Virus record (IMG/VR): IMGVR_UViG_3300025015_000011
Location: 1-64,000 of that record
Direction: 5' to 3' (one strand)
DNA from: a virus
Length of the DNA stretch: 64,000 nt
Shown: piece after piece, positions 1-64,000 of the stretch
How positions within the stretch are numbered: position 1 is the first letter of the stretch
How the letters are laid out: each line of letters begins with the position of its first letter
Notes under the pieces: generated by a model
What the model was told of the DNA's origin: nothing
Database searches by the model: none
What the model saw: only the letters and a program-made list of their open reading frames with translations
Position numbers and translations under genes: made by a program

Positions 1-52
1 CTTACCCTCCATTTGATTGTTTGTAGGTTATGTTCAACTTCATCATGTATAC

Positions 53-80
53 ATTATAACACATTTATACTTATTGTCAA
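53..80 (-). promoter_or_regulatory. sigma70-type early promoter for a gene beyond the left edge
   Basis: Minus strand TTGACA (80-75), 16 nt spacer, TG-extended TATAAT (58-53). Confidence 0.7.
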
Positions 81-116
81 GCTCTTAGCAAACTTTTTAA
101 AATTAAATTTGCCACC

Positions 117-149
117 CTGATATATCCCGCTATTCGCGGGATATATCAG
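117..149. repeat. Perfect 14-bp inverted repeat overlapping the stop of ORF 130..618 (terminator-like hairpin)
   Basis: CTGATATATCCCGC-TATTC-GCGGGATATATCAG; no immediate U-tract. Confidence 0.7.
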
Positions 150-618
150 CATATATGGCCTTGGCCCTGTTCTTTGACCAAGTTTCATCCTTGCCCTCAG
201 CTATATACCTTTCAATAATCATGGCCTTTATATCAGCCTCTGACTTGCCAGCCTTTATAGCATCCCTTGTTATCTGCTTCAGACTGGGCTGACCATCAAC
301 CTTTACCTTGGCCTTGGCTGGCCTCTTTTCCTTCGGTGTTTCAAGATTATTCATGTCCATTTTTCTCTTCTTTTCCTCCTTTTTATTGTGTGAGATCTGA
401 CCCCAAACCCTGCCCCAAAGCTCACCTACTGTGAAAACATCTGCACCTACTGTGAATTTATCTTCTTTACCTGACCTGACAGGACGAGCTCCAAACTTCT
501 CTTCATATTTGTCAAGCAAATCTGGGATGAATTTCATCTTTCTGTAAGGCAAATGCTTCTCCGAATAATTCCCTGGAAGACCCTCTAAATCAACCCCTGG
601 CATCTGCTCATTCAGCAT
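130..618 (-). CDS. Hypothetical early protein with C-terminal module shared with the SprT-like protein at 60332
   Basis: RBS and own sigma70 promoter; C-terminal IIERYIAEGKDETWSKNRAKAIYA. Confidence 0.8.
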   Translation of the reverse strand: MLNEQMPGVDLEGLPGNYSEKHLPYRKMKFIPDLLDKYEEKFGARPVRSGKEDKFTVGADVFTVGELWGRVWGQISHNKKEEKKRKMDMNNLETPKEKRPAKAKVKVDGQPSLKQITRDAIKAGKSEADIKAMIIERYIAEGKDETWSKNRAKAIYADISRE

Positions 619-653
619 TTGTTACCCCCTTTATTCAATTTTAATGTGCATAT

Positions 654-681
654 ATTATAACATATCTATACCATTTGTCAA
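654..681 (-). promoter_or_regulatory. sigma70-type early promoter
   Basis: TTGACA (681-676), 16 nt, TG-extended TATAAT (659-654). Confidence 0.7.
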
Positions 682-748
682 AGGAAAAGTTTGATTAATT
701 TTATGTCAATATACCAACATGTCAAATATATGACATGTCAATATCTTG

Positions 749-1078
749 TCACTGCTTCAAGGACAACCCTTCCCCTGCTAATATCTTGTTCCATACAATG
801 CTAATCAATGTATTGCAATCATACACGTATAAGCGCTTCAAGAACTTCTGCTCAGCTATATTAAGGGTTTCATTACAAAATTCATGAGCCATGGTGATTA
901 AATCAATTAAAGCCTGTTTTGACATATAAGGAACTTCAACAGCAAAGTAATGTAAAAACTTTGCCATTGTTTTTCGTTCACCTAAATTCTTTGCAGGATG
1001 AAAATGTAGATATTGAACACCGTTTTCATCATTAGCTATCGTAACAAACATATCTGAATAAATCACCCGCTCTGCCAT
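749..1078 (-). CDS. Hypothetical protein
   Basis: ORF coupled to upstream ORF (TAATG). Confidence 0.7.
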   Translation of the reverse strand: MAERVIYSDMFVTIANDENGVQYLHFHPAKNLGERKTMAKFLHYFAVEVPYMSKQALIDLITMAHEFCNETLNIAEQKFLKRLYVYDCNTLISIVWNKILAGEGLSLKQ

Positions 1079-1428
1079 TAGATTAACTCCTTCATTGGTT
1101 CACAAAGAGATTTTTGAGATTCAACTTTCAACCAAGATATTTCCTCTTCTCTGGGACATGCGGCTTGTTTAAGAGCTTTACCGAGAGCTATCAATGTTCC
1201 TACCCTTCTATTGAAATTATCATTAGGATGGCATTTAGCTTCAGCATTATAACATGTACCATCAGGAAGGAATATTGAAACTGATGTTATCCCTCCTTTA
1301 TTGCTAATAGAACCATCTTCATTTCTTCCCCGGACATGATTAACTATTACATCTCTTCTTGTCAAATCTGGAAGATACTTTGTGAATCTGTTCTTGATAA
1401 CCTCACCATTGTTAAGATATACTGCCAT
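1078..1428 (-). CDS. Hypothetical phage protein
   Basis: AxCHPxDxFxRxxGxxIALxxA pattern common in small phage proteins. Confidence 0.7.
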   Translation of the reverse strand: MAVYLNNGEVIKNRFTKYLPDLTRRDVIVNHVRGRNEDGSISNKGGITSVSIFLPDGTCYNAEAKCHPNDNFNRRVGTLIALGKALKQAACPREEEISWLKVESQKSLCEPMKELI

Positions 1429-1430
1429 AC

Positions 1431-2060
1431 TTACCTCCTATGAGTTTTTCGTGTCACTGTTTCTAAAAATTCATTCTTTGTGCTTTCTTTCGTAAAACAA
1501 CCTCTTAGAGCACAAGTATCCATATAACTATTTTCTTCTTCAACTCCTCTATTAACCATACAAAAATGTTTAGCTGTTATATAAACAGCACATCCTGAAG
1601 GCTTGAGCTTTGTGTGGATATATTCTATTATCTGTTCAGTTAGTTCCTCCTGAATTTGGGGACGTCGCGCAAACCAATCTACTATACGGGCTAGTTTGCT
1701 CACACCACAAACCTTCTTACCTGGAATATAAGCTATATATGCTTCCCCTGAAAAAGGTTGAAAATGATGGGAACAGGTAGATTTTACTGCTATCGGACCA
1801 AGAACAATCATTTGATTGATTTTCTTTGTATTAGGAAAAACAGTTATTTTAGGCTCTTCATTGAAACAACCAGCAAATATTTCATCAACATACATTTTAG
1901 CGATTCTTTTTGGTGTATCATTGAGGTTTGGGTCATTATGGTCAAACCCCATTTCCGCGAATATATCATAAAAGCTCTTTGTTATAATACTTTTAATATT
2001 TTCTTTTTCTTCAATAGTTTTAATAACATTATCATTTGGTGGAACTGTTTGGCCTTTCAC
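1431..2060 (-). CDS. folE: GTP cyclohydrolase I
   Basis: DTPKRIAKMY, CSHH, GVSKLARIVDWFARRPQIQE, HFCMVNRGV. Confidence 0.95.
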   Translation of the reverse strand: MKGQTVPPNDNVIKTIEEKENIKSIITKSFYDIFAEMGFDHNDPNLNDTPKRIAKMYVDEIFAGCFNEEPKITVFPNTKKINQMIVLGPIAVKSTCSHHFQPFSGEAYIAYIPGKKVCGVSKLARIVDWFARRPQIQEELTEQIIEYIHTKLKPSGCAVYITAKHFCMVNRGVEEENSYMDTCALRGCFTKESTKNEFLETVTRKTHRR

Positions 2061-2076
2061 TATTAATTATGCTCCT

Positions 2077-2610
2077 TTAATTTAAATATTGTACTAAGAT
2101 TTTTTGACCAGGTAAATACTTTTTTAACCACTGTCTTACATACCTAACCACATCACTACCTTCAATATATTCTTCTTTTGTTTGTATCAATGTTATATCA
2201 AATACATTTCTAATATCAAGAACATTATCATTTAATTCTGCCTCTAATTTAAGTGTAGGAAAAACCATCCAAGGACTGAATATACATTTAAAATTATACC
2301 ATGTTTTATCATCTACGAAAAGCTTGATACCATAAACATAATCAGACAAAGTTTTTGGGAGCAGGAAGTTTACAATAGTTGATTTTCTTTTTTCATTAAA
2401 ATTACCATCACTACACCAAACATATAATGTTGGGTCTTGTTGTGAAGCAAGCTTCATGAGCCTCTCAAAACATAACTTACTCTGTAACAGTTCATCTTTT
2501 GCATGAATTACTGTTCTTTTATAAGAATCAATCTGTTCATCAAAGGTATTAAAGAAACTAAAAATACCTTCATGTGCTTCTTTTAGCTTTTGCTCTAATT
2601 GCTCGTCCAT
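2077..2610 (-). CDS. Hypothetical protein inside the que operon
   Basis: Coupled to queE (TAATG); no recognisable motif. Confidence 0.7.
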   Translation of the reverse strand: MDEQLEQKLKEAHEGIFSFFNTFDEQIDSYKRTVIHAKDELLQSKLCFERLMKLASQQDPTLYVWCSDGNFNEKRKSTIVNFLLPKTLSDYVYGIKLFVDDKTWYNFKCIFSPWMVFPTLKLEAELNDNVLDIRNVFDITLIQTKEEYIEGSDVVRYVRQWLKKYLPGQKILVQYLN

Positions 2611-3350
2611 TAAACTCCTTTTTTGTTATCCCATAAAAGAATATGTAATCTAGGACTAAAATTAAAACCTTTTATTTTACACCATTCCAGTGTAGATTCA
2701 AACTTTGTAAGATGCTCTTCTCTTGTTTGACATTCTGGCATTATATAGATTTGATTAAACGAAATGAGACCTCTGAGTGAATTAATACACTCTTGTATCT
2801 GAGGTCTATTTGATTCTTCATCCACAAACTTTAATATAAATGGAATTCCAAGAATATTCAAGAACTTTATATTTTCTTTTAAAATTGAAAAATCCTTTTC
2901 AAACAAAAATTGAGTTTTAGGTGATATATTGAACAGAACATTTTTAGCTTTATTGGGAATTCTTGAAAGGGTATAAAGTAATTCCTTCTTTAATTCTATA
3001 GCTCCATTGGTTTCAAACTCATATGAAGCATCATCATATGGTATTCCTTCAATGAATTTATTTATCTGCTTTTGCCACAGGAGTGGTTCACCTCCAGTAA
3101 AAACAATATTCTTCACTACTATACCAGTAACATTCTTAAGGTATTCTTTTATGAAAGTATCCCTAAGAGAATCTACATTATATGATATACCATCATATGC
3201 TTTATCCCAAGCAAACTTGGTATCACAGAAAGAACAATCATAATTACAACCAAAGAGCCTGATAAAATACGAAAACTTATTTATGGTCTTACCTTCGCAT
3301 TGGAGACTGGAAAATGGAGCTTCTGCTAATAGAAAAGTATCATTAGACAT
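2610..3350 (-). CDS. queE: 7-carboxy-7-deazaguanine synthase (radical SAM)
   Basis: FSSLQCEG, CNYDCSFCDT, FTGGEP, ETNG, ISPK, PRLH. Confidence 0.93.
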   Translation of the reverse strand: MSNDTFLLAEAPFSSLQCEGKTINKFSYFIRLFGCNYDCSFCDTKFAWDKAYDGISYNVDSLRDTFIKEYLKNVTGIVVKNIVFTGGEPLLWQKQINKFIEGIPYDDASYEFETNGAIELKKELLYTLSRIPNKAKNVLFNISPKTQFLFEKDFSILKENIKFLNILGIPFILKFVDEESNRPQIQECINSLRGLISFNQIYIMPECQTREEHLTKFESTLEWCKIKGFNFSPRLHILLWDNKKGV

Positions 3351-3799
3351 TATAAACAGCCTCCTCTATATTCTGCATAACCAGATTCTGTTTCCCAAAC
3401 ACGAACTTTAGTTAAAGTGACATTTTCTATCTTCTGTTCAAGTAATTTAGCAGCGAATTGTTCAAAAAATATTCTACTCATATTCTCTGCAGTAGGATTA
3501 CAATCCCATATAATAACTCTCATATTATTTTCTTTTAATGCTGATACATAATTAGGCTTAATTATTTCTAGCATTTTTGGAAGTAATAATGAATGGTCAA
3601 ATACATCATCTATAAAATTCTTAAACATATCCTTTACCTGGGTAAAATCAATAACCATTCCAGTGTCATCTAATTCCTTTGCTGACAAAAATACTTCTAA
3701 TTTTGCATTATGCCCATGAAGACCCTGACATAATTTTGTATACGAATTAAATAACTGATGAGCATAACAAAATTTAAACTCTTTTCTTACTAGATTCAT
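3350..3799 (-). CDS. queD: 6-carboxy-5,6,7,8-tetrahydropterin synthase
   Basis: AH, CQGLHGH, GMVIDF, DH, NPTAEN, WET. Confidence 0.93.
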   Translation of the reverse strand: MNLVRKEFKFCYAHQLFNSYTKLCQGLHGHNAKLEVFLSAKELDDTGMVIDFTQVKDMFKNFIDDVFDHSLLLPKMLEIIKPNYVSALKENNMRVIIWDCNPTAENMSRIFFEQFAAKLLEQKIENVTLTKVRVWETESGYAEYRGGCL

Positions 3800-3827
3800 T
3801 TCTTCTCCTATTTAAATTAATAGCTTA

Positions 3828-3856
3828 ATTTTACAATAATACTATTAAATTGTCAA
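3828..3856 (-). promoter_or_regulatory. sigma70-type promoter of the queD operon
   Basis: TTGACA-17-TAAAAT. Confidence 0.7.
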
Positions 3857-3859
3857 GAA

Positions 3860-3867
3860 TATAAATA
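3860..3867 (+). promoter_or_regulatory. T4-type late promoter
   Basis: TATAAATA upstream of RBS and endonuclease ORF. Confidence 0.7.
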
Positions 3868-3887
3868 TTTTTAAAAGGAATATTCAA

Positions 3888-4646
3888 TTGTCAAAAACTA
3901 TATGTAAAATATGCAATCATAATTCTCCTATTATAATTACTCAAAGCACTCATTTAAGAAAGCATAATATTACATCAAAGGAATATTATGATAAATATTA
4001 TAAGACAGATGCAGAAGGAATTTGTAAAGTTTGCCAAAAACTGACCAGATATGGTGGAGCATCAAGAGGGTATGCCACTTATTGTTCTCAAAAATGTTCA
4101 TCTATCTGCTCAGATTGGCAAAATAATAGTAGTAATAGTAAGAAGGAATTATATAAATTAAACCCTGAACTTAAATATAAAGGACAAGAAAAAAGAAAAC
4201 AAACATATAAAGAAAATCCCCAAATAAGAATTCAAACTGTGAAAAAATATAAAAAGATAATATCAGAAAATCCTGATATTATTACTAATGCTCAAAAGAA
4301 GAGAAGTATAACTATACGTAAAAAATTTTTAAAAATTAAAGATGAATATAATACTTCTATTTTATATTATTTGTATTTAATTGGTTCCCCATCCAAAGGT
4401 ATAGTTAAGATTGGAATAACATCAAATATTTCTACTCGTTTACGTCAAGTAATAAAATCTTATCAAGATTGTGTCTTACTTAAATTTATAATAGGACCAT
4501 ATAAAGATATATTAAAATTAGAAAACACAATACATAAAGATTTTGAACCATATTGTTCAGTTCAACCAAAAGGAATAACAGGAAGAACTGAATGGTATGA
4601 TTCTTTAATAATTGAAGAAGTCATGAAAAGGATGATTTCTCAATGA
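3888..4646 (+). CDS. Free-standing GIY-YIG (T5orf172/MUG113-like) endonuclease with N-terminal Zn fingers
   Basis: CxxC..H..H and YCSxKC; C-terminal YLYLIG..VKIGIT..RL..LE..TEWY; antisense to neighbours. Confidence 0.8.
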   Translation: MSKTICKICNHNSPIIITQSTHLRKHNITSKEYYDKYYKTDAEGICKVCQKLTRYGGASRGYATYCSQKCSSICSDWQNNSSNSKKELYKLNPELKYKGQEKRKQTYKENPQIRIQTVKKYKKIISENPDIITNAQKKRSITIRKKFLKIKDEYNTSILYYLYLIGSPSKGIVKIGITSNISTRLRQVIKSYQDCVLLKFIIGPYKDILKLENTIHKDFEPYCSVQPKGITGRTEWYDSLIIEEVMKRMISQ

Positions 4647-4647
4647 G

Positions 4648-4899
4648 TTAATTTTGAGATTTATGAAGTCTTTCTACAGTCAATAAAATTGTTCCATCAA
4701 AATTTAAAACAAATTTCCATCCTTGAATTATCTTTTCTGTGTTATTCTGAAAAAAAGTATCTTCTTTCTTAACGATTTTAGCATTTTTAAGTAAATTAAG
4801 CATTTTCTGATTAGCTTGCTCAATAGATAACTTACCTAGACCTGCCTTTTCATGTCTTAACATAAACCTTTTCATAGCATGAACAGTGAAGTTTACCAT
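4648..4899 (-). CDS. Hypothetical protein (TxHAxxR motif)
   Basis: FTVHAMKRF at the N-terminus; RBS. Confidence 0.6.
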   Translation of the reverse strand: MVNFTVHAMKRFMLRHEKAGLGKLSIEQANQKMLNLLKNAKIVKKEDTFFQNNTEKIIQGWKFVLNFDGTILLTVERLHKSQN

Positions 4900-4915
4900 T
4901 TTATCACCTCAAAAA

Positions 4916-6019
4916 TTAATGAAAATCTGTATTATCTGCCTTCAAAAGATATGCGTCAGAAATGTACTTGAGAAGTTTTCTCTTTGTAGTTGACTTCACC
5001 ACAACACCTTCACGAACTTTTTGTGATTTATCTACTACAGAAGAACCTGTTGTCATTTCTACCATCTTTTCTTTATCAAAAGGACCTGTGTATAGATGTG
5101 GTACAGTTGGTATTTCTTTTACTTCACAAAATATTCTAAATTTACTTGGTTCTATATATTCACCATTTATGGAAACATCATAAGCAAATAACTTATGCTC
5201 ACCATGCTTACAGCCATAAGTATAACCCTTTTGTATACCATCTCCTACTATCTCACCATAAAGAGCTTGCCCGAAAGCCAGGATTTTCTTTAAGTCATAT
5301 TGTTCAACTACTTTAGCATATACATTGTTACTGTAATAACCTTTAAATGATGGTCTATCTTGAAGCTGAACATTCCTTGAACCATAACAAAATTCATAAG
5401 CTGGAAGGAAGCCAAAAAGTCGCTTTATCTTCTTCCACACAGTATTTGCATTGGTTGGGAAATAACCACAACGAAAGCTGGTACCATGGAGCTTCTCAGT
5501 AACGTTGACTTCTTCACCATCTATAAACATAGTAGGGAAATTCTTAGCATTTTCAATATCTGTATATTTGTGGAACAGTGGATTACAAAGTTTCTTCTTT
5601 GTTTGACATTTCTGATTTCCAAACTCAGGTGGTATAGACTCTTCAGGTGGTTCATATTTGGTTATACCAAGAAGAGCAGTAACATCCATTCCTATGTGAA
5701 ATGTGGTACCAGGAGGAAGAACATCATCTAATTTACATATCATGCCTTGAGATACATGACTACGAATCTTTATAGTTCTGACTCGACTTTTATCTAATTT
5801 TATCTTTGAATCTGGAGGAAAAAGTTTTGCTTCAAGTTCTGGAGGAAGAACTGAATCTATTGGAATATAAACACATGGTTCACCTACTTGAAATCTGCCT
5901 TTACCAGTTACAACAACCCAGTCTTTGACTCTAGCCAATTCTAAGCGTTCGGCATTGGGGTGAACCATTATTTCTTCTACTACACTTATATCACAAATTA
6001 AACTACTCATTAACTCCAA
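4916..6019 (-). CDS. RNA ligase, DRB0094/Rnl5 family
   Basis: N-terminal OB domain (HPNAERLELA, YIPIDS); EKLHGT, GEIVG, FAYDV, REGVVV, K-ISDAYL. Confidence 0.9.
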   Translation of the reverse strand: MELMSSLICDISVVEEIMVHPNAERLELARVKDWVVVTGKGRFQVGEPCVYIPIDSVLPPELEAKLFPPDSKIKLDKSRVRTIKIRSHVSQGMICKLDDVLPPGTTFHIGMDVTALLGITKYEPPEESIPPEFGNQKCQTKKKLCNPLFHKYTDIENAKNFPTMFIDGEEVNVTEKLHGTSFRCGYFPTNANTVWKKIKRLFGFLPAYEFCYGSRNVQLQDRPSFKGYYSNNVYAKVVEQYDLKKILAFGQALYGEIVGDGIQKGYTYGCKHGEHKLFAYDVSINGEYIEPSKFRIFCEVKEIPTVPHLYTGPFDKEKMVEMTTGSSVVDKSQKVREGVVVKSTTKRKLLKYISDAYLLKADNTDFH

Positions 6020-6368
6020 TCTCCTTTTTAGATACTAAAGATTCTTCTTTAACTTGAGAATCATGGATTAAATCTCCAATATTTAATTGTTTTGTAGTAT
6101 GTATCACTGTTCTATGATTAAAAAATATCACACCAGGGTCTTTTATTAAAGTAACTCTATTAATTTTATCTTCATTTGATATTATTTCTATTTTATCAAC
6201 AGTGTATTCTTTAATATCATTTACAGCGAAAAGATAAATACAAAAAGAGGTAAACATTAAAAGAAGCCCAGCCGTTACGGCAAGTGGCGAGCTGTCTTCA
6301 TTCCCTAATAATCCAAATAGACCCGTTACAAAAAGTGAAAATCCTATTATTGATAATATTACTTCCAT
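6003..6368 (-). CDS. Membrane protein (two TM helices)
   Basis: Hydrophobic N-terminal segments; RBS. Confidence 0.7.
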   Translation of the reverse strand: MEVILSIIGFSLFVTGLFGLLGNEDSSPLAVTAGLLLMFTSFCIYLFAVNDIKEYTVDKIEIISNEDKINRVTLIKDPGVIFFNHRTVIHTTKQLNIGDLIHDSQVKEESLVSKKEIGVNE

Positions 6369-6583
6369 TATTCTTTCTCCTTTCTTTCAAACCATCTGCC
6401 TTCTGAACCACACAAACCAAATAGCCTTGAACTTAACCAGCCTTACAATCTTTGTTCAATACAAAGAGAAAGTTTATAAAGAGGTGTCCCAAATACCCTC
6501 TCTTTACCCTTTACATTTTTTGGATTTCTGCAACAACTAAGTTCTGTTCTCCATTTACAGTCAACACAATAATCACTCTTCAT
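6368..6583 (-). pseudogene. Small Cys-rich ORF interrupted by an in-frame TAA
   Basis: MKSDYCVDC...CIEQRL*GWLSSRLFGLCGSEGRWFERKEKE*; internal stop at 6443-6445. Confidence 0.55.
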
Positions 6584-6779
6584 GTTCTTCTCCATTAAGA
6601 TAGTCATCAACTTCAATATCTAATTCTTCTTTGAGAATATCTTCTAGATTTCTCTTTTTATTAGACATGATTATTTTTGGGGCTTTTTCTGGGAGTGGTT
6701 TTCTGAATTTTACTTCTTTGTATTTTTTCATAATAGATTGTTATGATATATTATTTAGATTCAAATATCAAGAAAAATT

Positions 6780-6809
6780 TGGCTGGCAACTAACCTTTAG
6801 CTTACCCGC
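6780..6809 (-). pseudogene. Chimeric tRNA remnant: 5' part of tRNA-Gly ending in the 3' acceptor strand and CCA of tRNA-Asn
   Basis: GCGGGTAAGCTAAAGGTTAGTTGCCAGCCA; 26/29 identical to 24701-24729. Confidence 0.7.
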
Positions 6810-7565
6810 TTAATATTTTTTAAATTTGTGAAATAGTGTTACATGACTAATTGAACAATCTTTAGCTAAAGTTCTCAAAGACTCACCCTTCTTGTGTCGT
6901 TCATAAAGTTCTTTATAAAAAATTAGTTCTTTTTTTAATAATTCATCATATTTAGTCTCTTTAAGTGCAATTATACTTTTCTTGTTTAATACTTTCTTTT
7001 CAGCAGTTTTCTTTTTCTTAGCATCTTCTCTACATTTATCAGAGCAATATGAAACTTCATAACGTAAAAGATTTTTAAAATCTTTTTTACAAAAAACACA
7101 CTGTCTAAAAACAATACCCCAATTAATAATTCTTTTTTTAATCCAACCAGCTTCTAAGTAGGTACTAAGTATTTCTGTTTTAATTTTTATACACTCTTTT
7201 GTTTCTAAATTAGAAATCCAACATGTTCCATATTGAGAATTACCAACTCCACTTTGAGCTTCACTTATTATTAAAGAATATTTTCTTTTTAACCAACCAT
7301 AAATTTTATTATTACTTCTATCAGTATTTTTACTACCACAAGACATCATAATTGCAGCATAAACAAGTTTAATATTATCAGGAAACATTTTTAAAAGAAG
7401 TTGATGAGCCAAATAATGTTCTTCTGCTGTCAATTCAACCAAATTAGATTTTTTATCTGAGCCACCTATACATTTCGGGATAACATGATGCTTCTCTTTA
7501 TAACCATTTAAATTACGAGATTTTGCACGAATAATTAGTTTATTATAATGATTTGTATAATTCAT
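6810..7565 (-). CDS. HNH homing endonuclease (likely start ATG 7565)
   Basis: EKHHVIPKCIGGSD..NLVELTAEEHYLAHQLL; NSQYGTCWI; C-terminal Zn finger and HTH. Confidence 0.88.
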   Translation of the reverse strand: MNYTNHYNKLIIRAKSRNLNGYKEKHHVIPKCIGGSDKKSNLVELTAEEHYLAHQLLLKMFPDNIKLVYAAIMMSCGSKNTDRSNNKIYGWLKRKYSLIISEAQSGVGNSQYGTCWISNLETKECIKIKTEILSTYLEAGWIKKRIINWGIVFRQCVFCKKDFKNLLRYEVSYCSDKCREDAKKKKTAEKKVLNKKSIIALKETKYDELLKKELIFYKELYERHKKGESLRTLAKDCSISHVTLFHKFKKY

Positions 7566-7570
7566 GTAAA

Positions 7571-7578
7571 TATTTATA
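7571..7578 (-). promoter_or_regulatory. T4-type late promoter, probably giving a leaderless mRNA
   Basis: TATAAATA-TTTAC-ATG; no Shine-Dalgarno. Confidence 0.65.
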
Positions 7579-7605
7579 CAAATCACAATTTTAAGTCAAT
7601 TTTTC

Positions 7606-7659
7606 AACTTACACCTTAGGTCTTAACAGGACCTGGCTCTACCATTAAGCTACTTGCCA
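7606..7659 (-). pseudogene. tRNA-Asn(GTT) truncated in the T-loop
   Basis: TGGCAAG TA GCTTAATGGTAGAGC C AGGTC CT GTT AA GACCT AAGGT GTAAG TT, then unrelated sequence. Confidence 0.85.
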
Positions 7660-7665
7660 GTAATT

Positions 7666-8067
7666 TTACTTCTTTCCTTTTTCAATTAATTTTAACCAAG
7701 ATTTGAGTCTCTTTATCCGCTCAGTTATTGTTTGCCTTTCATACTTTCTGCAAAGAAACATATCATATGTTTCTTTCAAATCATCTTTGGGTATCTGTTC
7801 CAGACCTGAAGTATGCCAAGGACAAACAAAACAAATGGTAAACTCAATTTGCTCTTTTTCTCTTATTTCACTGGATGTTTTACATAAAGGACATGAAATA
7901 AACCCTTTCCTTTTTAAAAACTTTCTTATTTCAAAAGAAGAAAAGAAGTCACATTCTTTCTTCTTTTCTTCTGAATAAGTTTTGATTGCTTTCAAAAAAT
8001 CAATATAATCCTTAATCAAAGAATTTATGGATTGTTTAAATTCAGGATACACAAATTTCTTATTCAT
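7666..8067 (-). CDS. Hypothetical protein with CPLC/CxxCPW motifs
   Basis: RBS AAGGAG; Cys motifs. Confidence 0.7.
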   Translation of the reverse strand: MNKKFVYPEFKQSINSLIKDYIDFLKAIKTYSEEKKKECDFFSSFEIRKFLKRKGFISCPLCKTSSEIREKEQIEFTICFVCPWHTSGLEQIPKDDLKETYDMFLCRKYERQTITERIKRLKSWLKLIEKGKK

Positions 8068-8226
8068 GTTGACTCCTTTATAGGTCTTTTAACCAACTAT
8101 CAATCTATAAATAAATACAGCAACACCAAACATTATACCCAAACAGGCTCCTGCAAATATAAAAAGACTGAGGCAGCCCAGGGTTCCAAAAGTAATCACA
8201 TTTTTTTCATAAAAAGATTTCTTCAT

Positions 8227-8421
8227 CTAAGGTCTCAAACTAATCTGATATACTGCATTTTGATGGATGAAGCCACCTATCTGTATTGCTTCTTCCATGC
8301 GTTTATCATACTGATATTGAAAGAATGATTTACTACCTATAATTCCAAGGACAAACACAATCAAAAACCAAAATCCCCATTTCTGAACTTTATCCCAAAT
8401 ACTTTTTACATTCTGTTCCAT
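8227..8421 (-). CDS. Small single-TM protein
   Basis: RBS GGAGG; hydrophobic segment. Confidence 0.65.
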   Translation of the reverse strand: MEQNVKSIWDKVQKWGFWFLIVFVLGIIGSKSFFQYQYDKRMEEAIQIGGFIHQNAVYQISLRP

Positions 8422-8431
8422 TTACTCCTCC

Positions 8432-8947
8432 TTAGATTTCAACTGTTGAGAGTTTCTTATACAACTTCATTGTATTATCTGCTTGAGCTCTGGCAACAGG
8501 GTTTCTGCCGCCTTTATACAACATTAAAGCATCTGCTAAATTATTATCAGCTATGACTAACTTTTCCTTTAATATTTTTGCTCCCATCAATATATCAACA
8601 TCTGCCCACTTCATTGTTGCCATTGGAGTCTGCATTAAGCCCTTATACCCAGCTGAAGAAACAGCACTTTTATTAAATGTTGATTCGGTGTAAATTAAAG
8701 CAATTAAAAGGTCACTTGAAATTCCTGTCATTCCTGAAACATTTTTAATTGCTATGCTTAATTCATTTACTTTCTTTGATGGTGCTTTTAAATATAGAAG
8801 TTTTGATTTTATTTCTTCTACTTCTCTTTCTGTATCAATTAAAACTGGGATAAGGTTTTGATTAAAATATTTCTCAATATTCACAACTGTTATGCTACCT
8901 ATGATTATGAAAAAAACAGTTGCTATATTTCTGATGATATTTAACAT
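8432..8947 (-). CDS. Lytic transglycosylase (SLT domain) with N-terminal membrane anchor
   Basis: LIYTES.F...AVSSAGYKGLMQ; ALMLYKGG. Confidence 0.85.
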   Translation of the reverse strand: MLNIIRNIATVFFIIIGSITVVNIEKYFNQNLIPVLIDTEREVEEIKSKLLYLKAPSKKVNELSIAIKNVSGMTGISSDLLIALIYTESTFNKSAVSSAGYKGLMQTPMATMKWADVDILMGAKILKEKLVIADNNLADALMLYKGGRNPVARAQADNTMKLYKKLSTVEI

Positions 8948-8957
8948 TTGAACCTCC

Positions 8958-9248
8958 TTAAAAAATTATTACAAGATATTCCATATCCTTTATACTTATT
9001 GAATATGTCTGTCCTTTTATGAATTTTTCATCTATATTATTTACCTGAATTCCATTTACCTTAACACCAGTTCTTCTAATGAATTTCCTGGCTTCTGCAT
9101 TATCAACAAATTCCCCTAGCTTAACTAGGATGTTTGGTAAATAACCGCCTCTTAAATTAACTTCAACCATATTATCAAATTGAGTAGTAGTTGTCAAATC
9201 ATTTTCAGATTCTTTCTTATCTACTTTTTTACCTTTTTCGATAGCCAT
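8958..9248 (-). CDS. Stand-alone S4-like RNA-binding domain protein
   Basis: LVKLG....AEARKFIRRTGVKVNG, resembling the TyrRS C-terminal S4 domain. Confidence 0.65.
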   Translation of the reverse strand: MAIEKGKKVDKKESENDLTTTTQFDNMVEVNLRGGYLPNILVKLGEFVDNAEARKFIRRTGVKVNGIQVNNIDEKFIKGQTYSISIKDMEYLVIIF

Positions 9249-9260
9249 TATTTTCTCTCC

Positions 9261-10223
9261 TTAATCTCCACATGTGCCACCCTTACCTAATACACAAACA
9301 TCTCCACTTTCAATAAAAATATCACCTTCATGTTTTTTAGCCACAGCATAACTAATTACATTAAGAGGTTGACCTCCACGAGCACCATCAGGATAACAAG
9401 TTATCCCACGGAGATTAGGTAAATATTGCATAAGCATTTTACCATATTTCTGAATTAAACCAGAATTATTTGTTTCACTTCCCCATGCAGGTAAATTAAT
9501 AGTAGAAGAAATTGAATGGTCAACAAAAGACTGAACCCAGGCCTGGAAGGCAACTCTCTTTTCTACATCATATGATAAAGAATATGCATCTTCTATTGAC
9601 TCTGCTTTTATTCCTGATTCTATTAATCTTTTAGCTGTTGGGTCTACTACATATTGAAAATTCCAAACAGTTCCTTTTAAATATCTTCTCTTATAAGCAA
9701 CACAAAATATAGGCTCTATACCAGTAGTTGTTTCCATGACAATACCAGTAGTACCATTTGGAGCCACTGCTCGGCATTTGACAGGAACAGTCAAATCCCA
9801 TTCTTTTGCATATTTTTCAGCATACTTATTATTAGAAGCATAAATTTCTAAATATTCACCTAATTCAAAATCTGGTTCATACTTTTTCCCATGTTTCAAT
9901 AACCATTCATGAAGCCCCATAAGGCCTAAACCAATTCTTCTGTTCTTAGTCCTTATTTGGTCTACTTTAGCATATGGAACATCACTATAAACAGTACCTG
10001 CTAATAAAAATGCAGTAGCTGTTTCTACTACTTTTTCCATTTCTTCAAGACTATTTATCTGAGCCATATTTATAGAGCCCAAATTACATATATCAGAATC
10101 ATCTGCAGAGGTCACTTCAGCGCAATTATGAACTACTATACCATTTCCAACAAAATTATGATTGTCTTCAACTGTAATATCGTATACGGAAAATTCACCA
10201 TCTATTTCTTCTATTTTAAGCAT
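9261..10223 (-). CDS. nrdJ: Class II ribonucleotide reductase, C-terminal fragment carrying split-intein IntC (likely start ATG 10223)
   Basis: IntC VYDITVEDNHNFVGNGIVVHN followed by C-AEV; CNLGSIN, RRIGLG, VAPNGT, DHSISSTINLP, C-terminal Cys pair. Confidence 0.9.
   Translation of the reverse strand: MLKIEEIDGEFSVYDITVEDNHNFVGNGIVVHNCAEVTSADDSDICNLGSINMAQINSLEEMEKVVETATAFLLAGTVYSDVPYAKVDQIRTKNRRIGLGLMGLHEWLLKHGKKYEPDFELGEYLEIYASNNKYAEKYAKEWDLTVPVKCRAVAPNGTTGIVMETTTGIEPIFCVAYKRRYLKGTVWNFQYVVDPTAKRLIESGIKAESIEDAYSLSYDVEKRVAFQAWVQSFVDHSISSTINLPAWGSETNNSGLIQKYGKMLMQYLPNLRGITCYPDGARGGQPLNVISYAVAKKHEGDIFIESGDVCVLGKGGTCGD
10125..10223 (-). mobile_element. Split intein C-half (33 aa)
   Basis: Block F VYDITV and block G HN|C. 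Confidence 0.9.
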
Positions 10224-10224
10224 A

Positions 10225-11301
10225 TCATCTCCTTTTGGAATATAACCTTTCAACTTCTAAAATAACATCTTCTTTTATTTCATTTCCTAAAATATCTAAC
10301 ATAGTATTTGGATGAGGATTAAAACTAAACAAAAATTTAAAATTATTTTCTTTGCAATATGATAGTACATTTTTTAACTTTGTATTGCAGTATTCCTCTA
10401 ATGTTGTTCGATAAAATACACCCTTTGTTTCTAAAATATATTTACTGTTATTATATTCAAAAACAAAATCTGGTGTGTAAAACCCACCTTCTTTTGGAAT
10501 ATTTAAAATTTCATAATCCCAAAAAATTTCATTTTTTTCAAAAAAATTTATATAATTACTCTCATAACTTGACTTAACTACTATCATAGTTAAATTTCTC
10601 ATATTATATTTTAATCCACTTATTGTTTGCCGCTTAAAAAAACTCGAGCAGCCCATTGTTGGATTTTCAGAAATAGCCAAAACAGATATAATTGAATTTC
10701 TCAATTTTATAAATGTATCGATTTTTTCTTCATCTAATATTTGTATTTGCTCTTCTGTTAATTCATTTAATATTGACTCTTTAAAAATCTTTAATTTATT
10801 GTATTTATTATTCTTTATAAACCTTTGTAAACTTTTACGTTTTGATTTTAGTGATTTTAAAACATCACTTTTAAGTTTACTATGCAATACCATGATTTCT
10901 TCTTCACATAAGTCATTTACACGATAGCCATTATTTTCGAGTCGTTTCTTTTTAAATGTTACTGTATTTATCTCAGAATTAAAAATATTTCTAAATTTTT
11001 CATACTTGCCCTCTTTAAAGGCATTGAACATCCATTCTGAGTGCCCTGGTCTTTTCTTCCCTTTTTGAGTAGAGTGTTGACAATATCTAGAACAAAAGAC
11101 CCAACCATCTTTGATATTTCTTTCATTTTTTTTACATCTTGGACATAACAAATCATTGATTGTTTTTATATTATTTTTTAAACAATAATATATACCTTTT
11201 GGAAAATCATTAAATTCTTTTTTAATTCTTTCCAGAAGTTCATTTTCTAATGATTTTATATATTCATCAATATTTTTTCTTATTTCTCTTAATTTAATCA
11301 T
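10225..11301 (-). CDS. Free-standing PD-(D/E)XK endonuclease between the split nrdJ halves (likely start ATG 11301)
   Basis: KSSYE...WDYE...YTPDF...LETKG; N-terminal CPRC and FCSRYC. Confidence 0.8.
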   Translation of the reverse strand: MIKLREIRKNIDEYIKSLENELLERIKKEFNDFPKGIYYCLKNNIKTINDLLCPRCKKNERNIKDGWVFCSRYCQHSTQKGKKRPGHSEWMFNAFKEGKYEKFRNIFNSEINTVTFKKKRLENNGYRVNDLCEEEIMVLHSKLKSDVLKSLKSKRKSLQRFIKNNKYNKLKIFKESILNELTEEQIQILDEEKIDTFIKLRNSIISVLAISENPTMGCSSFFKRQTISGLKYNMRNLTMIVVKSSYESNYINFFEKNEIFWDYEILNIPKEGGFYTPDFVFEYNNSKYILETKGVFYRTTLEEYCNTKLKNVLSYCKENNFKFLFSFNPHPNTMLDILGNEIKEDVILEVERLYSKRR

Positions 11302-11305
11302 AATA

Positions 11306-11345
11306 CCTCCACAAATATTTATAATTTCAGTAATATTTGTGGAGG
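11306..11345 (-). promoter_or_regulatory. Late promoter inside a 14-bp hairpin that occludes the RBS
   Basis: CCTCCACAAATATT...AATATTTGTGGAGG with TATAAATA at 11323-11316. Confidence 0.85.
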
Positions 11346-11365
11346 CCATCACATGAATTACAAAA

Positions 11366-12478
11366 CTAATCTAAAATCAATTCATCAATCTCCTTCAATT
11401 CATCTGCTCTAATATAACCTCGTTTTGTTAAAATTAGATGGTCTGCTGTGCATTTTATAATTCTTTTTGTTTTTTCGTCTGTAATTTTAAGCACTTTTGT
11501 GTTTTCTTTTGTTAAATCTGCCCAACTAACATTTTTATATTCAAACACTTCTTTTTGTTCATTAAAGCTTTTTATTAAAATATCACAATTAAAATCCTTT
11601 TTTAAAGATATCAAAGACTCAACATCTATTTTTTGCTCTTCCCCATCAACTATAACCGATACTATAGTATCCCCAGTAACACATGCATTGCGAAGAGTCT
11701 CACCTGTGTTTTTGCCTGTATCAATTGAAAATCCAGGTTCACCAGTCTTCATCATATTTTCAATTATTGCCCAATAAACAACATGAGCATGAGAATGTAA
11801 AGTATGCTTTTCATCATTATATGCTTTAAAAAATAAATCATCTAACTGAACTGAAATATTAGTCATATCAAGAGGTGCAGGAAAATTAAAATCTTTAGCC
11901 TTTAAATCCTTCACATCTTTTGACCAATCTTTAATATAAATAAACTTCATTATATCAGAATGATTCCAATTTAGGCCTGCCCAGATAGCGCTTCGTCGAG
12001 CACCACCTTGCATAATTTCCCTGCCAGCTTCATTAACCATCTTCATTAAAGCAATAGGACCTGTGGATGTTCCGCCAGTCTTACGAATTATTTTTCCTTC
12101 GCCTCGAAGAGCAGAATAATCTATACCAATACCAGCTCCTGTCATAAGAGCCATGGTAGCTTTATTCATTATTTCAGCCCAACTTTCACGAGAATCTTCT
12201 GCTCTTAATAGAAGACAATTTTGAACTTGGTGAAAGGGCCTGCCTGCGGCATATAAATATCTTCCACCTGGGCAAAACTTTTTCTCTCTGATATATTTCT
12301 CTACTTCTTGAACAAGTGACTTTTTCGCTTTAACTGATTTAAAAACTTCCTTGGATACTCGATGTGACATTTCTGACCAAGATTCTTTTGTACCATCTTC
12401 TTTTTCATGTGCATATTTCTGTTTAAAAATTGTTTCTGCAAATACAGAATTAAATTCTGATGCTGAATTTTGAAACAT
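11366..12478 (-). CDS. nrdJ: Class II ribonucleotide reductase, N-terminal fragment carrying split-intein IntN
   Basis: PGGRYL, QNC, GAGIG.DYS.LR, QGGARRSA, TNISV, GEPG, RNA|C. Confidence 0.9.
   Translation of the reverse strand: MFQNSASEFNSVFAETIFKQKYAHEKEDGTKESWSEMSHRVSKEVFKSVKAKKSLVQEVEKYIREKKFCPGGRYLYAAGRPFHQVQNCLLLRAEDSRESWAEIMNKATMALMTGAGIGIDYSALRGEGKIIRKTGGTSTGPIALMKMVNEAGREIMQGGARRSAIWAGLNWNHSDIMKFIYIKDWSKDVKDLKAKDFNFPAPLDMTNISVQLDDLFFKAYNDEKHTLHSHAHVVYWAIIENMMKTGEPGFSIDTGKNTGETLRNACVTGDTIVSVIVDGEEQKIDVESLISLKKDFNCDILIKSFNEQKEVFEYKNVSWADLTKENTKVLKITDEKTKRIIKCTADHLILTKRGYIRADELKEIDELILD
11369..11683 (-). mobile_element. Split intein N-half (105 aa)
   Basis: Block A CVTGDT and block B CTADHLILT..GY..A.EL; ORF stops right after. 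Confidence 0.9.
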
Positions 12479-12490
12479 TATATATTAATA

Positions 12491-12826
12491 TTATTCTCCC
12501 CATTTTTTAGCACTAAGTAAAACAAAATCTACATCAGGATTTAAAAAACCTAAACTATGAATAACATCAAATATATTAAGACTTAAAGAATTTAAAATAT
12601 TAACTTCATCTGAGGATATTTCAATATGAGCAATATCCATATAAGTATTAAATATTATATACTTTAAAAGTTGTTTCTTTTGTTCTTCTAAAGTTGAACT
12701 TTCATCAATGTATAAAATGCCTTGGTCGTCAAAACTGACTATACCATTTTTATTTGATAACCGTATACTCCATTCTTCACCATTTATATTAACCGAGGTT
12801 GGAAGATGCATCCATGTTCTCCTCAT
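12491..12826 (-). CDS. Hypothetical protein, possibly a degenerate metallopeptidase-like fold
   Basis: Layout resembles phage HExxH proteins but HExxH is absent. Confidence 0.5.
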   Translation of the reverse strand: MRRTWMHLPTSVNINGEEWSIRLSNKNGIVSFDDQGILYIDESSTLEEQKKQLLKYIIFNTYMDIAHIEISSDEVNILNSLSLNIFDVIHSLGFLNPDVDFVLLSAKKWGE

Positions 12827-13067
12827 TTAATTTATCCATTAACGCATTAACTTTACACTCAACATGATAATGAACAGTCCTGCCATGTAATGGACCTAAT
12901 ACCATCTTCCCATCAATCATTTCTTTTTCTAACTTTAGCTTTAACTTCTTACCATTTAAATCTCTCTCAACCTTTAAAGTACCGCCATGCTGTCTACAAT
13001 AGTGACATATTGTTAGATGATACCCACCTGCCGCTCTTCTTTCCTTACTTGTCATTCTTTCGTACAT
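12789..13067 (-). CDS. Hypothetical protein (CxxC/HxxC)
   Basis: RBS AGGAG. Confidence 0.65.
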   Translation of the reverse strand: MYERMTSKERRAAGGYHLTICHYCRQHGGTLKVERDLNGKKLKLKLEKEMIDGKMVLGPLHGRTVHYHVECKVNALMDKLNEENMDASSNLG

Positions 13068-13082
13068 GTTACAATCTCCTTT

Positions 13083-13979
13083 TTAGAATAAATCTGTCAT
13101 TGAATTTTTAGTACTGTTTAACCTATTGAAGTGTGGCATATATTGTTGTATTCTTGTTGATAAATCTCTTAACCCATGTTTCACAAACCACCTTAAATAA
13201 TCAACTGGCCCTTTTGGTAACTCATAATTTGAATATTGTTTTATTATTTCTTTCTGTAAAGTTACAGGAATATGACTGAAAGCAATTAATTTTTGATTTC
13301 TTTCATACCTATTCTTAAAGTCTTCTTCAAGCAATCTTTCTTCAAGCTTACCAGTTTCAATTAATTTGATTGCTGTTTTTTCTTTTTTACCTAAAGTATC
13401 AGCAAAAACATCAGGAACATTATCACCTTTATCACCACAAAGAACTTTAACTTTCAATGATTTCAATGGGTCAGAATCTACAAACCATTTCCTTCTAATT
13501 GGGTCCCAAACCCTATTTTGTTTATATTGAAGAAGCTGAGCATAATCTCCATCTGAAGTAACGATAATATTCTCTGAACCGGTAAAGTCCCTTGATAATA
13601 TAGCAATTACATCATCTGCTTCACAATATGGGATTTGTAGAATTTTGAAAGGAAAAGTATTTTTGATTTCACTTGTAAACTCATTTATATATGAATAATA
13701 CTTTGCCCAATCGAAAGTTGATGCTTCTCTCACCAACTTTCGATTGGCTTTATAATCAGGATAAATTTGCTTCCTCCAGTTCCTTTGGTCGTCTACTGCT
13801 AAAATGACCTCATCTGGATGAAACTGTTTGAAATTGGCGAATAAAGTATTTAAAAGGGTATGCTTATGACCTCTTAACTTATCATCCAATTCATGAGCAG
13901 GAATATCATCAGGACCTTGTCCAACAAGGAGCGTCCTTATGCAGATATTGTTAAAATCGATTAATAGTTTTTTCTTCAT
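13083..13979 (-). CDS. rnh: T4-type RNase H / 5'-3' exonuclease
   Basis: LIDFNN, WRK.IYP.YKANR, EADD, SDGDY.QL, GDKGDNVP. Confidence 0.93.
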   Translation of the reverse strand: MKKKLLIDFNNICIRTLLVGQGPDDIPAHELDDKLRGHKHTLLNTLFANFKQFHPDEVILAVDDQRNWRKQIYPDYKANRKLVREASTFDWAKYYSYINEFTSEIKNTFPFKILQIPYCEADDVIAILSRDFTGSENIIVTSDGDYAQLLQYKQNRVWDPIRRKWFVDSDPLKSLKVKVLCGDKGDNVPDVFADTLGKKEKTAIKLIETGKLEERLLEEDFKNRYERNQKLIAFSHIPVTLQKEIIKQYSNYELPKGPVDYLRWFVKHGLRDLSTRIQQYMPHFNRLNSTKNSMTDLF

Positions 13980-14033
13980 AGTTACATGATAACAAATTTC
14001 CTTTCTTTTGTAAAGAAAAATATTAGTTACTTT

Positions 14034-14041
14034 TATAAATA
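14034..14041 (+). promoter_or_regulatory. T4-type late promoter
   Basis: TATAAATA. Confidence 0.7.
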
Positions 14042-14049
14042 TTTATAAG

Positions 14050-14119
14050 AAGAGGTTAGCATTAAAGCTCAGAACTTTAATGCAATTCAGCAGGAGATTT
14101 TCGCTGAACTGTCCCTCTT
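14050..14119 (+). ncRNA. Putative three-way-junction 5' leader RNA
   Basis: AAGAGG/CCTCTT closing GCATTAAAG/CTTTAATGC and TTCAGC/GCTGAA. Confidence 0.55.
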
Positions 14120-14144
14120 AATAATATTTATAAAGGAGATTTAT

Positions 14145-14867
14145 ATGTCAAAACAATGCCCTTCCTCGAAACCAATCTTTTATGCTTACATCTATTTAAA
14201 TCCATTAAAACCTGGAAAATTTACTTATGGAGATTTTCTATCCTTTGAGTATGAACCATTTTATGTTGGAAAAGGTAGTGGTAATAGAATGTATAAACAC
14301 TTATATGAAACTTTAGCTAATACCGAAAATACCCATAAATTCTACACTATACAGAAGATTAAACAAAATGGGTTTGAACCAATAATTGTCAAGTTGAATT
14401 TTAATTTAAAAGAATGTAAAGCCCACACTTTTGAGAAGTTCTATATCAAGCTAATAGGTAGAAGAGATAAAGGTTTAGGACCTTTATCTAATCATACTGA
14501 TGGCGGAGAAGGAAGTTCTGGTCATATTGTTACAAAAGAAGAACGAAAAGCCAGAAGTGAACGAATGACAGGTAATAATAGTCCAACTAAGAGGCCTGAA
14601 GTTAGAAAGAAATTATGTGATTCAAAGAAAGGTGAAAAACATCCTATGTATGGTAAAAAAAGACCAGAACACAGTGAAAGGATGTGTGGTGAGAATAATC
14701 CTAATTTTGGTAAAAGAGGGTCTGAAAGTTCTAATTCTAAAAAAGTAATGGTTAATGGTAATGTGTATGGATGTTTTAAAGACGCTATTATAGCTGAGCA
14801 AATATCTGTATATTTCATTAATAAATATATTAAAGAAGAAAAAGATGGCTTTAAATACATCTTTTGA
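14145..14867 (+). CDS. GIY-YIG homing endonuclease with NUMOD3-like repeats
   Basis: YAYIY..FYVGKG...R...H; NHTDGGEG; HPMYGK and NPNFGK. Confidence 0.88.
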   Translation: MSKQCPSSKPIFYAYIYLNPLKPGKFTYGDFLSFEYEPFYVGKGSGNRMYKHLYETLANTENTHKFYTIQKIKQNGFEPIIVKLNFNLKECKAHTFEKFYIKLIGRRDKGLGPLSNHTDGGEGSSGHIVTKEERKARSERMTGNNSPTKRPEVRKKLCDSKKGEKHPMYGKKRPEHSERMCGENNPNFGKRGSESSNSKKVMVNGNVYGCFKDAIIAEQISVYFINKYIKEEKDGFKYIF

Positions 14868-14890
14868 GATTTTAATCTCAATTATCTTCT

Positions 14891-15076
14891 TTACTTTTTC
14901 TTTATTTCTGAAGGAAGAACTTTGATTCTTTTTGTTTCATCCTTTGAAACAATCTCAATCATATTATTTTCCTTGTGAGAAACATACCATTCATTTCCTT
15001 CATAATCAACAAGTTCACCTTCTGTAAAATCATTCTTTTCCTCAAGTAGTAAAGAGATTTTATTAAGGATATCCAT
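14891..15076 (-). CDS. Putative head-internal protein
   Basis: Leader MDILNKISLLLEE. Confidence 0.7.
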   Translation of the reverse strand: MDILNKISLLLEEKNDFTEGELVDYEGNEWYVSHKENNMIEIVSKDETKRIKVLPSEIKKK

Positions 15077-15077
15077 A

Positions 15078-15821
15078 TTAACTCCTTATTAGTGTTTTTA
15101 ATCTTTCATGTGCTGCTTCAAATTCATTTGCTTTTGATTCTGCAAATTTACCAAATTTCTTTAAAGAATTAAATGCTGATTTGACACTATTCCACATCTT
15201 CTTAACTTTGAGTGTCATATGCTCAACAAATCCTTCTGTTACATCCTTAGATGCTTTGGGGAAGGAGAAAAGATTTCTCATCTTAATCACAGTAGAAATA
15301 GCATCATTATACTTATCTATTTCTTTCTTTGCTTCTTCAACTACATCTTCTGTTATCTTGCCCATTTCTAAAAGAGTTTCTAATATCTGAGTAGGGGTTT
15401 TATCTTTTACCTTTTCACTTGTTTTTGCAATTCTAACTTCTTTTTCTTGAATAGTAACTAAAACTTCTTTTTCGTCTGTTTTAAAAGCATATGCTTTATT
15501 TATTACCAAGCCCATCTTATCAAAAGCATTAGATGCCATTTGAAGATAACCATCAAGTTCTACTGCAATCTTAGCCTTTTCTTCTGCAAGGTCATTTTTT
15601 AAGGCTGTCAATTCAGACTGCTTCTCAAGTTGAGCATCTTTAATTCCTCTAAACTCTTCAGTTCTATTCCATATTTTGGTTATAGCTTCCTTAGCCTGAC
15701 CTGATATAGAAGGAATTACTTTATCCTTCTTAACACCTGTTGGTGCTTTACCTTCAGGAGAGAACTCAAATTTTTCTGCTTCTTCAAGGTAAGAATCAAT
15801 TTTATTAACTATCTTTGCCAT
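15078..15821 (-). CDS. Putative head-internal coiled-coil protein
   Basis: Leader KIVNKIDSYLEE; internal VTEG. Confidence 0.7.
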   Translation of the reverse strand: MAKIVNKIDSYLEEAEKFEFSPEGKAPTGVKKDKVIPSISGQAKEAITKIWNRTEEFRGIKDAQLEKQSELTALKNDLAEEKAKIAVELDGYLQMASNAFDKMGLVINKAYAFKTDEKEVLVTIQEKEVRIAKTSEKVKDKTPTQILETLLEMGKITEDVVEEAKKEIDKYNDAISTVIKMRNLFSFPKASKDVTEGFVEHMTLKVKKMWNSVKSAFNSLKKFGKFAESKANEFEAAHERLKTLIRS

Positions 15822-17000
15822 TTATTTTCCTTTTCCGTATAATAATTGAACTATTGTATTAAATTTAATAATATCTATATTTTTATAAATTGCTCTTCTT
15901 GAAGAAGTTTGCTTTCTAAATCCCATCAATAATATAATATATAATTGTTTATTTTTCCAAGAATTACTTATATGGCCCCAAATTCTTGGTTTAATATATT
16001 TCTCACCTAATTCAGAATCTGGTCTTTCTAATTCTTGATATTGATTTAAAATATTTATGATGTCTTTGTTATTATTCATCAATAATAAAAACAGCTTATC
16101 TATTAAAAATAGATATTGGTCAACAGAATTCAATCCCTTCAAATCTAAACTATATGTATTCTTTAAATTACCAGCTAATGATTCTACCTCAGGATATACA
16201 ACTTCAAATAATTCTCTTTTAAATTGTTGTTCAACATCTTTATTCTTATCCCACTTTTCTTTATTTGTTTTAGAAAATACAGGGTCAACTATCTTAACCA
16301 ATGGAACTTGTTCTAATTGAGTGTAAAGAACTACTCCTTCAATTTGAGTTCCTTTATAATCAGGATTTAAAATGTTTAAAAGATACTGAGTGAAATTATT
16401 AGATTTGAATTGCTCTAATCTTTCTTCATCAGACATTCTAAGAAATTCAGTTATTTTGTCAACTTTATCAGCATCTAACACACCAACATATATTATTGGT
16501 TGTCTTTCAGCTTCAAAATAATCAGCCCATTTCCATAATTCTTTGTAACTTACAGAAGTATGAAGTTTGCCTTTGATATTTGCAAAATAAACAACCCAAT
16601 TACCTTTGGGAGCTTCTGCATATTGAACTACATTCTCCTGGGCTTCCCCAAAAAATTCACCTGAGATTTCTGAGCCATTTGATAATTCAGAAAAGTTATT
16701 TGTTTTCTTTCTTAGAACGTCAAGTCTTTCAATCAATTTATCCCAAGAACCATTTACAATTCTCATTATCTTATCAATGGGTTGATTCTTAGACCAATAT
16801 TCTATTTTACCCTCTGCTGTTTTGACAACAGAAAATTTCTTACCATCCTGCTTCTCAACAATCACAACTGGTTGTTTGAATATTTCTTCTATTAATTCAG
16901 GACTTTCATTGTAGATAGTTTTTAAGTGAGGAATGAAAGTAATTGCATTGGATAGTAATTTAGAACCTTTAAGATTTTTTGTAAAGGTTTTAAAGTCCAT
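15822..17000 (-). CDS. ATP-dependent ligase-fold nucleotidyltransferase of unknown substrate
   Basis: Motif I EKQDG, III GEFF, IV EGVV, V VKIV. Confidence 0.7.
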   Translation of the reverse strand: MDFKTFTKNLKGSKLLSNAITFIPHLKTIYNESPELIEEIFKQPVVIVEKQDGKKFSVVKTAEGKIEYWSKNQPIDKIMRIVNGSWDKLIERLDVLRKKTNNFSELSNGSEISGEFFGEAQENVVQYAEAPKGNWVVYFANIKGKLHTSVSYKELWKWADYFEAERQPIIYVGVLDADKVDKITEFLRMSDEERLEQFKSNNFTQYLLNILNPDYKGTQIEGVVLYTQLEQVPLVKIVDPVFSKTNKEKWDKNKDVEQQFKRELFEVVYPEVESLAGNLKNTYSLDLKGLNSVDQYLFLIDKLFLLLMNNNKDIINILNQYQELERPDSELGEKYIKPRIWGHISNSWKNKQLYIILLMGFRKQTSSRRAIYKNIDIIKFNTIVQLLYGKGK

Positions 17001-17122
17001 TACTTCTTCTCTTCTTTTACTATTTCCTTCTTTTTCTTCTTACTAAATATCCTATCCCAACCATCTTTATACTCTTTTGTGGTTGGCATCTGCTTACATG
17101 GAAAAAGTTCTTCGGCGCTCAT
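17000..17122 (-). CDS. Small basic protein, 40 aa (not in ORF track)
   Basis: RBS AAGGAG; Y..GWDRIF.KK; TAATG coupling to the ligase-fold gene. Confidence 0.55.
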   Translation of the reverse strand: MSAEELFPCKQMPTTKEYKDGWDRIFSKKKKKEIVKEEKK

Positions 17123-17132
17123 TTACTCTCCT

Positions 17133-17852
17133 TTAATTTAAAATGTTACATACATTTGGTAAATCATTTGTTACTGTTATTCTTCTACCCCAAGCACCTT
17201 TTGATGGAGACTTACTGAATATATAAGGAAATCCATTTTCATCTTTTTCATTTGGTAAAAAATGAACATCTTTTCTTCTTTTTCTCAATCTAAAATAAAA
17301 TGAACATTGATTTGAATAAGTATCTATTGGAATGAAATTACCATTGAATATTAAAGTATTATCAGAAAATTCATGAGAAACATCCATTGGACCCACATAC
17401 ATATAATCTATGGGTCCACCAAGACCTTCATTACCAATCATTATTTTTTGAATATATCTTTTATTTATCTTATAAAAGGTATCAGGTAAACCATAATCAC
17501 CTTTTTTAAATCCTTTTGTTTGATACCAACTATCAGCTTCATTTAAAAAAGAACTAACTAATTTAGGCTGAAGTTTTGATAGACCAAACAGACCACCACC
17601 ACCAAGTGTGGGAGCTTCTTCGCCTTTTGCTGATATATTATATTTTTTATTTTTTGTTAATAATTGAATATCAGTGAGTGGCTCTTTATTATCTACTGTT
17701 AATTTTGTATATTTCTCAGCTCCAATAATCTTTTTTATTAAACAAAACTTACCTTTAATAGATATTGGATTATGAAGCGAAGCATAATCTTTTATGATTG
17801 AAATTATGCTTCGCTCTTGGCGCTCAGATTTCTCTTTTTTACTTAACCCCAA
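17133..17852 (-). CDS. PD-(D/E)XK restriction-endonuclease-like protein
   Basis: PLTDI...NISAK; own TTGTAA/TATAAT promoter near 17907-17933. Confidence 0.6.
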   Translation of the reverse strand: MGLSKKEKSERQERSIISIIKDYASLHNPISIKGKFCLIKKIIGAEKYTKLTVDNKEPLTDIQLLTKNKKYNISAKGEEAPTLGGGGLFGLSKLQPKLVSSFLNEADSWYQTKGFKKGDYGLPDTFYKINKRYIQKIMIGNEGLGGPIDYMYVGPMDVSHEFSDNTLIFNGNFIPIDTYSNQCSFYFRLRKRRKDVHFLPNEKDENGFPYIFSKSPSKGAWGRRITVTNDLPNVCNILN

Positions 17853-17936
17853 AATTAGAACATATTATCTCCAGAAAATCTTGACCCTTTTATTTCAATA
17901 TTATCATTATATAGAATTTTAAAACTATTACAAGGA

Positions 17937-18467
17937 CTATTTAAGGATAAAATATCTATCTTTACTCTTTAGAACTACTGCCTTACGATAGCCATTCTCT
18001 GTCAAGTATTGTTTAACTTTTTCATTTTTGACAGAATATCTTGAACCATCTCTCCTGATTTTAGTAGCCCCAATAAAATCTATTTCTTCTACTTCAAATA
18101 CGGGAAGACCTGACCTATACCCATCTGGTTCAATTCTTCTCTGAGTAGAACCAAGTCTTTCAGGTTTAGCTGCTATATCAGAAGTAGTTGTAGATTCTTC
18201 TGACACCTCAGTTGGTATTGTTCCCATACCTTTGCAATTTCTACAACCTTCACCATTGCAATTAGGGCAAATATCACCTTCATCATCTTCTTCATTGATA
18301 CCAAGATTACTTTTTACACTCCCTAAAGTTCTTTTGTACACTTCTTCATCTGGTAAGTTAGAACCAGATTTACGAATTGAGGTTTCTGCTTCTTGCCAGG
18401 ACTTCTCAACTTCTTGTGGTGATTTCTTTCCCTTTTTAGCCAAATCGTTTATCATGGGTAACGGCAT
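17937..18467 (-). CDS. Hypothetical late protein with DnaJ-like CxxCxGxG motifs
   Basis: CPNCNGEGCRNCKGMG; INE-E and SEESTTTSDIA. Confidence 0.7.
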   Translation of the reverse strand: MPLPMINDLAKKGKKSPQEVEKSWQEAETSIRKSGSNLPDEEVYKRTLGSVKSNLGINEEDDEGDICPNCNGEGCRNCKGMGTIPTEVSEESTTTSDIAAKPERLGSTQRRIEPDGYRSGLPVFEVEEIDFIGATKIRRDGSRYSVKNEKVKQYLTENGYRKAVVLKSKDRYFILK

Positions 18468-18787
18468 TATTTTCTCCTTTTAGGTTTTTCTATTATCTCT
18501 TCTATTTCATCAATGGTAATGAATGAACAAAAAGCCCCAGGATAAGGGTCTAATACTCTATTTATATTTAACATCCACACATCAGATTCCTCATTATATT
18601 CTGGTATACCATCTATAGCCCATAATCCTCCATCTTCAACCCATTTTCTTGGTATCTCTTCACTACCATAAGATAATGAAGGCACTGAATCTTTCTTTAA
18701 TCTAATAAAAGTTCCAGATTTCAAATTTTCTGGTTTAATTTCAACACTCTCTTTTAAAAATATATCAATCTTTTCTAAAATAGTCAT
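18467..18787 (-). CDS. Putative head-internal protein (likely start ATG 18787)
   Basis: Leader MTILEKIDIFLKE; RBS AAGGA. Confidence 0.7.
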   Translation of the reverse strand: MTILEKIDIFLKESVEIKPENLKSGTFIRLKKDSVPSLSYGSEEIPRKWVEDGGLWAIDGIPEYNEESDVWMLNINRVLDPYPGAFCSFITIDEIEEIIEKPKRRK

Positions 18788-18795
18788 TTTATTCC

Positions 18796-19029
18796 TTAAC
18801 TGTTTAATGTTTCTATTTTCCAACCCTCTGCTGCAGGGTCTGACCATACTTGCATTGGTATAACTGAAGGATTTGTTACTATTTTAATACCAGGCATTGA
18901 TTTTTGTAAATCATAATGATATTGTGGATTTTTATTATCAGTATAAATGAATTTTTCTTTATTGGGTTTAGTTACCACTAAAGTTTTATCTTCATTCAGA
19001 ACTGAATTTATTTTATCTAGAATGTCCAT
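18796..19029 (-). CDS. Putative head-internal protein
   Basis: Leader MDILDKINSVLNE. Confidence 0.7.
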   Translation of the reverse strand: MDILDKINSVLNEDKTLVVTKPNKEKFIYTDNKNPQYHYDLQKSMPGIKIVTNPSVIPMQVWSDPAAEGWKIETLNS

Positions 19030-19188
19030 TCATTTTCCATTCTTAAATTTCTTTCTCTTAACTCTCCTACCTTTCTTCAATTCAAAATACTTCTCTTGTG
19101 CTTTGGTTGATTTTGGCATTTCACAAATCTCACCAAACAATCTTTCTATTCCTTGAATTTCTGCTGGAGTAAATCGAGATTTGCTAAT
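19030..19188 (-). CDS. Small basic protein with apparent ATT start (not in ORF track)
   Basis: AAGGAG, 8 nt, ATT; 52 codons exactly filling the gap. Confidence 0.45.
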   Translation of the reverse strand: MSKSRFTPAEIQGIERLFGEICEMPKSTKAQEKYFELKKGRRVKRKKFKNGK

Positions 19189-19200
19189 AAGAATTTCTCC

Positions 19201-19479
19201 TTAATAAGAAAATTTCTTAACTACTTTATAAAGTTCAGTAACTACATAATCACTTGGTTCGACTGATGATACTAATTCTTTTAATGATTCTATTATCTTT
19301 TTAGAATCTTTATTCTTGCAACCTTTACATTCTAAACTCTTAAGGACTGTTTTGACTTCTTCATTATCAAGATTTTCAGACATGAATAAAAGAGCTTTTA
19401 ATGTTTTATGACGTTTAGTCCCAGCAGTGGATGTAATATCTTCTTTTAAAAATAGATCTATTTTAGAAAGTATATCCAT
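19201..19479 (-). CDS. Putative head-internal protein
   Basis: Leader MDILSKIDLFLKE. Confidence 0.7.
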   Translation of the reverse strand: MDILSKIDLFLKEDITSTAGTKRHKTLKALLFMSENLDNEEVKTVLKSLECKGCKNKDSKKIIESLKELVSSVEPSDYVVTELYKVVKKFSY

Positions 19480-19481
19480 CT

Positions 19482-20213
19482 TTAACTCTCCTTTATACTA
19501 TTAAATATTTCTTTCCATATATGTTGAAATTCCTCTATTTGACTATCATTTGAAAATACTGCATATAACCTACCAAGACCTTCCATGGTAAATTCTGACC
19601 CACCATAATTGGCAGATACCTTAACTACATTTCCTTCATCATCATAAACATTAAATTCATCAAGGCCGCCAGTTTTTATCTTATCTACAATAGAATTTAT
19701 ATTAGTTAGAAACTGTTCATTATCATGTTTTGGAATATTAAATGCTCCAAATGCTGAAGTAGGCTCACCATTTAAAGTAGTATAAATGAAAAATCTAAAT
19801 GTTTCTATATCATCAACATACTGAATTAAAATACCTTCTGTTAAACCAATCTTCATAGAAGTTTCAAACACTTCACCTGAGATAGGAGACATCATTTCTT
19901 CATCTTCAGTCAATAATGTTTTATCTATATCATGTTCTTCTCTAAGAAGTAGCCATGCTAATGTCATTTTTAAAAAAAATCTATCTCCAACAAAAACTCT
20001 TATCTTTCTAATCATTCTATCAAGTAAAGTATATGCTTTCTTGTCCTCAATAGATTTAATTGGTTTCTTAGTTCTTTTGCCTTTTTCATCAATAATTCCC
20101 AAGTCATAAGCTTTCCAGCGAGTGAACGGTGTAATAAATTTTTTGGCCATCGCATATACGATAAAAAAATCTATTAATCTACCTTCAGTTAGAAGATTAT
20201 TATTACGACCCAT
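19482..20213 (-). CDS. Conserved T4-like hypothetical late protein
   Basis: PF..W.AY.LGIIDEKG...AYT.L.R motif recalled from T4-like phages; LLTE sites. Confidence 0.7.
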   Translation of the reverse strand: MGRNNNLLTEGRLIDFFIVYAMAKKFITPFTRWKAYDLGIIDEKGKRTKKPIKSIEDKKAYTLLDRMIRKIRVFVGDRFFLKMTLAWLLLREEHDIDKTLLTEDEEMMSPISGEVFETSMKIGLTEGILIQYVDDIETFRFFIYTTLNGEPTSAFGAFNIPKHDNEQFLTNINSIVDKIKTGGLDEFNVYDDEGNVVKVSANYGGSEFTMEGLGRLYAVFSNDSQIEEFQHIWKEIFNSIKES

Positions 20214-20484
20214 AAATCTTAACTCCTTTAGGTCTTGGCACTGCTCTCCAATCTTTTGATACTTTATCTAACATCTTGAAAAATTCATTTGGTATTGTGG
20301 CACTGAAAGATTTAGATAAATTTCTGATAAGTTGAAGTAGTTTTTCTTTACCCCCAGCTAACCCCACCCATCTGTGAAGTTTCTTTTCATCTTTCTTTTC
20401 AACTATATCTTTTATAGTAGATTCAATAGATTCTTTGCTATAAGAAAGCCCTTCAAATAATATGAAATCTTTAAAATCCATCAT
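20203..20484 (-). CDS. Putative head-internal protein
   Basis: Leader MDFKDFILFE. Confidence 0.7.
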   Translation of the reverse strand: MMDFKDFILFEGLSYSKESIESTIKDIVEKKDEKKLHRWVGLAGGKEKLLQLIRNLSKSFSATIPNEFFKMLDKVSKDWRAVPRPKGVKIYGS

Positions 20485-20879
20485 TCCATATCTCGCTTTC
20501 TTTTAAAGGCTTCAATATCTCCTTCTGGTTCATGGTCTTGGTCATATAATCTATCTTCGGCCCATTCAATAAACTGAGCATCTTTTAAAAGCCAATTATT
20601 AATTAAATCTTCATTTTCAAACATAAACTTTCTAAATGCAGATTCTTCAACATACTTTTCTTCTTCAATTTCAGATGGAGAGAAATTTCTTTTAACCCAA
20701 ACCATATAATCATCAAAATGTTCTTCAAGAATAAAATCATTTAAAAATAAACCATATTCTTGCATTTTAACAGATATGAATTTTTCTCTATATTCATCCA
20801 TATCACTACCTATTTTTTTAAATAGTGAACTAACATCTTCTTTTAAAAATGACTTGAATGATTTAATCATATTTTCCAT
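20481..20879 (-). CDS. Putative head-internal protein
   Basis: Leader IKSFKSFLKE; internal FRKFMFE. Confidence 0.7.
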   Translation of the reverse strand: MENMIKSFKSFLKEDVSSLFKKIGSDMDEYREKFISVKMQEYGLFLNDFILEEHFDDYMVWVKRNFSPSEIEEEKYVEESAFRKFMFENEDLINNWLLKDAQFIEWAEDRLYDQDHEPEGDIEAFKRKRDME

Positions 20880-21085
20880 CCTTCTTCTCTTGCTTCTTCT
20901 ATAGAATCAAAATCTAATTGTTCAATATAGATAGCGCCCTTTTTAGCTTGCAAAAGAAGTGAAATACCTCCTGAAGAATTGGTTGCTACTTTACAATACA
21001 CTTTATTCCCTTTAGCAAAAGATTTATGAATATCAGTTCTTGGTATCCACATACTAATATCTTTTGGGAGAATTATAGTTTTCAT
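20867..21085 (-). CDS. Hypothetical protein
   Basis: Coupled ORF in the operon. Confidence 0.6.
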   Translation of the reverse strand: MKTIILPKDISMWIPRTDIHKSFAKGNKVYCKVATNSSGGISLLLQAKKGAIYIEQLDFDSIEEAREEGWKI

Positions 21086-21393
21086 TAATCTTTATATTCT
21101 ATTATTAAATCTACTATATGTGTACCAGTTGGTATATCTTCAACACTTATCAATCTATCTCCAAAAATTTTCTGTGCTATTATTTTTACAGCTTTTAAAT
21201 GTTTTTCGGTGAAATTTCCACCAGAAAATCCTTGTGTCCCTAGTCCCCAGTATTTCTTTCTTTTACCACCTTTTATTTTATCTGAAAAAGTGGATATATA
21301 TTTTATGTTATTACTTTTGAGATAATCAGTAATTTCTTTAGTTGTATCAACTGCTTCATTCAAAACACTATCAATCTTTTCTAATATATTCAT
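21085..21393 (-). CDS. Putative head-internal protein
   Basis: Leader MNILEKIDSVLNE. Confidence 0.7.
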   Translation of the reverse strand: MNILEKIDSVLNEAVDTTKEITDYLKSNNIKYISTFSDKIKGGKRKKYWGLGTQGFSGGNFTEKHLKAVKIIAQKIFGDRLISVEDIPTGTHIVDLIIEYKD

Positions 21394-21923
21394 ATCATCA
21401 AGCCTTTCAGTTTATTATAATATTTCCAAATATTTTTACTAGTACTTTTTCTAAAACTATTCTCATCATCTTTTCTAATATAATCTCTTATATTAGTAGC
21501 ATCCATGTATTTCTTTGTTATGACTAATTCAATATCTAAATCATTAGTCATTTTAATGTAATCTTCTCTTCTATCCTGTCCTGATACAAAATACTTCATA
21601 TTATAACCTTGAGCTTTTAATGTTTCATACACTTCAGGGATATATCCATTTGGTAAAGGTTCATTTAAAATTACTATATTATCAAGACCTTGAAGTGATT
21701 TAACTACCAGTTCTCTTTGTATAGTAAAAGGTAATGGATTTTTCTCTTTATCTTGAGAAGTCACATTACCTTTTACTATACCAATTATAATTTTATATTG
21801 TGGAAATTTTAAGCGAACATCTTTAATTACTTGAGAATGTCCAAGATGCCATGGTTGAAATCTACCAATAAAAACTACAACTGGTATCTCAGATTCTTCT
21901 TTAAGAAAAGACTTGAAAGACAT
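21390..21923 (-). CDS. HIGH-motif nucleotidyltransferase (cytidylyltransferase/NMNAT-like) with leader
   Basis: GRFQPWHLGH, KNPL, GQDR, DATNIR; leader MSFKSFLKE. Confidence 0.85.
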   Translation of the reverse strand: MSFKSFLKEESEIPVVVFIGRFQPWHLGHSQVIKDVRLKFPQYKIIIGIVKGNVTSQDKEKNPLPFTIQRELVVKSLQGLDNIVILNEPLPNGYIPEVYETLKAQGYNMKYFVSGQDRREDYIKMTNDLDIELVITKKYMDATNIRDYIRKDDENSFRKSTSKNIWKYYNKLKGLMI

Positions 21924-21924
21924 T

Positions 21925-22584
21925 TTAATCCTGAAATACAGGAGGATGTTTTAGTATGTCTCCATCGCGATCGATGCCACTTTTCCAAATTGCTTTCTTG
22001 GCATTAAACTTTCCATTCATCCAATAGCCAGATTCAAAAACCCCACCATTGAACTCACCATTGATGAATCTACCATTTCTAAATGTACCATTCATAAACT
22101 GCCCATCAATGAAAGAGCCAGATTCAAAAAGGCCATTTTTAAAAGTTCCAGTAAATTCATTACCTTTCCAAACTCCACTTAACCAAGTGCCTTTAAATGA
22201 CCCTTCTAAGAAAGTGCCTTTCTTCCATGTACCTGACCAAATATCTCCTTTAACAAAAGTACCATCCTGCCACTCAATGTTTTTTGCTACACCTGAGAAT
22301 TTACCATTTTTGAAAATGCCTGTTTCCCAGACAGATTCTTTAAAATGGCCATCAATCCAAGTGCCTTGATACCAAACAATTTTACCATTCTTAATACCAA
22401 TAACAGCATCTTCAAAGGATGCCTTCATTAACCAATCAAACTTAGTACGGATGGTATCTTCAGCGAGACCATCCCGGAGTTCTCTTATTCCGGGTATGGT
22501 CACACGAAGGACTTCTACAGGAGCTTTGTCAGCTACAGATTGGATTGGCTCTTCTTCTTTAAGAAAAAAAGCTTTAAAATTCAT
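21925..22584 (-). CDS. [FW]xxGx pentapeptide-repeat protein with leader
   Basis: Long run of FKNGL-FESGS-FIDGQ-type repeats; leader MNFKAFFLKE. Confidence 0.75.
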   Translation of the reverse strand: MNFKAFFLKEEEPIQSVADKAPVEVLRVTIPGIRELRDGLAEDTIRTKFDWLMKASFEDAVIGIKNGKIVWYQGTWIDGHFKESVWETGIFKNGKFSGVAKNIEWQDGTFVKGDIWSGTWKKGTFLEGSFKGTWLSGVWKGNEFTGTFKNGLFESGSFIDGQFMNGTFRNGRFINGEFNGGVFESGYWMNGKFNAKKAIWKSGIDRDGDILKHPPVFQD

Positions 22585-22596
22585 TTTGAATTATCC

Positions 22597-22977
22597 TTAG
22601 TAGGTTTCGTCATCTGTGTCTGTTACTTCTATTTCTTCATCCTCATCACCAGTAGGAGCATCTAAATCATCAGTTTCACCATCTTCTTCTTTTGCGGCTT
22701 CAATTACATTCTGAATGTAATTGAGAACTCCTTCTTTCATCTCATCTGTAAGTTCAGATTCAAAAGCAGCAACCTTTTCAGCAAAAGTAGGCTCTACATC
22801 CTCTTCATCACCTTCAAGGCCTTCATCATCACCTGAAAATTCCATTTCAGTATCATCTGCAGGAATATCATTTATCACATCTTCATCTTCCTTTACAACC
22901 TTTTTCTTTACAGTCTTCTTAGTCTTTACACCTTCGTTTAATATGCTCTCAATCCTATCCATTAATTCTTTGCTCAT
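22597..22977 (-). CDS. Highly acidic prohead-core-like protein
   Basis: Leader LMDRIESILNE; D/E-rich. Confidence 0.65.
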   Translation of the reverse strand: MSKELMDRIESILNEGVKTKKTVKKKVVKEDEDVINDIPADDTEMEFSGDDEGLEGDEEDVEPTFAEKVAAFESELTDEMKEGVLNYIQNVIEAAKEEDGETDDLDAPTGDEDEEIEVTDTDDETY

Positions 22978-22989
22978 TTTGTTCTCCTC

Positions 22990-23391
22990 TTATTTTATTC
23001 TATATTTTTTTAGTACTAAATCTAATTGCTTTTGCCAAATACTTTTACCTTCAAACTTCTCTTCATTTATATCATTAAACCCCTCACTAAGAAGAAATTT
23101 AAGAAAATTCTCTTTTTCTTCATTGTTCAGGTCATCTAAAAGAATATCATAAAACTTGTGTTTGTCAAAGTTTTTACGTAAAATAAAAATTTTATTGAAG
23201 ATTCCATGAAGTCTTTCTAAAGAAGTTTCTTTCAGATATGATGTTATTTGGCGCTTGAGTGTTTTGAGTAAGTATTCATCTTCTTTATACTCACATTCAA
23301 GTCCTTTATAGAATTCTTTGAAATTACTAGTGATAAAGACTCCTTTAGTTACATTCCTATTATAAGTATTTATATCAGAAATCCTTGACAA
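22990..23391 (-). CDS. Conserved T4-like hypothetical protein (start possibly ATC at 23334)
   Basis: LKR...Y.....LE.L.....I.IL...F pattern; AAGGAG at 23345-23340. Confidence 0.65.
   Translation of the reverse strand: MSRISDINTYNRNVTKGVFITSNFKEFYKGLECEYKEDEYLLKTLKRQITSYLKETSLERLHGIFNKIFILRKNFDKHKFYDILLDDLNNEEKENFLKFLLSEGFNDINEEKFEGKSIWQKQLDLVLKKYRIK
23367..23374 (-). promoter_or_regulatory. Late promoter heading the leader-bearing operon
   Basis: TATAAATA at the strand switch, back-to-back with a plus-strand TTGACA at 23385. Confidence 0.7.
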
Positions 23392-23454
23392 AGGTAAAAA
23401 AGTATGATATTTTATAAAATAATTAAATTTTTATTAAGAAAAAGGTGTGAAATC

Positions 23455-23850
23455 ATGGCATTATCTATATTATCACAAGAATTTAAAGACAAAGTATCAA
23501 ATGATTTGAAAATTGAAGACCTTGGAAAGAATACTACTGAGAACATTGGTTATCAGAATTACTACTTACAGCTCTATATTGAGCACAGGTCTCAATTATT
23601 GAAGCTGGCCAGAATCAAGGATGAAAAGTATCAAACACTTCTTCATCATTATAAATTTGAGAATAACTATGACCTCAGGAATGCAGAACTTGATTTATAT
23701 ATCAAGGCTGATGCTAAATTCAAAGAAATTCGTAAATTATATGAATTAAAAGAGCTTGAAGTTGAATACTTACAAGAAATAGTAAAAATGTTCCAAAATA
23801 GGAATTTTGCTCTAAAAAATCTAATTGAATTGGAGAAATTAAACAAATGA
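23455..23850 (+). CDS. uvsY: Recombination mediator UvsY
   Basis: YIKAD...EYLQEIVKMFQNRNFALKNLIE; close to uvsW. Confidence 0.8.
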   Translation: MALSILSQEFKDKVSNDLKIEDLGKNTTENIGYQNYYLQLYIEHRSQLLKLARIKDEKYQTLLHHYKFENNYDLRNAELDLYIKADAKFKEIRKLYELKELEVEYLQEIVKMFQNRNFALKNLIELEKLNK

Positions 23851-24560
23851 GATTAGAGAATTGGTCAATTAAAGAGAATGAAGAAGATGGAGAAATTAGA
23901 AAACGACTAAGAGGGGCTGTTTATGGCAGTCATGGATTTGAAGAAGGGCAATATGTTGTTACTTCTTATGTTACCGGCAAATTTGAAGGTAAAGTAGTAA
24001 CCGTTGCTGGGTCTTTATATGAATTGGGCAAAAAAGAAGATGTTTTATCTGAATATAATAATCGTTTACTTATAAAGGATTTCCTTGATACTTTACCAGA
24101 AGTTCCAGAACCAAATGTTAATAGAGCTAAATGTTTGAATTGTAACACTATTTTAGAATCTCATTATAGGCATGATTTTCAAGAATGTTCTTGTCCTAAT
24201 GGAACTTATACTGATGGTGGGTTGGATTATCAGAGATGTGGTGGAGAAGAGTTAACTAAAATTGCTGTTTGGGATAATGATAAAAAGGAGTGGATAAATT
24301 GTTTTAATGAAGTAACATCCAATAGTACAACAAAACCTTTATCTGGCTGGTTCAGGCCTAAAATTACAAAAGTATATAAAATTCTTCATATACCAACTGG
24401 ATTATATTTTACGCCTAATAGCAGTAAAAATTTAAATAAAAAAGGTAAAGTTTACCATTCTAAACCAAATATATCTTTTACAAAATATTCTAGTTATAAA
24501 GAAGAAGATTGGAAAATAGTAACTTTTAAATTGGAGAGAATTGATGAAGAAAAAGATTGA
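23847..24560 (+). CDS. Fusion of three small phage domains
   Basis: RLENW domain (paralogous to 55045), NRAKC..C...LES..RHDF..C.C....DGG domain, VYKI.H.PTGLY domain. Confidence 0.7.
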   Translation: MRLENWSIKENEEDGEIRKRLRGAVYGSHGFEEGQYVVTSYVTGKFEGKVVTVAGSLYELGKKEDVLSEYNNRLLIKDFLDTLPEVPEPNVNRAKCLNCNTILESHYRHDFQECSCPNGTYTDGGLDYQRCGGEELTKIAVWDNDKKEWINCFNEVTSNSTTKPLSGWFRPKITKVYKILHIPTGLYFTPNSSKNLNKKGKVYHSKPNISFTKYSSYKEEDWKIVTFKLERIDEEKD

Positions 24561-24700
24561 CAAGAAACCTAAGGAGAAATCAGTAAAGAAGATAATTGTT
24601 AGATTTCTTGATTATCCTCAAGCATATGGGAGAACTCCTATAAATATTATGAACAATGGTAGAGGAAAGGTAATAGTTTACTAATAAATATTTGTTTAAA

Positions 24701-24774
24701 GCGGGTAAGCTAACGGTTAGTCGTCAGCCTTCCAAGCTGTACAGAGTAGGGTTCGAATCCCTCTGCCCGCTCCA
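24701..24774 (+). tRNA. tRNA-Gly(TCC), atypical D-arm
   Basis: Acceptor GCGGGTA/TGCCCGC, CAGC-CT TCC AA-GCTG, GGTTCGAATCC, encoded CCA. Confidence 0.8.
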
Positions 24775-24792
24775 ATTTTAAAGGATAAATCA

Positions 24793-24936
24793 ATGAAAAC
24801 TAATGAAGTTGATAAAATGACAGCTAAAGCAGCAAAAGAATATCTTAAAGAACTAATGGAAAGATTAGATAGCCTTGATTGTGAAGATTTCTTTGGTTCT
24901 GAAGGTTGGAGACATTTTGTGATGGGTGAAGATTAA
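24793..24936 (+). CDS. Small hypothetical protein (47 aa)
   Basis: RBS AAGGA; LD.EDFFGSEGW. Confidence 0.5.
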   Translation: MKTNEVDKMTAKAAKEYLKELMERLDSLDCEDFFGSEGWRHFVMGED

Positions 24937-24943
24937 CAACTTA

Positions 24944-25022
24944 TATAAATATTAATGAAAGGCGCTCCATTATAGCGGTATAATGGAGCCAGGGCAAGGA
25001 ACCACAACCCTGATACCTTTCA
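24944..25022 (+). promoter_or_regulatory. Late promoter plus three-way-junction leader of uvsW
   Basis: TATAAATA; TGAAAGG/CCTTTCA closing GCTCCATTATA/TATAATGGAGC and CAGGG/CCCTG. Confidence 0.65.
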
Positions 25023-25050
25023 CAAATAATTATTAAAGGAACATAACTTT

Positions 25051-26490
25051 GTGGCGCTATTCATAGAAAAATTCGATAATTCTTTCATAAAAATTACTGG
25101 TCCTTATGATGAAAAAGAACTTTTATCATCATACTTCAAAAAACCTTCTAAAAATTTTCAACATACTCCATTATATAAAAGTGGAGCATGGGATGGTACT
25201 ATTAAATTCTTCAATAAATCTACCAGTCTTCTACCATATGGTCTCAATCAAAAATTATTTGATTTCTTAGAAGAATCAGAAATTGAATTTGCTTTAAGTG
25301 AAGAATTAGAAGATTCTCTTCAACCCAATGATATTTTTGATTTTGAAGAATTAGCTCTTAAAGGGTTTAAAGGCACATTTGAGCCTAAAGTCTATCAACT
25401 TGAAGGCGCTAAAAAAGCCTTATTAGCTGGAAGAGGAATTATTGAACATGGAACTGGGGCAGGTAAAACCTTCATAAACTACTTAATCATTAATTATCTT
25501 ATTCAGAAAGGATATACTAAAATATTATTCATTGTTCCATTAGTTAGTCTTATAGCTCAAGGGCTTAAAGATTTAAAAGATTATGGATTAGATTTATCAT
25601 TAATTGGTAAATATTATGGTAAAGAAAAGGATGATTCTAAAATTATAACTCTTGGAACTTGGCAAAGTCTAAGCAAAAATAAAAAATTATTAAATTCTGT
25701 TCAATGTGTCTTTTTAGATGAGGCACATGGTGGTAAAGCCAATGAAATAACTAAAATAATGAAAGAATGTACCAATACAAAGTATAGAATTGGATGTACT
25801 GGTTCTATGCCTGATTGGGAAGCAGATAAATTTGCAATTATTGGAAGTTTTGGACCCATTCTTGATACTGTTAAAACTCATCAATTAATTCATAAAGAAA
25901 AAGCTCTATCAAATTTAACTGTTAAGGTAATGAATCTTCATTATCCTAAAGACCTTAAAAAGACTGCAAAAAAATATCCAGATGAACGAGATTTAATAAA
26001 ATCATATGAACCTAGAAAGAAATTAGTCAAACATATTATTTCTCATTATGGTAAAGATAAAAATACTTTAATATTATTTGACCATATTGAATTTGGTAAA
26101 GAGTATTTCAATTATATGAAAGCTTTCTTTCCTGAAAAAATATTTTATTGGATTGAAGGTACAGTCAAAGCAGAAGAACGAGAAGATATAAGACTTTCAG
26201 CTAATATTGAAGATAATGTTTTATTATTTGGGTCATTGGGGACTACTTCAACTGGAATTAATATACCCAAAATTCATAACATTATATTCTTGTTTATTGG
26301 CAAGAGTTCAATTAAAATAAAACAATCAATTGGTCGTGGCCTTAGATTACATGAATCTAAGGATAAACTACTTGTATTTGATATTGCTGATAATTTAAAA
26401 TATTCTAAAGGCCATTTGGCTGAGAGGTTAAAATTGTATACTGTAGAGAAATACCCAGTAGAGATATACGAAATAGGAGATAAAAAATGA
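25051..26490 (+). CDS. uvsW: UvsW SF2 helicase
   Basis: WDG.IK.F, GTGAGKT, DEAH, TGS, QSIGRGLR. Confidence 0.93.
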   Translation: MALFIEKFDNSFIKITGPYDEKELLSSYFKKPSKNFQHTPLYKSGAWDGTIKFFNKSTSLLPYGLNQKLFDFLEESEIEFALSEELEDSLQPNDIFDFEELALKGFKGTFEPKVYQLEGAKKALLAGRGIIEHGTGAGKTFINYLIINYLIQKGYTKILFIVPLVSLIAQGLKDLKDYGLDLSLIGKYYGKEKDDSKIITLGTWQSLSKNKKLLNSVQCVFLDEAHGGKANEITKIMKECTNTKYRIGCTGSMPDWEADKFAIIGSFGPILDTVKTHQLIHKEKALSNLTVKVMNLHYPKDLKKTAKKYPDERDLIKSYEPRKKLVKHIISHYGKDKNTLILFDHIEFGKEYFNYMKAFFPEKIFYWIEGTVKAEEREDIRLSANIEDNVLLFGSLGTTSTGINIPKIHNIIFLFIGKSSIKIKQSIGRGLRLHESKDKLLVFDIADNLKYSKGHLAERLKLYTVEKYPVEIYEIGDKK

Positions 26491-28226
26491 CTCAATTAAA
26501 ATGGAAACACTTTTTAGAAGATTCTGATTTAGGAGATTTTTATAAAAATATAGATAAAAAATGGTCTCCTGAGCAAATTCAAACTGCAGTTAGTAATGCA
26601 GATGAAGGAATAGAAAATGTTCGTGAAAGACTTTTAACTGAATGTCTTTCTGAATTAAAGACTGAATCTTTTGTCAATGTAATATTAACACCTGAAGGTC
26701 TTGGTAAAAGTAAAATGGTCTTTAAATTTATTGAAAAGTATGGAGTAGATAGAGGTATACTACTATGTAAATCATATGACCAAATAAAAAATAAACAAAA
26801 AACCTATAGAAAGTATAACCCAGATAAAACAACTGTACTTATAATAGGAACTGAAAGACTATTAAAAAAACATGGCATAGATGAGAAATCATTTGTGCAT
26901 TGTATTGACCCAAAAACAAAAATGCCTTATTTATCATTTAATAAAACAGTTGAAGCTGCTGATATTAAACCTAATATAAAAAAGAAGCTTTATGATGAAA
27001 AAAAATATCAAGATGATGTAGCAGATAAAAAAATTAAAGTAGATTTACTCTTAATGACTGAGGATAAATTTAGAGTAGAAGTTATTTTAAATAAAAGATT
27101 TTGCAATGAACTAGTTATTGCTGATGAATTTAACCCAGACTTTTTCTTCCATTTTAAAGTTTTACCAGCCAATGGGCCTACTAAAGAAATTAAATTAATG
27201 AAACCAGAATACTCAAGTCAAGAAGCTTGGACTAATTTAAATGTTAATATGTATGAAATTCCAGAAAAGTTCCATTGGGATACTTATTTTGATGGTAAAA
27301 TGATTATCCTTTCAACTGAAGAAAAAGTCAAAAGCTATTTTAAATATAATCCTCATATTAATATCATAGATAAGAGAACTACATATTTCTGTGAACCAAA
27401 GGTCTTTATTTACAGTGTCAAATCAAAACTTCTTAACCAAAATAATAAAGCTAAATTAGCCCTTGCTGGATGGGCAAATGGTTATATAGTTGTAGGTAAT
27501 GGTATAAACTCTAAAGATAATAATGTTAGTTTATTAGGCCAAAATAAACATGATGACTGGCAAAATAAACCCATTAAGGTATTATCTACTGTTCCCAGTC
27601 CATATGAAGTAGCTGAACTCAGATCTAACATTCCTGGCCTATCAAGTGAAGATGCTATTACAATGAAAATGTCTGATACTTTAAATCAATTAATGGGAAG
27701 ATGTTGTGGCCATAGAAATGAGGTTGGGGTAGAAGAACTTCATGTTTTAATTCCTGATAATCAAATCAATAAGATATTACCTAATCTAAGATATGTATCA
27801 CAAGTAATAAGAACAATGACTGATGGAAAAAATGAAATGGAAAGAACTATTCATACTTTAACTACTGATATAATGGACTACAAAAAGCATGCTACTCTCT
27901 ATGATGCTTCATTATCAAAAAGAATTGAGGACTTAGTTAAATTAATGTACGAAAAGGGCTCTTCAATAGTTAAAAAGTTTAAAACAATGAAGTTCTTTAA
28001 ATGGAGTAAAGAGCTAATAGAGAAAGGGAAATCAGAATTACAAAAAGCAATGGATAGATTCCATAAAGCTGATAGCTATAATAGCTTTATTAAAGCTCCA
28101 TGTAATATATATAGTGACCTCTTCAACATGAGTGATATATCAATTATACAGACGAAGATTATAGATATGCTGCGTAATTCTGGTATTAATCCTGTTTTAG
28201 TATATCAAATAGAGCAAATTAGATAA
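26487..28226 (+). CDS. Divergent helicase-like P-loop protein
   Basis: TPEGLGKS, VIADEF, LSTE, LNQLMGR. Confidence 0.55.
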   Translation: MTQLKWKHFLEDSDLGDFYKNIDKKWSPEQIQTAVSNADEGIENVRERLLTECLSELKTESFVNVILTPEGLGKSKMVFKFIEKYGVDRGILLCKSYDQIKNKQKTYRKYNPDKTTVLIIGTERLLKKHGIDEKSFVHCIDPKTKMPYLSFNKTVEAADIKPNIKKKLYDEKKYQDDVADKKIKVDLLLMTEDKFRVEVILNKRFCNELVIADEFNPDFFFHFKVLPANGPTKEIKLMKPEYSSQEAWTNLNVNMYEIPEKFHWDTYFDGKMIILSTEEKVKSYFKYNPHINIIDKRTTYFCEPKVFIYSVKSKLLNQNNKAKLALAGWANGYIVVGNGINSKDNNVSLLGQNKHDDWQNKPIKVLSTVPSPYEVAELRSNIPGLSSEDAITMKMSDTLNQLMGRCCGHRNEVGVEELHVLIPDNQINKILPNLRYVSQVIRTMTDGKNEMERTIHTLTTDIMDYKKHATLYDASLSKRIEDLVKLMYEKGSSIVKKFKTMKFFKWSKELIEKGKSELQKAMDRFHKADSYNSFIKAPCNIYSDLFNMSDISIIQTKIIDMLRNSGINPVLVYQIEQIR

Positions 28227-28243
28227 GTTTTCACAACAATTTC

Positions 28244-28272
28244 TTGACATAGTACAATAGAATTGTTATAAT
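28244..28272 (+). promoter_or_regulatory. sigma70-type promoter
   Basis: TTGACA-17-TATAAT with TG extension. Confidence 0.8.
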
Positions 28273-28484
28273 ACTATCTATAAGAAGGAGAAGTGTTTAA
28301 ATGGATGAGTACACTAGATTTGCATTTAGTAAGACCTGTAAAGGATGTTCAGATTTAGAAAAGAAATATAAGTCCTTCTATTGCAAAGAAGAATTTTTCA
28401 ATGAGAAAGATAATAATGATAGACCTATCAATTGCATAAACTATTATTATGGTAAAATACAAAGGAGATAATAATGAATTATAA

Positions 28485-28931
28485 ATGGCAGTACTTAAGC
28501 TCACAGATAACACAGAATTCTATAATTGTTTAAAAGAATACAAAGAAACAAAAGACCCAGACCATTCTAAATATGATTTAATCCGAAACAGACAAGTGTA
28601 TGAAAGAATTGGTGCAATCATAGATAACATGGCCAAGCGTCTACTTTTTTCACCTAAATTTATAAATTATACTGTTGATTGGAAAAATGAAATGTACTCA
28701 GAAGCTTGTTATAACAGTGTGAGATATTTAGATAATTTTAATACAGCAACTCATCAAAACCCTTTTGGTTATTTTACTCAAGTAATGTGGAATTCTTTTC
28801 TTCAAGTCTTAAATAAAGAAAAGAAGATACGGGTACAGAGGGAAGTAATAATGGATAAGGTTTGGGCAGAAGCTATTGAAAATGAAATGGTGATTGAAGA
28901 AGGAACCACCATCAAGATGGAAGAGAAATGA
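28485..28931 (+). CDS. gp55: Late transcription sigma factor
   Basis: F.NYT.DWK.EM..EA, NF, NPFGYFTQ..WNSF.Q...KEKK. Confidence 0.92.
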   Translation: MAVLKLTDNTEFYNCLKEYKETKDPDHSKYDLIRNRQVYERIGAIIDNMAKRLLFSPKFINYTVDWKNEMYSEACYNSVRYLDNFNTATHQNPFGYFTQVMWNSFLQVLNKEKKIRVQREVIMDKVWAEAIENEMVIEEGTTIKMEEK

Positions 28932-28932
28932 A

Positions 28933-29100
28933 ATGAAATCTGTTACGATAAAAGACCATAAAGGGAAAGTTTTAATAAAGGTTGTTCACCGTAAGGACGG
29001 GACATATAACCTTATTAAAAAAGAGGAATTATCCTATATCAAGGTTGAGGCAAAGGCCGTTGATGGGTCCCGTGTATATTTTAAAACAGAGGTTGAGTAA
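28933..29100 (+). CDS. Small hypothetical protein
   Basis: ATG immediately after the gp55 stop. Confidence 0.5.
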   Translation: MKSVTIKDHKGKVLIKVVHRKDGTYNLIKKEELSYIKVEAKAVDGSRVYFKTEVE

Positions 29101-29394
29101 ATGTTCACATACAAGAAGTATATCCCTGTTGGTCGGTATCGGAGTTTTGAGCCTGAACACCATGATATAAAACTAAATAAAAAGGTTGTTGGTCATATCA
29201 GTGTAAATCGTTTAGATAGAGAATTTATCGTATCATTTGCCATTAAGAAAGAATCCACTAAAGAAGACCCTGCCCCGTTTAAGTGGGTGATGTTAAAGAC
29301 AAGATTCAAGACGGCAGATGAAGCCAAAGAAGCATTGGCTGGTAGATTCACAGATTTGGTCAAGAAACTGGATTTATATTCATTTAAAGATTAA
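29101..29394 (+). CDS. Hypothetical protein
   Basis: RBS GAGG. Confidence 0.65.
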   Translation: MFTYKKYIPVGRYRSFEPEHHDIKLNKKVVGHISVNRLDREFIVSFAIKKESTKEDPAPFKWVMLKTRFKTADEAKEALAGRFTDLVKKLDLYSFKD

Positions 29395-29408
29395 ACCGTG
29401 GGGGAGAT

Positions 29409-29600
29409 ATGAGAAAGAAAAAGCTTTTTGTGGTTGGGTATGACATGGAAACTGAACCGATATTTGGTAAAGAATGTATACTCGATGGTGCAGTCTTCCC
29501 AAGGACACAAGCTCAAGCGTTGAAAGACCTTAAACTATTTGACCAGCTGGATAATCCCGTCATCTACAAACTGGTCAAGGTTGACCCGAAGAAGATTTAG
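29409..29600 (+). CDS. Hypothetical protein
   Basis: RBS GGAG; start of the GC-richer island. Confidence 0.55.
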   Translation: MRKKKLFVVGYDMETEPIFGKECILDGAVFPRTQAQALKDLKLFDQLDNPVIYKLVKVDPKKI

Positions 29601-29809
29601 CCGGAGTCCGGCAGAAGGAGGGGGAGGCGAGGGAGACGGAGAGTTGGCCGAGTACACATTAGAACAGCTTTTATTAGACCCTGAAGTCAGAAAAGAATTC
29701 TATGCCGTCAAGGAGTACATCATTCATTGTGTCCGATGGGATTATCTTTATGACAAGTCCCTCCCCTCCCCGACATGGTTCGAGTTCGAGGAAGCAAATA
29801 GGAGGAACC

Positions 29810-29998
29810 GTGACTAAGATACTGCTGCTATTTTGTGCCGCTCTTTTTCTTGTCGCCTGTGACCAGCCCATGACCCGGCAAGATATAATCACCGGAGTTC
29901 AGGAGTGTGAAGCCGCAGGATTGCGCCCAATGATAATGTATAACGGACTCACTGTGCGGCAGATGCGGGTGGACTGTGTATTACCGGAGGAGAAGTAA
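29810..29998 (+). CDS. Putative small lipoprotein (GTG start)
   Basis: RBS GGAGG; TKILLLFCAALFLVA-C lipobox. Confidence 0.55.
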   Translation: MTKILLLFCAALFLVACDQPMTRQDIITGVQECEAAGLRPMIMYNGLTVRQMRVDCVLPEEK

Positions 29999-30357
29999 TG
30001 ACAAACGAACAGAAGAACAAGTTCATCGTGGAGAAGGTGCTGGGAGAGTGCTGGCATGAATGGAATAAGAGCCTATGTACTAAATGCGGTCTGCGCATTT
30101 GGGATGAGCGGCATATCCCTAAATTACTCGACTTCTACTCCCCCTACCCGAAAGAGCAAGCCATCAACTTCTTTAGGTTGTTGAACTGTATCAAGGAGAA
30201 GGAGTGGTTTCCTAAAATTTTAGATAGAATAGGTGCGCTTCACATCCTTGATAACTATCCCATGCAATTCCCGCCTTTCATACAGATAGATTATATCAGC
30301 TGCTCTGCCCTTGCAGACGCCGTTATCGAGTTTAAGAAAGGAGAGGAAGATGCATGA
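29998..30357 (+). CDS. Hypothetical protein, paralogous to 58077
   Basis: N..I.E.VLGECWHEW...C.KC. Confidence 0.6.
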   Translation: MTNEQKNKFIVEKVLGECWHEWNKSLCTKCGLRIWDERHIPKLLDFYSPYPKEQAINFFRLLNCIKEKEWFPKILDRIGALHILDNYPMQFPPFIQIDYISCSALADAVIEFKKGEEDA

Positions 30358-30456
30358 GGTAGTAGAAAAAGTAGCGGGGGTTGTTTTCTTTATTTTTGTG
30401 ATTGTATCTCTGGTCGCCTACGCCATAAATGACGATAGAAAATAAGGGAGAAGAAT

Positions 30457-30783
30457 ATGCTGAGTGAGAAGGAGAGAATTCAAAAGATAAAAGAAAAGTA
30501 TGCCTTCCATTCCAATTTAGAGCCATGTAAGTGCGATGGGTGTTTTCTTATGAACATCATCGACCGCCTCGTGGTTGAGAACGCTTCTATGCTGTCTGGT
30601 TCTGTTGAAGTTGTAGCCAGAAAGGATGCTGAGATCACGGATTTGAACCAGCAGATAAATCGTCTCATGGCTGACCGAGAGGCGATAGGGAAGGCGTGGG
30701 ATGAAATTTATAAATGGGCAGATTGCCCTGAGAAATATAAGAGATTAATAGAAGCCCTCGACAGGGCGATAAGGAGGAAGTAA
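30457..30783 (+). CDS. Hypothetical coiled-coil protein
   Basis: RBS GGAG. Confidence 0.6.
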   Translation: MLSEKERIQKIKEKYAFHSNLEPCKCDGCFLMNIIDRLVVENASMLSGSVEVVARKDAEITDLNQQINRLMADREAIGKAWDEIYKWADCPEKYKRLIEALDRAIRRK

Positions 30784-31392
30784 ATGAGTGAACATAGGTG
30801 TGACTTTAGCCAAGATATATTTGGTTTGCCGTCCAAATGTCCCGTATGTCTTAAGCCTCCAAGTGCAGAGGATAAGCTGAGTTCTGCGTGTAGAACAATT
30901 AAGTCTCTTCAATCCTGCCTCTCCCTTCTGGAGTCCAAGCACACAGAAGCACAGTACAAGATAATGGGTCTGGAGTCAGAAGTATCGCACTTCGAGGCTG
31001 AAAATAAAGAACTGGAGTCTGAGCGGGACAGGCTGACGTTTGCCTTAGCAGACTGGTTAACCTGTTGGGATACACCTGAAGAATGGATGCGATGCAGGGA
31101 TAATGCGAAGAACCTTTTGGGTGGATTTGAGGAGGCTTGTAAGATAGCCCGAACCGCCCTCGAAGGGCAGCCGGAGGTACCTAATGCGGTTACAGTATGG
31201 GGTGAAGGTGATGTTGTGCCAGAGGGCGACCCACTAAGAAAGCGTTATGAGGAAAGGCACTCAGTCAGTCAGCCGGAGGGGAGGGAGGTCACGGTGGAGG
31301 AGATTGAAAAAGTTATAGACGAATGCTCAGGAGATACCTACCGCAAGATAGCTACTCACATATTCAACTGCTTCAATGTGAAAAGGAAATAA
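30784..31392 (+). CDS. Hypothetical coiled-coil protein
   Basis: RBS GGAGG; TAATG coupling to gp47. Confidence 0.6.
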   Translation: MSEHRCDFSQDIFGLPSKCPVCLKPPSAEDKLSSACRTIKSLQSCLSLLESKHTEAQYKIMGLESEVSHFEAENKELESERDRLTFALADWLTCWDTPEEWMRCRDNAKNLLGGFEEACKIARTALEGQPEVPNAVTVWGEGDVVPEGDPLRKRYEERHSVSQPEGREVTVEEIEKVIDECSGDTYRKIATHIFNCFNVKRK

Positions 31393-32447
31393 TGTCAAAA
31401 AGTTTAATATTTACTGATATTCATGCTGGTGTAAAATCAGATGCTGAAATATTTTTAAATGAGTTCAGAAAGTTCTTTGAAGAATTCCTCCCGGAACAAA
31501 TAGAGAATTATTCTCTTCAAGAAGGCCCAATATTTGGTTTAGGTGACCTTTTTGATAATAGGAATAATCTAAATGTCAAAACACTTTCTACAGTTTATCA
31601 AACATTCACTAGTTTATTCAAAAGATATCCCAAATTAAAAATTTACCTTTTAACTGGTAATCATGATATTTACTATAGGAATACCAGAGAAGTTAGTTCT
31701 TTAAATGTTCTCAATGAATTTTCAAATATTGAATTAATAACTGATATTAAGAAAACATCTTTTTTTGGGAGGTCAGTAACACTTTGTCCTTGGATAACAA
31801 ATAAAGATAGTTCAGACCAGATCTTTGAAGAAAGAGCAGATATTTGTATGGGTCACTTTGAAATCAATGGGTTTGAAATGGTATCAGGGATTAAAGAGTA
31901 TAATGGTATAGCACCTAAGAAATTTGAAGAAACATTTAAATTAACCTTTTCAGGCCATTTTCATCTAAGGGCAGAACAAAATGGAATTATCTATGTTGGC
32001 AATCCTTATCAAACAAAGTGGTCTGATTATGGTAACACTAAAGGTGTTTATGTTTTAGATTTTAGAACTCTTCAATATGAATTTATTGAGAATATCAATG
32101 CTCCAATTTATGTTAAATTATTTTTATCAAATATTAAAAAAGGGACAATAAATTTAAAGAAAGAAGTCCCAAATAATTTTATATCTCTTATAGTTGATGA
32201 TAGAATATCAACCAATGATTTGGATAAGTTAAATTATATGATTTCTTCTCTTAATCCTCAATCATTCATAATTGCAGACGCTGAGAAGAAATATGGTATA
32301 GTCGAAGAAATTGAAGATTGTGCTAGTATGTCTCCATTACAATTTCTTCAAGAATATACAAATTCCTTGCAATTACCTCAAAAAATTGATAAAAATAAAT
32401 TGGTTAAAAAAATGACAGAACTTTACCACCAAGTGGAGATTAATTAA
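31392..32447 (+). CDS. gp47: Recombination endonuclease subunit (Mre11/SbcD-like)
   Basis: DIH, GDLFD, GNHD, GHF, SGHFH. Confidence 0.93.
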   Translation: MSKSLIFTDIHAGVKSDAEIFLNEFRKFFEEFLPEQIENYSLQEGPIFGLGDLFDNRNNLNVKTLSTVYQTFTSLFKRYPKLKIYLLTGNHDIYYRNTREVSSLNVLNEFSNIELITDIKKTSFFGRSVTLCPWITNKDSSDQIFEERADICMGHFEINGFEMVSGIKEYNGIAPKKFEETFKLTFSGHFHLRAEQNGIIYVGNPYQTKWSDYGNTKGVYVLDFRTLQYEFIENINAPIYVKLFLSNIKKGTINLKKEVPNNFISLIVDDRISTNDLDKLNYMISSLNPQSFIIADAEKKYGIVEEIEDCASMSPLQFLQEYTNSLQLPQKIDKNKLVKKMTELYHQVEIN

Positions 32448-34208
32448 GTGCATATAGATTTTGAAGAAATATCAATTAAAAACTTCATGTCTTATGGTGC
32501 TAAACCAGTTAAGCTGAATCTAAGAGAACATCCTTTAACATTAATAGTTGGAGCTAATGGAAAGGGAAAGAGCTCTCTTGTATGCGATTCTATCATCACA
32601 GCACTTTTCGGTCGCCCCTCTAAGAGTGTAAAAATTAAGACTATAGTAAATGACATTAATAGAAAGAATTGTGTTATTGATTTAAAATTTACTATCAATA
32701 AGAAACATAGTTATAGAATAGTCCGAGGCTTCTCTCCTGATTATGTTGAATTATATAAAGATGGAGAAGTTGAAGATAGCAGAAGCTCTAAGAAGTTTAT
32801 GCAAAAGGAAATTGATGATATTACTCAATTAAACCTTGATACATTTAAAAATATTTGTGTTTTGACTGCTAACCTTTCTACTTCATTCCTTGATATGAAA
32901 GCCGCAGACGCTCGGACTGTTATTGAGAATTTATTTGGTTTAAACATATACTCTTCCATGTTGAAGAAGATTAAAGAAGATAGAGCCCTTTCAAATGATA
33001 AAGTTAAAATCATTGAAAGGGATATACAATTTTATACTGAAGTAATTGATGATTATAAAAAGAATGTTCAGAAGATGAAGGAACTAAAAGAGAATTTTGA
33101 AAAAGAAAAAGAAGAAAAGTTAACAAACCTTAGAATTTTAAAGAAGAATAAAGAAGAAGAAATATCCATTATAAAATCTGAGATAGCAGCTCTTTCATAT
33201 CTATCTGAGGATAAAGAAACCATATCTTCAAATCTATCTAATTTTAAACAAACAAAAAGTGATATAGTAGCTGAATTAAAAGTAATAAAATCTAAAATAA
33301 AAGAAGAAAATGAAAAAATAGCCTTATTTGAAAATAATGCTATATGTCCAACCTGTTCATCAGACCTAACAGGTGAGCACAAAGTAAAAGAATTACTGGC
33401 TATAAATCAAAGGATAACAGAATATACAAATAAACAAACATTAAAAGATTCGAGATTACTTTCGCTTGAAGGAGCTATTAAAGGAGCTGAAGAACAGTTA
33501 CAAAAAATCTCTACCAGAGAAACTGAACTAAATAATTTTAAAATAAAGTTATCTAAGATTGAATCTGATATAAAAACAATCACTAATAATATTGAACAAA
33601 CAGACTCTGATAATATGAGTAAACATATTGCTTCTATTATAGATGTTGAAAAGATAAAGGAATATGTAGAAAAATATAAAACAGTAAAGAATGATTTGAT
33701 TATTTTGAAAGAAGAAATAATTTATCAAGATATTCAGAAAGATATACTTTCTGATGATGGTGCAAAAAGTATAGCAATTAAAAGAGATTTGCCATATTTG
33801 AATACTAAAGTAAATGAGTACTTGAGAAAACTTGGTTTTCATATTAATATTGAATTTAATGAGGTCTTTGGATTAGTTATAAATAATCCAAGGAAGGCAA
33901 ATTTTGATTATAACAATTTTTCAAATGGGCAGAAGAAAAGAATTGACCTTGCAATATTATTAGCTTTCATGGATTTAGCAAAGAAGAAAAATTCAATCAG
34001 TACAAACATTTTTGTGCTGGATGAGCTGCTTGATAGTTCTCTAGATAGCGATGGTGTTCAAGATTTTATCGATATTTTAAATCAAAAGGTAAAAGAGAAT
34101 AACATGAATGTATTTATTATAAGTCACAAGAAGGACCTCGTGCTCGAGAATTGCAGGAAGATAGAAGTGGAGCAGGATGGTGAATTTTCGTTTCTTAAGG
34201 TGAGTTAA
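32448..34208 (+). CDS. gp46: Recombination ATPase subunit (Rad50/SbcC-like)
   Basis: GANGKGKS, CPTC zinc hook, FSNGQKKRIDL, LDE. Confidence 0.95.
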   Translation: MHIDFEEISIKNFMSYGAKPVKLNLREHPLTLIVGANGKGKSSLVCDSIITALFGRPSKSVKIKTIVNDINRKNCVIDLKFTINKKHSYRIVRGFSPDYVELYKDGEVEDSRSSKKFMQKEIDDITQLNLDTFKNICVLTANLSTSFLDMKAADARTVIENLFGLNIYSSMLKKIKEDRALSNDKVKIIERDIQFYTEVIDDYKKNVQKMKELKENFEKEKEEKLTNLRILKKNKEEEISIIKSEIAALSYLSEDKETISSNLSNFKQTKSDIVAELKVIKSKIKEENEKIALFENNAICPTCSSDLTGEHKVKELLAINQRITEYTNKQTLKDSRLLSLEGAIKGAEEQLQKISTRETELNNFKIKLSKIESDIKTITNNIEQTDSDNMSKHIASIIDVEKIKEYVEKYKTVKNDLIILKEEIIYQDIQKDILSDDGAKSIAIKRDLPYLNTKVNEYLRKLGFHINIEFNEVFGLVINNPRKANFDYNNFSNGQKKRIDLAILLAFMDLAKKKNSISTNIFVLDELLDSSLDSDGVQDFIDILNQKVKENNMNVFIISHKKDLVLENCRKIEVEQDGEFSFLKVS

Positions 34209-34525
34209 TGTTAACTAAATATAAATCTATAGAAAATAAAATTGCTGAAATTGAACATCAATATTATATTTTTACTGATGTTGTTCTTAAAGATGAAAGT
34301 TTAAGACCAATTTGTGAAGCAATGAGAGACACATTATATATAATTAAGAATTTAATTGATGTAGAATTAAAGGCTTTTTTGTTATTAAATATTGGAGGAA
34401 CTATATATCAAATACCAAAAGAAGAAATGAAAAAAGCTTCTATTTGGTGGGAGAAGAATGTTGAACAACATCCATTAGGAAAATCTCCAGCTAATTTAAA
34501 ATCTTTGGGTTTAGTATATTTTTAA
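34208..34525 (+). CDS. Hypothetical protein
   Basis: Coupled ORF. Confidence 0.6.
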   Translation: MLTKYKSIENKIAEIEHQYYIFTDVVLKDESLRPICEAMRDTLYIIKNLIDVELKAFLLLNIGGTIYQIPKEEMKKASIWWEKNVEQHPLGKSPANLKSLGLVYF

Positions 34526-34894
34526 ATGAATATGCACAAGAAAATTGGGAGAACTATAAATATGAAAAATAAACCATATTTTACAAAATTAGTAAATCAA
34601 GTAGAAAAGATTGAAGAAGATGTATCTGTTTTAGTTGCAAAAAAGAAATTACTTTTAAGTAAAATGCAAGACCACTGTATTCATCCAGTTTTAATCGAAA
34701 GTGGTGGGTATGATATAAGTAGTTATGATAATCAATTTGCATATGCTAAATATAGGGTTCATTGTGATGCTTGTGGAATTGTATGGTTTACGGATAGTCC
34801 AGATTGGTATGACATTAAAAGAAGAGCTGTTTATTGGAAAAATATAAAAGAAATAAATTCAAGATTTGCATATTTATTAGATAGGTCCTTTTAA
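34526..34894 (+). CDS. Hypothetical protein (CxH...CxxC)
   Basis: ORF with RBS. Confidence 0.6.
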   Translation: MNMHKKIGRTINMKNKPYFTKLVNQVEKIEEDVSVLVAKKKLLLSKMQDHCIHPVLIESGGYDISSYDNQFAYAKYRVHCDACGIVWFTDSPDWYDIKRRAVYWKNIKEINSRFAYLLDRSF

Positions 34895-34895
34895 T

Positions 34896-35054
34896 ATGAA
34901 TAAAGATTATCTAAAAGCTAAAGAATTAGGTCCGACTAATTTGAACAGATGGGAGGAAGGAATTGAACACCATCCAATGTCTGAAAAAATTGTTGAATTT
35001 CTTTCAGACCATGACTTCAATGATTATGGTGATTATTTTTGTTGGAAATGTTAG
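34896..35054 (+). CDS. Small hypothetical protein, possibly truncated
   Basis: NRWEEGIEHHP...DYFCWKC*; not in ORF track. Confidence 0.45.
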   Translation: MNKDYLKAKELGPTNLNRWEEGIEHHPMSEKIVEFLSDHDFNDYGDYFCWKC

Positions 35055-35067
35055 ATAAGGATAGAAA

Positions 35068-35434
35068 ATGAAAATTGACCATGATAGATTGTATAAAGTT
35101 TTAACACATCAATTAGTTGGAAGAGGTTGTGGTAAGACCTTTGCTACTTGTTGTGAATTATTAAATATCATTGAATTGGATGGGCCCTAATTTAATAATT
35201 TGCAAAGAAAAGAATCATCATGATATATATTATATTTTTAGAATGTTAAGAGAAATAGCATATGAATTAAAATTAGATAATGTATTAAATGATATGTTCA
35301 GAAGAAAATCTGGGCAATATGATTTTCATACTAATGGTAAAAGAATTAAATTTATAACAGAAGTAGTATTCAATGAACAATATGGTTTAGCTGGATATGC
35401 TGATTATTATTTAGTAGATTTTATAGATTATTAA
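35068..35434 (+). CDS. Small P-loop protein split by a +1 frameshift at CCC-TAA
   Basis: Frame 0 (35068-35190) has GRGCGKT; +1 frame continues to 35434. Confidence 0.55.
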
Positions 35435-35508
35435 ATAAAGGAGAGTAGATTTATCTTGATATATCATTATAATTAAATTATATTAAAATAATCAAATAAA
35501 GCTTTGAG

Positions 35509-36231
35509 GTGATTATGCTTAATGACAATGAAATAGTAGAATTTAGAGAATATCATATATTTGGTGTATTTCCATATTCAATGTGGAAGGACGAAAAAAA
35601 TAAGAACTTTTTTCAATTTTTCAAAGAGAATAATTTTGAAATTAGTTTTAATTATATAATGGATTTCCCAAATCCTGAAAAGAAGCTTTATGGAGTATCA
35701 TCAACTTCAGATACTGAACAACCTATAACATCATCTGTTATGATAACAAAAGATTTTGGTAAAAATGAATTAGATACTGTCAATGCTATAATCTCAAAAA
35801 TTAGAGGCATTAATACTTCAATACCAGCTTGTTATATTGGTAAACGAACAGATTACCCAGATTGGGCAACAGAACCATGTTACAAAAATATTGCTTTAGA
35901 TGATGAATATTTTAGATATCCACAGATAGGTATAGAATTATCATGGTGTAATACACACTTTGATGGTAGAGATTTAACACAGAAAGAACTAAACAAGGTA
36001 ATAAAAGAAATGAAACGGTATTATAATAGGTGTATAAGATTCAAACATAGAGATGGAAGATATTTAACTATTAAGGATACGTTTATAAAACTTCAATCCG
36101 CAGCCAGTGACACAATTGGAGATATTGAAGATGATATAAAACAGCCCTTATCAAAAGAACAAGACAAATATTTGAACAAATCTATTGTTGAATTTTTAAT
36201 TGAAAGAAAAAATAACGGATATTGGTTATAA
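35509..36231 (+). CDS. Hypothetical protein
   Basis: Long ORF with upstream promoter-like sequence. Confidence 0.7.
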   Translation: MIMLNDNEIVEFREYHIFGVFPYSMWKDEKNKNFFQFFKENNFEISFNYIMDFPNPEKKLYGVSSTSDTEQPITSSVMITKDFGKNELDTVNAIISKIRGINTSIPACYIGKRTDYPDWATEPCYKNIALDDEYFRYPQIGIELSWCNTHFDGRDLTQKELNKVIKEMKRYYNRCIRFKHRDGRYLTIKDTFIKLQSAASDTIGDIEDDIKQPLSKEQDKYLNKSIVEFLIERKNNGYWL

Positions 36232-37187
36232 GGAGGAGAGAGGTCTTGGCTAAAGTATATCATCATGATGACCATGATGGACGAGCTGCTGGTTTTCTAG
36301 TTAAGAAATTTTATGCAGAGCAAGGTAAAGAAATTGAATGTATAGAGGTTGATTATAATTCTCAGCCTCCTATAAATACAATTCAGCCAGATGAAGATAT
36401 ATGGATAGTTGATTATTCATTTGAACCTGAGCTAATGTGGCAAGTTTTAGAAATGACTCATAACATCCATTTCATTGACCATCACCAAACCGCTATGGAG
36501 AAATATAATGATTTTCCAGAAAAGCTGGCTGGATTGAGGGTTAATGGGTTAGCAGGTTGTGAACTTACTTGGATTTATATTACCTTACTCGACGAAGGTA
36601 TAAAATGTTTTGGGGCTCTACCAACATTCTTTGAAGAGAATAAAGAGAAGTTTTTGCAGGATATGCCTCTTTTTGTCAACCTAATAGGAGATAAGGACGT
36701 TTGGAGATGGGAACATGGAGAAAAGACAGAATGTTTTGATTTAGGTCTTAGGTCATATGATACCAGTGTAAATGCAAATGTTTGGGAAAAGTTATATTAT
36801 GATTTTTTTGAATTAGATGGGGGATATCATACAATATTGATTGATGCTGGTAAAACAATAAAAAAATATAGAGACCAGTGGAGTAAAGATTACAGAGAAG
36901 CAAATGGATTTCCTGTTGAATTTGAAGGACTGAATTGTTATGCTATGAATATAGGTCGTGTTGGAAGTGAATTCTTTGGAGAAAAATCAAAAGAATATGA
37001 TATAGTAATTCCTTTTGTATTCCATAAAGATGGATCTTGGAAGATTTCTTTATATTCAGTCAACCCAAATGTGGATTGTGCTAAATTAGCTCAGAAGTAT
37101 GGTGGTGGTGGACATAAAGGTGCTTCAGGGCTTTCTTATAAAGGTGACATAAACAAGTTTTTCAAAGTCCTTGACAGTCCTGAGTAG
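36222..37187 (+). CDS. DHH/DHHA1 phosphoesterase
   Basis: HxDxDG, VD, IDHH, GGGGH..ASG. Confidence 0.9.
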   Translation: MVIRRREVLAKVYHHDDHDGRAAGFLVKKFYAEQGKEIECIEVDYNSQPPINTIQPDEDIWIVDYSFEPELMWQVLEMTHNIHFIDHHQTAMEKYNDFPEKLAGLRVNGLAGCELTWIYITLLDEGIKCFGALPTFFEENKEKFLQDMPLFVNLIGDKDVWRWEHGEKTECFDLGLRSYDTSVNANVWEKLYYDFFELDGGYHTILIDAGKTIKKYRDQWSKDYREANGFPVEFEGLNCYAMNIGRVGSEFFGEKSKEYDIVIPFVFHKDGSWKISLYSVNPNVDCAKLAQKYGGGGHKGASGLSYKGDINKFFKVLDSPE

Positions 37188-37199
37188 ATTTGTTAATAT
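37171..37199 (+). promoter_or_regulatory. sigma70-type promoter
   Basis: TTGACA-17-TAATAT. Confidence 0.6.
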
Positions 37200-37231
37200 A
37201 GATTAATCAAATTTTGATAAAGGAGAAGTAA

Positions 37232-37471
37232 ATGAATAATGAAAAGGGATTTACATTAATAGAGTTAGTTTTTGCTTTGATTCTAATACCTATAATTATT
37301 CTTGGGCTTGGAATTTGGATTTATGGTTATGTTCTTGCTTTTAGTGCAAGTATAATAATTGGTTTAGTTCTTATATTTCTTCCTCCTCTTCCATTTGTTT
37401 TTGGTATAGTTGGAATTTGTGGTTTGGATATAGCAATGGCAATTCAGAATTGGCTTCATTTACCAATATAA
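37232..37471 (+). CDS. Small membrane protein with type IV prepilin N-terminal motif
   Basis: MNNEKG|FTLIEL followed by hydrophobic helices. Confidence 0.75.
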   Translation: MNNEKGFTLIELVFALILIPIIILGLGIWIYGYVLAFSASIIIGLVLIFLPPLPFVFGIVGICGLDIAMAIQNWLHLPI

Positions 37472-37484
37472 GGGAGTGTGAATA

Positions 37485-38636
37485 ATGCCAGTAAAGAAGA
37501 TAGTAGAGGGTAAAGTTCCAGCCAAAATTTGGACAGATAATATTGAGGAAGAAGCATTAAAACAAATCTCAAATATTATTGAAAATCTTCCAGTATATTC
37601 TCATTTTGCGGCTATGCCAGATGTACATTGTGGCATGGGAATGCCAATTGGTGGGGTTCTTCCTCTTATAAATGGTATAAGTCCTAATTGTGTGGGGGTA
37701 GATATTGGATGCGGAATGCTTGCAATCAAGCTTAATATTCAAGATATTTCATTAAGTGACCTCAAAAATATATTCACAGAAATAAGAAAAGAAATACCAG
37801 TAGGATTTAATCATAGAAAAGAAAGAGTTAAATGGTATGAGAATCTTATAATTCCTCATTTACCAATAATTGAAAAAGAACTACAATCATCAGAACATCA
37901 AATTGGTACCCTAGGTGGGGGTAACCATTTCATAGAATTCCAAAAAGGTTCTGATGGTCATATTTGGTTTATGATACATTCTGGGTCAAGAAATCTTGGT
38001 AATAAGATTGCTCAGCACTATCATAAGTTAGCGGTAGAACATGGTCAAGTCCCTGGAGATAAAGTTGAATTAGCATATTTTGATAAAAACCATCAAAGTA
38101 CTATATTCAATGAATATTACAGTGCTATGTCTTTTGCTCTTGAATTTGCTTATCTAAATAGAAAAATGATGGCAGATATTGTTTTATCTATAATAGAAAG
38201 AATTCTCAATAAATTTAATTTGAAGTTTAGAGAAATTAATATTCATCATAATTATGCTGAAGAATCATATCATGGAATTTGGTTACACAGAAAAGGAGCC
38301 ACTTCAGCAAAAGAGGGAGAGTGGGGAATAATACCTGGTTCAATGGGGTCCAATTCTTATATTGTTCTTGGTAAAGGAAATAAAGAGAGTTTTGAATCTT
38401 GTGCTCATGGTGCTGGGAGAGTAATGTCTAGAACCAAAGCTAAGAAGAATATAACTTTAGAACAACACCAAGAAGATTTAAGAAGTATAGGCCTTGAGGT
38501 TTCTGAAAGGGATAATTCTTTAGACGAGAGCCCAAGAGCTTATAAAAGTATTAATGAAGTTATGATGAACCAAACAGATTTAGTAGATGTTGTCATTAAA
38601 CTAACACCATACCTATTGCCTGCAATTAAAGGATAA
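37485..38636 (+). CDS. rtcB: RtcB RNA ligase
   Basis: MPDVH, GVDIGCG, GGGNHF, HSGSR, HHN, HRKGA, PGSMG, HGAGR, DESP.AYK. Confidence 0.95.
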   Translation: MPVKKIVEGKVPAKIWTDNIEEEALKQISNIIENLPVYSHFAAMPDVHCGMGMPIGGVLPLINGISPNCVGVDIGCGMLAIKLNIQDISLSDLKNIFTEIRKEIPVGFNHRKERVKWYENLIIPHLPIIEKELQSSEHQIGTLGGGNHFIEFQKGSDGHIWFMIHSGSRNLGNKIAQHYHKLAVEHGQVPGDKVELAYFDKNHQSTIFNEYYSAMSFALEFAYLNRKMMADIVLSIIERILNKFNLKFREINIHHNYAEESYHGIWLHRKGATSAKEGEWGIIPGSMGSNSYIVLGKGNKESFESCAHGAGRVMSRTKAKKNITLEQHQEDLRSIGLEVSERDNSLDESPRAYKSINEVMMNQTDLVDVVIKLTPYLLPAIKG

Positions 38637-38640
38637 TAAA

Positions 38641-39390
38641 TTGCTTAAGAGATATAAATCAATTTTTATTTCAGATATTCATTTTGGCACTAATGACTGT
38701 AAAGCAAATTTATTATATAACTTTTTAAAACACAATACATCTGAATCTTTATATCTTATAGGGGATATAATTGATGGTTGGAAAATTAAGACTAACAGGT
38801 TTAGATGGCAACAAAAACATACTGATACTCTTAATCTTATTTTGAGATATGCTAAACATAAAGGACAAGTTATATATATTACTGGAAATCATGATGATTT
38901 TTTACACCCTTTAATTGAGTATAATATATCTCTTGGTAATGTTCAAATAGTTAATCAAGCAGAATATCAAGGTATTGATGGAAAAAGATATCTTATTATT
39001 CATGGTGATATGTTTGATGGTATAACTAAGTTACATAAATGGATATGTTTTTTAGGCGATAGAGCATATGATTTTATTCTTAATTTAAATAGTAAATATA
39101 ATTATATTAGGCATAGTTTTGGATTTGGATATTGGTCATTATCAAAATATTTAAAATATAAAGTTAAACAAGCGGTAAATTTTATATATCAATTTGAAAA
39201 TAATTTGGTTCTGCATTGTATAAAGAAAGGGTATGATGGTGTTATTTGTGGACATATACACAATGCTGAAATAAAGAGCATAAATGGAATTATTTATATG
39301 AATGATGGAGATTGGGTTGAATCTTGTACTGCCCTTGTGGAAAATTATGATGGCACTTGGAAAATAATAACCTGGGATAAGGAGATATGA
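38641..39390 (+). CDS. LpxH-like calcineurin metallophosphoesterase
   Basis: SDIH, GDIID, GNHD, HGD, GHIH, NDGDW. Confidence 0.88.
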   Translation: MLKRYKSIFISDIHFGTNDCKANLLYNFLKHNTSESLYLIGDIIDGWKIKTNRFRWQQKHTDTLNLILRYAKHKGQVIYITGNHDDFLHPLIEYNISLGNVQIVNQAEYQGIDGKRYLIIHGDMFDGITKLHKWICFLGDRAYDFILNLNSKYNYIRHSFGFGYWSLSKYLKYKVKQAVNFIYQFENNLVLHCIKKGYDGVICGHIHNAEIKSINGIIYMNDGDWVESCTALVENYDGTWKIITWDKEI

Positions 39391-39849
39391 ATGAAGTATT
39401 TTGCAACAGTTAAAGAAGGTAGCAGGGTATATTCAATAATTTATGGATGGGGAACAGTTACTTATGTAACTACACTGAGGGATTTTCATGTTCTTTTCGA
39501 TAATGAAGAGTATTTATTATTGGTTCCAAAAAGAGGACCTATTAACTTTAGGTATCATTATGAGTATGATTATACTGGAGTGCGGTATAATCATTTAACA
39601 GGTCTGCATGATAAAAAACAAACTTTATTCTGGTGTGAACCTCTGATAATAGCACCAGAGAAACCACCTCTACCTATTAAGAAAAATGCTTCTGGATGGT
39701 ATAATCCAACAAATCCTCATGGGGATAATATCATGTTCTTTGGTCCTTATAAATCTGAGAATATAGCAATATCAACCAGAGATAGTATTTCAAAGTATGT
39801 AGGACCTCCAATATTTTTGAGTTATGAATATATGAAGGAAGATGAGTAA
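39391..39849 (+). CDS. Hypothetical protein
   Basis: RBS AAGGAG; G.RVYS..YGWG.V. Confidence 0.65.
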   Translation: MKYFATVKEGSRVYSIIYGWGTVTYVTTLRDFHVLFDNEEYLLLVPKRGPINFRYHYEYDYTGVRYNHLTGLHDKKQTLFWCEPLIIAPEKPPLPIKKNASGWYNPTNPHGDNIMFFGPYKSENIAISTRDSISKYVGPPIFLSYEYMKEDE

Positions 39850-39904
39850 TTTTCTTGAAAGGTCATTTAATTTTTGATAATATAATTAAAGAGGAGAATG
39901 TAAA

Positions 39905-40846
39905 ATGGCAATTTCAAACAAGCAAGATATTGGTGTAATAGTAGGAAGATTCCAAGTCCCAAAACTAACATCTGCCCACAGAAGATTATTATCTGATGTT
40001 ATTAGAGACCATGATAAAGTTATAATATTCCTAGGTGTTGCTCCCACTTTAGGTACTAAACATAACCCTCTTGATTATCCCACCAGGGTTAAAATGTTAA
40101 AAGAAACAATAAATGTTACCTATCATAGGTCAACACAGGATAGTAAAACAATTTTAATTGCACCATTAATGGATAATCCATCTGATTTAGTTTGGAGCGA
40201 AAATCTTGATTCTTTTGTAAGATCTCATTTTTCAACTGGAAGTGTTTGTTTATATGGTGGTAGAGATTCTTTCATAAAATCTTATAAAACTAAAACATTC
40301 TCAACAAAGGAAATGTCTTTTCAATCTCCAGAATCAGGAACTGAATTAAGAAAAATAGCAGGGAAAGAAATTTTAAATTCAGATGACTTTAGATCTGGTA
40401 TTATTTATGCAATTCAAAATAGGTTTCCTGTAACTTATCCTACAGTTGACTTGGCTGTATTAAAAGATAATAAATATGTTTTAATGGGTAAAAAGAAAAA
40501 TGTTGATGGTTGGTGTTTCCCTGGTGGATTTGCTGACCCGCATGATGAATCTTATGAAACCGCTGCTATCAGAGAATTTCATGAAGAAATAGGTGGAGTA
40601 GAAATAGGTCTTGATTTAGAATATATTTCTAGTCATATAGTTGATGATTGGAGATACAAAGACGAAGAAAAAATCAAAACAATTCTTTTTGCTACTGATT
40701 ATATTTTTGGTGACCCAACAGTCAAAGAAGAATTGATTGATTTACAGTGGGTCAATATGACCAATACTAAGCCAGAAGATATAGCTAAAGCACACAAGCC
40801 TCTATATAAATCTTTAATTAAATATGTAAATGGGAGGATAAAGTAA
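39905..40846 (+). CDS. nadM: Bifunctional NMN adenylyltransferase / Nudix hydrolase (NadM-Nudix, NatV-like)
   Basis: VGRFQ...H, NPL...R, SGT.LR; Nudix box GGF....E....AA.REF.EE. Confidence 0.9.
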   Translation: MAISNKQDIGVIVGRFQVPKLTSAHRRLLSDVIRDHDKVIIFLGVAPTLGTKHNPLDYPTRVKMLKETINVTYHRSTQDSKTILIAPLMDNPSDLVWSENLDSFVRSHFSTGSVCLYGGRDSFIKSYKTKTFSTKEMSFQSPESGTELRKIAGKEILNSDDFRSGIIYAIQNRFPVTYPTVDLAVLKDNKYVLMGKKKNVDGWCFPGGFADPHDESYETAAIREFHEEIGGVEIGLDLEYISSHIVDDWRYKDEEKIKTILFATDYIFGDPTVKEELIDLQWVNMTNTKPEDIAKAHKPLYKSLIKYVNGRIK

Positions 40847-42235
40847 ATGGAAAGACCAGGAAGTAATATATGTAAAATGGGAGACAGTTATAAATTTTCT
40901 CATGCAGTCCAATATCCTCCAGGAACAGAAAAGGTCTTCTCTTACCTTGAGTCAAGAGGTGGGTTATTTGATAACACTGTTTTCTTTGGGTTACAAATCC
41001 TTCTTGAAAGGTTAGAAGGCCAAGTAGTAACTGCTGAAAAAATAGATGATGCTGAAAAGATGGTCAATGCTCACATAGGTCCTGGAATTTTTAATAGGTC
41101 TGGTTGGGAATATATACTCAATAAACACAATGGATATCTTCCAGTTATTATAAAGGCTGTTTCTGAAGGCACACAAGTCCCAGTAAGTAATGCTCTTATG
41201 ATAGTCGAGAACACAGACCCAAATTGTTTTTGGCTTACTAATTATCTTGAAACATATTTGTCTCAAGTGTGGTATCCATGTACCGTAGCAACACTTTCAA
41301 GAGAAATTAAAAAGCTGATAAATAGATTTCTTGAAACTACAGGAGACACAGCCGGTATAAATTTCAAGCTTCATGATTTCGGATATAGAGGTACAAGCTC
41401 TTTTGAAAGTGCTGGAATAGGTGGTTGTGCTCACCTTCTGAATTTTATGGGAACTGATACAGTAGCAGCAATTGAATTTACTCAGTATTATTATGAGGCA
41501 GATATGCCAGGGTTCAGTATCCCAGCAGCAGAACACTCAACCATAACATCCTGGGGCAGGGAAAATGAACTGGATGCTTTCAAGAATATGCTTGAAACAT
41601 ATCCAACAGGCCTTGTAGCTGTAGTATCTGATAGCTATGATATTTATGAAGCCTGCAAAACCCTTTGGGGTGAAGAACTAAAAGATATGGTCCTTCAAAG
41701 GGATGGGTATTTAATTATAAGACCAGATTCTGGCGAACCAACTGAAGTTATACCAAAGATTCTTAACATATTAGGTAAGGCTTTTGGGTATGAAGTGAAT
41801 TCCAAAGGTTATAAAGTCCTCAATCCTAAAGTTCGTGTTATCCAAGGGGATGGTGTTAATTATAATTCTATTGAAAATATCCTCACTCTAATGCAATATG
41901 ATGGATGGAGCACTGATAACATAGCTTTTGGTATGGGTGGTGCCCTGCTTCAAGGTATAAATAGAGATACTCAAAAGTTTGCTTTTAAATGTTCTTCTGT
42001 TACAATTAATGGCGAAGAAAGAGATGTTTATAAACAGCCAATAGATTCTCCTTGGAAGAAGTCTAAAGCTGGTAGACTTATGCTTGTTACGGATTTAGAT
42101 GGTGAATATAAAACAATTAAAGAATCTGAATATGACCCATCTTGTATGATAGATAAGATGAATGTTGTATTTTTTAATGGTAAGATAGTTAAAAAGTATA
42201 CTTTCGATGAAGTGATATGGAACGCAAAGATTTAA
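40847..42235 (+). CDS. nadV: Nicotinamide phosphoribosyltransferase
   Basis: DSYK.SH, LHDFGYRG, GTDT, AAEHS, DSYD, RPDSG, QGDG, FGMGG. Confidence 0.95.
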   Translation: MERPGSNICKMGDSYKFSHAVQYPPGTEKVFSYLESRGGLFDNTVFFGLQILLERLEGQVVTAEKIDDAEKMVNAHIGPGIFNRSGWEYILNKHNGYLPVIIKAVSEGTQVPVSNALMIVENTDPNCFWLTNYLETYLSQVWYPCTVATLSREIKKLINRFLETTGDTAGINFKLHDFGYRGTSSFESAGIGGCAHLLNFMGTDTVAAIEFTQYYYEADMPGFSIPAAEHSTITSWGRENELDAFKNMLETYPTGLVAVVSDSYDIYEACKTLWGEELKDMVLQRDGYLIIRPDSGEPTEVIPKILNILGKAFGYEVNSKGYKVLNPKVRVIQGDGVNYNSIENILTLMQYDGWSTDNIAFGMGGALLQGINRDTQKFAFKCSSVTINGEERDVYKQPIDSPWKKSKAGRLMLVTDLDGEYKTIKESEYDPSCMIDKMNVVFFNGKIVKKYTFDEVIWNAKI

Positions 42236-42263
42236 ATTTCTAAGGAGATAATATTTAATATTA

Positions 42264-43304
42264 GTGTCATTAGTTAGTTCAATATTCTACACAGCAGACT
42301 TCTCAGGCTGCGGGTTCTTGAGAAGTTTTTTACCTTGTGATTATTTAAATTCAGTTTATGGCAATACTAAACAATTCATGGGAATTGTTTCAGGGAGGTT
42401 ATTTGGAGACCATAACCTGTTAAAAAGTCTTCAAATAATAAGATTTCAAAGACAAACCTCTTCACTTCAAGTCACTTATATTCACCAAATAGCTCAGTTA
42501 AAAAGGAGTGGTGTTATAAAGGCTGGTTTGATTTATGATTTAGACGACCTATTTACTGATATACCAGATTATAATTATTGCAAACCTTATTACAATCATG
42601 CTGAAAGTATCAATGCTTTAAATACTATTTTTGATTCTGTTGATATTTTTACTACTTCAACTGAATATTTAAAAAAGAAAATGCAGGAGATAAGAGGGAA
42701 TAAAATTATTTCCTGTAATTTTCAAGTAGTTCCCAATTTAATTCCTAAATTTTTATATCATAGAGAAAGTATAAAAGAGCAAACAACTAAGCCCAGAATA
42801 GTTTGGGCAGGTAGCGCTACACACTATTCTGATAGTAATTTGGGAGATTTAGGTTTAATATATGATTTAATCAAAAATACTCAAGAGGAATTTGACTGGC
42901 ATATTATAGGAACTAAAGTAAAACAGTTTGAAGGAATGAATGTAACTCAACATCCATGGGTCAATAATTTTTATGCTTATCCTAAAGCGCTCAGAGATAT
43001 AAATGCAGATTTTGGTATAAGTGCTCTACTTGACAATGAGTTCAATAGATGCAAGAGCAATATTAAATTATTGGAATATTCTGCTGCTCAGGCAATTACA
43101 ATTTCTTCAAAAGTTGAACCATATTTAAAGGAATCATCATTATTTTTAACGGGTGATTGGAAAACAGATAGAGAAACCATCATTGAAGTTTATACAAATA
43201 AGCAGAAGAAAGAGGAGCTTCTCAATAAACAAAATTCAATGTTGGATAACTATTGGATGGAAACAAATATGAGGCATTATGTTAATTTACTGGGGATAAG
43301 ATGA
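42264..43304 (+). CDS. Phage glycosyltransferase (GT-B-like)
   Basis: SGCG..R, FQRQ, YDLDD, WAGS.TH, FNRCKSNIKLLE. Confidence 0.75.
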   Translation: MSLVSSIFYTADFSGCGFLRSFLPCDYLNSVYGNTKQFMGIVSGRLFGDHNLLKSLQIIRFQRQTSSLQVTYIHQIAQLKRSGVIKAGLIYDLDDLFTDIPDYNYCKPYYNHAESINALNTIFDSVDIFTTSTEYLKKKMQEIRGNKIISCNFQVVPNLIPKFLYHRESIKEQTTKPRIVWAGSATHYSDSNLGDLGLIYDLIKNTQEEFDWHIIGTKVKQFEGMNVTQHPWVNNFYAYPKALRDINADFGISALLDNEFNRCKSNIKLLEYSAAQAITISSKVEPYLKESSLFLTGDWKTDRETIIEVYTNKQKKEELLNKQNSMLDNYWMETNMRHYVNLLGIR

Positions 43305-43546
43305 GTAACTTTAGATGTATGAAATGCGATAAAGAGGCTATTAATTATACTAAATTTACTTATTGGTTACATTTAATGTCTTTCATTGATTTTCTTCATG
43401 CAGAAGGAAATATAACACAAGCAACTTATGAACTAATGACTGATTATGTTCATCACTTACAGCCAGATGAAGTAGATGAGTGTAATAATTGTGATTTATT
43501 AAAAGCAAAACAAAAGATTACACCTGATAGTTCTGATGGTAATTGA
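43301..43546 (+). CDS. Hypothetical protein (two CxxC)
   Basis: ATGA coupling. Confidence 0.6.
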   Translation: MSNFRCMKCDKEAINYTKFTYWLHLMSFIDFLHAEGNITQATYELMTDYVHHLQPDEVDECNNCDLLKAKQKITPDSSDGN

Positions 43547-43576
43547 TATGATATTAAATGAAAGAGAGATGATAAG

Positions 43577-44521
43577 ATGAGTGTTTGGGTAGAAAAATTT
43601 AGGCCTGCATGTATAGATGATGTTATTTTGTTGCCTTCAACAAGGAAAGCAATTCAGTCTATACTCAATTCACCTGATATAAAGGTAAATTTTGTTAATC
43701 AAATTTATTCAGGACCTCCAGGCACAGGTAAAACAAGTGTGGCTAAACTAATTCCTAAGTTATTAGATTTACCATATCTTTATATCAATGCTTCTGAAGA
43801 AAGTGGTATTGATACAGTAAGAGGAAAGGTTAAGGATTTTTCAACAAGTCAAACAATTGATGATAAGTTAAAAGTAGTAATATTAGATGAAAGTGATATG
43901 CTTTCAATCCCTTATCAAGGTGCATTAAGAAACATTATTGAGTCAACCTCATCTAACACAAGATTTATTTTAACTTGTAATTATCCTGAGAAAATAATAG
44001 CCCCATTACACTCAAGGCTCAAGCAGGTTGTTTTTGCCAAGGTTGATGAGAAGATAGTTCTGAAGAGAGTGGTTGAAATTTTAAGGTCTGAGAAAATAAC
44101 AATCCCTGAAGAGCAAAACTTAAATATAGTCAAACTAATTAAAAAGTATCACCCTGATATTAGAAAGATAATTAATCATCTTCAATATTTTAGCTCTACT
44201 GGAACACTTGATATTCAGTTTGATGATATTGTTTCAGAAGATATTTTAGACCAAATAATCAATAATATTAAATCTAAAAAGATATCTGATATTAGAACTA
44301 TCCTCCGTAACAATAAATTGGATTATGATGGAATTATTAGGAAGATATTTGATGAAATACTCAATACTAAATCTCAATATTTTCCTGATATGAATGAGGG
44401 TAAAAGGGCTGAGCTGATACTATTATGTGCTGATACACTTTACAAAATGAATTTTGTAGTGGATAAAGAAATTCAGTTCGCTGCTTTTGCAGTAGATGCT
44501 AGTATAACAATGGGTAAGTAA
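43577..44521 (+). CDS. gp44: Clamp loader large subunit
   Basis: WVEKFRP, GPPGTGKT, DESD, SRL, PDIR. Confidence 0.93.
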   Translation: MSVWVEKFRPACIDDVILLPSTRKAIQSILNSPDIKVNFVNQIYSGPPGTGKTSVAKLIPKLLDLPYLYINASEESGIDTVRGKVKDFSTSQTIDDKLKVVILDESDMLSIPYQGALRNIIESTSSNTRFILTCNYPEKIIAPLHSRLKQVVFAKVDEKIVLKRVVEILRSEKITIPEEQNLNIVKLIKKYHPDIRKIINHLQYFSSTGTLDIQFDDIVSEDILDQIINNIKSKKISDIRTILRNNKLDYDGIIRKIFDEILNTKSQYFPDMNEGKRAELILLCADTLYKMNFVVDKEIQFAAFAVDASITMGK

Positions 44522-44522
44522 T

Positions 44523-45041
44523 ATGGGAGAATTACAAACAAGCCTTGATGGTTTTTTCAAAAAGAGCCCAGCAATTCAGACATTTAGTGAAGAAGAATAT
44601 GTTGATAAAAGAAAGGCTAATATCTTCTCATATTTAACTGATATATGTTTTGAAAAAACAGGGACTATTCCAGAAGAATATGATTTTGAAATGAAAGGTT
44701 GGAGTAGTTTTATGGTTTTGAGGTATTTAAGCCTGTATGAACCATACCTTCCTATTATAAATATTTTTAATTATTATCAAGGTACATTGACTCCACTCCA
44801 GTTATATAAGGCATTATTGGTGGTCATACCTAAAGGTAAAAGATTTCTCAAATATCCTAAACTCCAAGACGAACTAAATAATGATTCTATCATAGAAATG
44901 CTAATGAAATATTTTGACTGTTCTAAGTCTGATGCTGAAGAATATATTAAACTGGGTTTAATTTCTCAAAAAGAAGTGAATACAATAAAAGAAAAATTTG
45001 GAGGTAGGGATGGCCAGAAGAAGGAAAGTAAGAAGCGTTAA
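44523..45041 (+). CDS. gp62: Clamp loader small subunit
   Basis: Follows gp44; FMV.R.LS, PK.KRF.KY, YF.CS...A.EY. Confidence 0.8.
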   Translation: MGELQTSLDGFFKKSPAIQTFSEEEYVDKRKANIFSYLTDICFEKTGTIPEEYDFEMKGWSSFMVLRYLSLYEPYLPIINIFNYYQGTLTPLQLYKALLVVIPKGKRFLKYPKLQDELNNDSIIEMLMKYFDCSKSDAEEYIKLGLISQKEVNTIKEKFGGRDGQKKESKKR

Positions 45042-45240
45042 TTATGGGACTTATAAATGTATCAAAGTTTTTCCTGATACGTTAGTAGTAGATTGCAGAA
45101 CATATAAATCTGATATTGAGACATATGAATATTTTAAAAGAATAAAAGAAGAAGGTAAAGATATAAAATTATTTGGCACAAGAAGCAAACATACACCATT
45201 AACAAAAATTTTTATATATCAGACTAATACTAATATCTAA
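44998..45240 (+). CDS. Hypothetical basic protein
   Basis: ORF between gp62 and regA; start probably ATG 45010. Confidence 0.55.
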   Translation: MEVGMARRRKVRSVNYGTYKCIKVFPDTLVVDCRTYKSDIETYEYFKRIKEEGKDIKLFGTRSKHTPLTKIFIYQTNTNI

Positions 45241-45261
45241 TAAAAGGAGGAGTGAAAAGTA

Positions 45262-45648
45262 ATGAGTGAAGTGGAAAGTAAGGGTATTGCAGTAAAGCTA
45301 AATGTAACTGAGGAAATTGTAAAAGAGAATCTTTCAAGGATTGGTATAGTAAATAGGAGTGATAAGAAGCTTTATCCTTCATGTTATCTTATCAAGGATG
45401 AAAATGGCCAGTATTTTATTTGTCATTTTAAAGACCTTCTCAAGGTGGCAGGGGCAGATGAAAGTGATAAGATGAGAAGGAATACAATTTCTTGGCTATT
45501 TGAAAAATGGGGTCTTGTTTCAATTCTTGAAGACGGTGAACTTAATATTTCAAAGAAGAAGCTTTTCATTCTCACAAAGGAACAGAAAGAGAATGAAGCT
45601 TGGAATATTGTTCACAAATTTCATTATGATAAAAAGGAGAAGGAGTAA
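45262..45648 (+). CDS. regA: Translational repressor RegA
   Basis: KE.L.RIG.....KLY.SC, Y.I.HFK.L, RRN.I..L...WGL. Confidence 0.9.
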   Translation: MSEVESKGIAVKLNVTEEIVKENLSRIGIVNRSDKKLYPSCYLIKDENGQYFICHFKDLLKVAGADESDKMRRNTISWLFEKWGLVSILEDGELNISKKKLFILTKEQKENEAWNIVHKFHYDKKEKE

Positions 45649-45651
45649 TTT

Positions 45652-46575
45652 ATGAGTAAAAGAATGTTTGATAGAAATGCCATGGCAACAGTCCTTTCAA
45701 ATATGGAAAAGGATGCTAAGAATAAGGGATTTAAGCAGGATGAAACACTTTGGACTCCTGACAAGCCAGAAAAGGGCAAGACGCTGATTTATAGATTTAG
45801 GGTTCTTCCTACAATTACAAAGAGAGGTTATCAGCCAGCTTGGGCTGGTTACAAGACTCACTTTTTCAAGTCTCTAGTAACAGGGAAGTTTGTTAATGAG
45901 TATTGCCCAACTACCATAGGAAATCCTTGCCCAATATGTGAATATTCAGGTAAGCTATTTAATACTGGCGACCCAGAAGATGAAAAGATAGCAAAGAAGT
46001 TTTATAAGGCTCAGAAGTTTGTTGCCAACATTCTTGTAGTGAAAGAGCCAGATGAGAAGCGCAAGGAAAATGAAGGTAAGGTCTTCAAGTATGTATTTGG
46101 AACAAAGATTATGGAAAAATTCAAGAGTGCTTTGTTCCCTGAAGAAGGAATGGAGCAGGTTTATTTTATAGATCCATATGAAGGGTTTGATTTTAACCTT
46201 GTTGTTAAAATAGTTGGCGATTTTGCTAATTATGATTCTTCAGTATTTGTAACCACCAAAACGGCAATAGCACAGTCAGATAAGGAAATTGAAAAGATTC
46301 TAAATTCAACATATGACCTTGAAACTGAGTTCCTTTCAGAATCAAACTTCAAGTCTTATGCTAACCTGCAGGAAGTTGTTAATACTCAGATAGTAGGTGC
46401 TTCACCAAAATCGGTTGTTAAGACAAAGCCAGTTTCAATCCCAACAACAGGGCCTGTAGAAGCAGATGATGTTCCTATGTCATTTAATAAGGGGTCTGAA
46501 CCAGAGCCTGAAGTAAATGCAGATGAGGATGATGAATTTCTAAAGTCACTTCAGAGGGATTTAGATAGTCTATAA
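45652..46575 (+). CDS. gp32: Single-stranded DNA-binding protein
   Basis: R.LP, H.F, CPTTIG..CPIC, ANILVVK.P, NEGKVF, NYDSS.F, acidic tail. Confidence 0.93.
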   Translation: MSKRMFDRNAMATVLSNMEKDAKNKGFKQDETLWTPDKPEKGKTLIYRFRVLPTITKRGYQPAWAGYKTHFFKSLVTGKFVNEYCPTTIGNPCPICEYSGKLFNTGDPEDEKIAKKFYKAQKFVANILVVKEPDEKRKENEGKVFKYVFGTKIMEKFKSALFPEEGMEQVYFIDPYEGFDFNLVVKIVGDFANYDSSVFVTTKTAIAQSDKEIEKILNSTYDLETEFLSESNFKSYANLQEVVNTQIVGASPKSVVKTKPVSIPTTGPVEADDVPMSFNKGSEPEPEVNADEDDEFLKSLQRDLDSL

Positions 46576-46736
46576 TTTAAAAGAGGGTTGTCGTTAGGAG
46601 CGACTGAGTCATGGAAGTGGGTAGCCTTAAATTATAATCAAGACATAAGACTAGTACGCTGGTGAGCACATGACGCAATTCCAGATATCCATAGTAGGCT
46701 GATTATAAACCCATACAATAGGCCCTCTTTAAATTT
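46574..46736 (+). ncRNA. Putative structured RNA of about 160 nt, possibly pseudoknotted
   Basis: Terminal AAAGAGGGTT/GGCCCTCTTT; internal GTCGTT/AGCGAC, GTCATG/CATGAC, TTATAATCA/TGATTATAA, TGGGT/ACCCA. Confidence 0.55.
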
Positions 46737-46750
46737 ATATTAGGAATGAG

Positions 46751-48394
46751 ATGAACAATTATAATCAGTGGATAATGCAACGAGAATATTCTGATAATGA
46801 TTTATATTTTCAGAAAACTAATTCTATATTTAAATATAAACCAAAAATTAGTATTATAATACCAACGTATAATACTAATTTAAAATATTTAACTGAAGCT
46901 CTTGATTCTGTCATTAACCAGACCTATTCTAATTGGGAAATATGTATAGGTGATGGGTCTGACAAAGTAGATGTAAAAGATTTAATATGTAAATATCAAA
47001 AAGTTTATAAAAATATCAAAGCTTCTTTCTTATCTGAAAATAAAGGTATTATAGGCAATTCAAATGAAGCAATTAGGAACGCTACTGGAGATTTCATTAC
47101 ATTTCTTGACCATGATGATACTCTTGCACCATTTGCTTTATTTGAAGTAGTTAAAGAATTGAATAATGATTCTTCATTTGATATTCTTTATTCCAATGAG
47201 GATAAAATAACTAAAGATGGTATAAGATGTAATCCTCATTTTAAACCAGCATGGTCGCCAGATACTTTAAGAAGTTACAATTATATATGTCATTTAGCAG
47301 TTTATAGAACTTCTTTAATAAAAGAATTGGGGGGATTGAGTTCAGGATTTGAAGGGGCTCAAGATTATGATTTAATACTCAGGGCATCAGAAAAAACGGA
47401 TAAAATTCATCATATCAATAAGATACTTTATCATTGGAGAATGATACCAGGGTCTACTGCTTTAGATGGTAATAATAAACCATATGCTTTCGAAGCAGGA
47501 AGAAGCGCAGTACAGGCCCATGTTAAGAGGGTTCTTGGCTCTGCATTTGTATCTGAAGGTTTATTTCCTGGTTCATATGAAGTAAAATATATGATGAAAG
47601 AAACCCCCTTAGTATCGGTAATTATACCTAATAAAAATAATTACTCTACTCTTAAAACTTGTCTAGATTCTATATTTAAGAATACTTATAAAAATTACGA
47701 AATAATAATTCTTGAAAATGGGAGTGTAAATAAAGATATTTGTGATTATTATAATATTCTTTCAAAAGTAGATAATGTCAAAATAGTAGAATGGAAAAAA
47801 GACTACTTTAATTATTCAGAAATAAATAATTGGGGCACTTCATTTGCCTCAGGTGATTATTTCTTATTTTTAAATAATGATATTCAAGCAATAAATGATG
47901 ATTGGCTTGAACGAATGATGGAATTTATTGTTCGTAAAGATGTAGGTGTTGTTGGTGCGAAGTTATATTATCCTAATGATACCTTGCAGCATGTTGGTGT
48001 TATGGTTGGTATGGGTGGAATAGCCGGGCATCCTTTTTGTAAAGCTCAAAAAGATTCATTAGGGTATATGGGAAGAGCTAAAATTATTCAAAATCTTACT
48101 GCTGTAACTGGGGCCTGTTTACTTACAAAAAAAGCAGTTTTCAACGAAGTTGGTGGATTTGATGAAAAATTAGTTCTAGCATTTAATGATGTAGATTATT
48201 CTTGTGCTTCAAGCTCAAGAGGATATAGAACTGTTTGGACTCCTTATGCTGAACTATATCACCATGAGTCACTAACAAGAGGTTATGAAGATACACCAGA
48301 AAAGAAAGAAAGATTTTGGAATGAAGCAAAATATTTTCAACAGAAATGGGTCAAGCTACTCAAGTCTGGTGACCCATATTATTGGAGAGATTAG
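46751..48394 (+). CDS. Two-domain GT2 glycosyltransferase
   Basis: ISIIIPTYN..FLDHDD..GAQDYDL; VSVIIPNKN..LNND..AVTGAC..FNDVD. Confidence 0.92.
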   Translation: MNNYNQWIMQREYSDNDLYFQKTNSIFKYKPKISIIIPTYNTNLKYLTEALDSVINQTYSNWEICIGDGSDKVDVKDLICKYQKVYKNIKASFLSENKGIIGNSNEAIRNATGDFITFLDHDDTLAPFALFEVVKELNNDSSFDILYSNEDKITKDGIRCNPHFKPAWSPDTLRSYNYICHLAVYRTSLIKELGGLSSGFEGAQDYDLILRASEKTDKIHHINKILYHWRMIPGSTALDGNNKPYAFEAGRSAVQAHVKRVLGSAFVSEGLFPGSYEVKYMMKETPLVSVIIPNKNNYSTLKTCLDSIFKNTYKNYEIIILENGSVNKDICDYYNILSKVDNVKIVEWKKDYFNYSEINNWGTSFASGDYFLFLNNDIQAINDDWLERMMEFIVRKDVGVVGAKLYYPNDTLQHVGVMVGMGGIAGHPFCKAQKDSLGYMGRAKIIQNLTAVTGACLLTKKAVFNEVGGFDEKLVLAFNDVDYSCASSSRGYRTVWTPYAELYHHESLTRGYEDTPEKKERFWNEAKYFQQKWVKLLKSGDPYYWRD

Positions 48395-49164
48395 TGTTAG
48401 CTAATATAGTTATAACAACTTTCAATCGACTTAATTTTACAAAACAAACTATTCCTAATATAATAGATACTGCTTCTGATAGTATTTCTTATATGATAAC
48501 GGTTGTTGATAATGGTAGTAAAGATGGAACTCCTGAATATCTCATTGAATTATTTAATCAAAAGAAAATAACAAATCTTATATTACTACCTGAAAATATA
48601 GGAGTTGCCAAAGGCCAAAATTTAGGATGGAAGTTATTTGAAAACGTTTCAATTTATGGAAAAGTAGATAATGATGTTTTATTTCATAAAAAAAATTGGT
48701 TGAATGAGATAATTTATATTTTAAGTAATTCTTCAGAACTTGGAGCATTAGGTTATAACTGCGAAGCAAAAGATTGTTATTCTATAATAGATAATGGGGC
48801 AGTTAAATATAGATATAAACAAGGTAATATAGGCGGGGCTTGCCATTTTATTCCAAGAGCAGCACAAGATATTTTAGGCTTTTGGTGTGAGGATTATGAT
48901 AAGTATGGTGAGGAAGATGCAGATATGGGGTATCGTATAGTTATGGCAGGATTAAAAAATGCTTATATGATAGATGAAAATGTCATGGAACATCTACCAG
49001 AACCAGTAACTGAATATGTTGAGTTTAAACGTAAGCAAAGGAATGATAACCTAGCAGGTAAATGGAATCAAATTTTAACAGAATATCAAAGTAAACAAAG
49101 ACCGTTAAGAATAGAAACTAATGTCCTTAATGAGATTTCTTATACATTAATGAGTAATTTATGA
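48382..49164 (+). CDS. GT2 glycosyltransferase
   Basis: IVITTFNR, VDNGS.DGT, DND, YGEED. Confidence 0.88.
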   Translation: MERLVLANIVITTFNRLNFTKQTIPNIIDTASDSISYMITVVDNGSKDGTPEYLIELFNQKKITNLILLPENIGVAKGQNLGWKLFENVSIYGKVDNDVLFHKKNWLNEIIYILSNSSELGALGYNCEAKDCYSIIDNGAVKYRYKQGNIGGACHFIPRAAQDILGFWCEDYDKYGEEDADMGYRIVMAGLKNAYMIDENVMEHLPEPVTEYVEFKRKQRNDNLAGKWNQILTEYQSKQRPLRIETNVLNEISYTLMSNL

Positions 49165-49889
49165 TTAGTATAGTTATGGCTTATTATAACAGAAAAGAAC
49201 AACTAATTAAAACTTTAGAGAGTATCAATCAACAAAGTTATAAAGATATAGAAGTTATTATAATAGATGATGGAAGTTCACTTGGTCAAGGGGTACCATT
49301 TGCTCCATATTCATTTAAAACTACAGTAATTGATATTTGTCTTTCTGAAAAAACCTGGTGCAATCCCTGCATCCCATTTAATATAGGATTTAAAGCAGCA
49401 AAAGGTGATATAATTATAATACAAAATCCTGAGTGTTATCATAATGGTGAGATTTTAAAACATGCTGCTGAAAATGTTAAAGATAATAATTATATCACTT
49501 ATGGTTGTTTTTCTTTAGATGAGAGTAGTACCAGAGATTTAATGAATTTATCTACTCATGATAAAACTGCCTCTTTCGATGGTGATTTTGGTTGGTATAA
49601 CCATTCTATCTACAGACCTGCAAATTATCATTTTTGTTCTGCTATAACACGAAAGAATTTAGAAGAACTTGGCGGGTTTGATGAAAGGTATGCCAATGGT
49701 GTTGGATATGATGATGATGAATTTTTAATTAGAATTAAAAAGAAGGGGCTCAAGGTTGAACTAGTTGATACCCCTTTTGTTTATCATCAGTGGCATTATA
49801 GCTCAAATATATTCACAAATAAACCATCAAATGAAAACTTATTTAAAAATACTACATTAAAAGAAACAACATGGAAAGTTAATGCTTAA
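49161..49889 (+). CDS. GT2 glycosyltransferase
   Basis: SIVMAYYNR, IDDGS, GGFDER..G.GYDD. Confidence 0.88.
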   Translation: MISIVMAYYNRKEQLIKTLESINQQSYKDIEVIIIDDGSSLGQGVPFAPYSFKTTVIDICLSEKTWCNPCIPFNIGFKAAKGDIIIIQNPECYHNGEILKHAAENVKDNNYITYGCFSLDESSTRDLMNLSTHDKTASFDGDFGWYNHSIYRPANYHFCSAITRKNLEELGGFDERYANGVGYDDDEFLIRIKKKGLKVELVDTPFVYHQWHYSSNIFTNKPSNENLFKNTTLKETTWKVNA

Positions 49890-50451
49890 ATTATCTATTC
49901 TTATTCCCTCAGTACCATCAAGAAGAAAAACTTTTCTTCAAAGAATATTAGACCAGTTAGAATCTCAAATTAATACAAATGATATAGAAGTAATTGTTCT
50001 TTATGATAATAAGAAAAGAACAGTAGGAGAAAAAAGAAATGACCTTTTAAACTTAGCACGAGGTCAATTTTTAACTTTTATTGATGATGATGATAGAATT
50101 TCTGATGATTATATAAATAAAATTATTTCTACTATTAATAATAATCCATTAGCAGATTGTATAGTTTTTGATAGCATTTGTACTGTAGATGGAATTTCCC
50201 AAGTATGTAAATATGGGATAGAATATTCATATAATTATGCCAGCCCACCAAATATATGGACAGGTAGACCCGCACATACAATGGTATTTAAATCTGCTAT
50301 AGCTAAGAGCATTATGTTTCCTTCTATTAATTTTGGAGAAGATATGGATTGGGTTTCAAGAATTTGCAATCAAATAAAAAATCAAGTTAGAATAGATTCT
50401 GTTTTGTATTATTATGATTTTAATAATATAACATCTGAAACAAGAGGGTAA
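49882..50451 (+). CDS. GT2 glycosyltransferase
   Basis: LSILIPS, GEKRN, FIDDDD, FGED. Confidence 0.85.
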   Translation: MLKLSILIPSVPSRRKTFLQRILDQLESQINTNDIEVIVLYDNKKRTVGEKRNDLLNLARGQFLTFIDDDDRISDDYINKIISTINNNPLADCIVFDSICTVDGISQVCKYGIEYSYNYASPPNIWTGRPAHTMVFKSAIAKSIMFPSINFGEDMDWVSRICNQIKNQVRIDSVLYYYDFNNITSETRG

Positions 50452-51206
50452 TGAAAAAGAATATAGAAATAATAGGAATGATTTATAAGTCTCCGAGTTA
50501 TTTAACTATGATGATAAATCAATTTCTATCCGAATATAACCAAGTAGATGACTGGAATATAAAATTCCGTATATTAGTTAATAATCCACAGGAAAAACTA
50601 TTGCCTTACCTAGCAAAGGCTATAACTTCTTTTGGAGATAAGATAATATTTGATATTTATGAAGATAATTCCCCTATTGATTATTACCTTAATAGAGTTT
50701 ATAGGTGTTGGAATTATGGAGGTCGAGTAACAAAATATGATAATATTTGTTTTGTAAATTCAGATATGATTTTCAGTAAAAACTGGTTAGGTAATTTATT
50801 AAAGCATCATGATGGGATAAACATTCCTTGTAGCAAATTATTTGAAAGTGGTAAAATGCCCAGCGGGAAATGGGGTGAAACAATGCACTTTGGTTCTAAT
50901 CCAGTCAATATGAATTATTTATCTTGGTATCAGTATGCTGAATATAAACAAACAATAGATAAAGGTATAGGTATTGGTGGATTATATATGCCTTGTATTT
51001 TTTCTTCACAAAGATTTTATGAGTCTGGTGGATATCCTGAAGGAAATATATATGTTGGAGGGGCAGGCCAAATAAATACTACCTTTGTAAAAAGCGGTGA
51101 TGATTATTTCTTTCATGATATATTAGAACAAAAATTTGGTATGCGACATATAACATCATTTGACTCATTGGTTTACCATTTTCAAGAAGGTGAGCTCTGT
51201 GACTAG
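50451..51206 (+). CDS. GT-A-fold glycosyltransferase-like protein
   Basis: WNYG, FVNSDM, GGYPEG, SGD, VYH. Confidence 0.7.
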   Translation: MKKNIEIIGMIYKSPSYLTMMINQFLSEYNQVDDWNIKFRILVNNPQEKLLPYLAKAITSFGDKIIFDIYEDNSPIDYYLNRVYRCWNYGGRVTKYDNICFVNSDMIFSKNWLGNLLKHHDGINIPCSKLFESGKMPSGKWGETMHFGSNPVNMNYLSWYQYAEYKQTIDKGIGIGGLYMPCIFSSQRFYESGGYPEGNIYVGGAGQINTTFVKSGDDYFFHDILEQKFGMRHITSFDSLVYHFQEGELCD

Positions 51207-51693
51207 TCATTCTCATTCAAACTTTATATATGAATTTATTAAACTTTGTCATTATAAAACTTATTTAGAACTTGGTATTTATGATGGTGAAACTTTTTCA
51301 AAAATAGTACCTATTGTTGATATAGCAGTAGGGGTAGATATTGAAGATAAGAGAATAATTAAAAATGGCATATTCTTTAAATCAACAACAGATGATTTCT
51401 TTACTAAAAATTTTCAAAAATTTGATTGTGTTTTCATTGATGCTTGTCATGAAGCAAAACAGGTTGAGAAAGATTTTTTAAATGCAATTAAAATATTGAA
51501 TATTGGAGGGACTATAATATTACATGATACTGACCCAATATCTGGATTTTATATCCAGCCAGGATATTGTGGAGATGCTTATAAAGTTTTAAATAAAATA
51601 GGAAAAGAATTTGCTCAAATGACCTTCCCAATAAATGAATGTGGTATAACTTTTATTAGACGAGTTAGTGATAGGAGAGTCCTTTGTTTATAA
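51199..51693 (+). CDS. Class I SAM methyltransferase (Methyltransf_24-like; GTG start)
   Basis: YLELG..DG.T, FIDACH, GG.I.LHD. Confidence 0.85.
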   Translation: MTSHSHSNFIYEFIKLCHYKTYLELGIYDGETFSKIVPIVDIAVGVDIEDKRIIKNGIFFKSTTDDFFTKNFQKFDCVFIDACHEAKQVEKDFLNAIKILNIGGTIILHDTDPISGFYIQPGYCGDAYKVLNKIGKEFAQMTFPINECGITFIRRVSDRRVLCL

Positions 51694-52403
51694 ATATCTT
51701 AAATATTTTAAAAGAAATAAAAGAAGTTTCATATACAGATAAAGATGTGCGAGCCTCTTGGGTAGGACCAGGCCCAGCAAGTACTGATTGTTTTGACTAC
51801 TTGAATTTAGCTAAATGGGCAAATGAACATCTTCATATGTATGAAGGGTTTTATAATGAAATAAATAGAACATCTGGAAAAATAATGGATATAGGTTGTG
51901 GGGCTGGGTTTGCTACTATAAATCTATTAAATAATTTTAGTAACTTTAAAATCAATGCCATAGATTTTGATGAGAAATGTATAAATTTTGCTAACAAATA
52001 TAATAGTCATAAAAATATTAATTATATAAATAATGACATCTTCATATGTGAAATAAAAGATAAGTTTGACTACATTTTTGCATTAGAAATATTAGAACAT
52101 CTGCCCGCAGAACACCATTATTCTTTTATAGATTTATGTTTAAGTTATTTAAAAGATGATGGTAAATTATTTATTACTACCCCTAATGCTAAAAAAGAAA
52201 GTGATGGGGATTTTTCACATATAGGTTTATTAAATAATAAAAGGTTTGATTCTTTTTATTTTAAATATTTTGAAAATATATTAGAATTGAATTTTTATGA
52301 TAGTAAACAATTTATAGTACATGACCCCCCGCTTAGTTATATGGAAGGAGACAAATCTCATTTTAGAATAGTCTTAGTTAAACAAAGGGATTTAAAAAAT
52401 TAA
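51684..52403 (+). CDS. Class I SAM methyltransferase
   Basis: MDIGCGAG, FD.I.ALE.LEH, LK..G.L.I.TPN. Confidence 0.88.
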   Translation: MFINILNILKEIKEVSYTDKDVRASWVGPGPASTDCFDYLNLAKWANEHLHMYEGFYNEINRTSGKIMDIGCGAGFATINLLNNFSNFKINAIDFDEKCINFANKYNSHKNINYINNDIFICEIKDKFDYIFALEILEHLPAEHHYSFIDLCLSYLKDDGKLFITTPNAKKESDGDFSHIGLLNNKRFDSFYFKYFENILELNFYDSKQFIVHDPPLSYMEGDKSHFRIVLVKQRDLKN

Positions 52404-53289
52404 AACTGGTTATTTAATAAATGATTGTTTAACTTGTATTCCTGGGACTAAAACATTTTGGCATGATTTATTGGAATGGATTCCAGGATTAGAAGATAAA
52501 ACTAATGGATATACTGATTATTCAATATTAGCAGATATTGTAGAATTACTACCAAGACCTGATTATATTATTAGGAATGCTACATATTTTAGAAGATTGA
52601 ATATTAATGTCCCTACTATTAGTTTACTTCAAGATGCTAATAAAACTTCAGAACAAATTGATGTTTGTTGTCACTCTGATATAGTTGTATTTAATTCACC
52701 ATATACTTTGTCATTATATGATGCTCATCCTTTTACAAGAACAGAGTTAATACCATTAGGAGTAGATTCTGATTTCTTTAAACCAAAATTTGATACCTAT
52801 CCAAGGGTTTTACCAAATTCAATATTATTTGTGGGGGCATCTAATAATTTTCCAAAAGGATTTGATATTGTCCTTGATTTAATTCTTAATACTGATTATA
52901 ATTTTTGTTTGGTTATGAAAGATGATTTTAGAATATCACATGAAAGGGTAACAGTTTTTAATAAAGTTGAACATGATGAATTAAAAAGAATATATAATTC
53001 TTGTTCAATGTTGTTATGCACTTCAAGGATTGAAACTCAACATTTAGCAGGGATAGAAGCAGGATTATGTAACTTGCCGATTGTAACTTCTAATGTAGGT
53101 ATTTATTATAATAAGCCTAATGGTGAATGGGGCATTAATGTAAAAGATAATAATTTTAAAGCAGGTATAGATTTTGTTATGCGAGATAATAGGTTTAACC
53201 CCAGAAAATATTGGCTAGAACAAGGAATTGACAAAAAAACATGTAAAGAAAAATGGATACATTTAATAGAGGAGATTACACATGTTTAA
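52399..53289 (+). CDS. GT4-type glycosyltransferase (frame open back to an apparent ATT start at 52399)
   Basis: LGVD..FF.P, LFVG, KGFD, E....GIEA..C..P.V..NVG. Confidence 0.8.
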   Translation: MKTGYLINDCLTCIPGTKTFWHDLLEWIPGLEDKTNGYTDYSILADIVELLPRPDYIIRNATYFRRLNINVPTISLLQDANKTSEQIDVCCHSDIVVFNSPYTLSLYDAHPFTRTELIPLGVDSDFFKPKFDTYPRVLPNSILFVGASNNFPKGFDIVLDLILNTDYNFCLVMKDDFRISHERVTVFNKVEHDELKRIYNSCSMLLCTSRIETQHLAGIEAGLCNLPIVTSNVGIYYNKPNGEWGINVKDNNFKAGIDFVMRDNRFNPRKYWLEQGIDKKTCKEKWIHLIEEITHV

Positions 53290-54340
53290 AGAAGAATATA
53301 GTCCGTACAAGCTCGTCCATCATTTAGATAAAATCCAACAAATAAAAAATGGTGAACAAGTTAATCCTGTTCAAGTACATTTGGTACCAGCAAACGCTTG
53401 TAATCAGAAATGTTCTTTCTGTGCGTATAGAATGGAAGGTTCATCAAGCAATCAGAAATTTATTGAAAGTAATATCATACCAACACCAAAATTGCTTGAA
53501 ATAATCGATTCTTTACATTCTATGGGAGTTAAAGCTGTTCAATTTACTGGAGGAGGTGAACCTCTTATCCACCCAGGAATTAAAGAAGCAATTAGAAAAA
53601 CAAAAGAATATGGCATGGAAATTGCTTTAGTTACTAATGGTGTTTTACTAGATGATGAATTGATAGATTTACTTAAAGATGTCTCATGGGTTAGGATAAG
53701 CATGGACGCAGCAATTTCTGAGACATATCAAAGGACTAGAAAAAAGAATGATTTTGATTTGGTAATCAATAATATAAAGAAGCTAGCTAAAGTTAAAACA
53801 AGTACTATTCTAGGTATAGGATTTGTTGTTAATAAAGATAATTGGCAAGAAATATATATAGCAGCAAAACTTTTTAAGGAATTGGGTGTTGATAATATAA
53901 GACTATCTGCTATATTCACCCCTGATGGCATTTCTTATTTTGATGAATTTTTAGCGGAGGCTAAATGGTTAGCTAAGGAAACAAAAGAGGTTCTTGAGAC
54001 AGATAAATTTACAGTATTTAATCTTTTTAATGATAGAGTAGCTGATTTATTTACAGTTAAACAAGATTATGATTCTTGTTATCTTAAAGATTTAGTACCA
54101 TATATTGGGGCAGATTTGAATGTTTATACTTGTTGTATATTAGCATATAATAACATGGGGTTAATAGGATCTATTAAAACCCTGACCTTTGAAGAATTAT
54201 GGCAGTTCACAGGAAAGAAGATATTCTATGAGAATCATAATCCTAAGAAACATTGTCAACTTCCTTGTATGTTCAGAGAAAAAAATAATTTTTTGAATTA
54301 TTGTGTAAAAAAAGATGTTAAACATATTAATTTTATTTAA
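53282..54340 (+). CDS. Radical SAM / SPASM-domain protein
   Basis: CNQKCSFC, FTGGGEP, TNG, RISMD; C-terminal C...G.D..VY.CC. Confidence 0.9.
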   Translation: MFKEEYSPYKLVHHLDKIQQIKNGEQVNPVQVHLVPANACNQKCSFCAYRMEGSSSNQKFIESNIIPTPKLLEIIDSLHSMGVKAVQFTGGGEPLIHPGIKEAIRKTKEYGMEIALVTNGVLLDDELIDLLKDVSWVRISMDAAISETYQRTRKKNDFDLVINNIKKLAKVKTSTILGIGFVVNKDNWQEIYIAAKLFKELGVDNIRLSAIFTPDGISYFDEFLAEAKWLAKETKEVLETDKFTVFNLFNDRVADLFTVKQDYDSCYLKDLVPYIGADLNVYTCCILAYNNMGLIGSIKTLTFEELWQFTGKKIFYENHNPKKHCQLPCMFREKNNFLNYCVKKDVKHINFI

Positions 54341-54349
54341 GGAGAAGTA

Positions 54350-54673
54350 ATGGTTGAATTAATTTGGTGGTTGGTTTGTGCTCATTTCCTTGGTGATTTT
54401 GTTCTACAAAGTAGATGGGTTGCTGAAAATAAAGGAAGTAAATGGTATGTTTTATTAGCACATAGTATTACTTGGGCAGCTCCGATTACTGTGGTATTAT
54501 TTTTATTTGGTTATTTCAGTATACCAGTTGCTGTATTTTTAGTAGTTACTCACTATATAATTGATGATTGGAAATGTATGTTACCAATGGAATGGAAATA
54601 TATCTATCTTGACCAGATAATGCACTTTGTTTCAATTGGGTTAGTTTTGGTTCAGTCAATATATTTGAGTTAA
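54350..54673 (+). CDS. DUF3307-like membrane protein
   Basis: HFLGDFVLQ, H..., HYIID, DQ.MH. Confidence 0.8.
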   Translation: MVELIWWLVCAHFLGDFVLQSRWVAENKGSKWYVLLAHSITWAAPITVVLFLFGYFSIPVAVFLVVTHYIIDDWKCMLPMEWKYIYLDQIMHFVSIGLVLVQSIYLS

Positions 54674-54676
54674 TCC

Positions 54677-55000
54677 ATGAAAATTCTTAAGGAGTATAAA
54701 GATGGTTCTATATATGTTTCTACTGTGATAAATTTAGGTGATGTTGAAAAATTATATGAAACAATAATTTACCACCCTTCTTTAAAAGGGATACATTACC
54801 CACTATGGGATGATATTGTTGTGGGAGAATGTTCAACAGAAAAGGAAGCTTTAGAAAATCATAATTATTGGGAAGAAATAATCAAAAGTGGTTGTCTACC
54901 TTATAGTATAATTAATGTTTCTACTTGTAATTTTGCAAAAGCTCTTGACAGATTAAAGGGAAGGAAATGGAGGGTTTATAGAAATCCAATTTTGACTTGA
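54677..55000 (+). CDS. Hypothetical protein
   Basis: VSTV...YET.I...EA...H pattern. Confidence 0.6.
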   Translation: MKILKEYKDGSIYVSTVINLGDVEKLYETIIYHPSLKGIHYPLWDDIVVGECSTEKEALENHNYWEEIIKSGCLPYSIINVSTCNFAKALDRLKGRKWRVYRNPILT

Positions 55001-55025
55001 CAAAAGTATACTAAAATGATAATAT
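54997..55025 (+). promoter_or_regulatory. sigma70-type promoter
   Basis: TTGACA-17-TAATAT. Confidence 0.65.
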
Positions 55026-55044
55026 TTGTTTATTGAATAAATAA

Positions 55045-55350
55045 TTGAAGGGGAAGAAAATGAAAGAGTTAATCATGCCAAGGTTAGAAAATTGGAGTGT
55101 TATATTAAATCAATTTGGCCCATATGAAGCACCAGAACAACATTCTGCTCAGTTAAGAGGAAATGTTTTCAATCATCCTAGATTTGAAGATGGTGAAGTA
55201 GTTATAACATCTTTAATAGTCAAAGAAAAGAATGGAATGATTGTCACTCATTCTGGCAGTCATTATACTTTGGGTGAAGTAGATGCAGAATATGAAAGAC
55301 TTTATCCAGATGCCAAAAATCGGTTGATAAAATCTCTTAGAGGAGAGTAA
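55045..55350 (+). CDS. Hypothetical protein (RLENW domain)
   Basis: RLENWS..LRG.V..H..F.DG..V.TS; paralogous to the 23847 N-terminus. Confidence 0.7.
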   Translation: MKGKKMKELIMPRLENWSVILNQFGPYEAPEQHSAQLRGNVFNHPRFEDGEVVITSLIVKEKNGMIVTHSGSHYTLGEVDAEYERLYPDAKNRLIKSLRGE

Positions 55351-55351
55351 A

Positions 55352-56623
55352 ATGCAAAATATCCCAGCCATCCTTTCTGAAATAGCATCAACCAGCTCTA
55401 AAATTGAAAAAGTAGCCCTTATTAAAAAAAATAAGTCCATGAATATGGAGTTAATTTTTTCACATGCTTATAATCCTTTCATAACCTTTGGAACCACAAA
55501 AATTGAAATGGATGACTTTTCATTCAATGATAATAGAGTTATTGATGAAAGGTGGTTTGATGCTATGATACAGATGTTAAACAAACTTTCAAAGAGAGAA
55601 TATACTGGAAACAGAGCTCGTGATATAATCAGGGATTTTATGGAATCTGGACCTGAGGCCTGGGCTCGTTTGATTTATAATATTCTCAATAAGGATTTGA
55701 GAATTGGAGCCAGTGAAAAGTCTATTAATAAAGTTTATGATGGCCTCCTTCCTGAGGAATTTGTTCAGCTTGCTCATTTGTTTGAAGAAGGCAAAGATGA
55801 AAAAAGGCTCAAGTTCCCTGTTTATTGTGATATTAAATTTGATGGTCTTAGGGGCAAAGTTGAACTTGATGAAAAGGGAGAATATGTAGTAATTTCCAGA
55901 AATGGAAAGATGTACAGAAATTATATTACCATACAAAAAGAACTGAAAATACTTTCTGATTATCTCAAGAAGCCAAGCATTATGTGGGATGGTGAGATAA
56001 CAATGGGTTCTCTTCAGGATATCCTCCGGACTGCACAAAGAAAAGAAGATGGAATTGAACTTGCAAAGGATGCTGTTTATAACATCTTTGATATAGTTGA
56101 CTTGGACTTGAAACAGAAAGATAGATTGACATTTATCCTCAATGATGTTAAAAATGCAATTGAAAAGTTGAACTTGAAACACCTCAATGTCATTGAAGGA
56201 AAGTATCTAAATACAGTTGAAGAAGTAAAGTCTTTCTTTAATGAAGCTCTTAAACAAGGACTTGAAGGCATCATGGTAAAAAATCTTGATGCTCATTATC
56301 AGTTCAAAAAGGGATATAATTGGATGAAGCTCAAGGAAGAAGATACAATTGACCTTGAGATAGTAGGATTTGAAGAAGGTAAGAAAGGTACCAAAAATGA
56401 AGGCAAGCTTGGTGCTTTCATTGGTAGACTTCCAAATGGTGGGACTGTCAATGTTGGAGGTGGTATCAAGGATGATGAACGAGAAGAGTATTGGAATAAC
56501 AGAAAAAAGATTCTTGGAGATATAATGGAAGTCAAGTTTCAGAAGAAGACAAGGGATGGTTCTTTACAGCACCCCAATTTTGTAAGATTCAGGCATGATA
56601 AAAGGAGGAATGAAAATGTTTAA
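55352..56623 (+). CDS. gp30: ATP-dependent DNA ligase
   Basis: KDLRIG, KFDGLR, SRNG, DGEI, FD, EGIMVK, WMKLK, OB fold. Confidence 0.93.
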   Translation: MQNIPAILSEIASTSSKIEKVALIKKNKSMNMELIFSHAYNPFITFGTTKIEMDDFSFNDNRVIDERWFDAMIQMLNKLSKREYTGNRARDIIRDFMESGPEAWARLIYNILNKDLRIGASEKSINKVYDGLLPEEFVQLAHLFEEGKDEKRLKFPVYCDIKFDGLRGKVELDEKGEYVVISRNGKMYRNYITIQKELKILSDYLKKPSIMWDGEITMGSLQDILRTAQRKEDGIELAKDAVYNIFDIVDLDLKQKDRLTFILNDVKNAIEKLNLKHLNVIEGKYLNTVEEVKSFFNEALKQGLEGIMVKNLDAHYQFKKGYNWMKLKEEDTIDLEIVGFEEGKKGTKNEGKLGAFIGRLPNGGTVNVGGGIKDDEREEYWNNRKKILGDIMEVKFQKKTRDGSLQHPNFVRFRHDKRRNENV

Positions 56624-56870
56624 ATTTAAGATTGGCCAGGAAGTATATTGTATACTAGAGAATAGATTACATTCTGCTAAAATTTTATCTCGGCAGTTTA
56701 CTGAGAATAGTGAGTTTGGAAACAAAAACGCTTGCACACAAGCACAAAAAGAGACTTATCAAGCATTTGGACCTGATGAAATCAAATATTCCACAATTCA
56801 TGGTATTTTTTCTGAGGCTGAGCTTTTTGCAACTAAAGAAGATTTGGTTAAACATTTAATAGGAGATTAA
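56595..56870 (+). CDS. Hypothetical protein
   Basis: FKIGQEVY...LFATKEDL. Confidence 0.65.
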   Translation: MIKGGMKMFKFKIGQEVYCILENRLHSAKILSRQFTENSEFGNKNACTQAQKETYQAFGPDEIKYSTIHGIFSEAELFATKEDLVKHLIGD

Positions 56871-56871
56871 A

Positions 56872-57237
56872 ATGGAATTATTTGAAAAATCCCAAATTAA
56901 AAGAAAATCATTTGTTAGAGGTAATGATATTTTTGTTACTGTAAATAAAGGGTATAAAATTGGATTTATGTCAAAACTTGTTCGTGAATTTGAATTAAAT
57001 AAATATACACATGCACAACTTTATTATGATAATGAACAAGGTTTAATAGGTGTACAATTTCTAAAAGAAGCCACTAAAAATTCTTTTAAAATAACAAAAA
57101 GACCTCAATGCGATAATTTCTTGTCTATTACCGCTTCTTCGTTTATTTCTGCATATAATATCCCATTAGGTAAGAAAGTGGCTAAATGGGATGAAAAACA
57201 AAAAATGGTGGTAGCTAAAATTAATAGTGAATTTTAA
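56872..57237 (+). CDS. Hypothetical protein
   Basis: RBS GGAG. Confidence 0.65.
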   Translation: MELFEKSQIKRKSFVRGNDIFVTVNKGYKIGFMSKLVREFELNKYTHAQLYYDNEQGLIGVQFLKEATKNSFKITKRPQCDNFLSITASSFISAYNIPLGKKVAKWDEKQKMVVAKINSEF

Positions 57238-57245
57238 GGAATAAA

Positions 57246-57653
57246 ATGACACTTGATAAATTGGTTAATGAAGAAAACTTCATATACTACCTCAGTAAAG
57301 CTAGAGCTGAATCTAAGAAATCAATTATAGGTAAAGCTCAGGTCGGGGCAGTCCTTGTCAAAAAAGGCTGTATAATTTCTAAAGGTCACAATCGCATCAA
57401 ATACTCAAAAGTTAATGACAAGTATTCGAGGTGGAAAGAATCAACGCATGCAGAGGTAGATGCTTTGAAGAAAGTAATGTATCTCACTGGTTTAAATTCT
57501 ACAACTTTGTTTGTTTATAGGGAATTGAAATCTGGTGAGTTAGCTTCAAGTAAACCATGTGATAAATGTATGGCCTTTATAAAGTTCTTGAAAATAAAAC
57601 GAATTGTATATACAATCAATAAATTCCCATATTATGAAGTAGTGAGGTTGTGA
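57246..57653 (+). CDS. Cytidine/dCMP deaminase-family protein
   Basis: VGAVLV, GHN, HAE, PCDKC. Confidence 0.85.
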   Translation: MTLDKLVNEENFIYYLSKARAESKKSIIGKAQVGAVLVKKGCIISKGHNRIKYSKVNDKYSRWKESTHAEVDALKKVMYLTGLNSTTLFVYRELKSGELASSKPCDKCMAFIKFLKIKRIVYTINKFPYYEVVRL

Positions 57654-57661
57654 ATAATTGA

Positions 57662-57754
57662 TGATGGGTCGACTAAAGGCTCAAAAATAAGTCCTAAGTT
57701 AAGTCACCTCTTCGCGAGAGGAAATGCAGGTGCGAATCCTGTCACCATCAACCA
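57662..57754 (+). ncRNA. tRNA-like RNA of undetermined identity
   Basis: TGATGG/CCATCA, GACT/AGTC, CCTCT/AGAGG, GCAGG-TGCGAAT-CCTGT, terminal ACCA. Confidence 0.65.
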
Positions 57755-57799
57755 AATTTTAGAGGATGGAATAAATTAGATTAAGAAGGTTTTGATATA

Positions 57800-58075
57800 A
57801 TGGAAGAAAGAAAAGAAAAGAAATGTATAGTTTTTAATTGTACCAACCATAGTGATGACGGCAAGTTTCATGGAGATTTTTGTTATCCATGTTGGGAATT
57901 TATATGCACTGGTAAAGGAAAGTATAGTCAGCTTTATAGAAATGCTAATGAATCTGAACTCAAAGATTATAAAACAGTTTATTTTGCATTAGGTAAAAAA
58001 GCAGGCATGGAAGAAGTTCAGAATGGAATTATAGAAGCATTAGGTCTTTATGATAGGTTCGATAAAAAGTGGTAA
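57800..58075 (+). CDS. Hypothetical protein (Cys-rich)
   Basis: C....C.NH...G.F.G..C.PC. Confidence 0.65.
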   Translation: MEERKEKKCIVFNCTNHSDDGKFHGDFCYPCWEFICTGKGKYSQLYRNANESELKDYKTVYFALGKKAGMEEVQNGIIEALGLYDRFDKKW

Positions 58076-58076
58076 A

Positions 58077-58433
58077 ATGAAACATAATAGATTTGGTTTA
58101 AACTTAAGTGAAGCAAATATAATTCTTCATGAAGCAATGGGATTCTGCTGGCATGAATGGGTTTTAAGCAAGTGTCAAAAATGTCTAAAACTTCAAAGTG
58201 AATATAAACAAGCTCCCACCAGAGCTTACTATGTTGCAAATTGGTCAAATTATGGCATTGTCCTTGAATGGGCAATAAAACAGGAATGGTGGTGGGATTT
58301 TAAATATTGGGCATTAGAACAAGCGTTTGCTGTATTAGAATCAGATATAGACTCTATTGTGTTTGATTGTTTTAATGGTCCTCATGCTATAGCAGCATTT
58401 ATTAAAGAACAAAGGAAAAATAATGAAGCATAG
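58077..58433 (+). CDS. Hypothetical protein, paralogous to 29998
   Basis: N.ILHEAMGFCWHEW...C.KC. Confidence 0.6.
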   Translation: MKHNRFGLNLSEANIILHEAMGFCWHEWVLSKCQKCLKLQSEYKQAPTRAYYVANWSNYGIVLEWAIKQEWWWDFKYWALEQAFAVLESDIDSIVFDCFNGPHAIAAFIKEQRKNNEA

Positions 58434-60252
58434 TAAGATAAAAGTTTTAGACGAACATAGCTGGATTAGAGCCAGAGCGAATGTATACCTAGGTTCAACT
58501 GAAAGGGTTAAACAAGAATTTTATTTTGCAAATGAAGGTAAATTTAAAGAAGTAGAATATATACCAGCCCTTTTAAAAATATATGAAGAAATACTTGAAA
58601 ACTCAGTAGATGAATATATCCGAACTAAAGGTGAATATGCAAACAAAATTGAAGTTATTGTTGAAAAGGATGGATTGGTTCAGATTACTGATAATGGTAG
58701 AGGCTTGGAGATTGCAAAGCATGACCAGTTCACTGACCTTTATATACCAGAAGTTATTTTCACAAAGCTCAGGTCAGGGTCAAACTTTGAAGGCACAAGA
58801 GAAGGAATTGGTGTCAATGGTCTCGGGGCAGTTCTAACAGTTCTATTCTCAAAGACCTTTATGATATATACTTATTCTCATGGCAAAGGATATACACAAA
58901 GTTATGAGAATATGCTTCAAGATATTTATCCTCCTAAAATCAAAACAGTATCTGGTGATAAACATGGTACTAACATCATGTTCAGACCAGATTTTGAATT
59001 TTTCAAAACAAAGAATTGGAATCTTGACTTACTTAGAAAGAGGGTAGAAGACCTTGCTTTTTCATTTCCTGAAATCAAGTTTACTTTTAATGATGAAAAG
59101 ATAGATTCAAAGAAGTACAAGGATATAGTTAAGAATTATACTGATGATTATGTAATTGAAGAAGGAGAAAAAGCTAAAGTAATCTTAGCAGGTCATGAAT
59201 CTGGAGAGTTCCTTTTTTCAGCAACAGTCAATGGAGCTAATACCTTTCATGGGGGGACACCTGTTGATTATGTAATATCAGAGATAGTAAATGAGCTTAA
59301 ACCAAAACTAGAGAAGAAATGTAAGGTTGCTCTAAGAGCAAATGATATTAAAAATCACCTAACTCTTTTTATACAACTGAATCTTGATAATCCTATATTT
59401 TCATCCCAGACAAAAGAAAAGGTTCAGAATACAGTAGAAGAAGTCAAGCCTTTATTTGCTGATATATTAACTGATAGGTTTTATAAGAAGATACTTTCAA
59501 ATGAAACAATCATTAATAAAATAACTGAAGAAGCAAAAGTTAAACAACAATTAAAAGAACTTCAAGATGTTAAGGCTAAACAAAAACAAATAGTCAAGAA
59601 GAAAGTAGCAAAGTTAATTGATGCTAATAGTATAGATAGAGAAGAATGTATTCTATTTTTAACAGAAGGGGACTCAGCCTCGTTCAGCGGGGCAGTAGTA
59701 AGAAATCCTAAAGTCCATGCTTTCCTTCCTCTGAGAGGAAAGGTACTGAATGTATATGATTTGACACCATCAAAGGTTCTTCAAAATGAAGAAATACAAG
59801 ATATGTTAAATGCAATAGGCTTGAAGGTTGGCGAAAGAGCCCTTTCACTTAGGTATGGAAAGATTACTTTGCTTGCGGATGAAGATCCAGATGGACATGC
59901 TATAAAAGCTCTTCTTATAAATTTCTTTTATAAGTACTGGCCAGAATTATTTGTTCAAAAGAAAATATGTTTTATTAAGTCACCACTTTATATAGCTGAA
60001 AAGGGAAATGATAAAATTTATATTTATGATAAGGCCCAATATGATAATCTTGAGAAGCAGGGTAAGCTGAAAGGATATAAAATAAGTTACTTCAAAGGTC
60101 TGGGAGGATTAGAGCAGGAAGATTATGATTACTTCTTGAATAAGAATCCTCAATTTATAACTGTTAATGTTGATGATATTTCGGAAGATAAACTTAAGGT
60201 AGTATTTTCAACTGATGGTATAACAGAGAGAAAGGCTTGGATGCTTGCATGA
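58423..60252 (+). CDS. gp39: Type IIA topoisomerase GyrB-like subunit (gp39 and gp60 in one ORF)
   Basis: EILENSVDE, DNGRG, SGSNF, G.NGLG, TEGDSA, PLRGK, DEDPDG, YFKGLG. Confidence 0.92.
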   Translation: MKHSKIKVLDEHSWIRARANVYLGSTERVKQEFYFANEGKFKEVEYIPALLKIYEEILENSVDEYIRTKGEYANKIEVIVEKDGLVQITDNGRGLEIAKHDQFTDLYIPEVIFTKLRSGSNFEGTREGIGVNGLGAVLTVLFSKTFMIYTYSHGKGYTQSYENMLQDIYPPKIKTVSGDKHGTNIMFRPDFEFFKTKNWNLDLLRKRVEDLAFSFPEIKFTFNDEKIDSKKYKDIVKNYTDDYVIEEGEKAKVILAGHESGEFLFSATVNGANTFHGGTPVDYVISEIVNELKPKLEKKCKVALRANDIKNHLTLFIQLNLDNPIFSSQTKEKVQNTVEEVKPLFADILTDRFYKKILSNETIINKITEEAKVKQQLKELQDVKAKQKQIVKKKVAKLIDANSIDREECILFLTEGDSASFSGAVVRNPKVHAFLPLRGKVLNVYDLTPSKVLQNEEIQDMLNAIGLKVGERALSLRYGKITLLADEDPDGHAIKALLINFFYKYWPELFVQKKICFIKSPLYIAEKGNDKIYIYDKAQYDNLEKQGKLKGYKISYFKGLGGLEQEDYDYFLNKNPQFITVNVDDISEDKLKVVFSTDGITERKAWMLA

Positions 60253-60283
60253 GAATAAGGGTGGCAAATTTAGTACATTATTC

Positions 60284-60312
60284 TTGACAAACAATCCTTA
60301 AAATGTTATAAT
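60284..60312 (+). promoter_or_regulatory. sigma70-type early promoter
   Basis: TTGACA-17-TATAAT with TG extension. Confidence 0.8.
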
Positions 60313-60331
60313 CTTTATACATTGAATATAT

Positions 60332-61090
60332 GTGGAGGTTGTTGAAATGACCTTAAATGAAAAGATTGAAGCTATCAGAAAGAAATCAGAAAGTCTTCTT
60401 CAACAGTATCAGATTTCAGGTGTTAGAATCCGGTTTGACCTCAGAGGCAGAACAGCTGGACAGGCTTGTTGGAAAAGAGAAGGTGGTGGGTTGTCTCACA
60501 GTCCTTTGAAACTTTCGAACCTTCAGCTCAGATACAATGTTCAGTTTCTACATACTGACTTTGATGATATGTTAAATAATACAGTAGATCATGAAATAGC
60601 TCACCTCGTAGATGTTACAAGGCGAGGAAAAAGCGACCACAGTTATATATGGGCTCGTATCATGAGAGAGATGGGAGCAGATCCTTCCAGGTGTCATGAT
60701 TATGATATGTCCAACATATATCATCATGTAGTTAAATGTGATTATATGAACCATCATGTTACTGAAAGAATGTATAAAAAAGTAAAGGCTGGTTCTGGAC
60801 ATCGTTGCAATAAATGCAAGTCCAGATTGTATCTTCCTTTGGTTATAACACCTTTTAATCATCCCACAGAGGTCATTCAAATAGCTGCTCAGAGGCCTGC
60901 TGTGAGTGCGTCTCTTGCAAGGGAAAATGTTAGCTATAAACAGTTCTGCAAAAATATGATAGACGAAGGACAGGGCAAAGAGGCTATCAAAACAGCCATA
61001 ATAAACAGGTATGTCACTGAAGGAAAAGAAGAGGCTTGGGCAAAGACCAGAGCTAATGCAATATATGCTCACATGATGAAAGGAAAGTAA
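60332..61090 (+). CDS. SprT-like zinc metalloprotease with extra C-terminal module
   Basis: LRGRTAG.A, HEIAH, H...W..IM..MG..P.RCH, CxxC. Confidence 0.85.
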   Translation: MEVVEMTLNEKIEAIRKKSESLLQQYQISGVRIRFDLRGRTAGQACWKREGGGLSHSPLKLSNLQLRYNVQFLHTDFDDMLNNTVDHEIAHLVDVTRRGKSDHSYIWARIMREMGADPSRCHDYDMSNIYHHVVKCDYMNHHVTERMYKKVKAGSGHRCNKCKSRLYLPLVITPFNHPTEVIQIAAQRPAVSASLARENVSYKQFCKNMIDEGQGKEAIKTAIINRYVTEGKEEAWAKTRANAIYAHMMKGK

Positions 61091-61120
61091 TATACAGTCT
61101 AAATCTGATATTGAGGAGGA

Positions 61121-61318
61121 TTGAAAATGGGTAAAGGTCTAAGGATAATACACAGAGATGGATTTGGTGATAGTACTAAATTCATTGAAGTCATAGACAA
61201 TGATATATTTTCAGTAGGGCTGTATAATGACAGGAAACAGTTGTTTCAGTATACAGCCGAAGATGTTATCAGGTTCATTCATAATAGGACCTGGATTGTA
61301 GCTGGAACAATAGATTAA
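61121..61318 (+). CDS. Hypothetical protein
   Basis: RBS GAGGAGG. Confidence 0.6.
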   Translation: MKMGKGLRIIHRDGFGDSTKFIEVIDNDIFSVGLYNDRKQLFQYTAEDVIRFIHNRTWIVAGTID

Positions 61319-61340
61319 TTAAATAGGGTCTTAATTAAAA

Positions 61341-61384
61341 GAACCTTCACATATATAAATATTTGTAAAAGTGTGTGGAGGTTC
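61341..61384 (+). promoter_or_regulatory. Late promoter inside a hairpin that occludes the RBS
   Basis: GAACCTTCACATA/TGTGTGGAGGTTC with TATAAATA at 61354-61361. Confidence 0.8.
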
Positions 61385-61392
61385 GAAATTTA

Positions 61393-62025
61393 ATGGTTGT
61401 TATATGTGAAACTTGTTTGAAAGTTCATGATGGAACTTATGGGTCTGGAAGATTTTGTTGCAAAAAGTGTGCTAGTTCATTTAGTACTAAAAACAAAAGA
61501 AAGGAAATAAACGAAAAGGTTAGTGAAAAATTAAAGGGAAATAAAAACAGTAAGGGTAAATCCTTTAATAAAGGTTTTGATGAACGTAGATATATTTGGA
61601 CAAAAGAAGATAGAATAAAAGCACAAGAAACCAAAAGAAGAAATTTACAGCAAAAGTATATTGATGTGCCATTTGAAAATTTACCAAATGGCCAAAGAAG
61701 GAAAATAATATTAATTTCTCAAGAAAATGTATGTTGTATATGTAAAACTAAAGAATGGTTTGGTAAACCAATAGTCTTGGAGCTGGACCATATAGATGGT
61801 AATAATAAAAATAATAAAGAGGATAATTTAAGATTTTTATGTCCAAACTGTCATAGTCAAACTTTAACTTGGAAAGGTAGAAATATAACAAAAAAGAAGA
61901 TATCTGATGAAGAATTTTGTAAAGCACTTAATGATGCTCCTTCTATAAGGCAGGCTTTGGTTCAATTAAATATAACACCAAAGGGTGGTAATTATATCAG
62001 GGCTAAGAAGTTAAAAAATAATTGA
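61393..62025 (+). CDS. HNH homing endonuclease (likely start ATG 61393)
   Basis: H.G.YGSGRFC...C; LELDHIDG...NN...NLR.LCPNCHSQT. Confidence 0.9.
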   Translation: MVVICETCLKVHDGTYGSGRFCCKKCASSFSTKNKRKEINEKVSEKLKGNKNSKGKSFNKGFDERRYIWTKEDRIKAQETKRRNLQQKYIDVPFENLPNGQRRKIILISQENVCCICKTKEWFGKPIVLELDHIDGNNKNNKEDNLRFLCPNCHSQTLTWKGRNITKKKISDEEFCKALNDAPSIRQALVQLNITPKGGNYIRAKKLKNN

Positions 62026-62030
62026 AAATT

Positions 62031-62115
62031 GCGAGAGTGGTGGAACTGGCATACACATTTGGTTTAAGCCCAAATGCCCTTAGGATTGAGGGTTCGAATC
62101 CCTCCTCTCGCACCA
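62031..62115 (+). tRNA. tRNA-Leu(TAA)
   Basis: GCGAGAG/CTCTCGC, TTTGG-TT TAA GC-CCAAA, long variable arm, GGTTCGAATCC, ACCA. Confidence 0.93.
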
Positions 62116-62140
62116 AATTTAATTTGAAAGGATAAAGTAA

Positions 62141-62521
62141 ATGAGAATTCTTCTTATTGATGATTGTAGAAATTTTTCAGATGTTGATACCATAGCTCGT
62201 AACTACAAAGATGGGATTGCAGCCCTACAGTCTGAAAAATGGGATGTGCTACTTCTTGACCATGACCTTGCAGATTTTGAGATTCCTGAAAATGAAAAAG
62301 GGTGTACTGAAGATGAATTCCTCAAATCACTAATTAGAAGTGAATATTTAGATATTGATGGGAATTTCAGTTATGAAATCAAAGAATATACAGGATATGA
62401 TGTTCTTTGCTGGCTTGAACAACATCCTGAGCATCTTCCAAAGAAGATTACATTGGTGACATCTAACCCTGTAGGAAGAATGAGAATGCAGTCATTGATT
62501 GAAAGGTTGTATGGTAAATAA
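62141..62521 (+). CDS. Cyclic-phosphate-processing receiver-domain protein
   Basis: IDD.R, LDHDL, TGYDV..WL, SNPVG...M. Confidence 0.8.
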   Translation: MRILLIDDCRNFSDVDTIARNYKDGIAALQSEKWDVLLLDHDLADFEIPENEKGCTEDEFLKSLIRSEYLDIDGNFSYEIKEYTGYDVLCWLEQHPEHLPKKITLVTSNPVGRMRMQSLIERLYGK

Positions 62522-62755
62522 ATGAATAATGAAGAGCTAGATTTTTTATTAGATGGAGAATGCTGCCCTTTTTGTTGTCAAGGACATCTTCATAAAAAAA
62601 ACATAGATGAAACTTTCATTTATAAAAATCATAAAATAGTTATACCAAATTACTGCATTTTTGAATGTAGTTTTTGTAAAGAAGCTATTGTAAGTCAAAA
62701 GTCTATTAGAGAAACTGAAAAGATTTTAAAAGAATTTCGTGAAAAGAGGACTTGA
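62522..62755 (+). CDS. YgiT/MqsA-type zinc-finger protein without HTH
   Basis: CPFC..G...ETF.YK...I.IP.....C..C.E. Confidence 0.75.
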   Translation: MNNEELDFLLDGECCPFCCQGHLHKKNIDETFIYKNHKIVIPNYCIFECSFCKEAIVSQKSIRETEKILKEFREKRT

Positions 62756-62758
62756 CTA

Positions 62759-63160
62759 TTAAATCAACTTCTCTAAATTAAATATAGTCATATCAAGTAC
62801 ATGCCTGCCAGTCCTTGTCCCATGTGCAGTAGTGTAAGTCCATTTAAATACTGCTCTGTATATTACTTCTTTTAAAGTAGAATCTGTCATTGTGGTATCA
62901 GCTTCTTGCATATACCAAGATAGTGCCCCAGTATTTGTCACAAAGACATTATTTGTATTAAGAACATTTTGCTCATTTCTACTATTTATTATTGTATTAG
63001 TTGGGGTATCACTAAGACAATAATAAGTCAAAGTTAAAGTGATTATATCATTTAAATCTATGGGATTATCGCTTTCATCTAATAAATCAGCAGTAATAAG
63101 TGGAGTAGTTTTTTCTAATATAATATCTGTAAAAACTGTTATTTTATTTTCTGTAGCCAT
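62759..63160 (-). CDS. Putative tail/baseplate-associated Ig-like protein (BppU N-terminal-like)
   Basis: P.I...L.D....PIDL; G...W.....DT; beta-rich. Confidence 0.5.
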   Translation of the reverse strand: MATENKITVFTDIILEKTTPLITADLLDESDNPIDLNDIITLTLTYYCLSDTPTNTIINSRNEQNVLNTNNVFVTNTGALSWYMQEADTTMTDSTLKEVIYRAVFKWTYTTAHGTRTGRHVLDMTIFNLEKLI

Positions 63161-63161
63161 A

Positions 63162-63389
63162 TTATTCCTTTAAAGTTATATATTTTAATTTTGTTGTCAT
63201 ATTTAAAATATTAAATAAAGAAGAATCATTCAATTTAATATTTTTTAAGGAGGGACTGGTACATAAAACATTGCTCAATCCAACTACTTCAAGTGTTGAT
63301 ACTTCTATTGTAGTTGGCCAAGTTCCAAACCAACCTTTTGCAAAAATTCCTGGGCCTAACCTACCTTTTACTATTAATGAAGTAAACAT
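63162..63389 (-). CDS. Hypothetical protein
   Basis: Coupled ORF with RBS. Confidence 0.55.
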   Translation of the reverse strand: MFTSLIVKGRLGPGIFAKGWFGTWPTTIEVSTLEVVGLSNVLCTSPSLKNIKLNDSSLFNILNMTTKLKYITLKE

Positions 63390-63392
63390 CTA

Positions 63393-63998
63393 TCATCCTT
63401 CAATTCCTGTATATCTTATCTTCCCAGTAGTATCTAAAGTGAATTCTATTATTTGTACAGCCTCAGAGTCGTCTTCATAATATGTATAAGTTTTGGTACC
63501 ATCAATATTATCTACTTGCTTTAATTTACCTTTCTCCATTTTATACATCAATTCAGTCATAAGTTTAATAGCACTTATTGTTACTTCATTTGCTGGTTGG
63601 TCTGGTAAGTTATCTGTTTTACCCTTGATAGCTAAAATGTTAGCATTATCTGGAGCTGTGTAGGACGCGGAAGCAAGGCGGGACTGCACACTCGCCTCAA
63701 GTGCTAACCCGCCTGCTAACGCTCTTGCAAGCGTCAGTCCGATATTCACAAAGTCATAAGACTCACTAGCCTCATATTCAAGGTCACTTGTGCGCCAGTA
63801 TATAATGCCACTAGTGCCTGATTCTATACCGATGACTGAAGTAGTTATATAGTATGCTGATTTAGTTGGCCCTTGGACTTCATATACTCCAACGCTTGTC
63901 CAATCTTGTATCAGCCCAAGTATCGCGTCATGGATTTTATATTCTACCGGCGCGTTTTGTGGAAATCCATCAACGCTTAGAATCGTGGCCTGGTTAGA
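63393..63998 (-). CDS. Putative virion/tail protein, 5'-partial (frame open to the right edge)
   Basis: No stop in frame from 63998 to 63393; IKGKTDNLP..PA motif. Confidence 0.6.
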   Translation of the reverse strand, partial: SNQATILSVDGFPQNAPVEYKIHDAILGLIQDWTSVGVYEVQGPTKSAYYITTSVIGIESGTSGIIYWRTSDLEYEASESYDFVNIGLTLARALAGGLALEASVQSRLASASYTAPDNANILAIKGKTDNLPDQPANEVTISAIKLMTELMYKMEKGKLKQVDNIDGTKTYTYYEDDSEAVQIIEFTLDTTGKIRYTGIEG

Positions 63999-64000
63999 AG

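Follow-up and report, generated by a model that had tools for sequence, protein, structure and literature searches.

A minus-strand block of late genes in an uncultured T4-like myovirus was found to carry two T4-like N-terminal tags on 11 to 13 unrelated proteins, and therefore the phage probably ships these proteins inside the capsid together with its DNA, like the internal proteins of T4. With a probability of roughly 0.7, the leaders would be the forms that the T4 capsid targeting sequence (CTS) takes in this lineage, and the tagged proteins packaged cargo of the T4 type. An initial annotation of the DNA had proposed such a packaged cargo system; the leaders that it described were confirmed and were also found beyond the window, and its interpretation is supported by the sequence comparisons given below. 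Both T4 and the Ip hot spots of T-even phages already provide established examples of the principle, and the idea of proteins packaged by means of a shared leader is not new.

Organization of the array

The window comprises the initial 64 000 nt of a genome of 166.7 kb from groundwater metagenomes, with a G+C content of 32%. Its capsid protein is at most 37% identical to that of any sequenced phage in the collection searched. The minus strand from 14891 to 23391 contains 19 closely spaced ORFs, with intergenic gaps of ≤12 nt apart from two exceptions. Clear leaders were observed on 11 of these ORFs (type 1, n = 7; type 2, n = 4) and partial type 2 leaders on two more, while six were leaderless. 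No match to the array was found by megablast among 50,697 phage records, and an RNase H pattern search of IMG/VR was likewise negative.

Type 1 leaders follow the pattern M-D-I-L-x-K-I-x-x-x-L-x-E. They begin a very acidic 126-aa protein of pI 4.1 (22597–22977, start 22977, MSKELMDRIESILNE), a 102-aa protein (21085–21393, start 21393, MNILEKIDSVLNE), a 92-aa protein (19201–19479, start 19479, MDILSKIDLFLKE), a 77-aa protein (18796–19029, start 19029, MDILDKINSVLNE), an acidic 106-aa protein (18467–18787, MTILEKIDIFLKE) whose start at 18787 matches the public gene call, a 247-aa protein (15078–15821, start 15821, MAKIVNKIDSYLEE) and the 61-aa product of the final array gene (14891–15076, start 15076, MDILNKISLLLEE). 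Next after this gene lies a convergent GIY-YIG endonuclease gene (14145–14867). The 126-aa and 102-aa proteins belonged to no Pfam or PHROG family, and no family was found for the 247-aa protein.

Type 2 leaders follow the pattern M-x-F-K-x-F-h-x-E, also written M-D-F-K-S-F-I-T-E. They were observed on a 219-aa repeat protein (21925–22584, start 22584, MNFKAFFLKEE), a 177-aa HxGH nucleotidyltransferase (21390–21923, start 21923, MSFKSFLKEE), an acidic protein of 129–132 aa (20481–20879, start 20879/20870, M(ENM)IKSFKSFLKE; the public contig's gene call begins at Met4) and a basic 93-aa protein (20203–20484, start 20484, MMDFKDFILFE). The partial match noted earlier at 15822 (MDFKTF) was verified as MDFKTFTKN, lacking the Glu, on a 392-aa RNA-ligase-fold enzyme (15822–17000, start 17000). 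The other partial leader, NFKEFYKGLE, stands at the probable start (ORF 22990–23331) of the first array ORF (22990–23391, 113–133 aa), whose start codon is uncertain.

The leaderless ORFs encode 72 aa (20867–21085), 243 aa with an N-terminal domain of the T4 gp61.1 family (19482–20213), a small basic product of 36–52 aa with an uncertain start (19030–19140), 176 aa with two CxxCxGxG motifs and no family above threshold (17937–18467), 239 aa with a TTG start downstream of an 84-nt gap (17133–17852) and 40 aa (17000–17122).

Specificity of the leaders

All the leader starts listed in the initial annotation proved to be real. BLASTP among the array proteins revealed no similarity beyond the leader (alignments of 15–35 aa). 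The one exception involved proteins outside the array: the repeat domain of the 21925–22584 product also occurs in two proteins (491 and 573 aa) that bear leaders and are encoded near the head genes. A homologue search with this 219-aa protein matched only itself, with no homologues of similar length.

Genome-wide, the N-terminal regular expressions matched nine proteins for type 1 and 11 for type 2, compared with 0.21 and 0.04, respectively, in shuffled proteins. In a six-frame PSSM scan every score ≥19 immediately followed a start codon, which was ATG except for a GTG at genome position 124054, and the top type 1 score was 32.6, for the 18796–19029 protein. The only other type 2 score above 17, an antisense match at 56257, was rejected as chance because it had no start codon. 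A chance origin of the leaders is thus excluded by the shuffles and the PSSM scan. No leader was present on the genes of the plus-strand early and replication cluster, consistent with the earlier remark that plus-strand genes seemed to lack them. Synonymous codons varied among the leader copies and their upstream DNA was unrelated, therefore indicating selection on the leader peptide. Structure modelling showed the type 2 leader as an unstructured N-terminal extension (pLDDT <50).

A late promoter shared with the head genes

The array had been described as a late operon behind a TATAAATA motif at 23374–23367. This motif was confirmed and belongs to a longer promoter, TATAAATACTTATAATA (23358–23374, minus strand). 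The 166.7-kb genome holds three exact copies of this 17-mer; the other two lie upstream of the capsid gene and of the scaffold gene, whose promoters match that of the array letter for letter. The motif TATAAATAYTT was found in 27 copies versus 3.5 in shuffles, mostly 13–68 nt upstream of structural genes. Judged by its promoter, the array is likely expressed late together with the head genes.

A further TATAAATA at 18566 was not counted as a promoter, because it lacks the extended consensus. No consensus early promoter was found in the intergenic spaces of the array. Across the array, terminator-like and generic sigma-70-like sites were no commoner than in shuffles. A weak sigma-70-like site, TTGTAA-16-TATAAT at 17933–17906, lies inside the 84-nt gap (17853–17936) and departs from the phage's own early-promoter pattern; the last five array genes could form a separate, earlier transcript from it. 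At the head of the array, the TTG at 23391 sits upstream of the late promoter. Downstream of the promoter, the ribosome-binding site AAAGGAG precedes ATC ACT AGT AAT TTC AAA, with no ATG, GTG or TTG; a canonical start codon is missing from the first ORF.

Leaders around the head genes and in related phages

The genome encodes an S77 prohead protease of the gp21 type, a scaffold of the gp22 type and the capsid protein gp23 (PF03420 at 101 bits, PF25623 at 63 bits and PF07068 at 315 bits; PHROGs 207, 237 and 138). T4 gp23 is cleaved at FLTE-65 (PMC5694885), and the sequence ARYITE|AGST of the capsid protein occupies the position where T4 gp23 is cut. About 11 further genes beside the head genes, 95 kb from the array, bear the same leaders. 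Leaders were observed on three small ORFs between the protease and the scaffold (genome 119066–119972), on an ORF at genome 130756–131019 and, near the head and tail genes, on seven ART-like paralogues, a P-loop kinase-like protein and two large repeat proteins. The scaffold itself begins MIKFLEKNKVVLNE. When the scaffold and the 102-aa type 1 protein were submitted to complex prediction, the score was 0.00, a value that counts neither for nor against binding.

In relatives whose capsid proteins are 56–68% identical, both leaders were found around the head genes as well, attached to different bodies, and small ORFs between protease and scaffold bear the same leaders. The 19201–19479 protein has a homologue of 45% identity in the related locus L012, with a type 2 leader (MTFKNYLTEE) in place of the type 1 leader found here, and the alignment begins only past the leaders. 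This swap of leader type on a homologous body shows that the tag is a portable module. Both observations support the suggestion that the bodies are swappable. The distant gp61.1-type loci L014 and L016–L019 (JGI metagenomes, IMG/VR) had no such leaders, therefore the exact motifs appear to be lineage-specific.

Comparison with known packaged-protein systems

The T4 N-termini compared are MKTYQEFIAE, MKTFKEF.. and MELITE.. (NC_000866). In the T4 CTS, Y4 and F7 serve in targeting, and I8 and E10 in processing (PMC9026906). The type 2 residues F3, F6, [ILV]7 and E9 correspond to these key residues with equal spacing, shifted by one residue. When the 24.5-kb head locus of T4 was scanned, the best type 2 PSSM match was gp23 residues 58–65, ending at the cleavage site. 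For type 1, the best T4 score was 8.3, tied with a random site, and the likeness is limited to the L-x-E end and a loose resemblance to the propeptides of Alt (MELITE) and gp24 (MAKINELLRE).

As in T4, a leader of ∼10 aa with aromatics three residues apart, followed by hydrophobic-x-Glu, is common to unrelated bodies, the phage encodes its own gp21-family protease and gp22-type scaffold, and the genes are expressed late, here judging by promoter sequence. In contrast to T4, the leaders fall into two classes that are exchanged for one another on homologous bodies, and 11 to 13 tagged genes stand in one operon, with about two dozen genome-wide, as against three to four in T4; the bodies show no similarity to any T4 Ip, and some are enzymes. 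T-even hot spots in which variable internal-protein genes share a leader have already been described (PMC12373910, PMC9026906), with at least 10 Ip families (PMC12373910). In phiKZ and SPN3US, many head-internal proteins are cut after x-x-Glu by a gp21-related protease (PMC5694885). These propeptide-bearing ejection proteins resemble the present system in their protease, but their propeptides are mostly >100 aa and their cleavage motif is [S/A/G]-x-E instead of [I/L]-x-E.

Proposed pathway and alternative explanations

We infer core binding, leader cleavage, retention in the head, ejection and any counter-defence role. The array would be transcribed late from one strong head-type promoter, and its leader-bearing products would bind the scaffolding core during prohead assembly. 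The gp21-type S77 protease would then cut off the leader after [I/L/V]-x-Glu, and the mature bodies would remain in the DNA-filled head and enter the host together with the DNA. Besides small proteins of acidic or basic character, the cargo would include an NMNAT-like nucleotidyltransferase and possibly an RNA ligase. Against this packaged-cargo reading count the six leaderless ORFs out of 19, one of them of the gp61.1 family, the missing Glu of the RNA-ligase leader, the lack of a canonical start codon in the first ORF, the weak sigma-70-like site that could drive the last five genes separately and earlier, and the loose match of type 1 to T4; moreover, room in the head is limited, and about two dozen kinds of cargo would each need a part of it.

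It is also conceivable, albeit unlikely, that the leaders target the prohead core but that most array products are auxiliary core or scaffold parts like T4 gp67 and gp68, which are degraded and expelled at maturation and not delivered as effectors. The region between protease and scaffold, where one would look for core proteins, does contain small acidic ORFs with type 1 leaders, the scaffold begins with MIKFLEKNKVVLNE, and the array proteins at 22597, 20481, 18467 and 14891 are small and acidic. However, the array also has folded enzyme domains and basic proteins and lies far from the head module, and unrelated bodies exchangeable among relatives suit accessory cargo better than structural parts. 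Furthermore, the CTS proteins of T4 (IPs and Alt) are retained in the head and ejected (PMC5694885).

Recognition of the leaders by a partner outside the capsid (a modifying enzyme, a chaperone or a localization factor) seems more doubtful still. Radical-SAM enzymes are encoded elsewhere in the genome, but no radical-SAM gene is near either leader cluster; the leaders end in a protease motif, cluster around head genes here and in relatives, match T4 CTS residues and the gp23 cleavage site, and stand behind a head-type late promoter. Least probable by far, and already contradicted, is the view that the common N-termini are by-products of repeats in the DNA itself, either recombination cassettes or regions of translation initiation, or of chance in AT-rich sequence. 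The low G+C content, the chance recurrence of the TTTAAA (Phe-Lys) palindrome and the single antisense match could be cited for it, but the variable synonymous codons, the unrelated upstream DNA, the 9–11 matches observed against 0.04–0.2 in shuffles and the restriction of high PSSM scores to sites directly after start codons all oppose it.

If the leaders act as in T4, the packaged-cargo reading would mean that a capsid-targeting signal is conserved far past the T-even phages, and metagenomic sequence could be used directly to list the injected proteins of a phage. Some two dozen genes of this phage would then become candidates for a role at the very start of infection, for example in anti-restriction, in the repair of NAD or tRNA, or in ADP-ribosylation. 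At slightly less than even odds, the phage delivers with its DNA, before any phage gene expression, an enzyme kit composed of the NMNAT-like nucleotidyltransferase, the RNA ligase, the kinase-like P-loop protein, the ART-like paralogues and small inhibitor-like proteins, with two interchangeable tags making the injected set predictable from sequence.

Enzyme-like bodies and ART-like paralogues

That some bodies are enzymatic, as had been suggested, was borne out by two domains above cut-off. The 21390–21923 product, with a cytidylyltransferase fold, matched PF01467 at 33.5 bits (cut-off 21); NMNAT models scored 24–34 bits, below their cut-offs of 127–449. Its homologue in a related fragment is 40% identical and keeps the leader as MFSFKQFLMED. 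The 15822–17000 product matched PF09414 (Rnl2-type RNA ligase) at 32.9 bits (cut-off 27) and phrog_548 (RNA ligase), with no NCBIfam match, and its motif-I lysine is in EKQDG (residues 49–53). Its leader MDFKTFTKN resembles T4 IPI MKTFKEFTST, where the cleavage site is further downstream. The leaderless 19482–20213 product matched phrog_2086 at E = 6e-16 and, by tblastn, gp61.1-annotated genes of RB16 and further T4-like phages; its L012 homologue is 47% identical. The gp61.1 family adjoins the primase gene in T4-type genomes.

T4 Alt is a packaged and injected ADP-ribosyltransferase, whose propeptide MELITE is cut at ITE-6. The present system likewise has seven leader-tagged paralogues whose model's best matches are ART folds (weak, Z ≤5.7), and the type 1 start (MDIL..) resembles that of Alt, a head-carried enzyme with a short propeptide ending in I-x-E; no sequence family, however, connects the paralogues with Alt. 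The structure model of these paralogues (phrog_11975), which lie outside the window, had a pLDDT of 76. A wide VIA search returned mostly ART folds as weak matches (Z 2.2–5.7), Foldseek yielded no PDB match at E ≤0.001, sequence searches of Pfam and the PDB were negative, and a solved-structure profile search was at chance level.

The ART-like family comprises 6326 representatives, and with its CTS-like N-termini it is a large unstudied pool of likely virion-borne proteins. The first h-x-E ends at residue 9 or 10 in 89 of the 141 top members. The 10-mer consensus, MKTFKQ[FY][IL]xE, is a bridge between the T4 CTS and type 2, and one family member has a type 1 leader instead.

Leader peptides shared by the array proteins

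The source record was a single contig of 166,689 bp with 32% G+C, the initial 64 kb of which form the window, and near-identical contigs in ERZ27254728 and ERZ909576 came from groundwater metagenomes. The phage is a T4-like myovirus. At genome 116971–120649, genes for the gp23 capsid protein, the T4-type scaffold and the S77 (gp21) prohead protease were recognized with Pfam and PHROGs, the protease gene lying at 119969–120649, and the identity of the capsid protein to the closest sequenced phages was only 34–37%. Within the window, the array was surrounded by genes for RNase H, a GIY-YIG endonuclease and UvsY.

It was found that the minus-strand run at 14891–23391 comprised 19 ORFs, with gaps of ≤12 nt except for two, which measured 84 and 60 nt. 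Seven of these ORFs began with the type 1 leader (M-D-I-L-x-K-I-x-x-x-L-x-E) and four with the type 2 leader (M-x-F-K-x-F-h-x-E); the type 2 start of the RNA-ligase ORF lacked the Glu, and the first ORF showed NFKEFYKGLE directly downstream of its ribosome-binding site. BLASTP revealed no similarity among the array proteins past the leader. The leader copies varied at synonymous codon positions, and the DNA upstream of them was unrelated. N-terminal regular expressions gave 9 type 1 and 11 type 2 matches, compared with 0.21 and 0.04 in shuffled proteins, which bore out the claim of the initial annotation that unrelated ORFs carry common leaders. In a six-frame scan of the genome with position-specific score matrices (PSSMs), the type 1 scores of 23–33 and the type 2 scores of 19–24 all lay directly 3′ of a start codon. 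The same scan detected no such high-scoring leader among the early and replication genes clustered on the plus strand, in agreement with the initial annotation, in which none was noticed on plus-strand genes.

At window 23329–23374, a late promoter was followed by a minimal ATG-TAA, the ribosome-binding site AAAGGAG, and ATC ACT AGT AAT TTC AAA. The late transcript provides the first array ORF with no ATG, GTG or TTG, so that AUC may serve as its start codon. The ORF at 19030–19140 resembled it, its GGAG preceding ATT. At window 17850–17870, a mini-ORF of three codons (ATG TTC TAA), which had a GGAG of its own, stopped 2 nt short of the TTG at which a 239-aa ORF starts; the two could be translationally coupled.

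Predicted late transcription of the array

The sequence TATAAATA preceded the genes for capsid, scaffold, protease, portal and sheath by 27–57 nt, and the extended form TATAAATAYTT occurred 27 times, against 3.5 in shuffles. The exact 17-mer TATAAATACTTATAATA was present only three times: in front of the capsid and scaffold genes and, at 23374, heading the array. The shorter sequence listed at 23374–23367 in the initial annotation was confirmed as part of this longer promoter. Since uvsY, upstream of the array, is divergent, minus-strand transcription must begin in the spacer between them.

The early promoters of the phage consisted of TTGACA, a 16–17 nt spacer often ending in TG, and TATAAT, 57–63 nt before the start codon; this consensus was found genome-wide, for example at window 681, 28244 and 60284. 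No early promoter of this form was found in the intergenic spaces of the array. The 84-nt gap contained a weak TTGTAA-16-TATAAT site, from which a second transcript for the last five array genes could arise. Palindromic, back-to-back late promoters (TATAAATATTTATA) serving divergent genes were observed at window 14033–14048 and at genome 91946–91959 and 133353–133366.

Leaders near the head genes and comparison with T4

Outside the window, the six-frame PSSM scan located the same leaders near head and tail genes. Between protease and scaffold lay a 92-aa ORF with a GTG start (KLIDRIDKILNE), a 104-aa ORF (MDILNELNNFLEE) and a 65-aa ORF (MIEEIENHLWE). Leaders were also borne by an 87-aa ORF (genome 130756–131019), by seven paralogues of ∼190 aa assigned to phrog_11975 (genome 123470–127981 and 103064–103669), and, near head/tail genes, by a P-loop kinase-like protein and two large repeat proteins. 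In the whole genome, the leader-tagged genes numbered about two dozen.

The N-termini of T4 proteins (NC_000866) were MKTYQEFIAE for IPII and IPIII, MKTFKEFTST..ITE for IPI, MELITE for Alt, MLKEQLIAE for gp22 and MAKINELLRE for gp24. It was reported that residues 4 and 7 of the T4 capsid targeting sequence (CTS) direct targeting, and residues 8 and 10 processing (PMC9026906). The type 2 leader places F, F, [ILV] and E with the spacing of these four CTS residues. In the 24.5-kb T4 head locus, the top type 2 PSSM match was AFGSFLTE (gp23 residues 58–65), which stops exactly at the boundary of the 65-residue gp23 propeptide (PMC5694885). The phage's own capsid protein had ARYITE|AGST at the position aligned to the gp23 cleavage site.

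These comparisons supported the interpretation of the leaders as marks of packaged cargo. Judged from sequence, the array is probably the T4 internal-protein principle (already published: PMC3012670, PMC9026906, PMC12373910) in a very distant lineage, enlarged and with two leader types, for which we infer core binding, cleavage, retention and injection.

Leaders as exchangeable modules

The phrog_11975 paralogue profile retrieved 6326 family representatives (at 50% identity). Among the top 141 members, the first hydrophobic-x-Glu ended at residue 9 or 10 in 89. The 10-mer consensus of this ADP-ribosyltransferase (ART)-like family, MKTFKQ[FY][IL]xE, was near the T4 IPI start and the CTS; in one member a type 1 leader took its place. 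AlphaFold modelled the leader of one paralogue as an unstructured extension, and a fold search weakly suggested an ADP-ribosyltransferase fold. The family also takes in giant multi-domain proteins, such as P0004 (2645 aa, five matched stretches).

Both leaders were found on other bodies in three IMG/VR contigs (capsid-protein identity 56–68%). In L006, from a relative, four ORFs between protease and scaffold began with MDILTEINSVLNE, MKKLLEEINELLEE and similar sequences, and further starts in IMG/VR relatives were MNFKxFxLED or MKFKQFITEE. The related 2.8-kb fragment L012 encoded a nucleotidyltransferase homologue (40% identity) retaining the type 2 leader, a DUF3175 protein tagged with type 1, a gp61.1-like homologue, and a homologue of the 19201–19479 protein (45% identity) in which a type 2 leader replaced type 1. 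Because bodies and leaders are swapped in relatives, the two leaders are exchangeable modules, in line with the swappable bodies initially proposed. Amid the leader-tagged genes of this fragment, L012:898–1434 encoded a protein of the PLD family (PF13091) whose N-terminus resembled a signal peptide.

Cargo bodies

The suggestion that some bodies are enzymatic was supported for two of them. ORF 21390–21923 encoded an HxGH nucleotidyltransferase nearest to NMN adenylyltransferases (NMNATs), yet under their cut-offs, and ORF 15822–17000 had an Rnl2-type RNA-ligase fold. No family was assigned to the other array bodies, the pI values of which ranged from 4.1–4.9 (very acidic) up to 9.6 (basic). 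A leaderless array protein of 243 aa belonged to the gp61.1 family; in another leaderless protein, of 176 aa (window 17937–18467), two CxxCxGxG motifs of DnaJ zinc-finger type lay side by side. An NAD salvage pair was observed at window 39905–42235, in which the gene for an NMNAT-Nudix-like protein (sub-threshold matches) precedes that for a Nampt/NAPRT-type phosphoribosyltransferase (NF006629, 613 bits). The tagged nucleotidyltransferase at 21390–21923 would be a second NMNAT-like gene.
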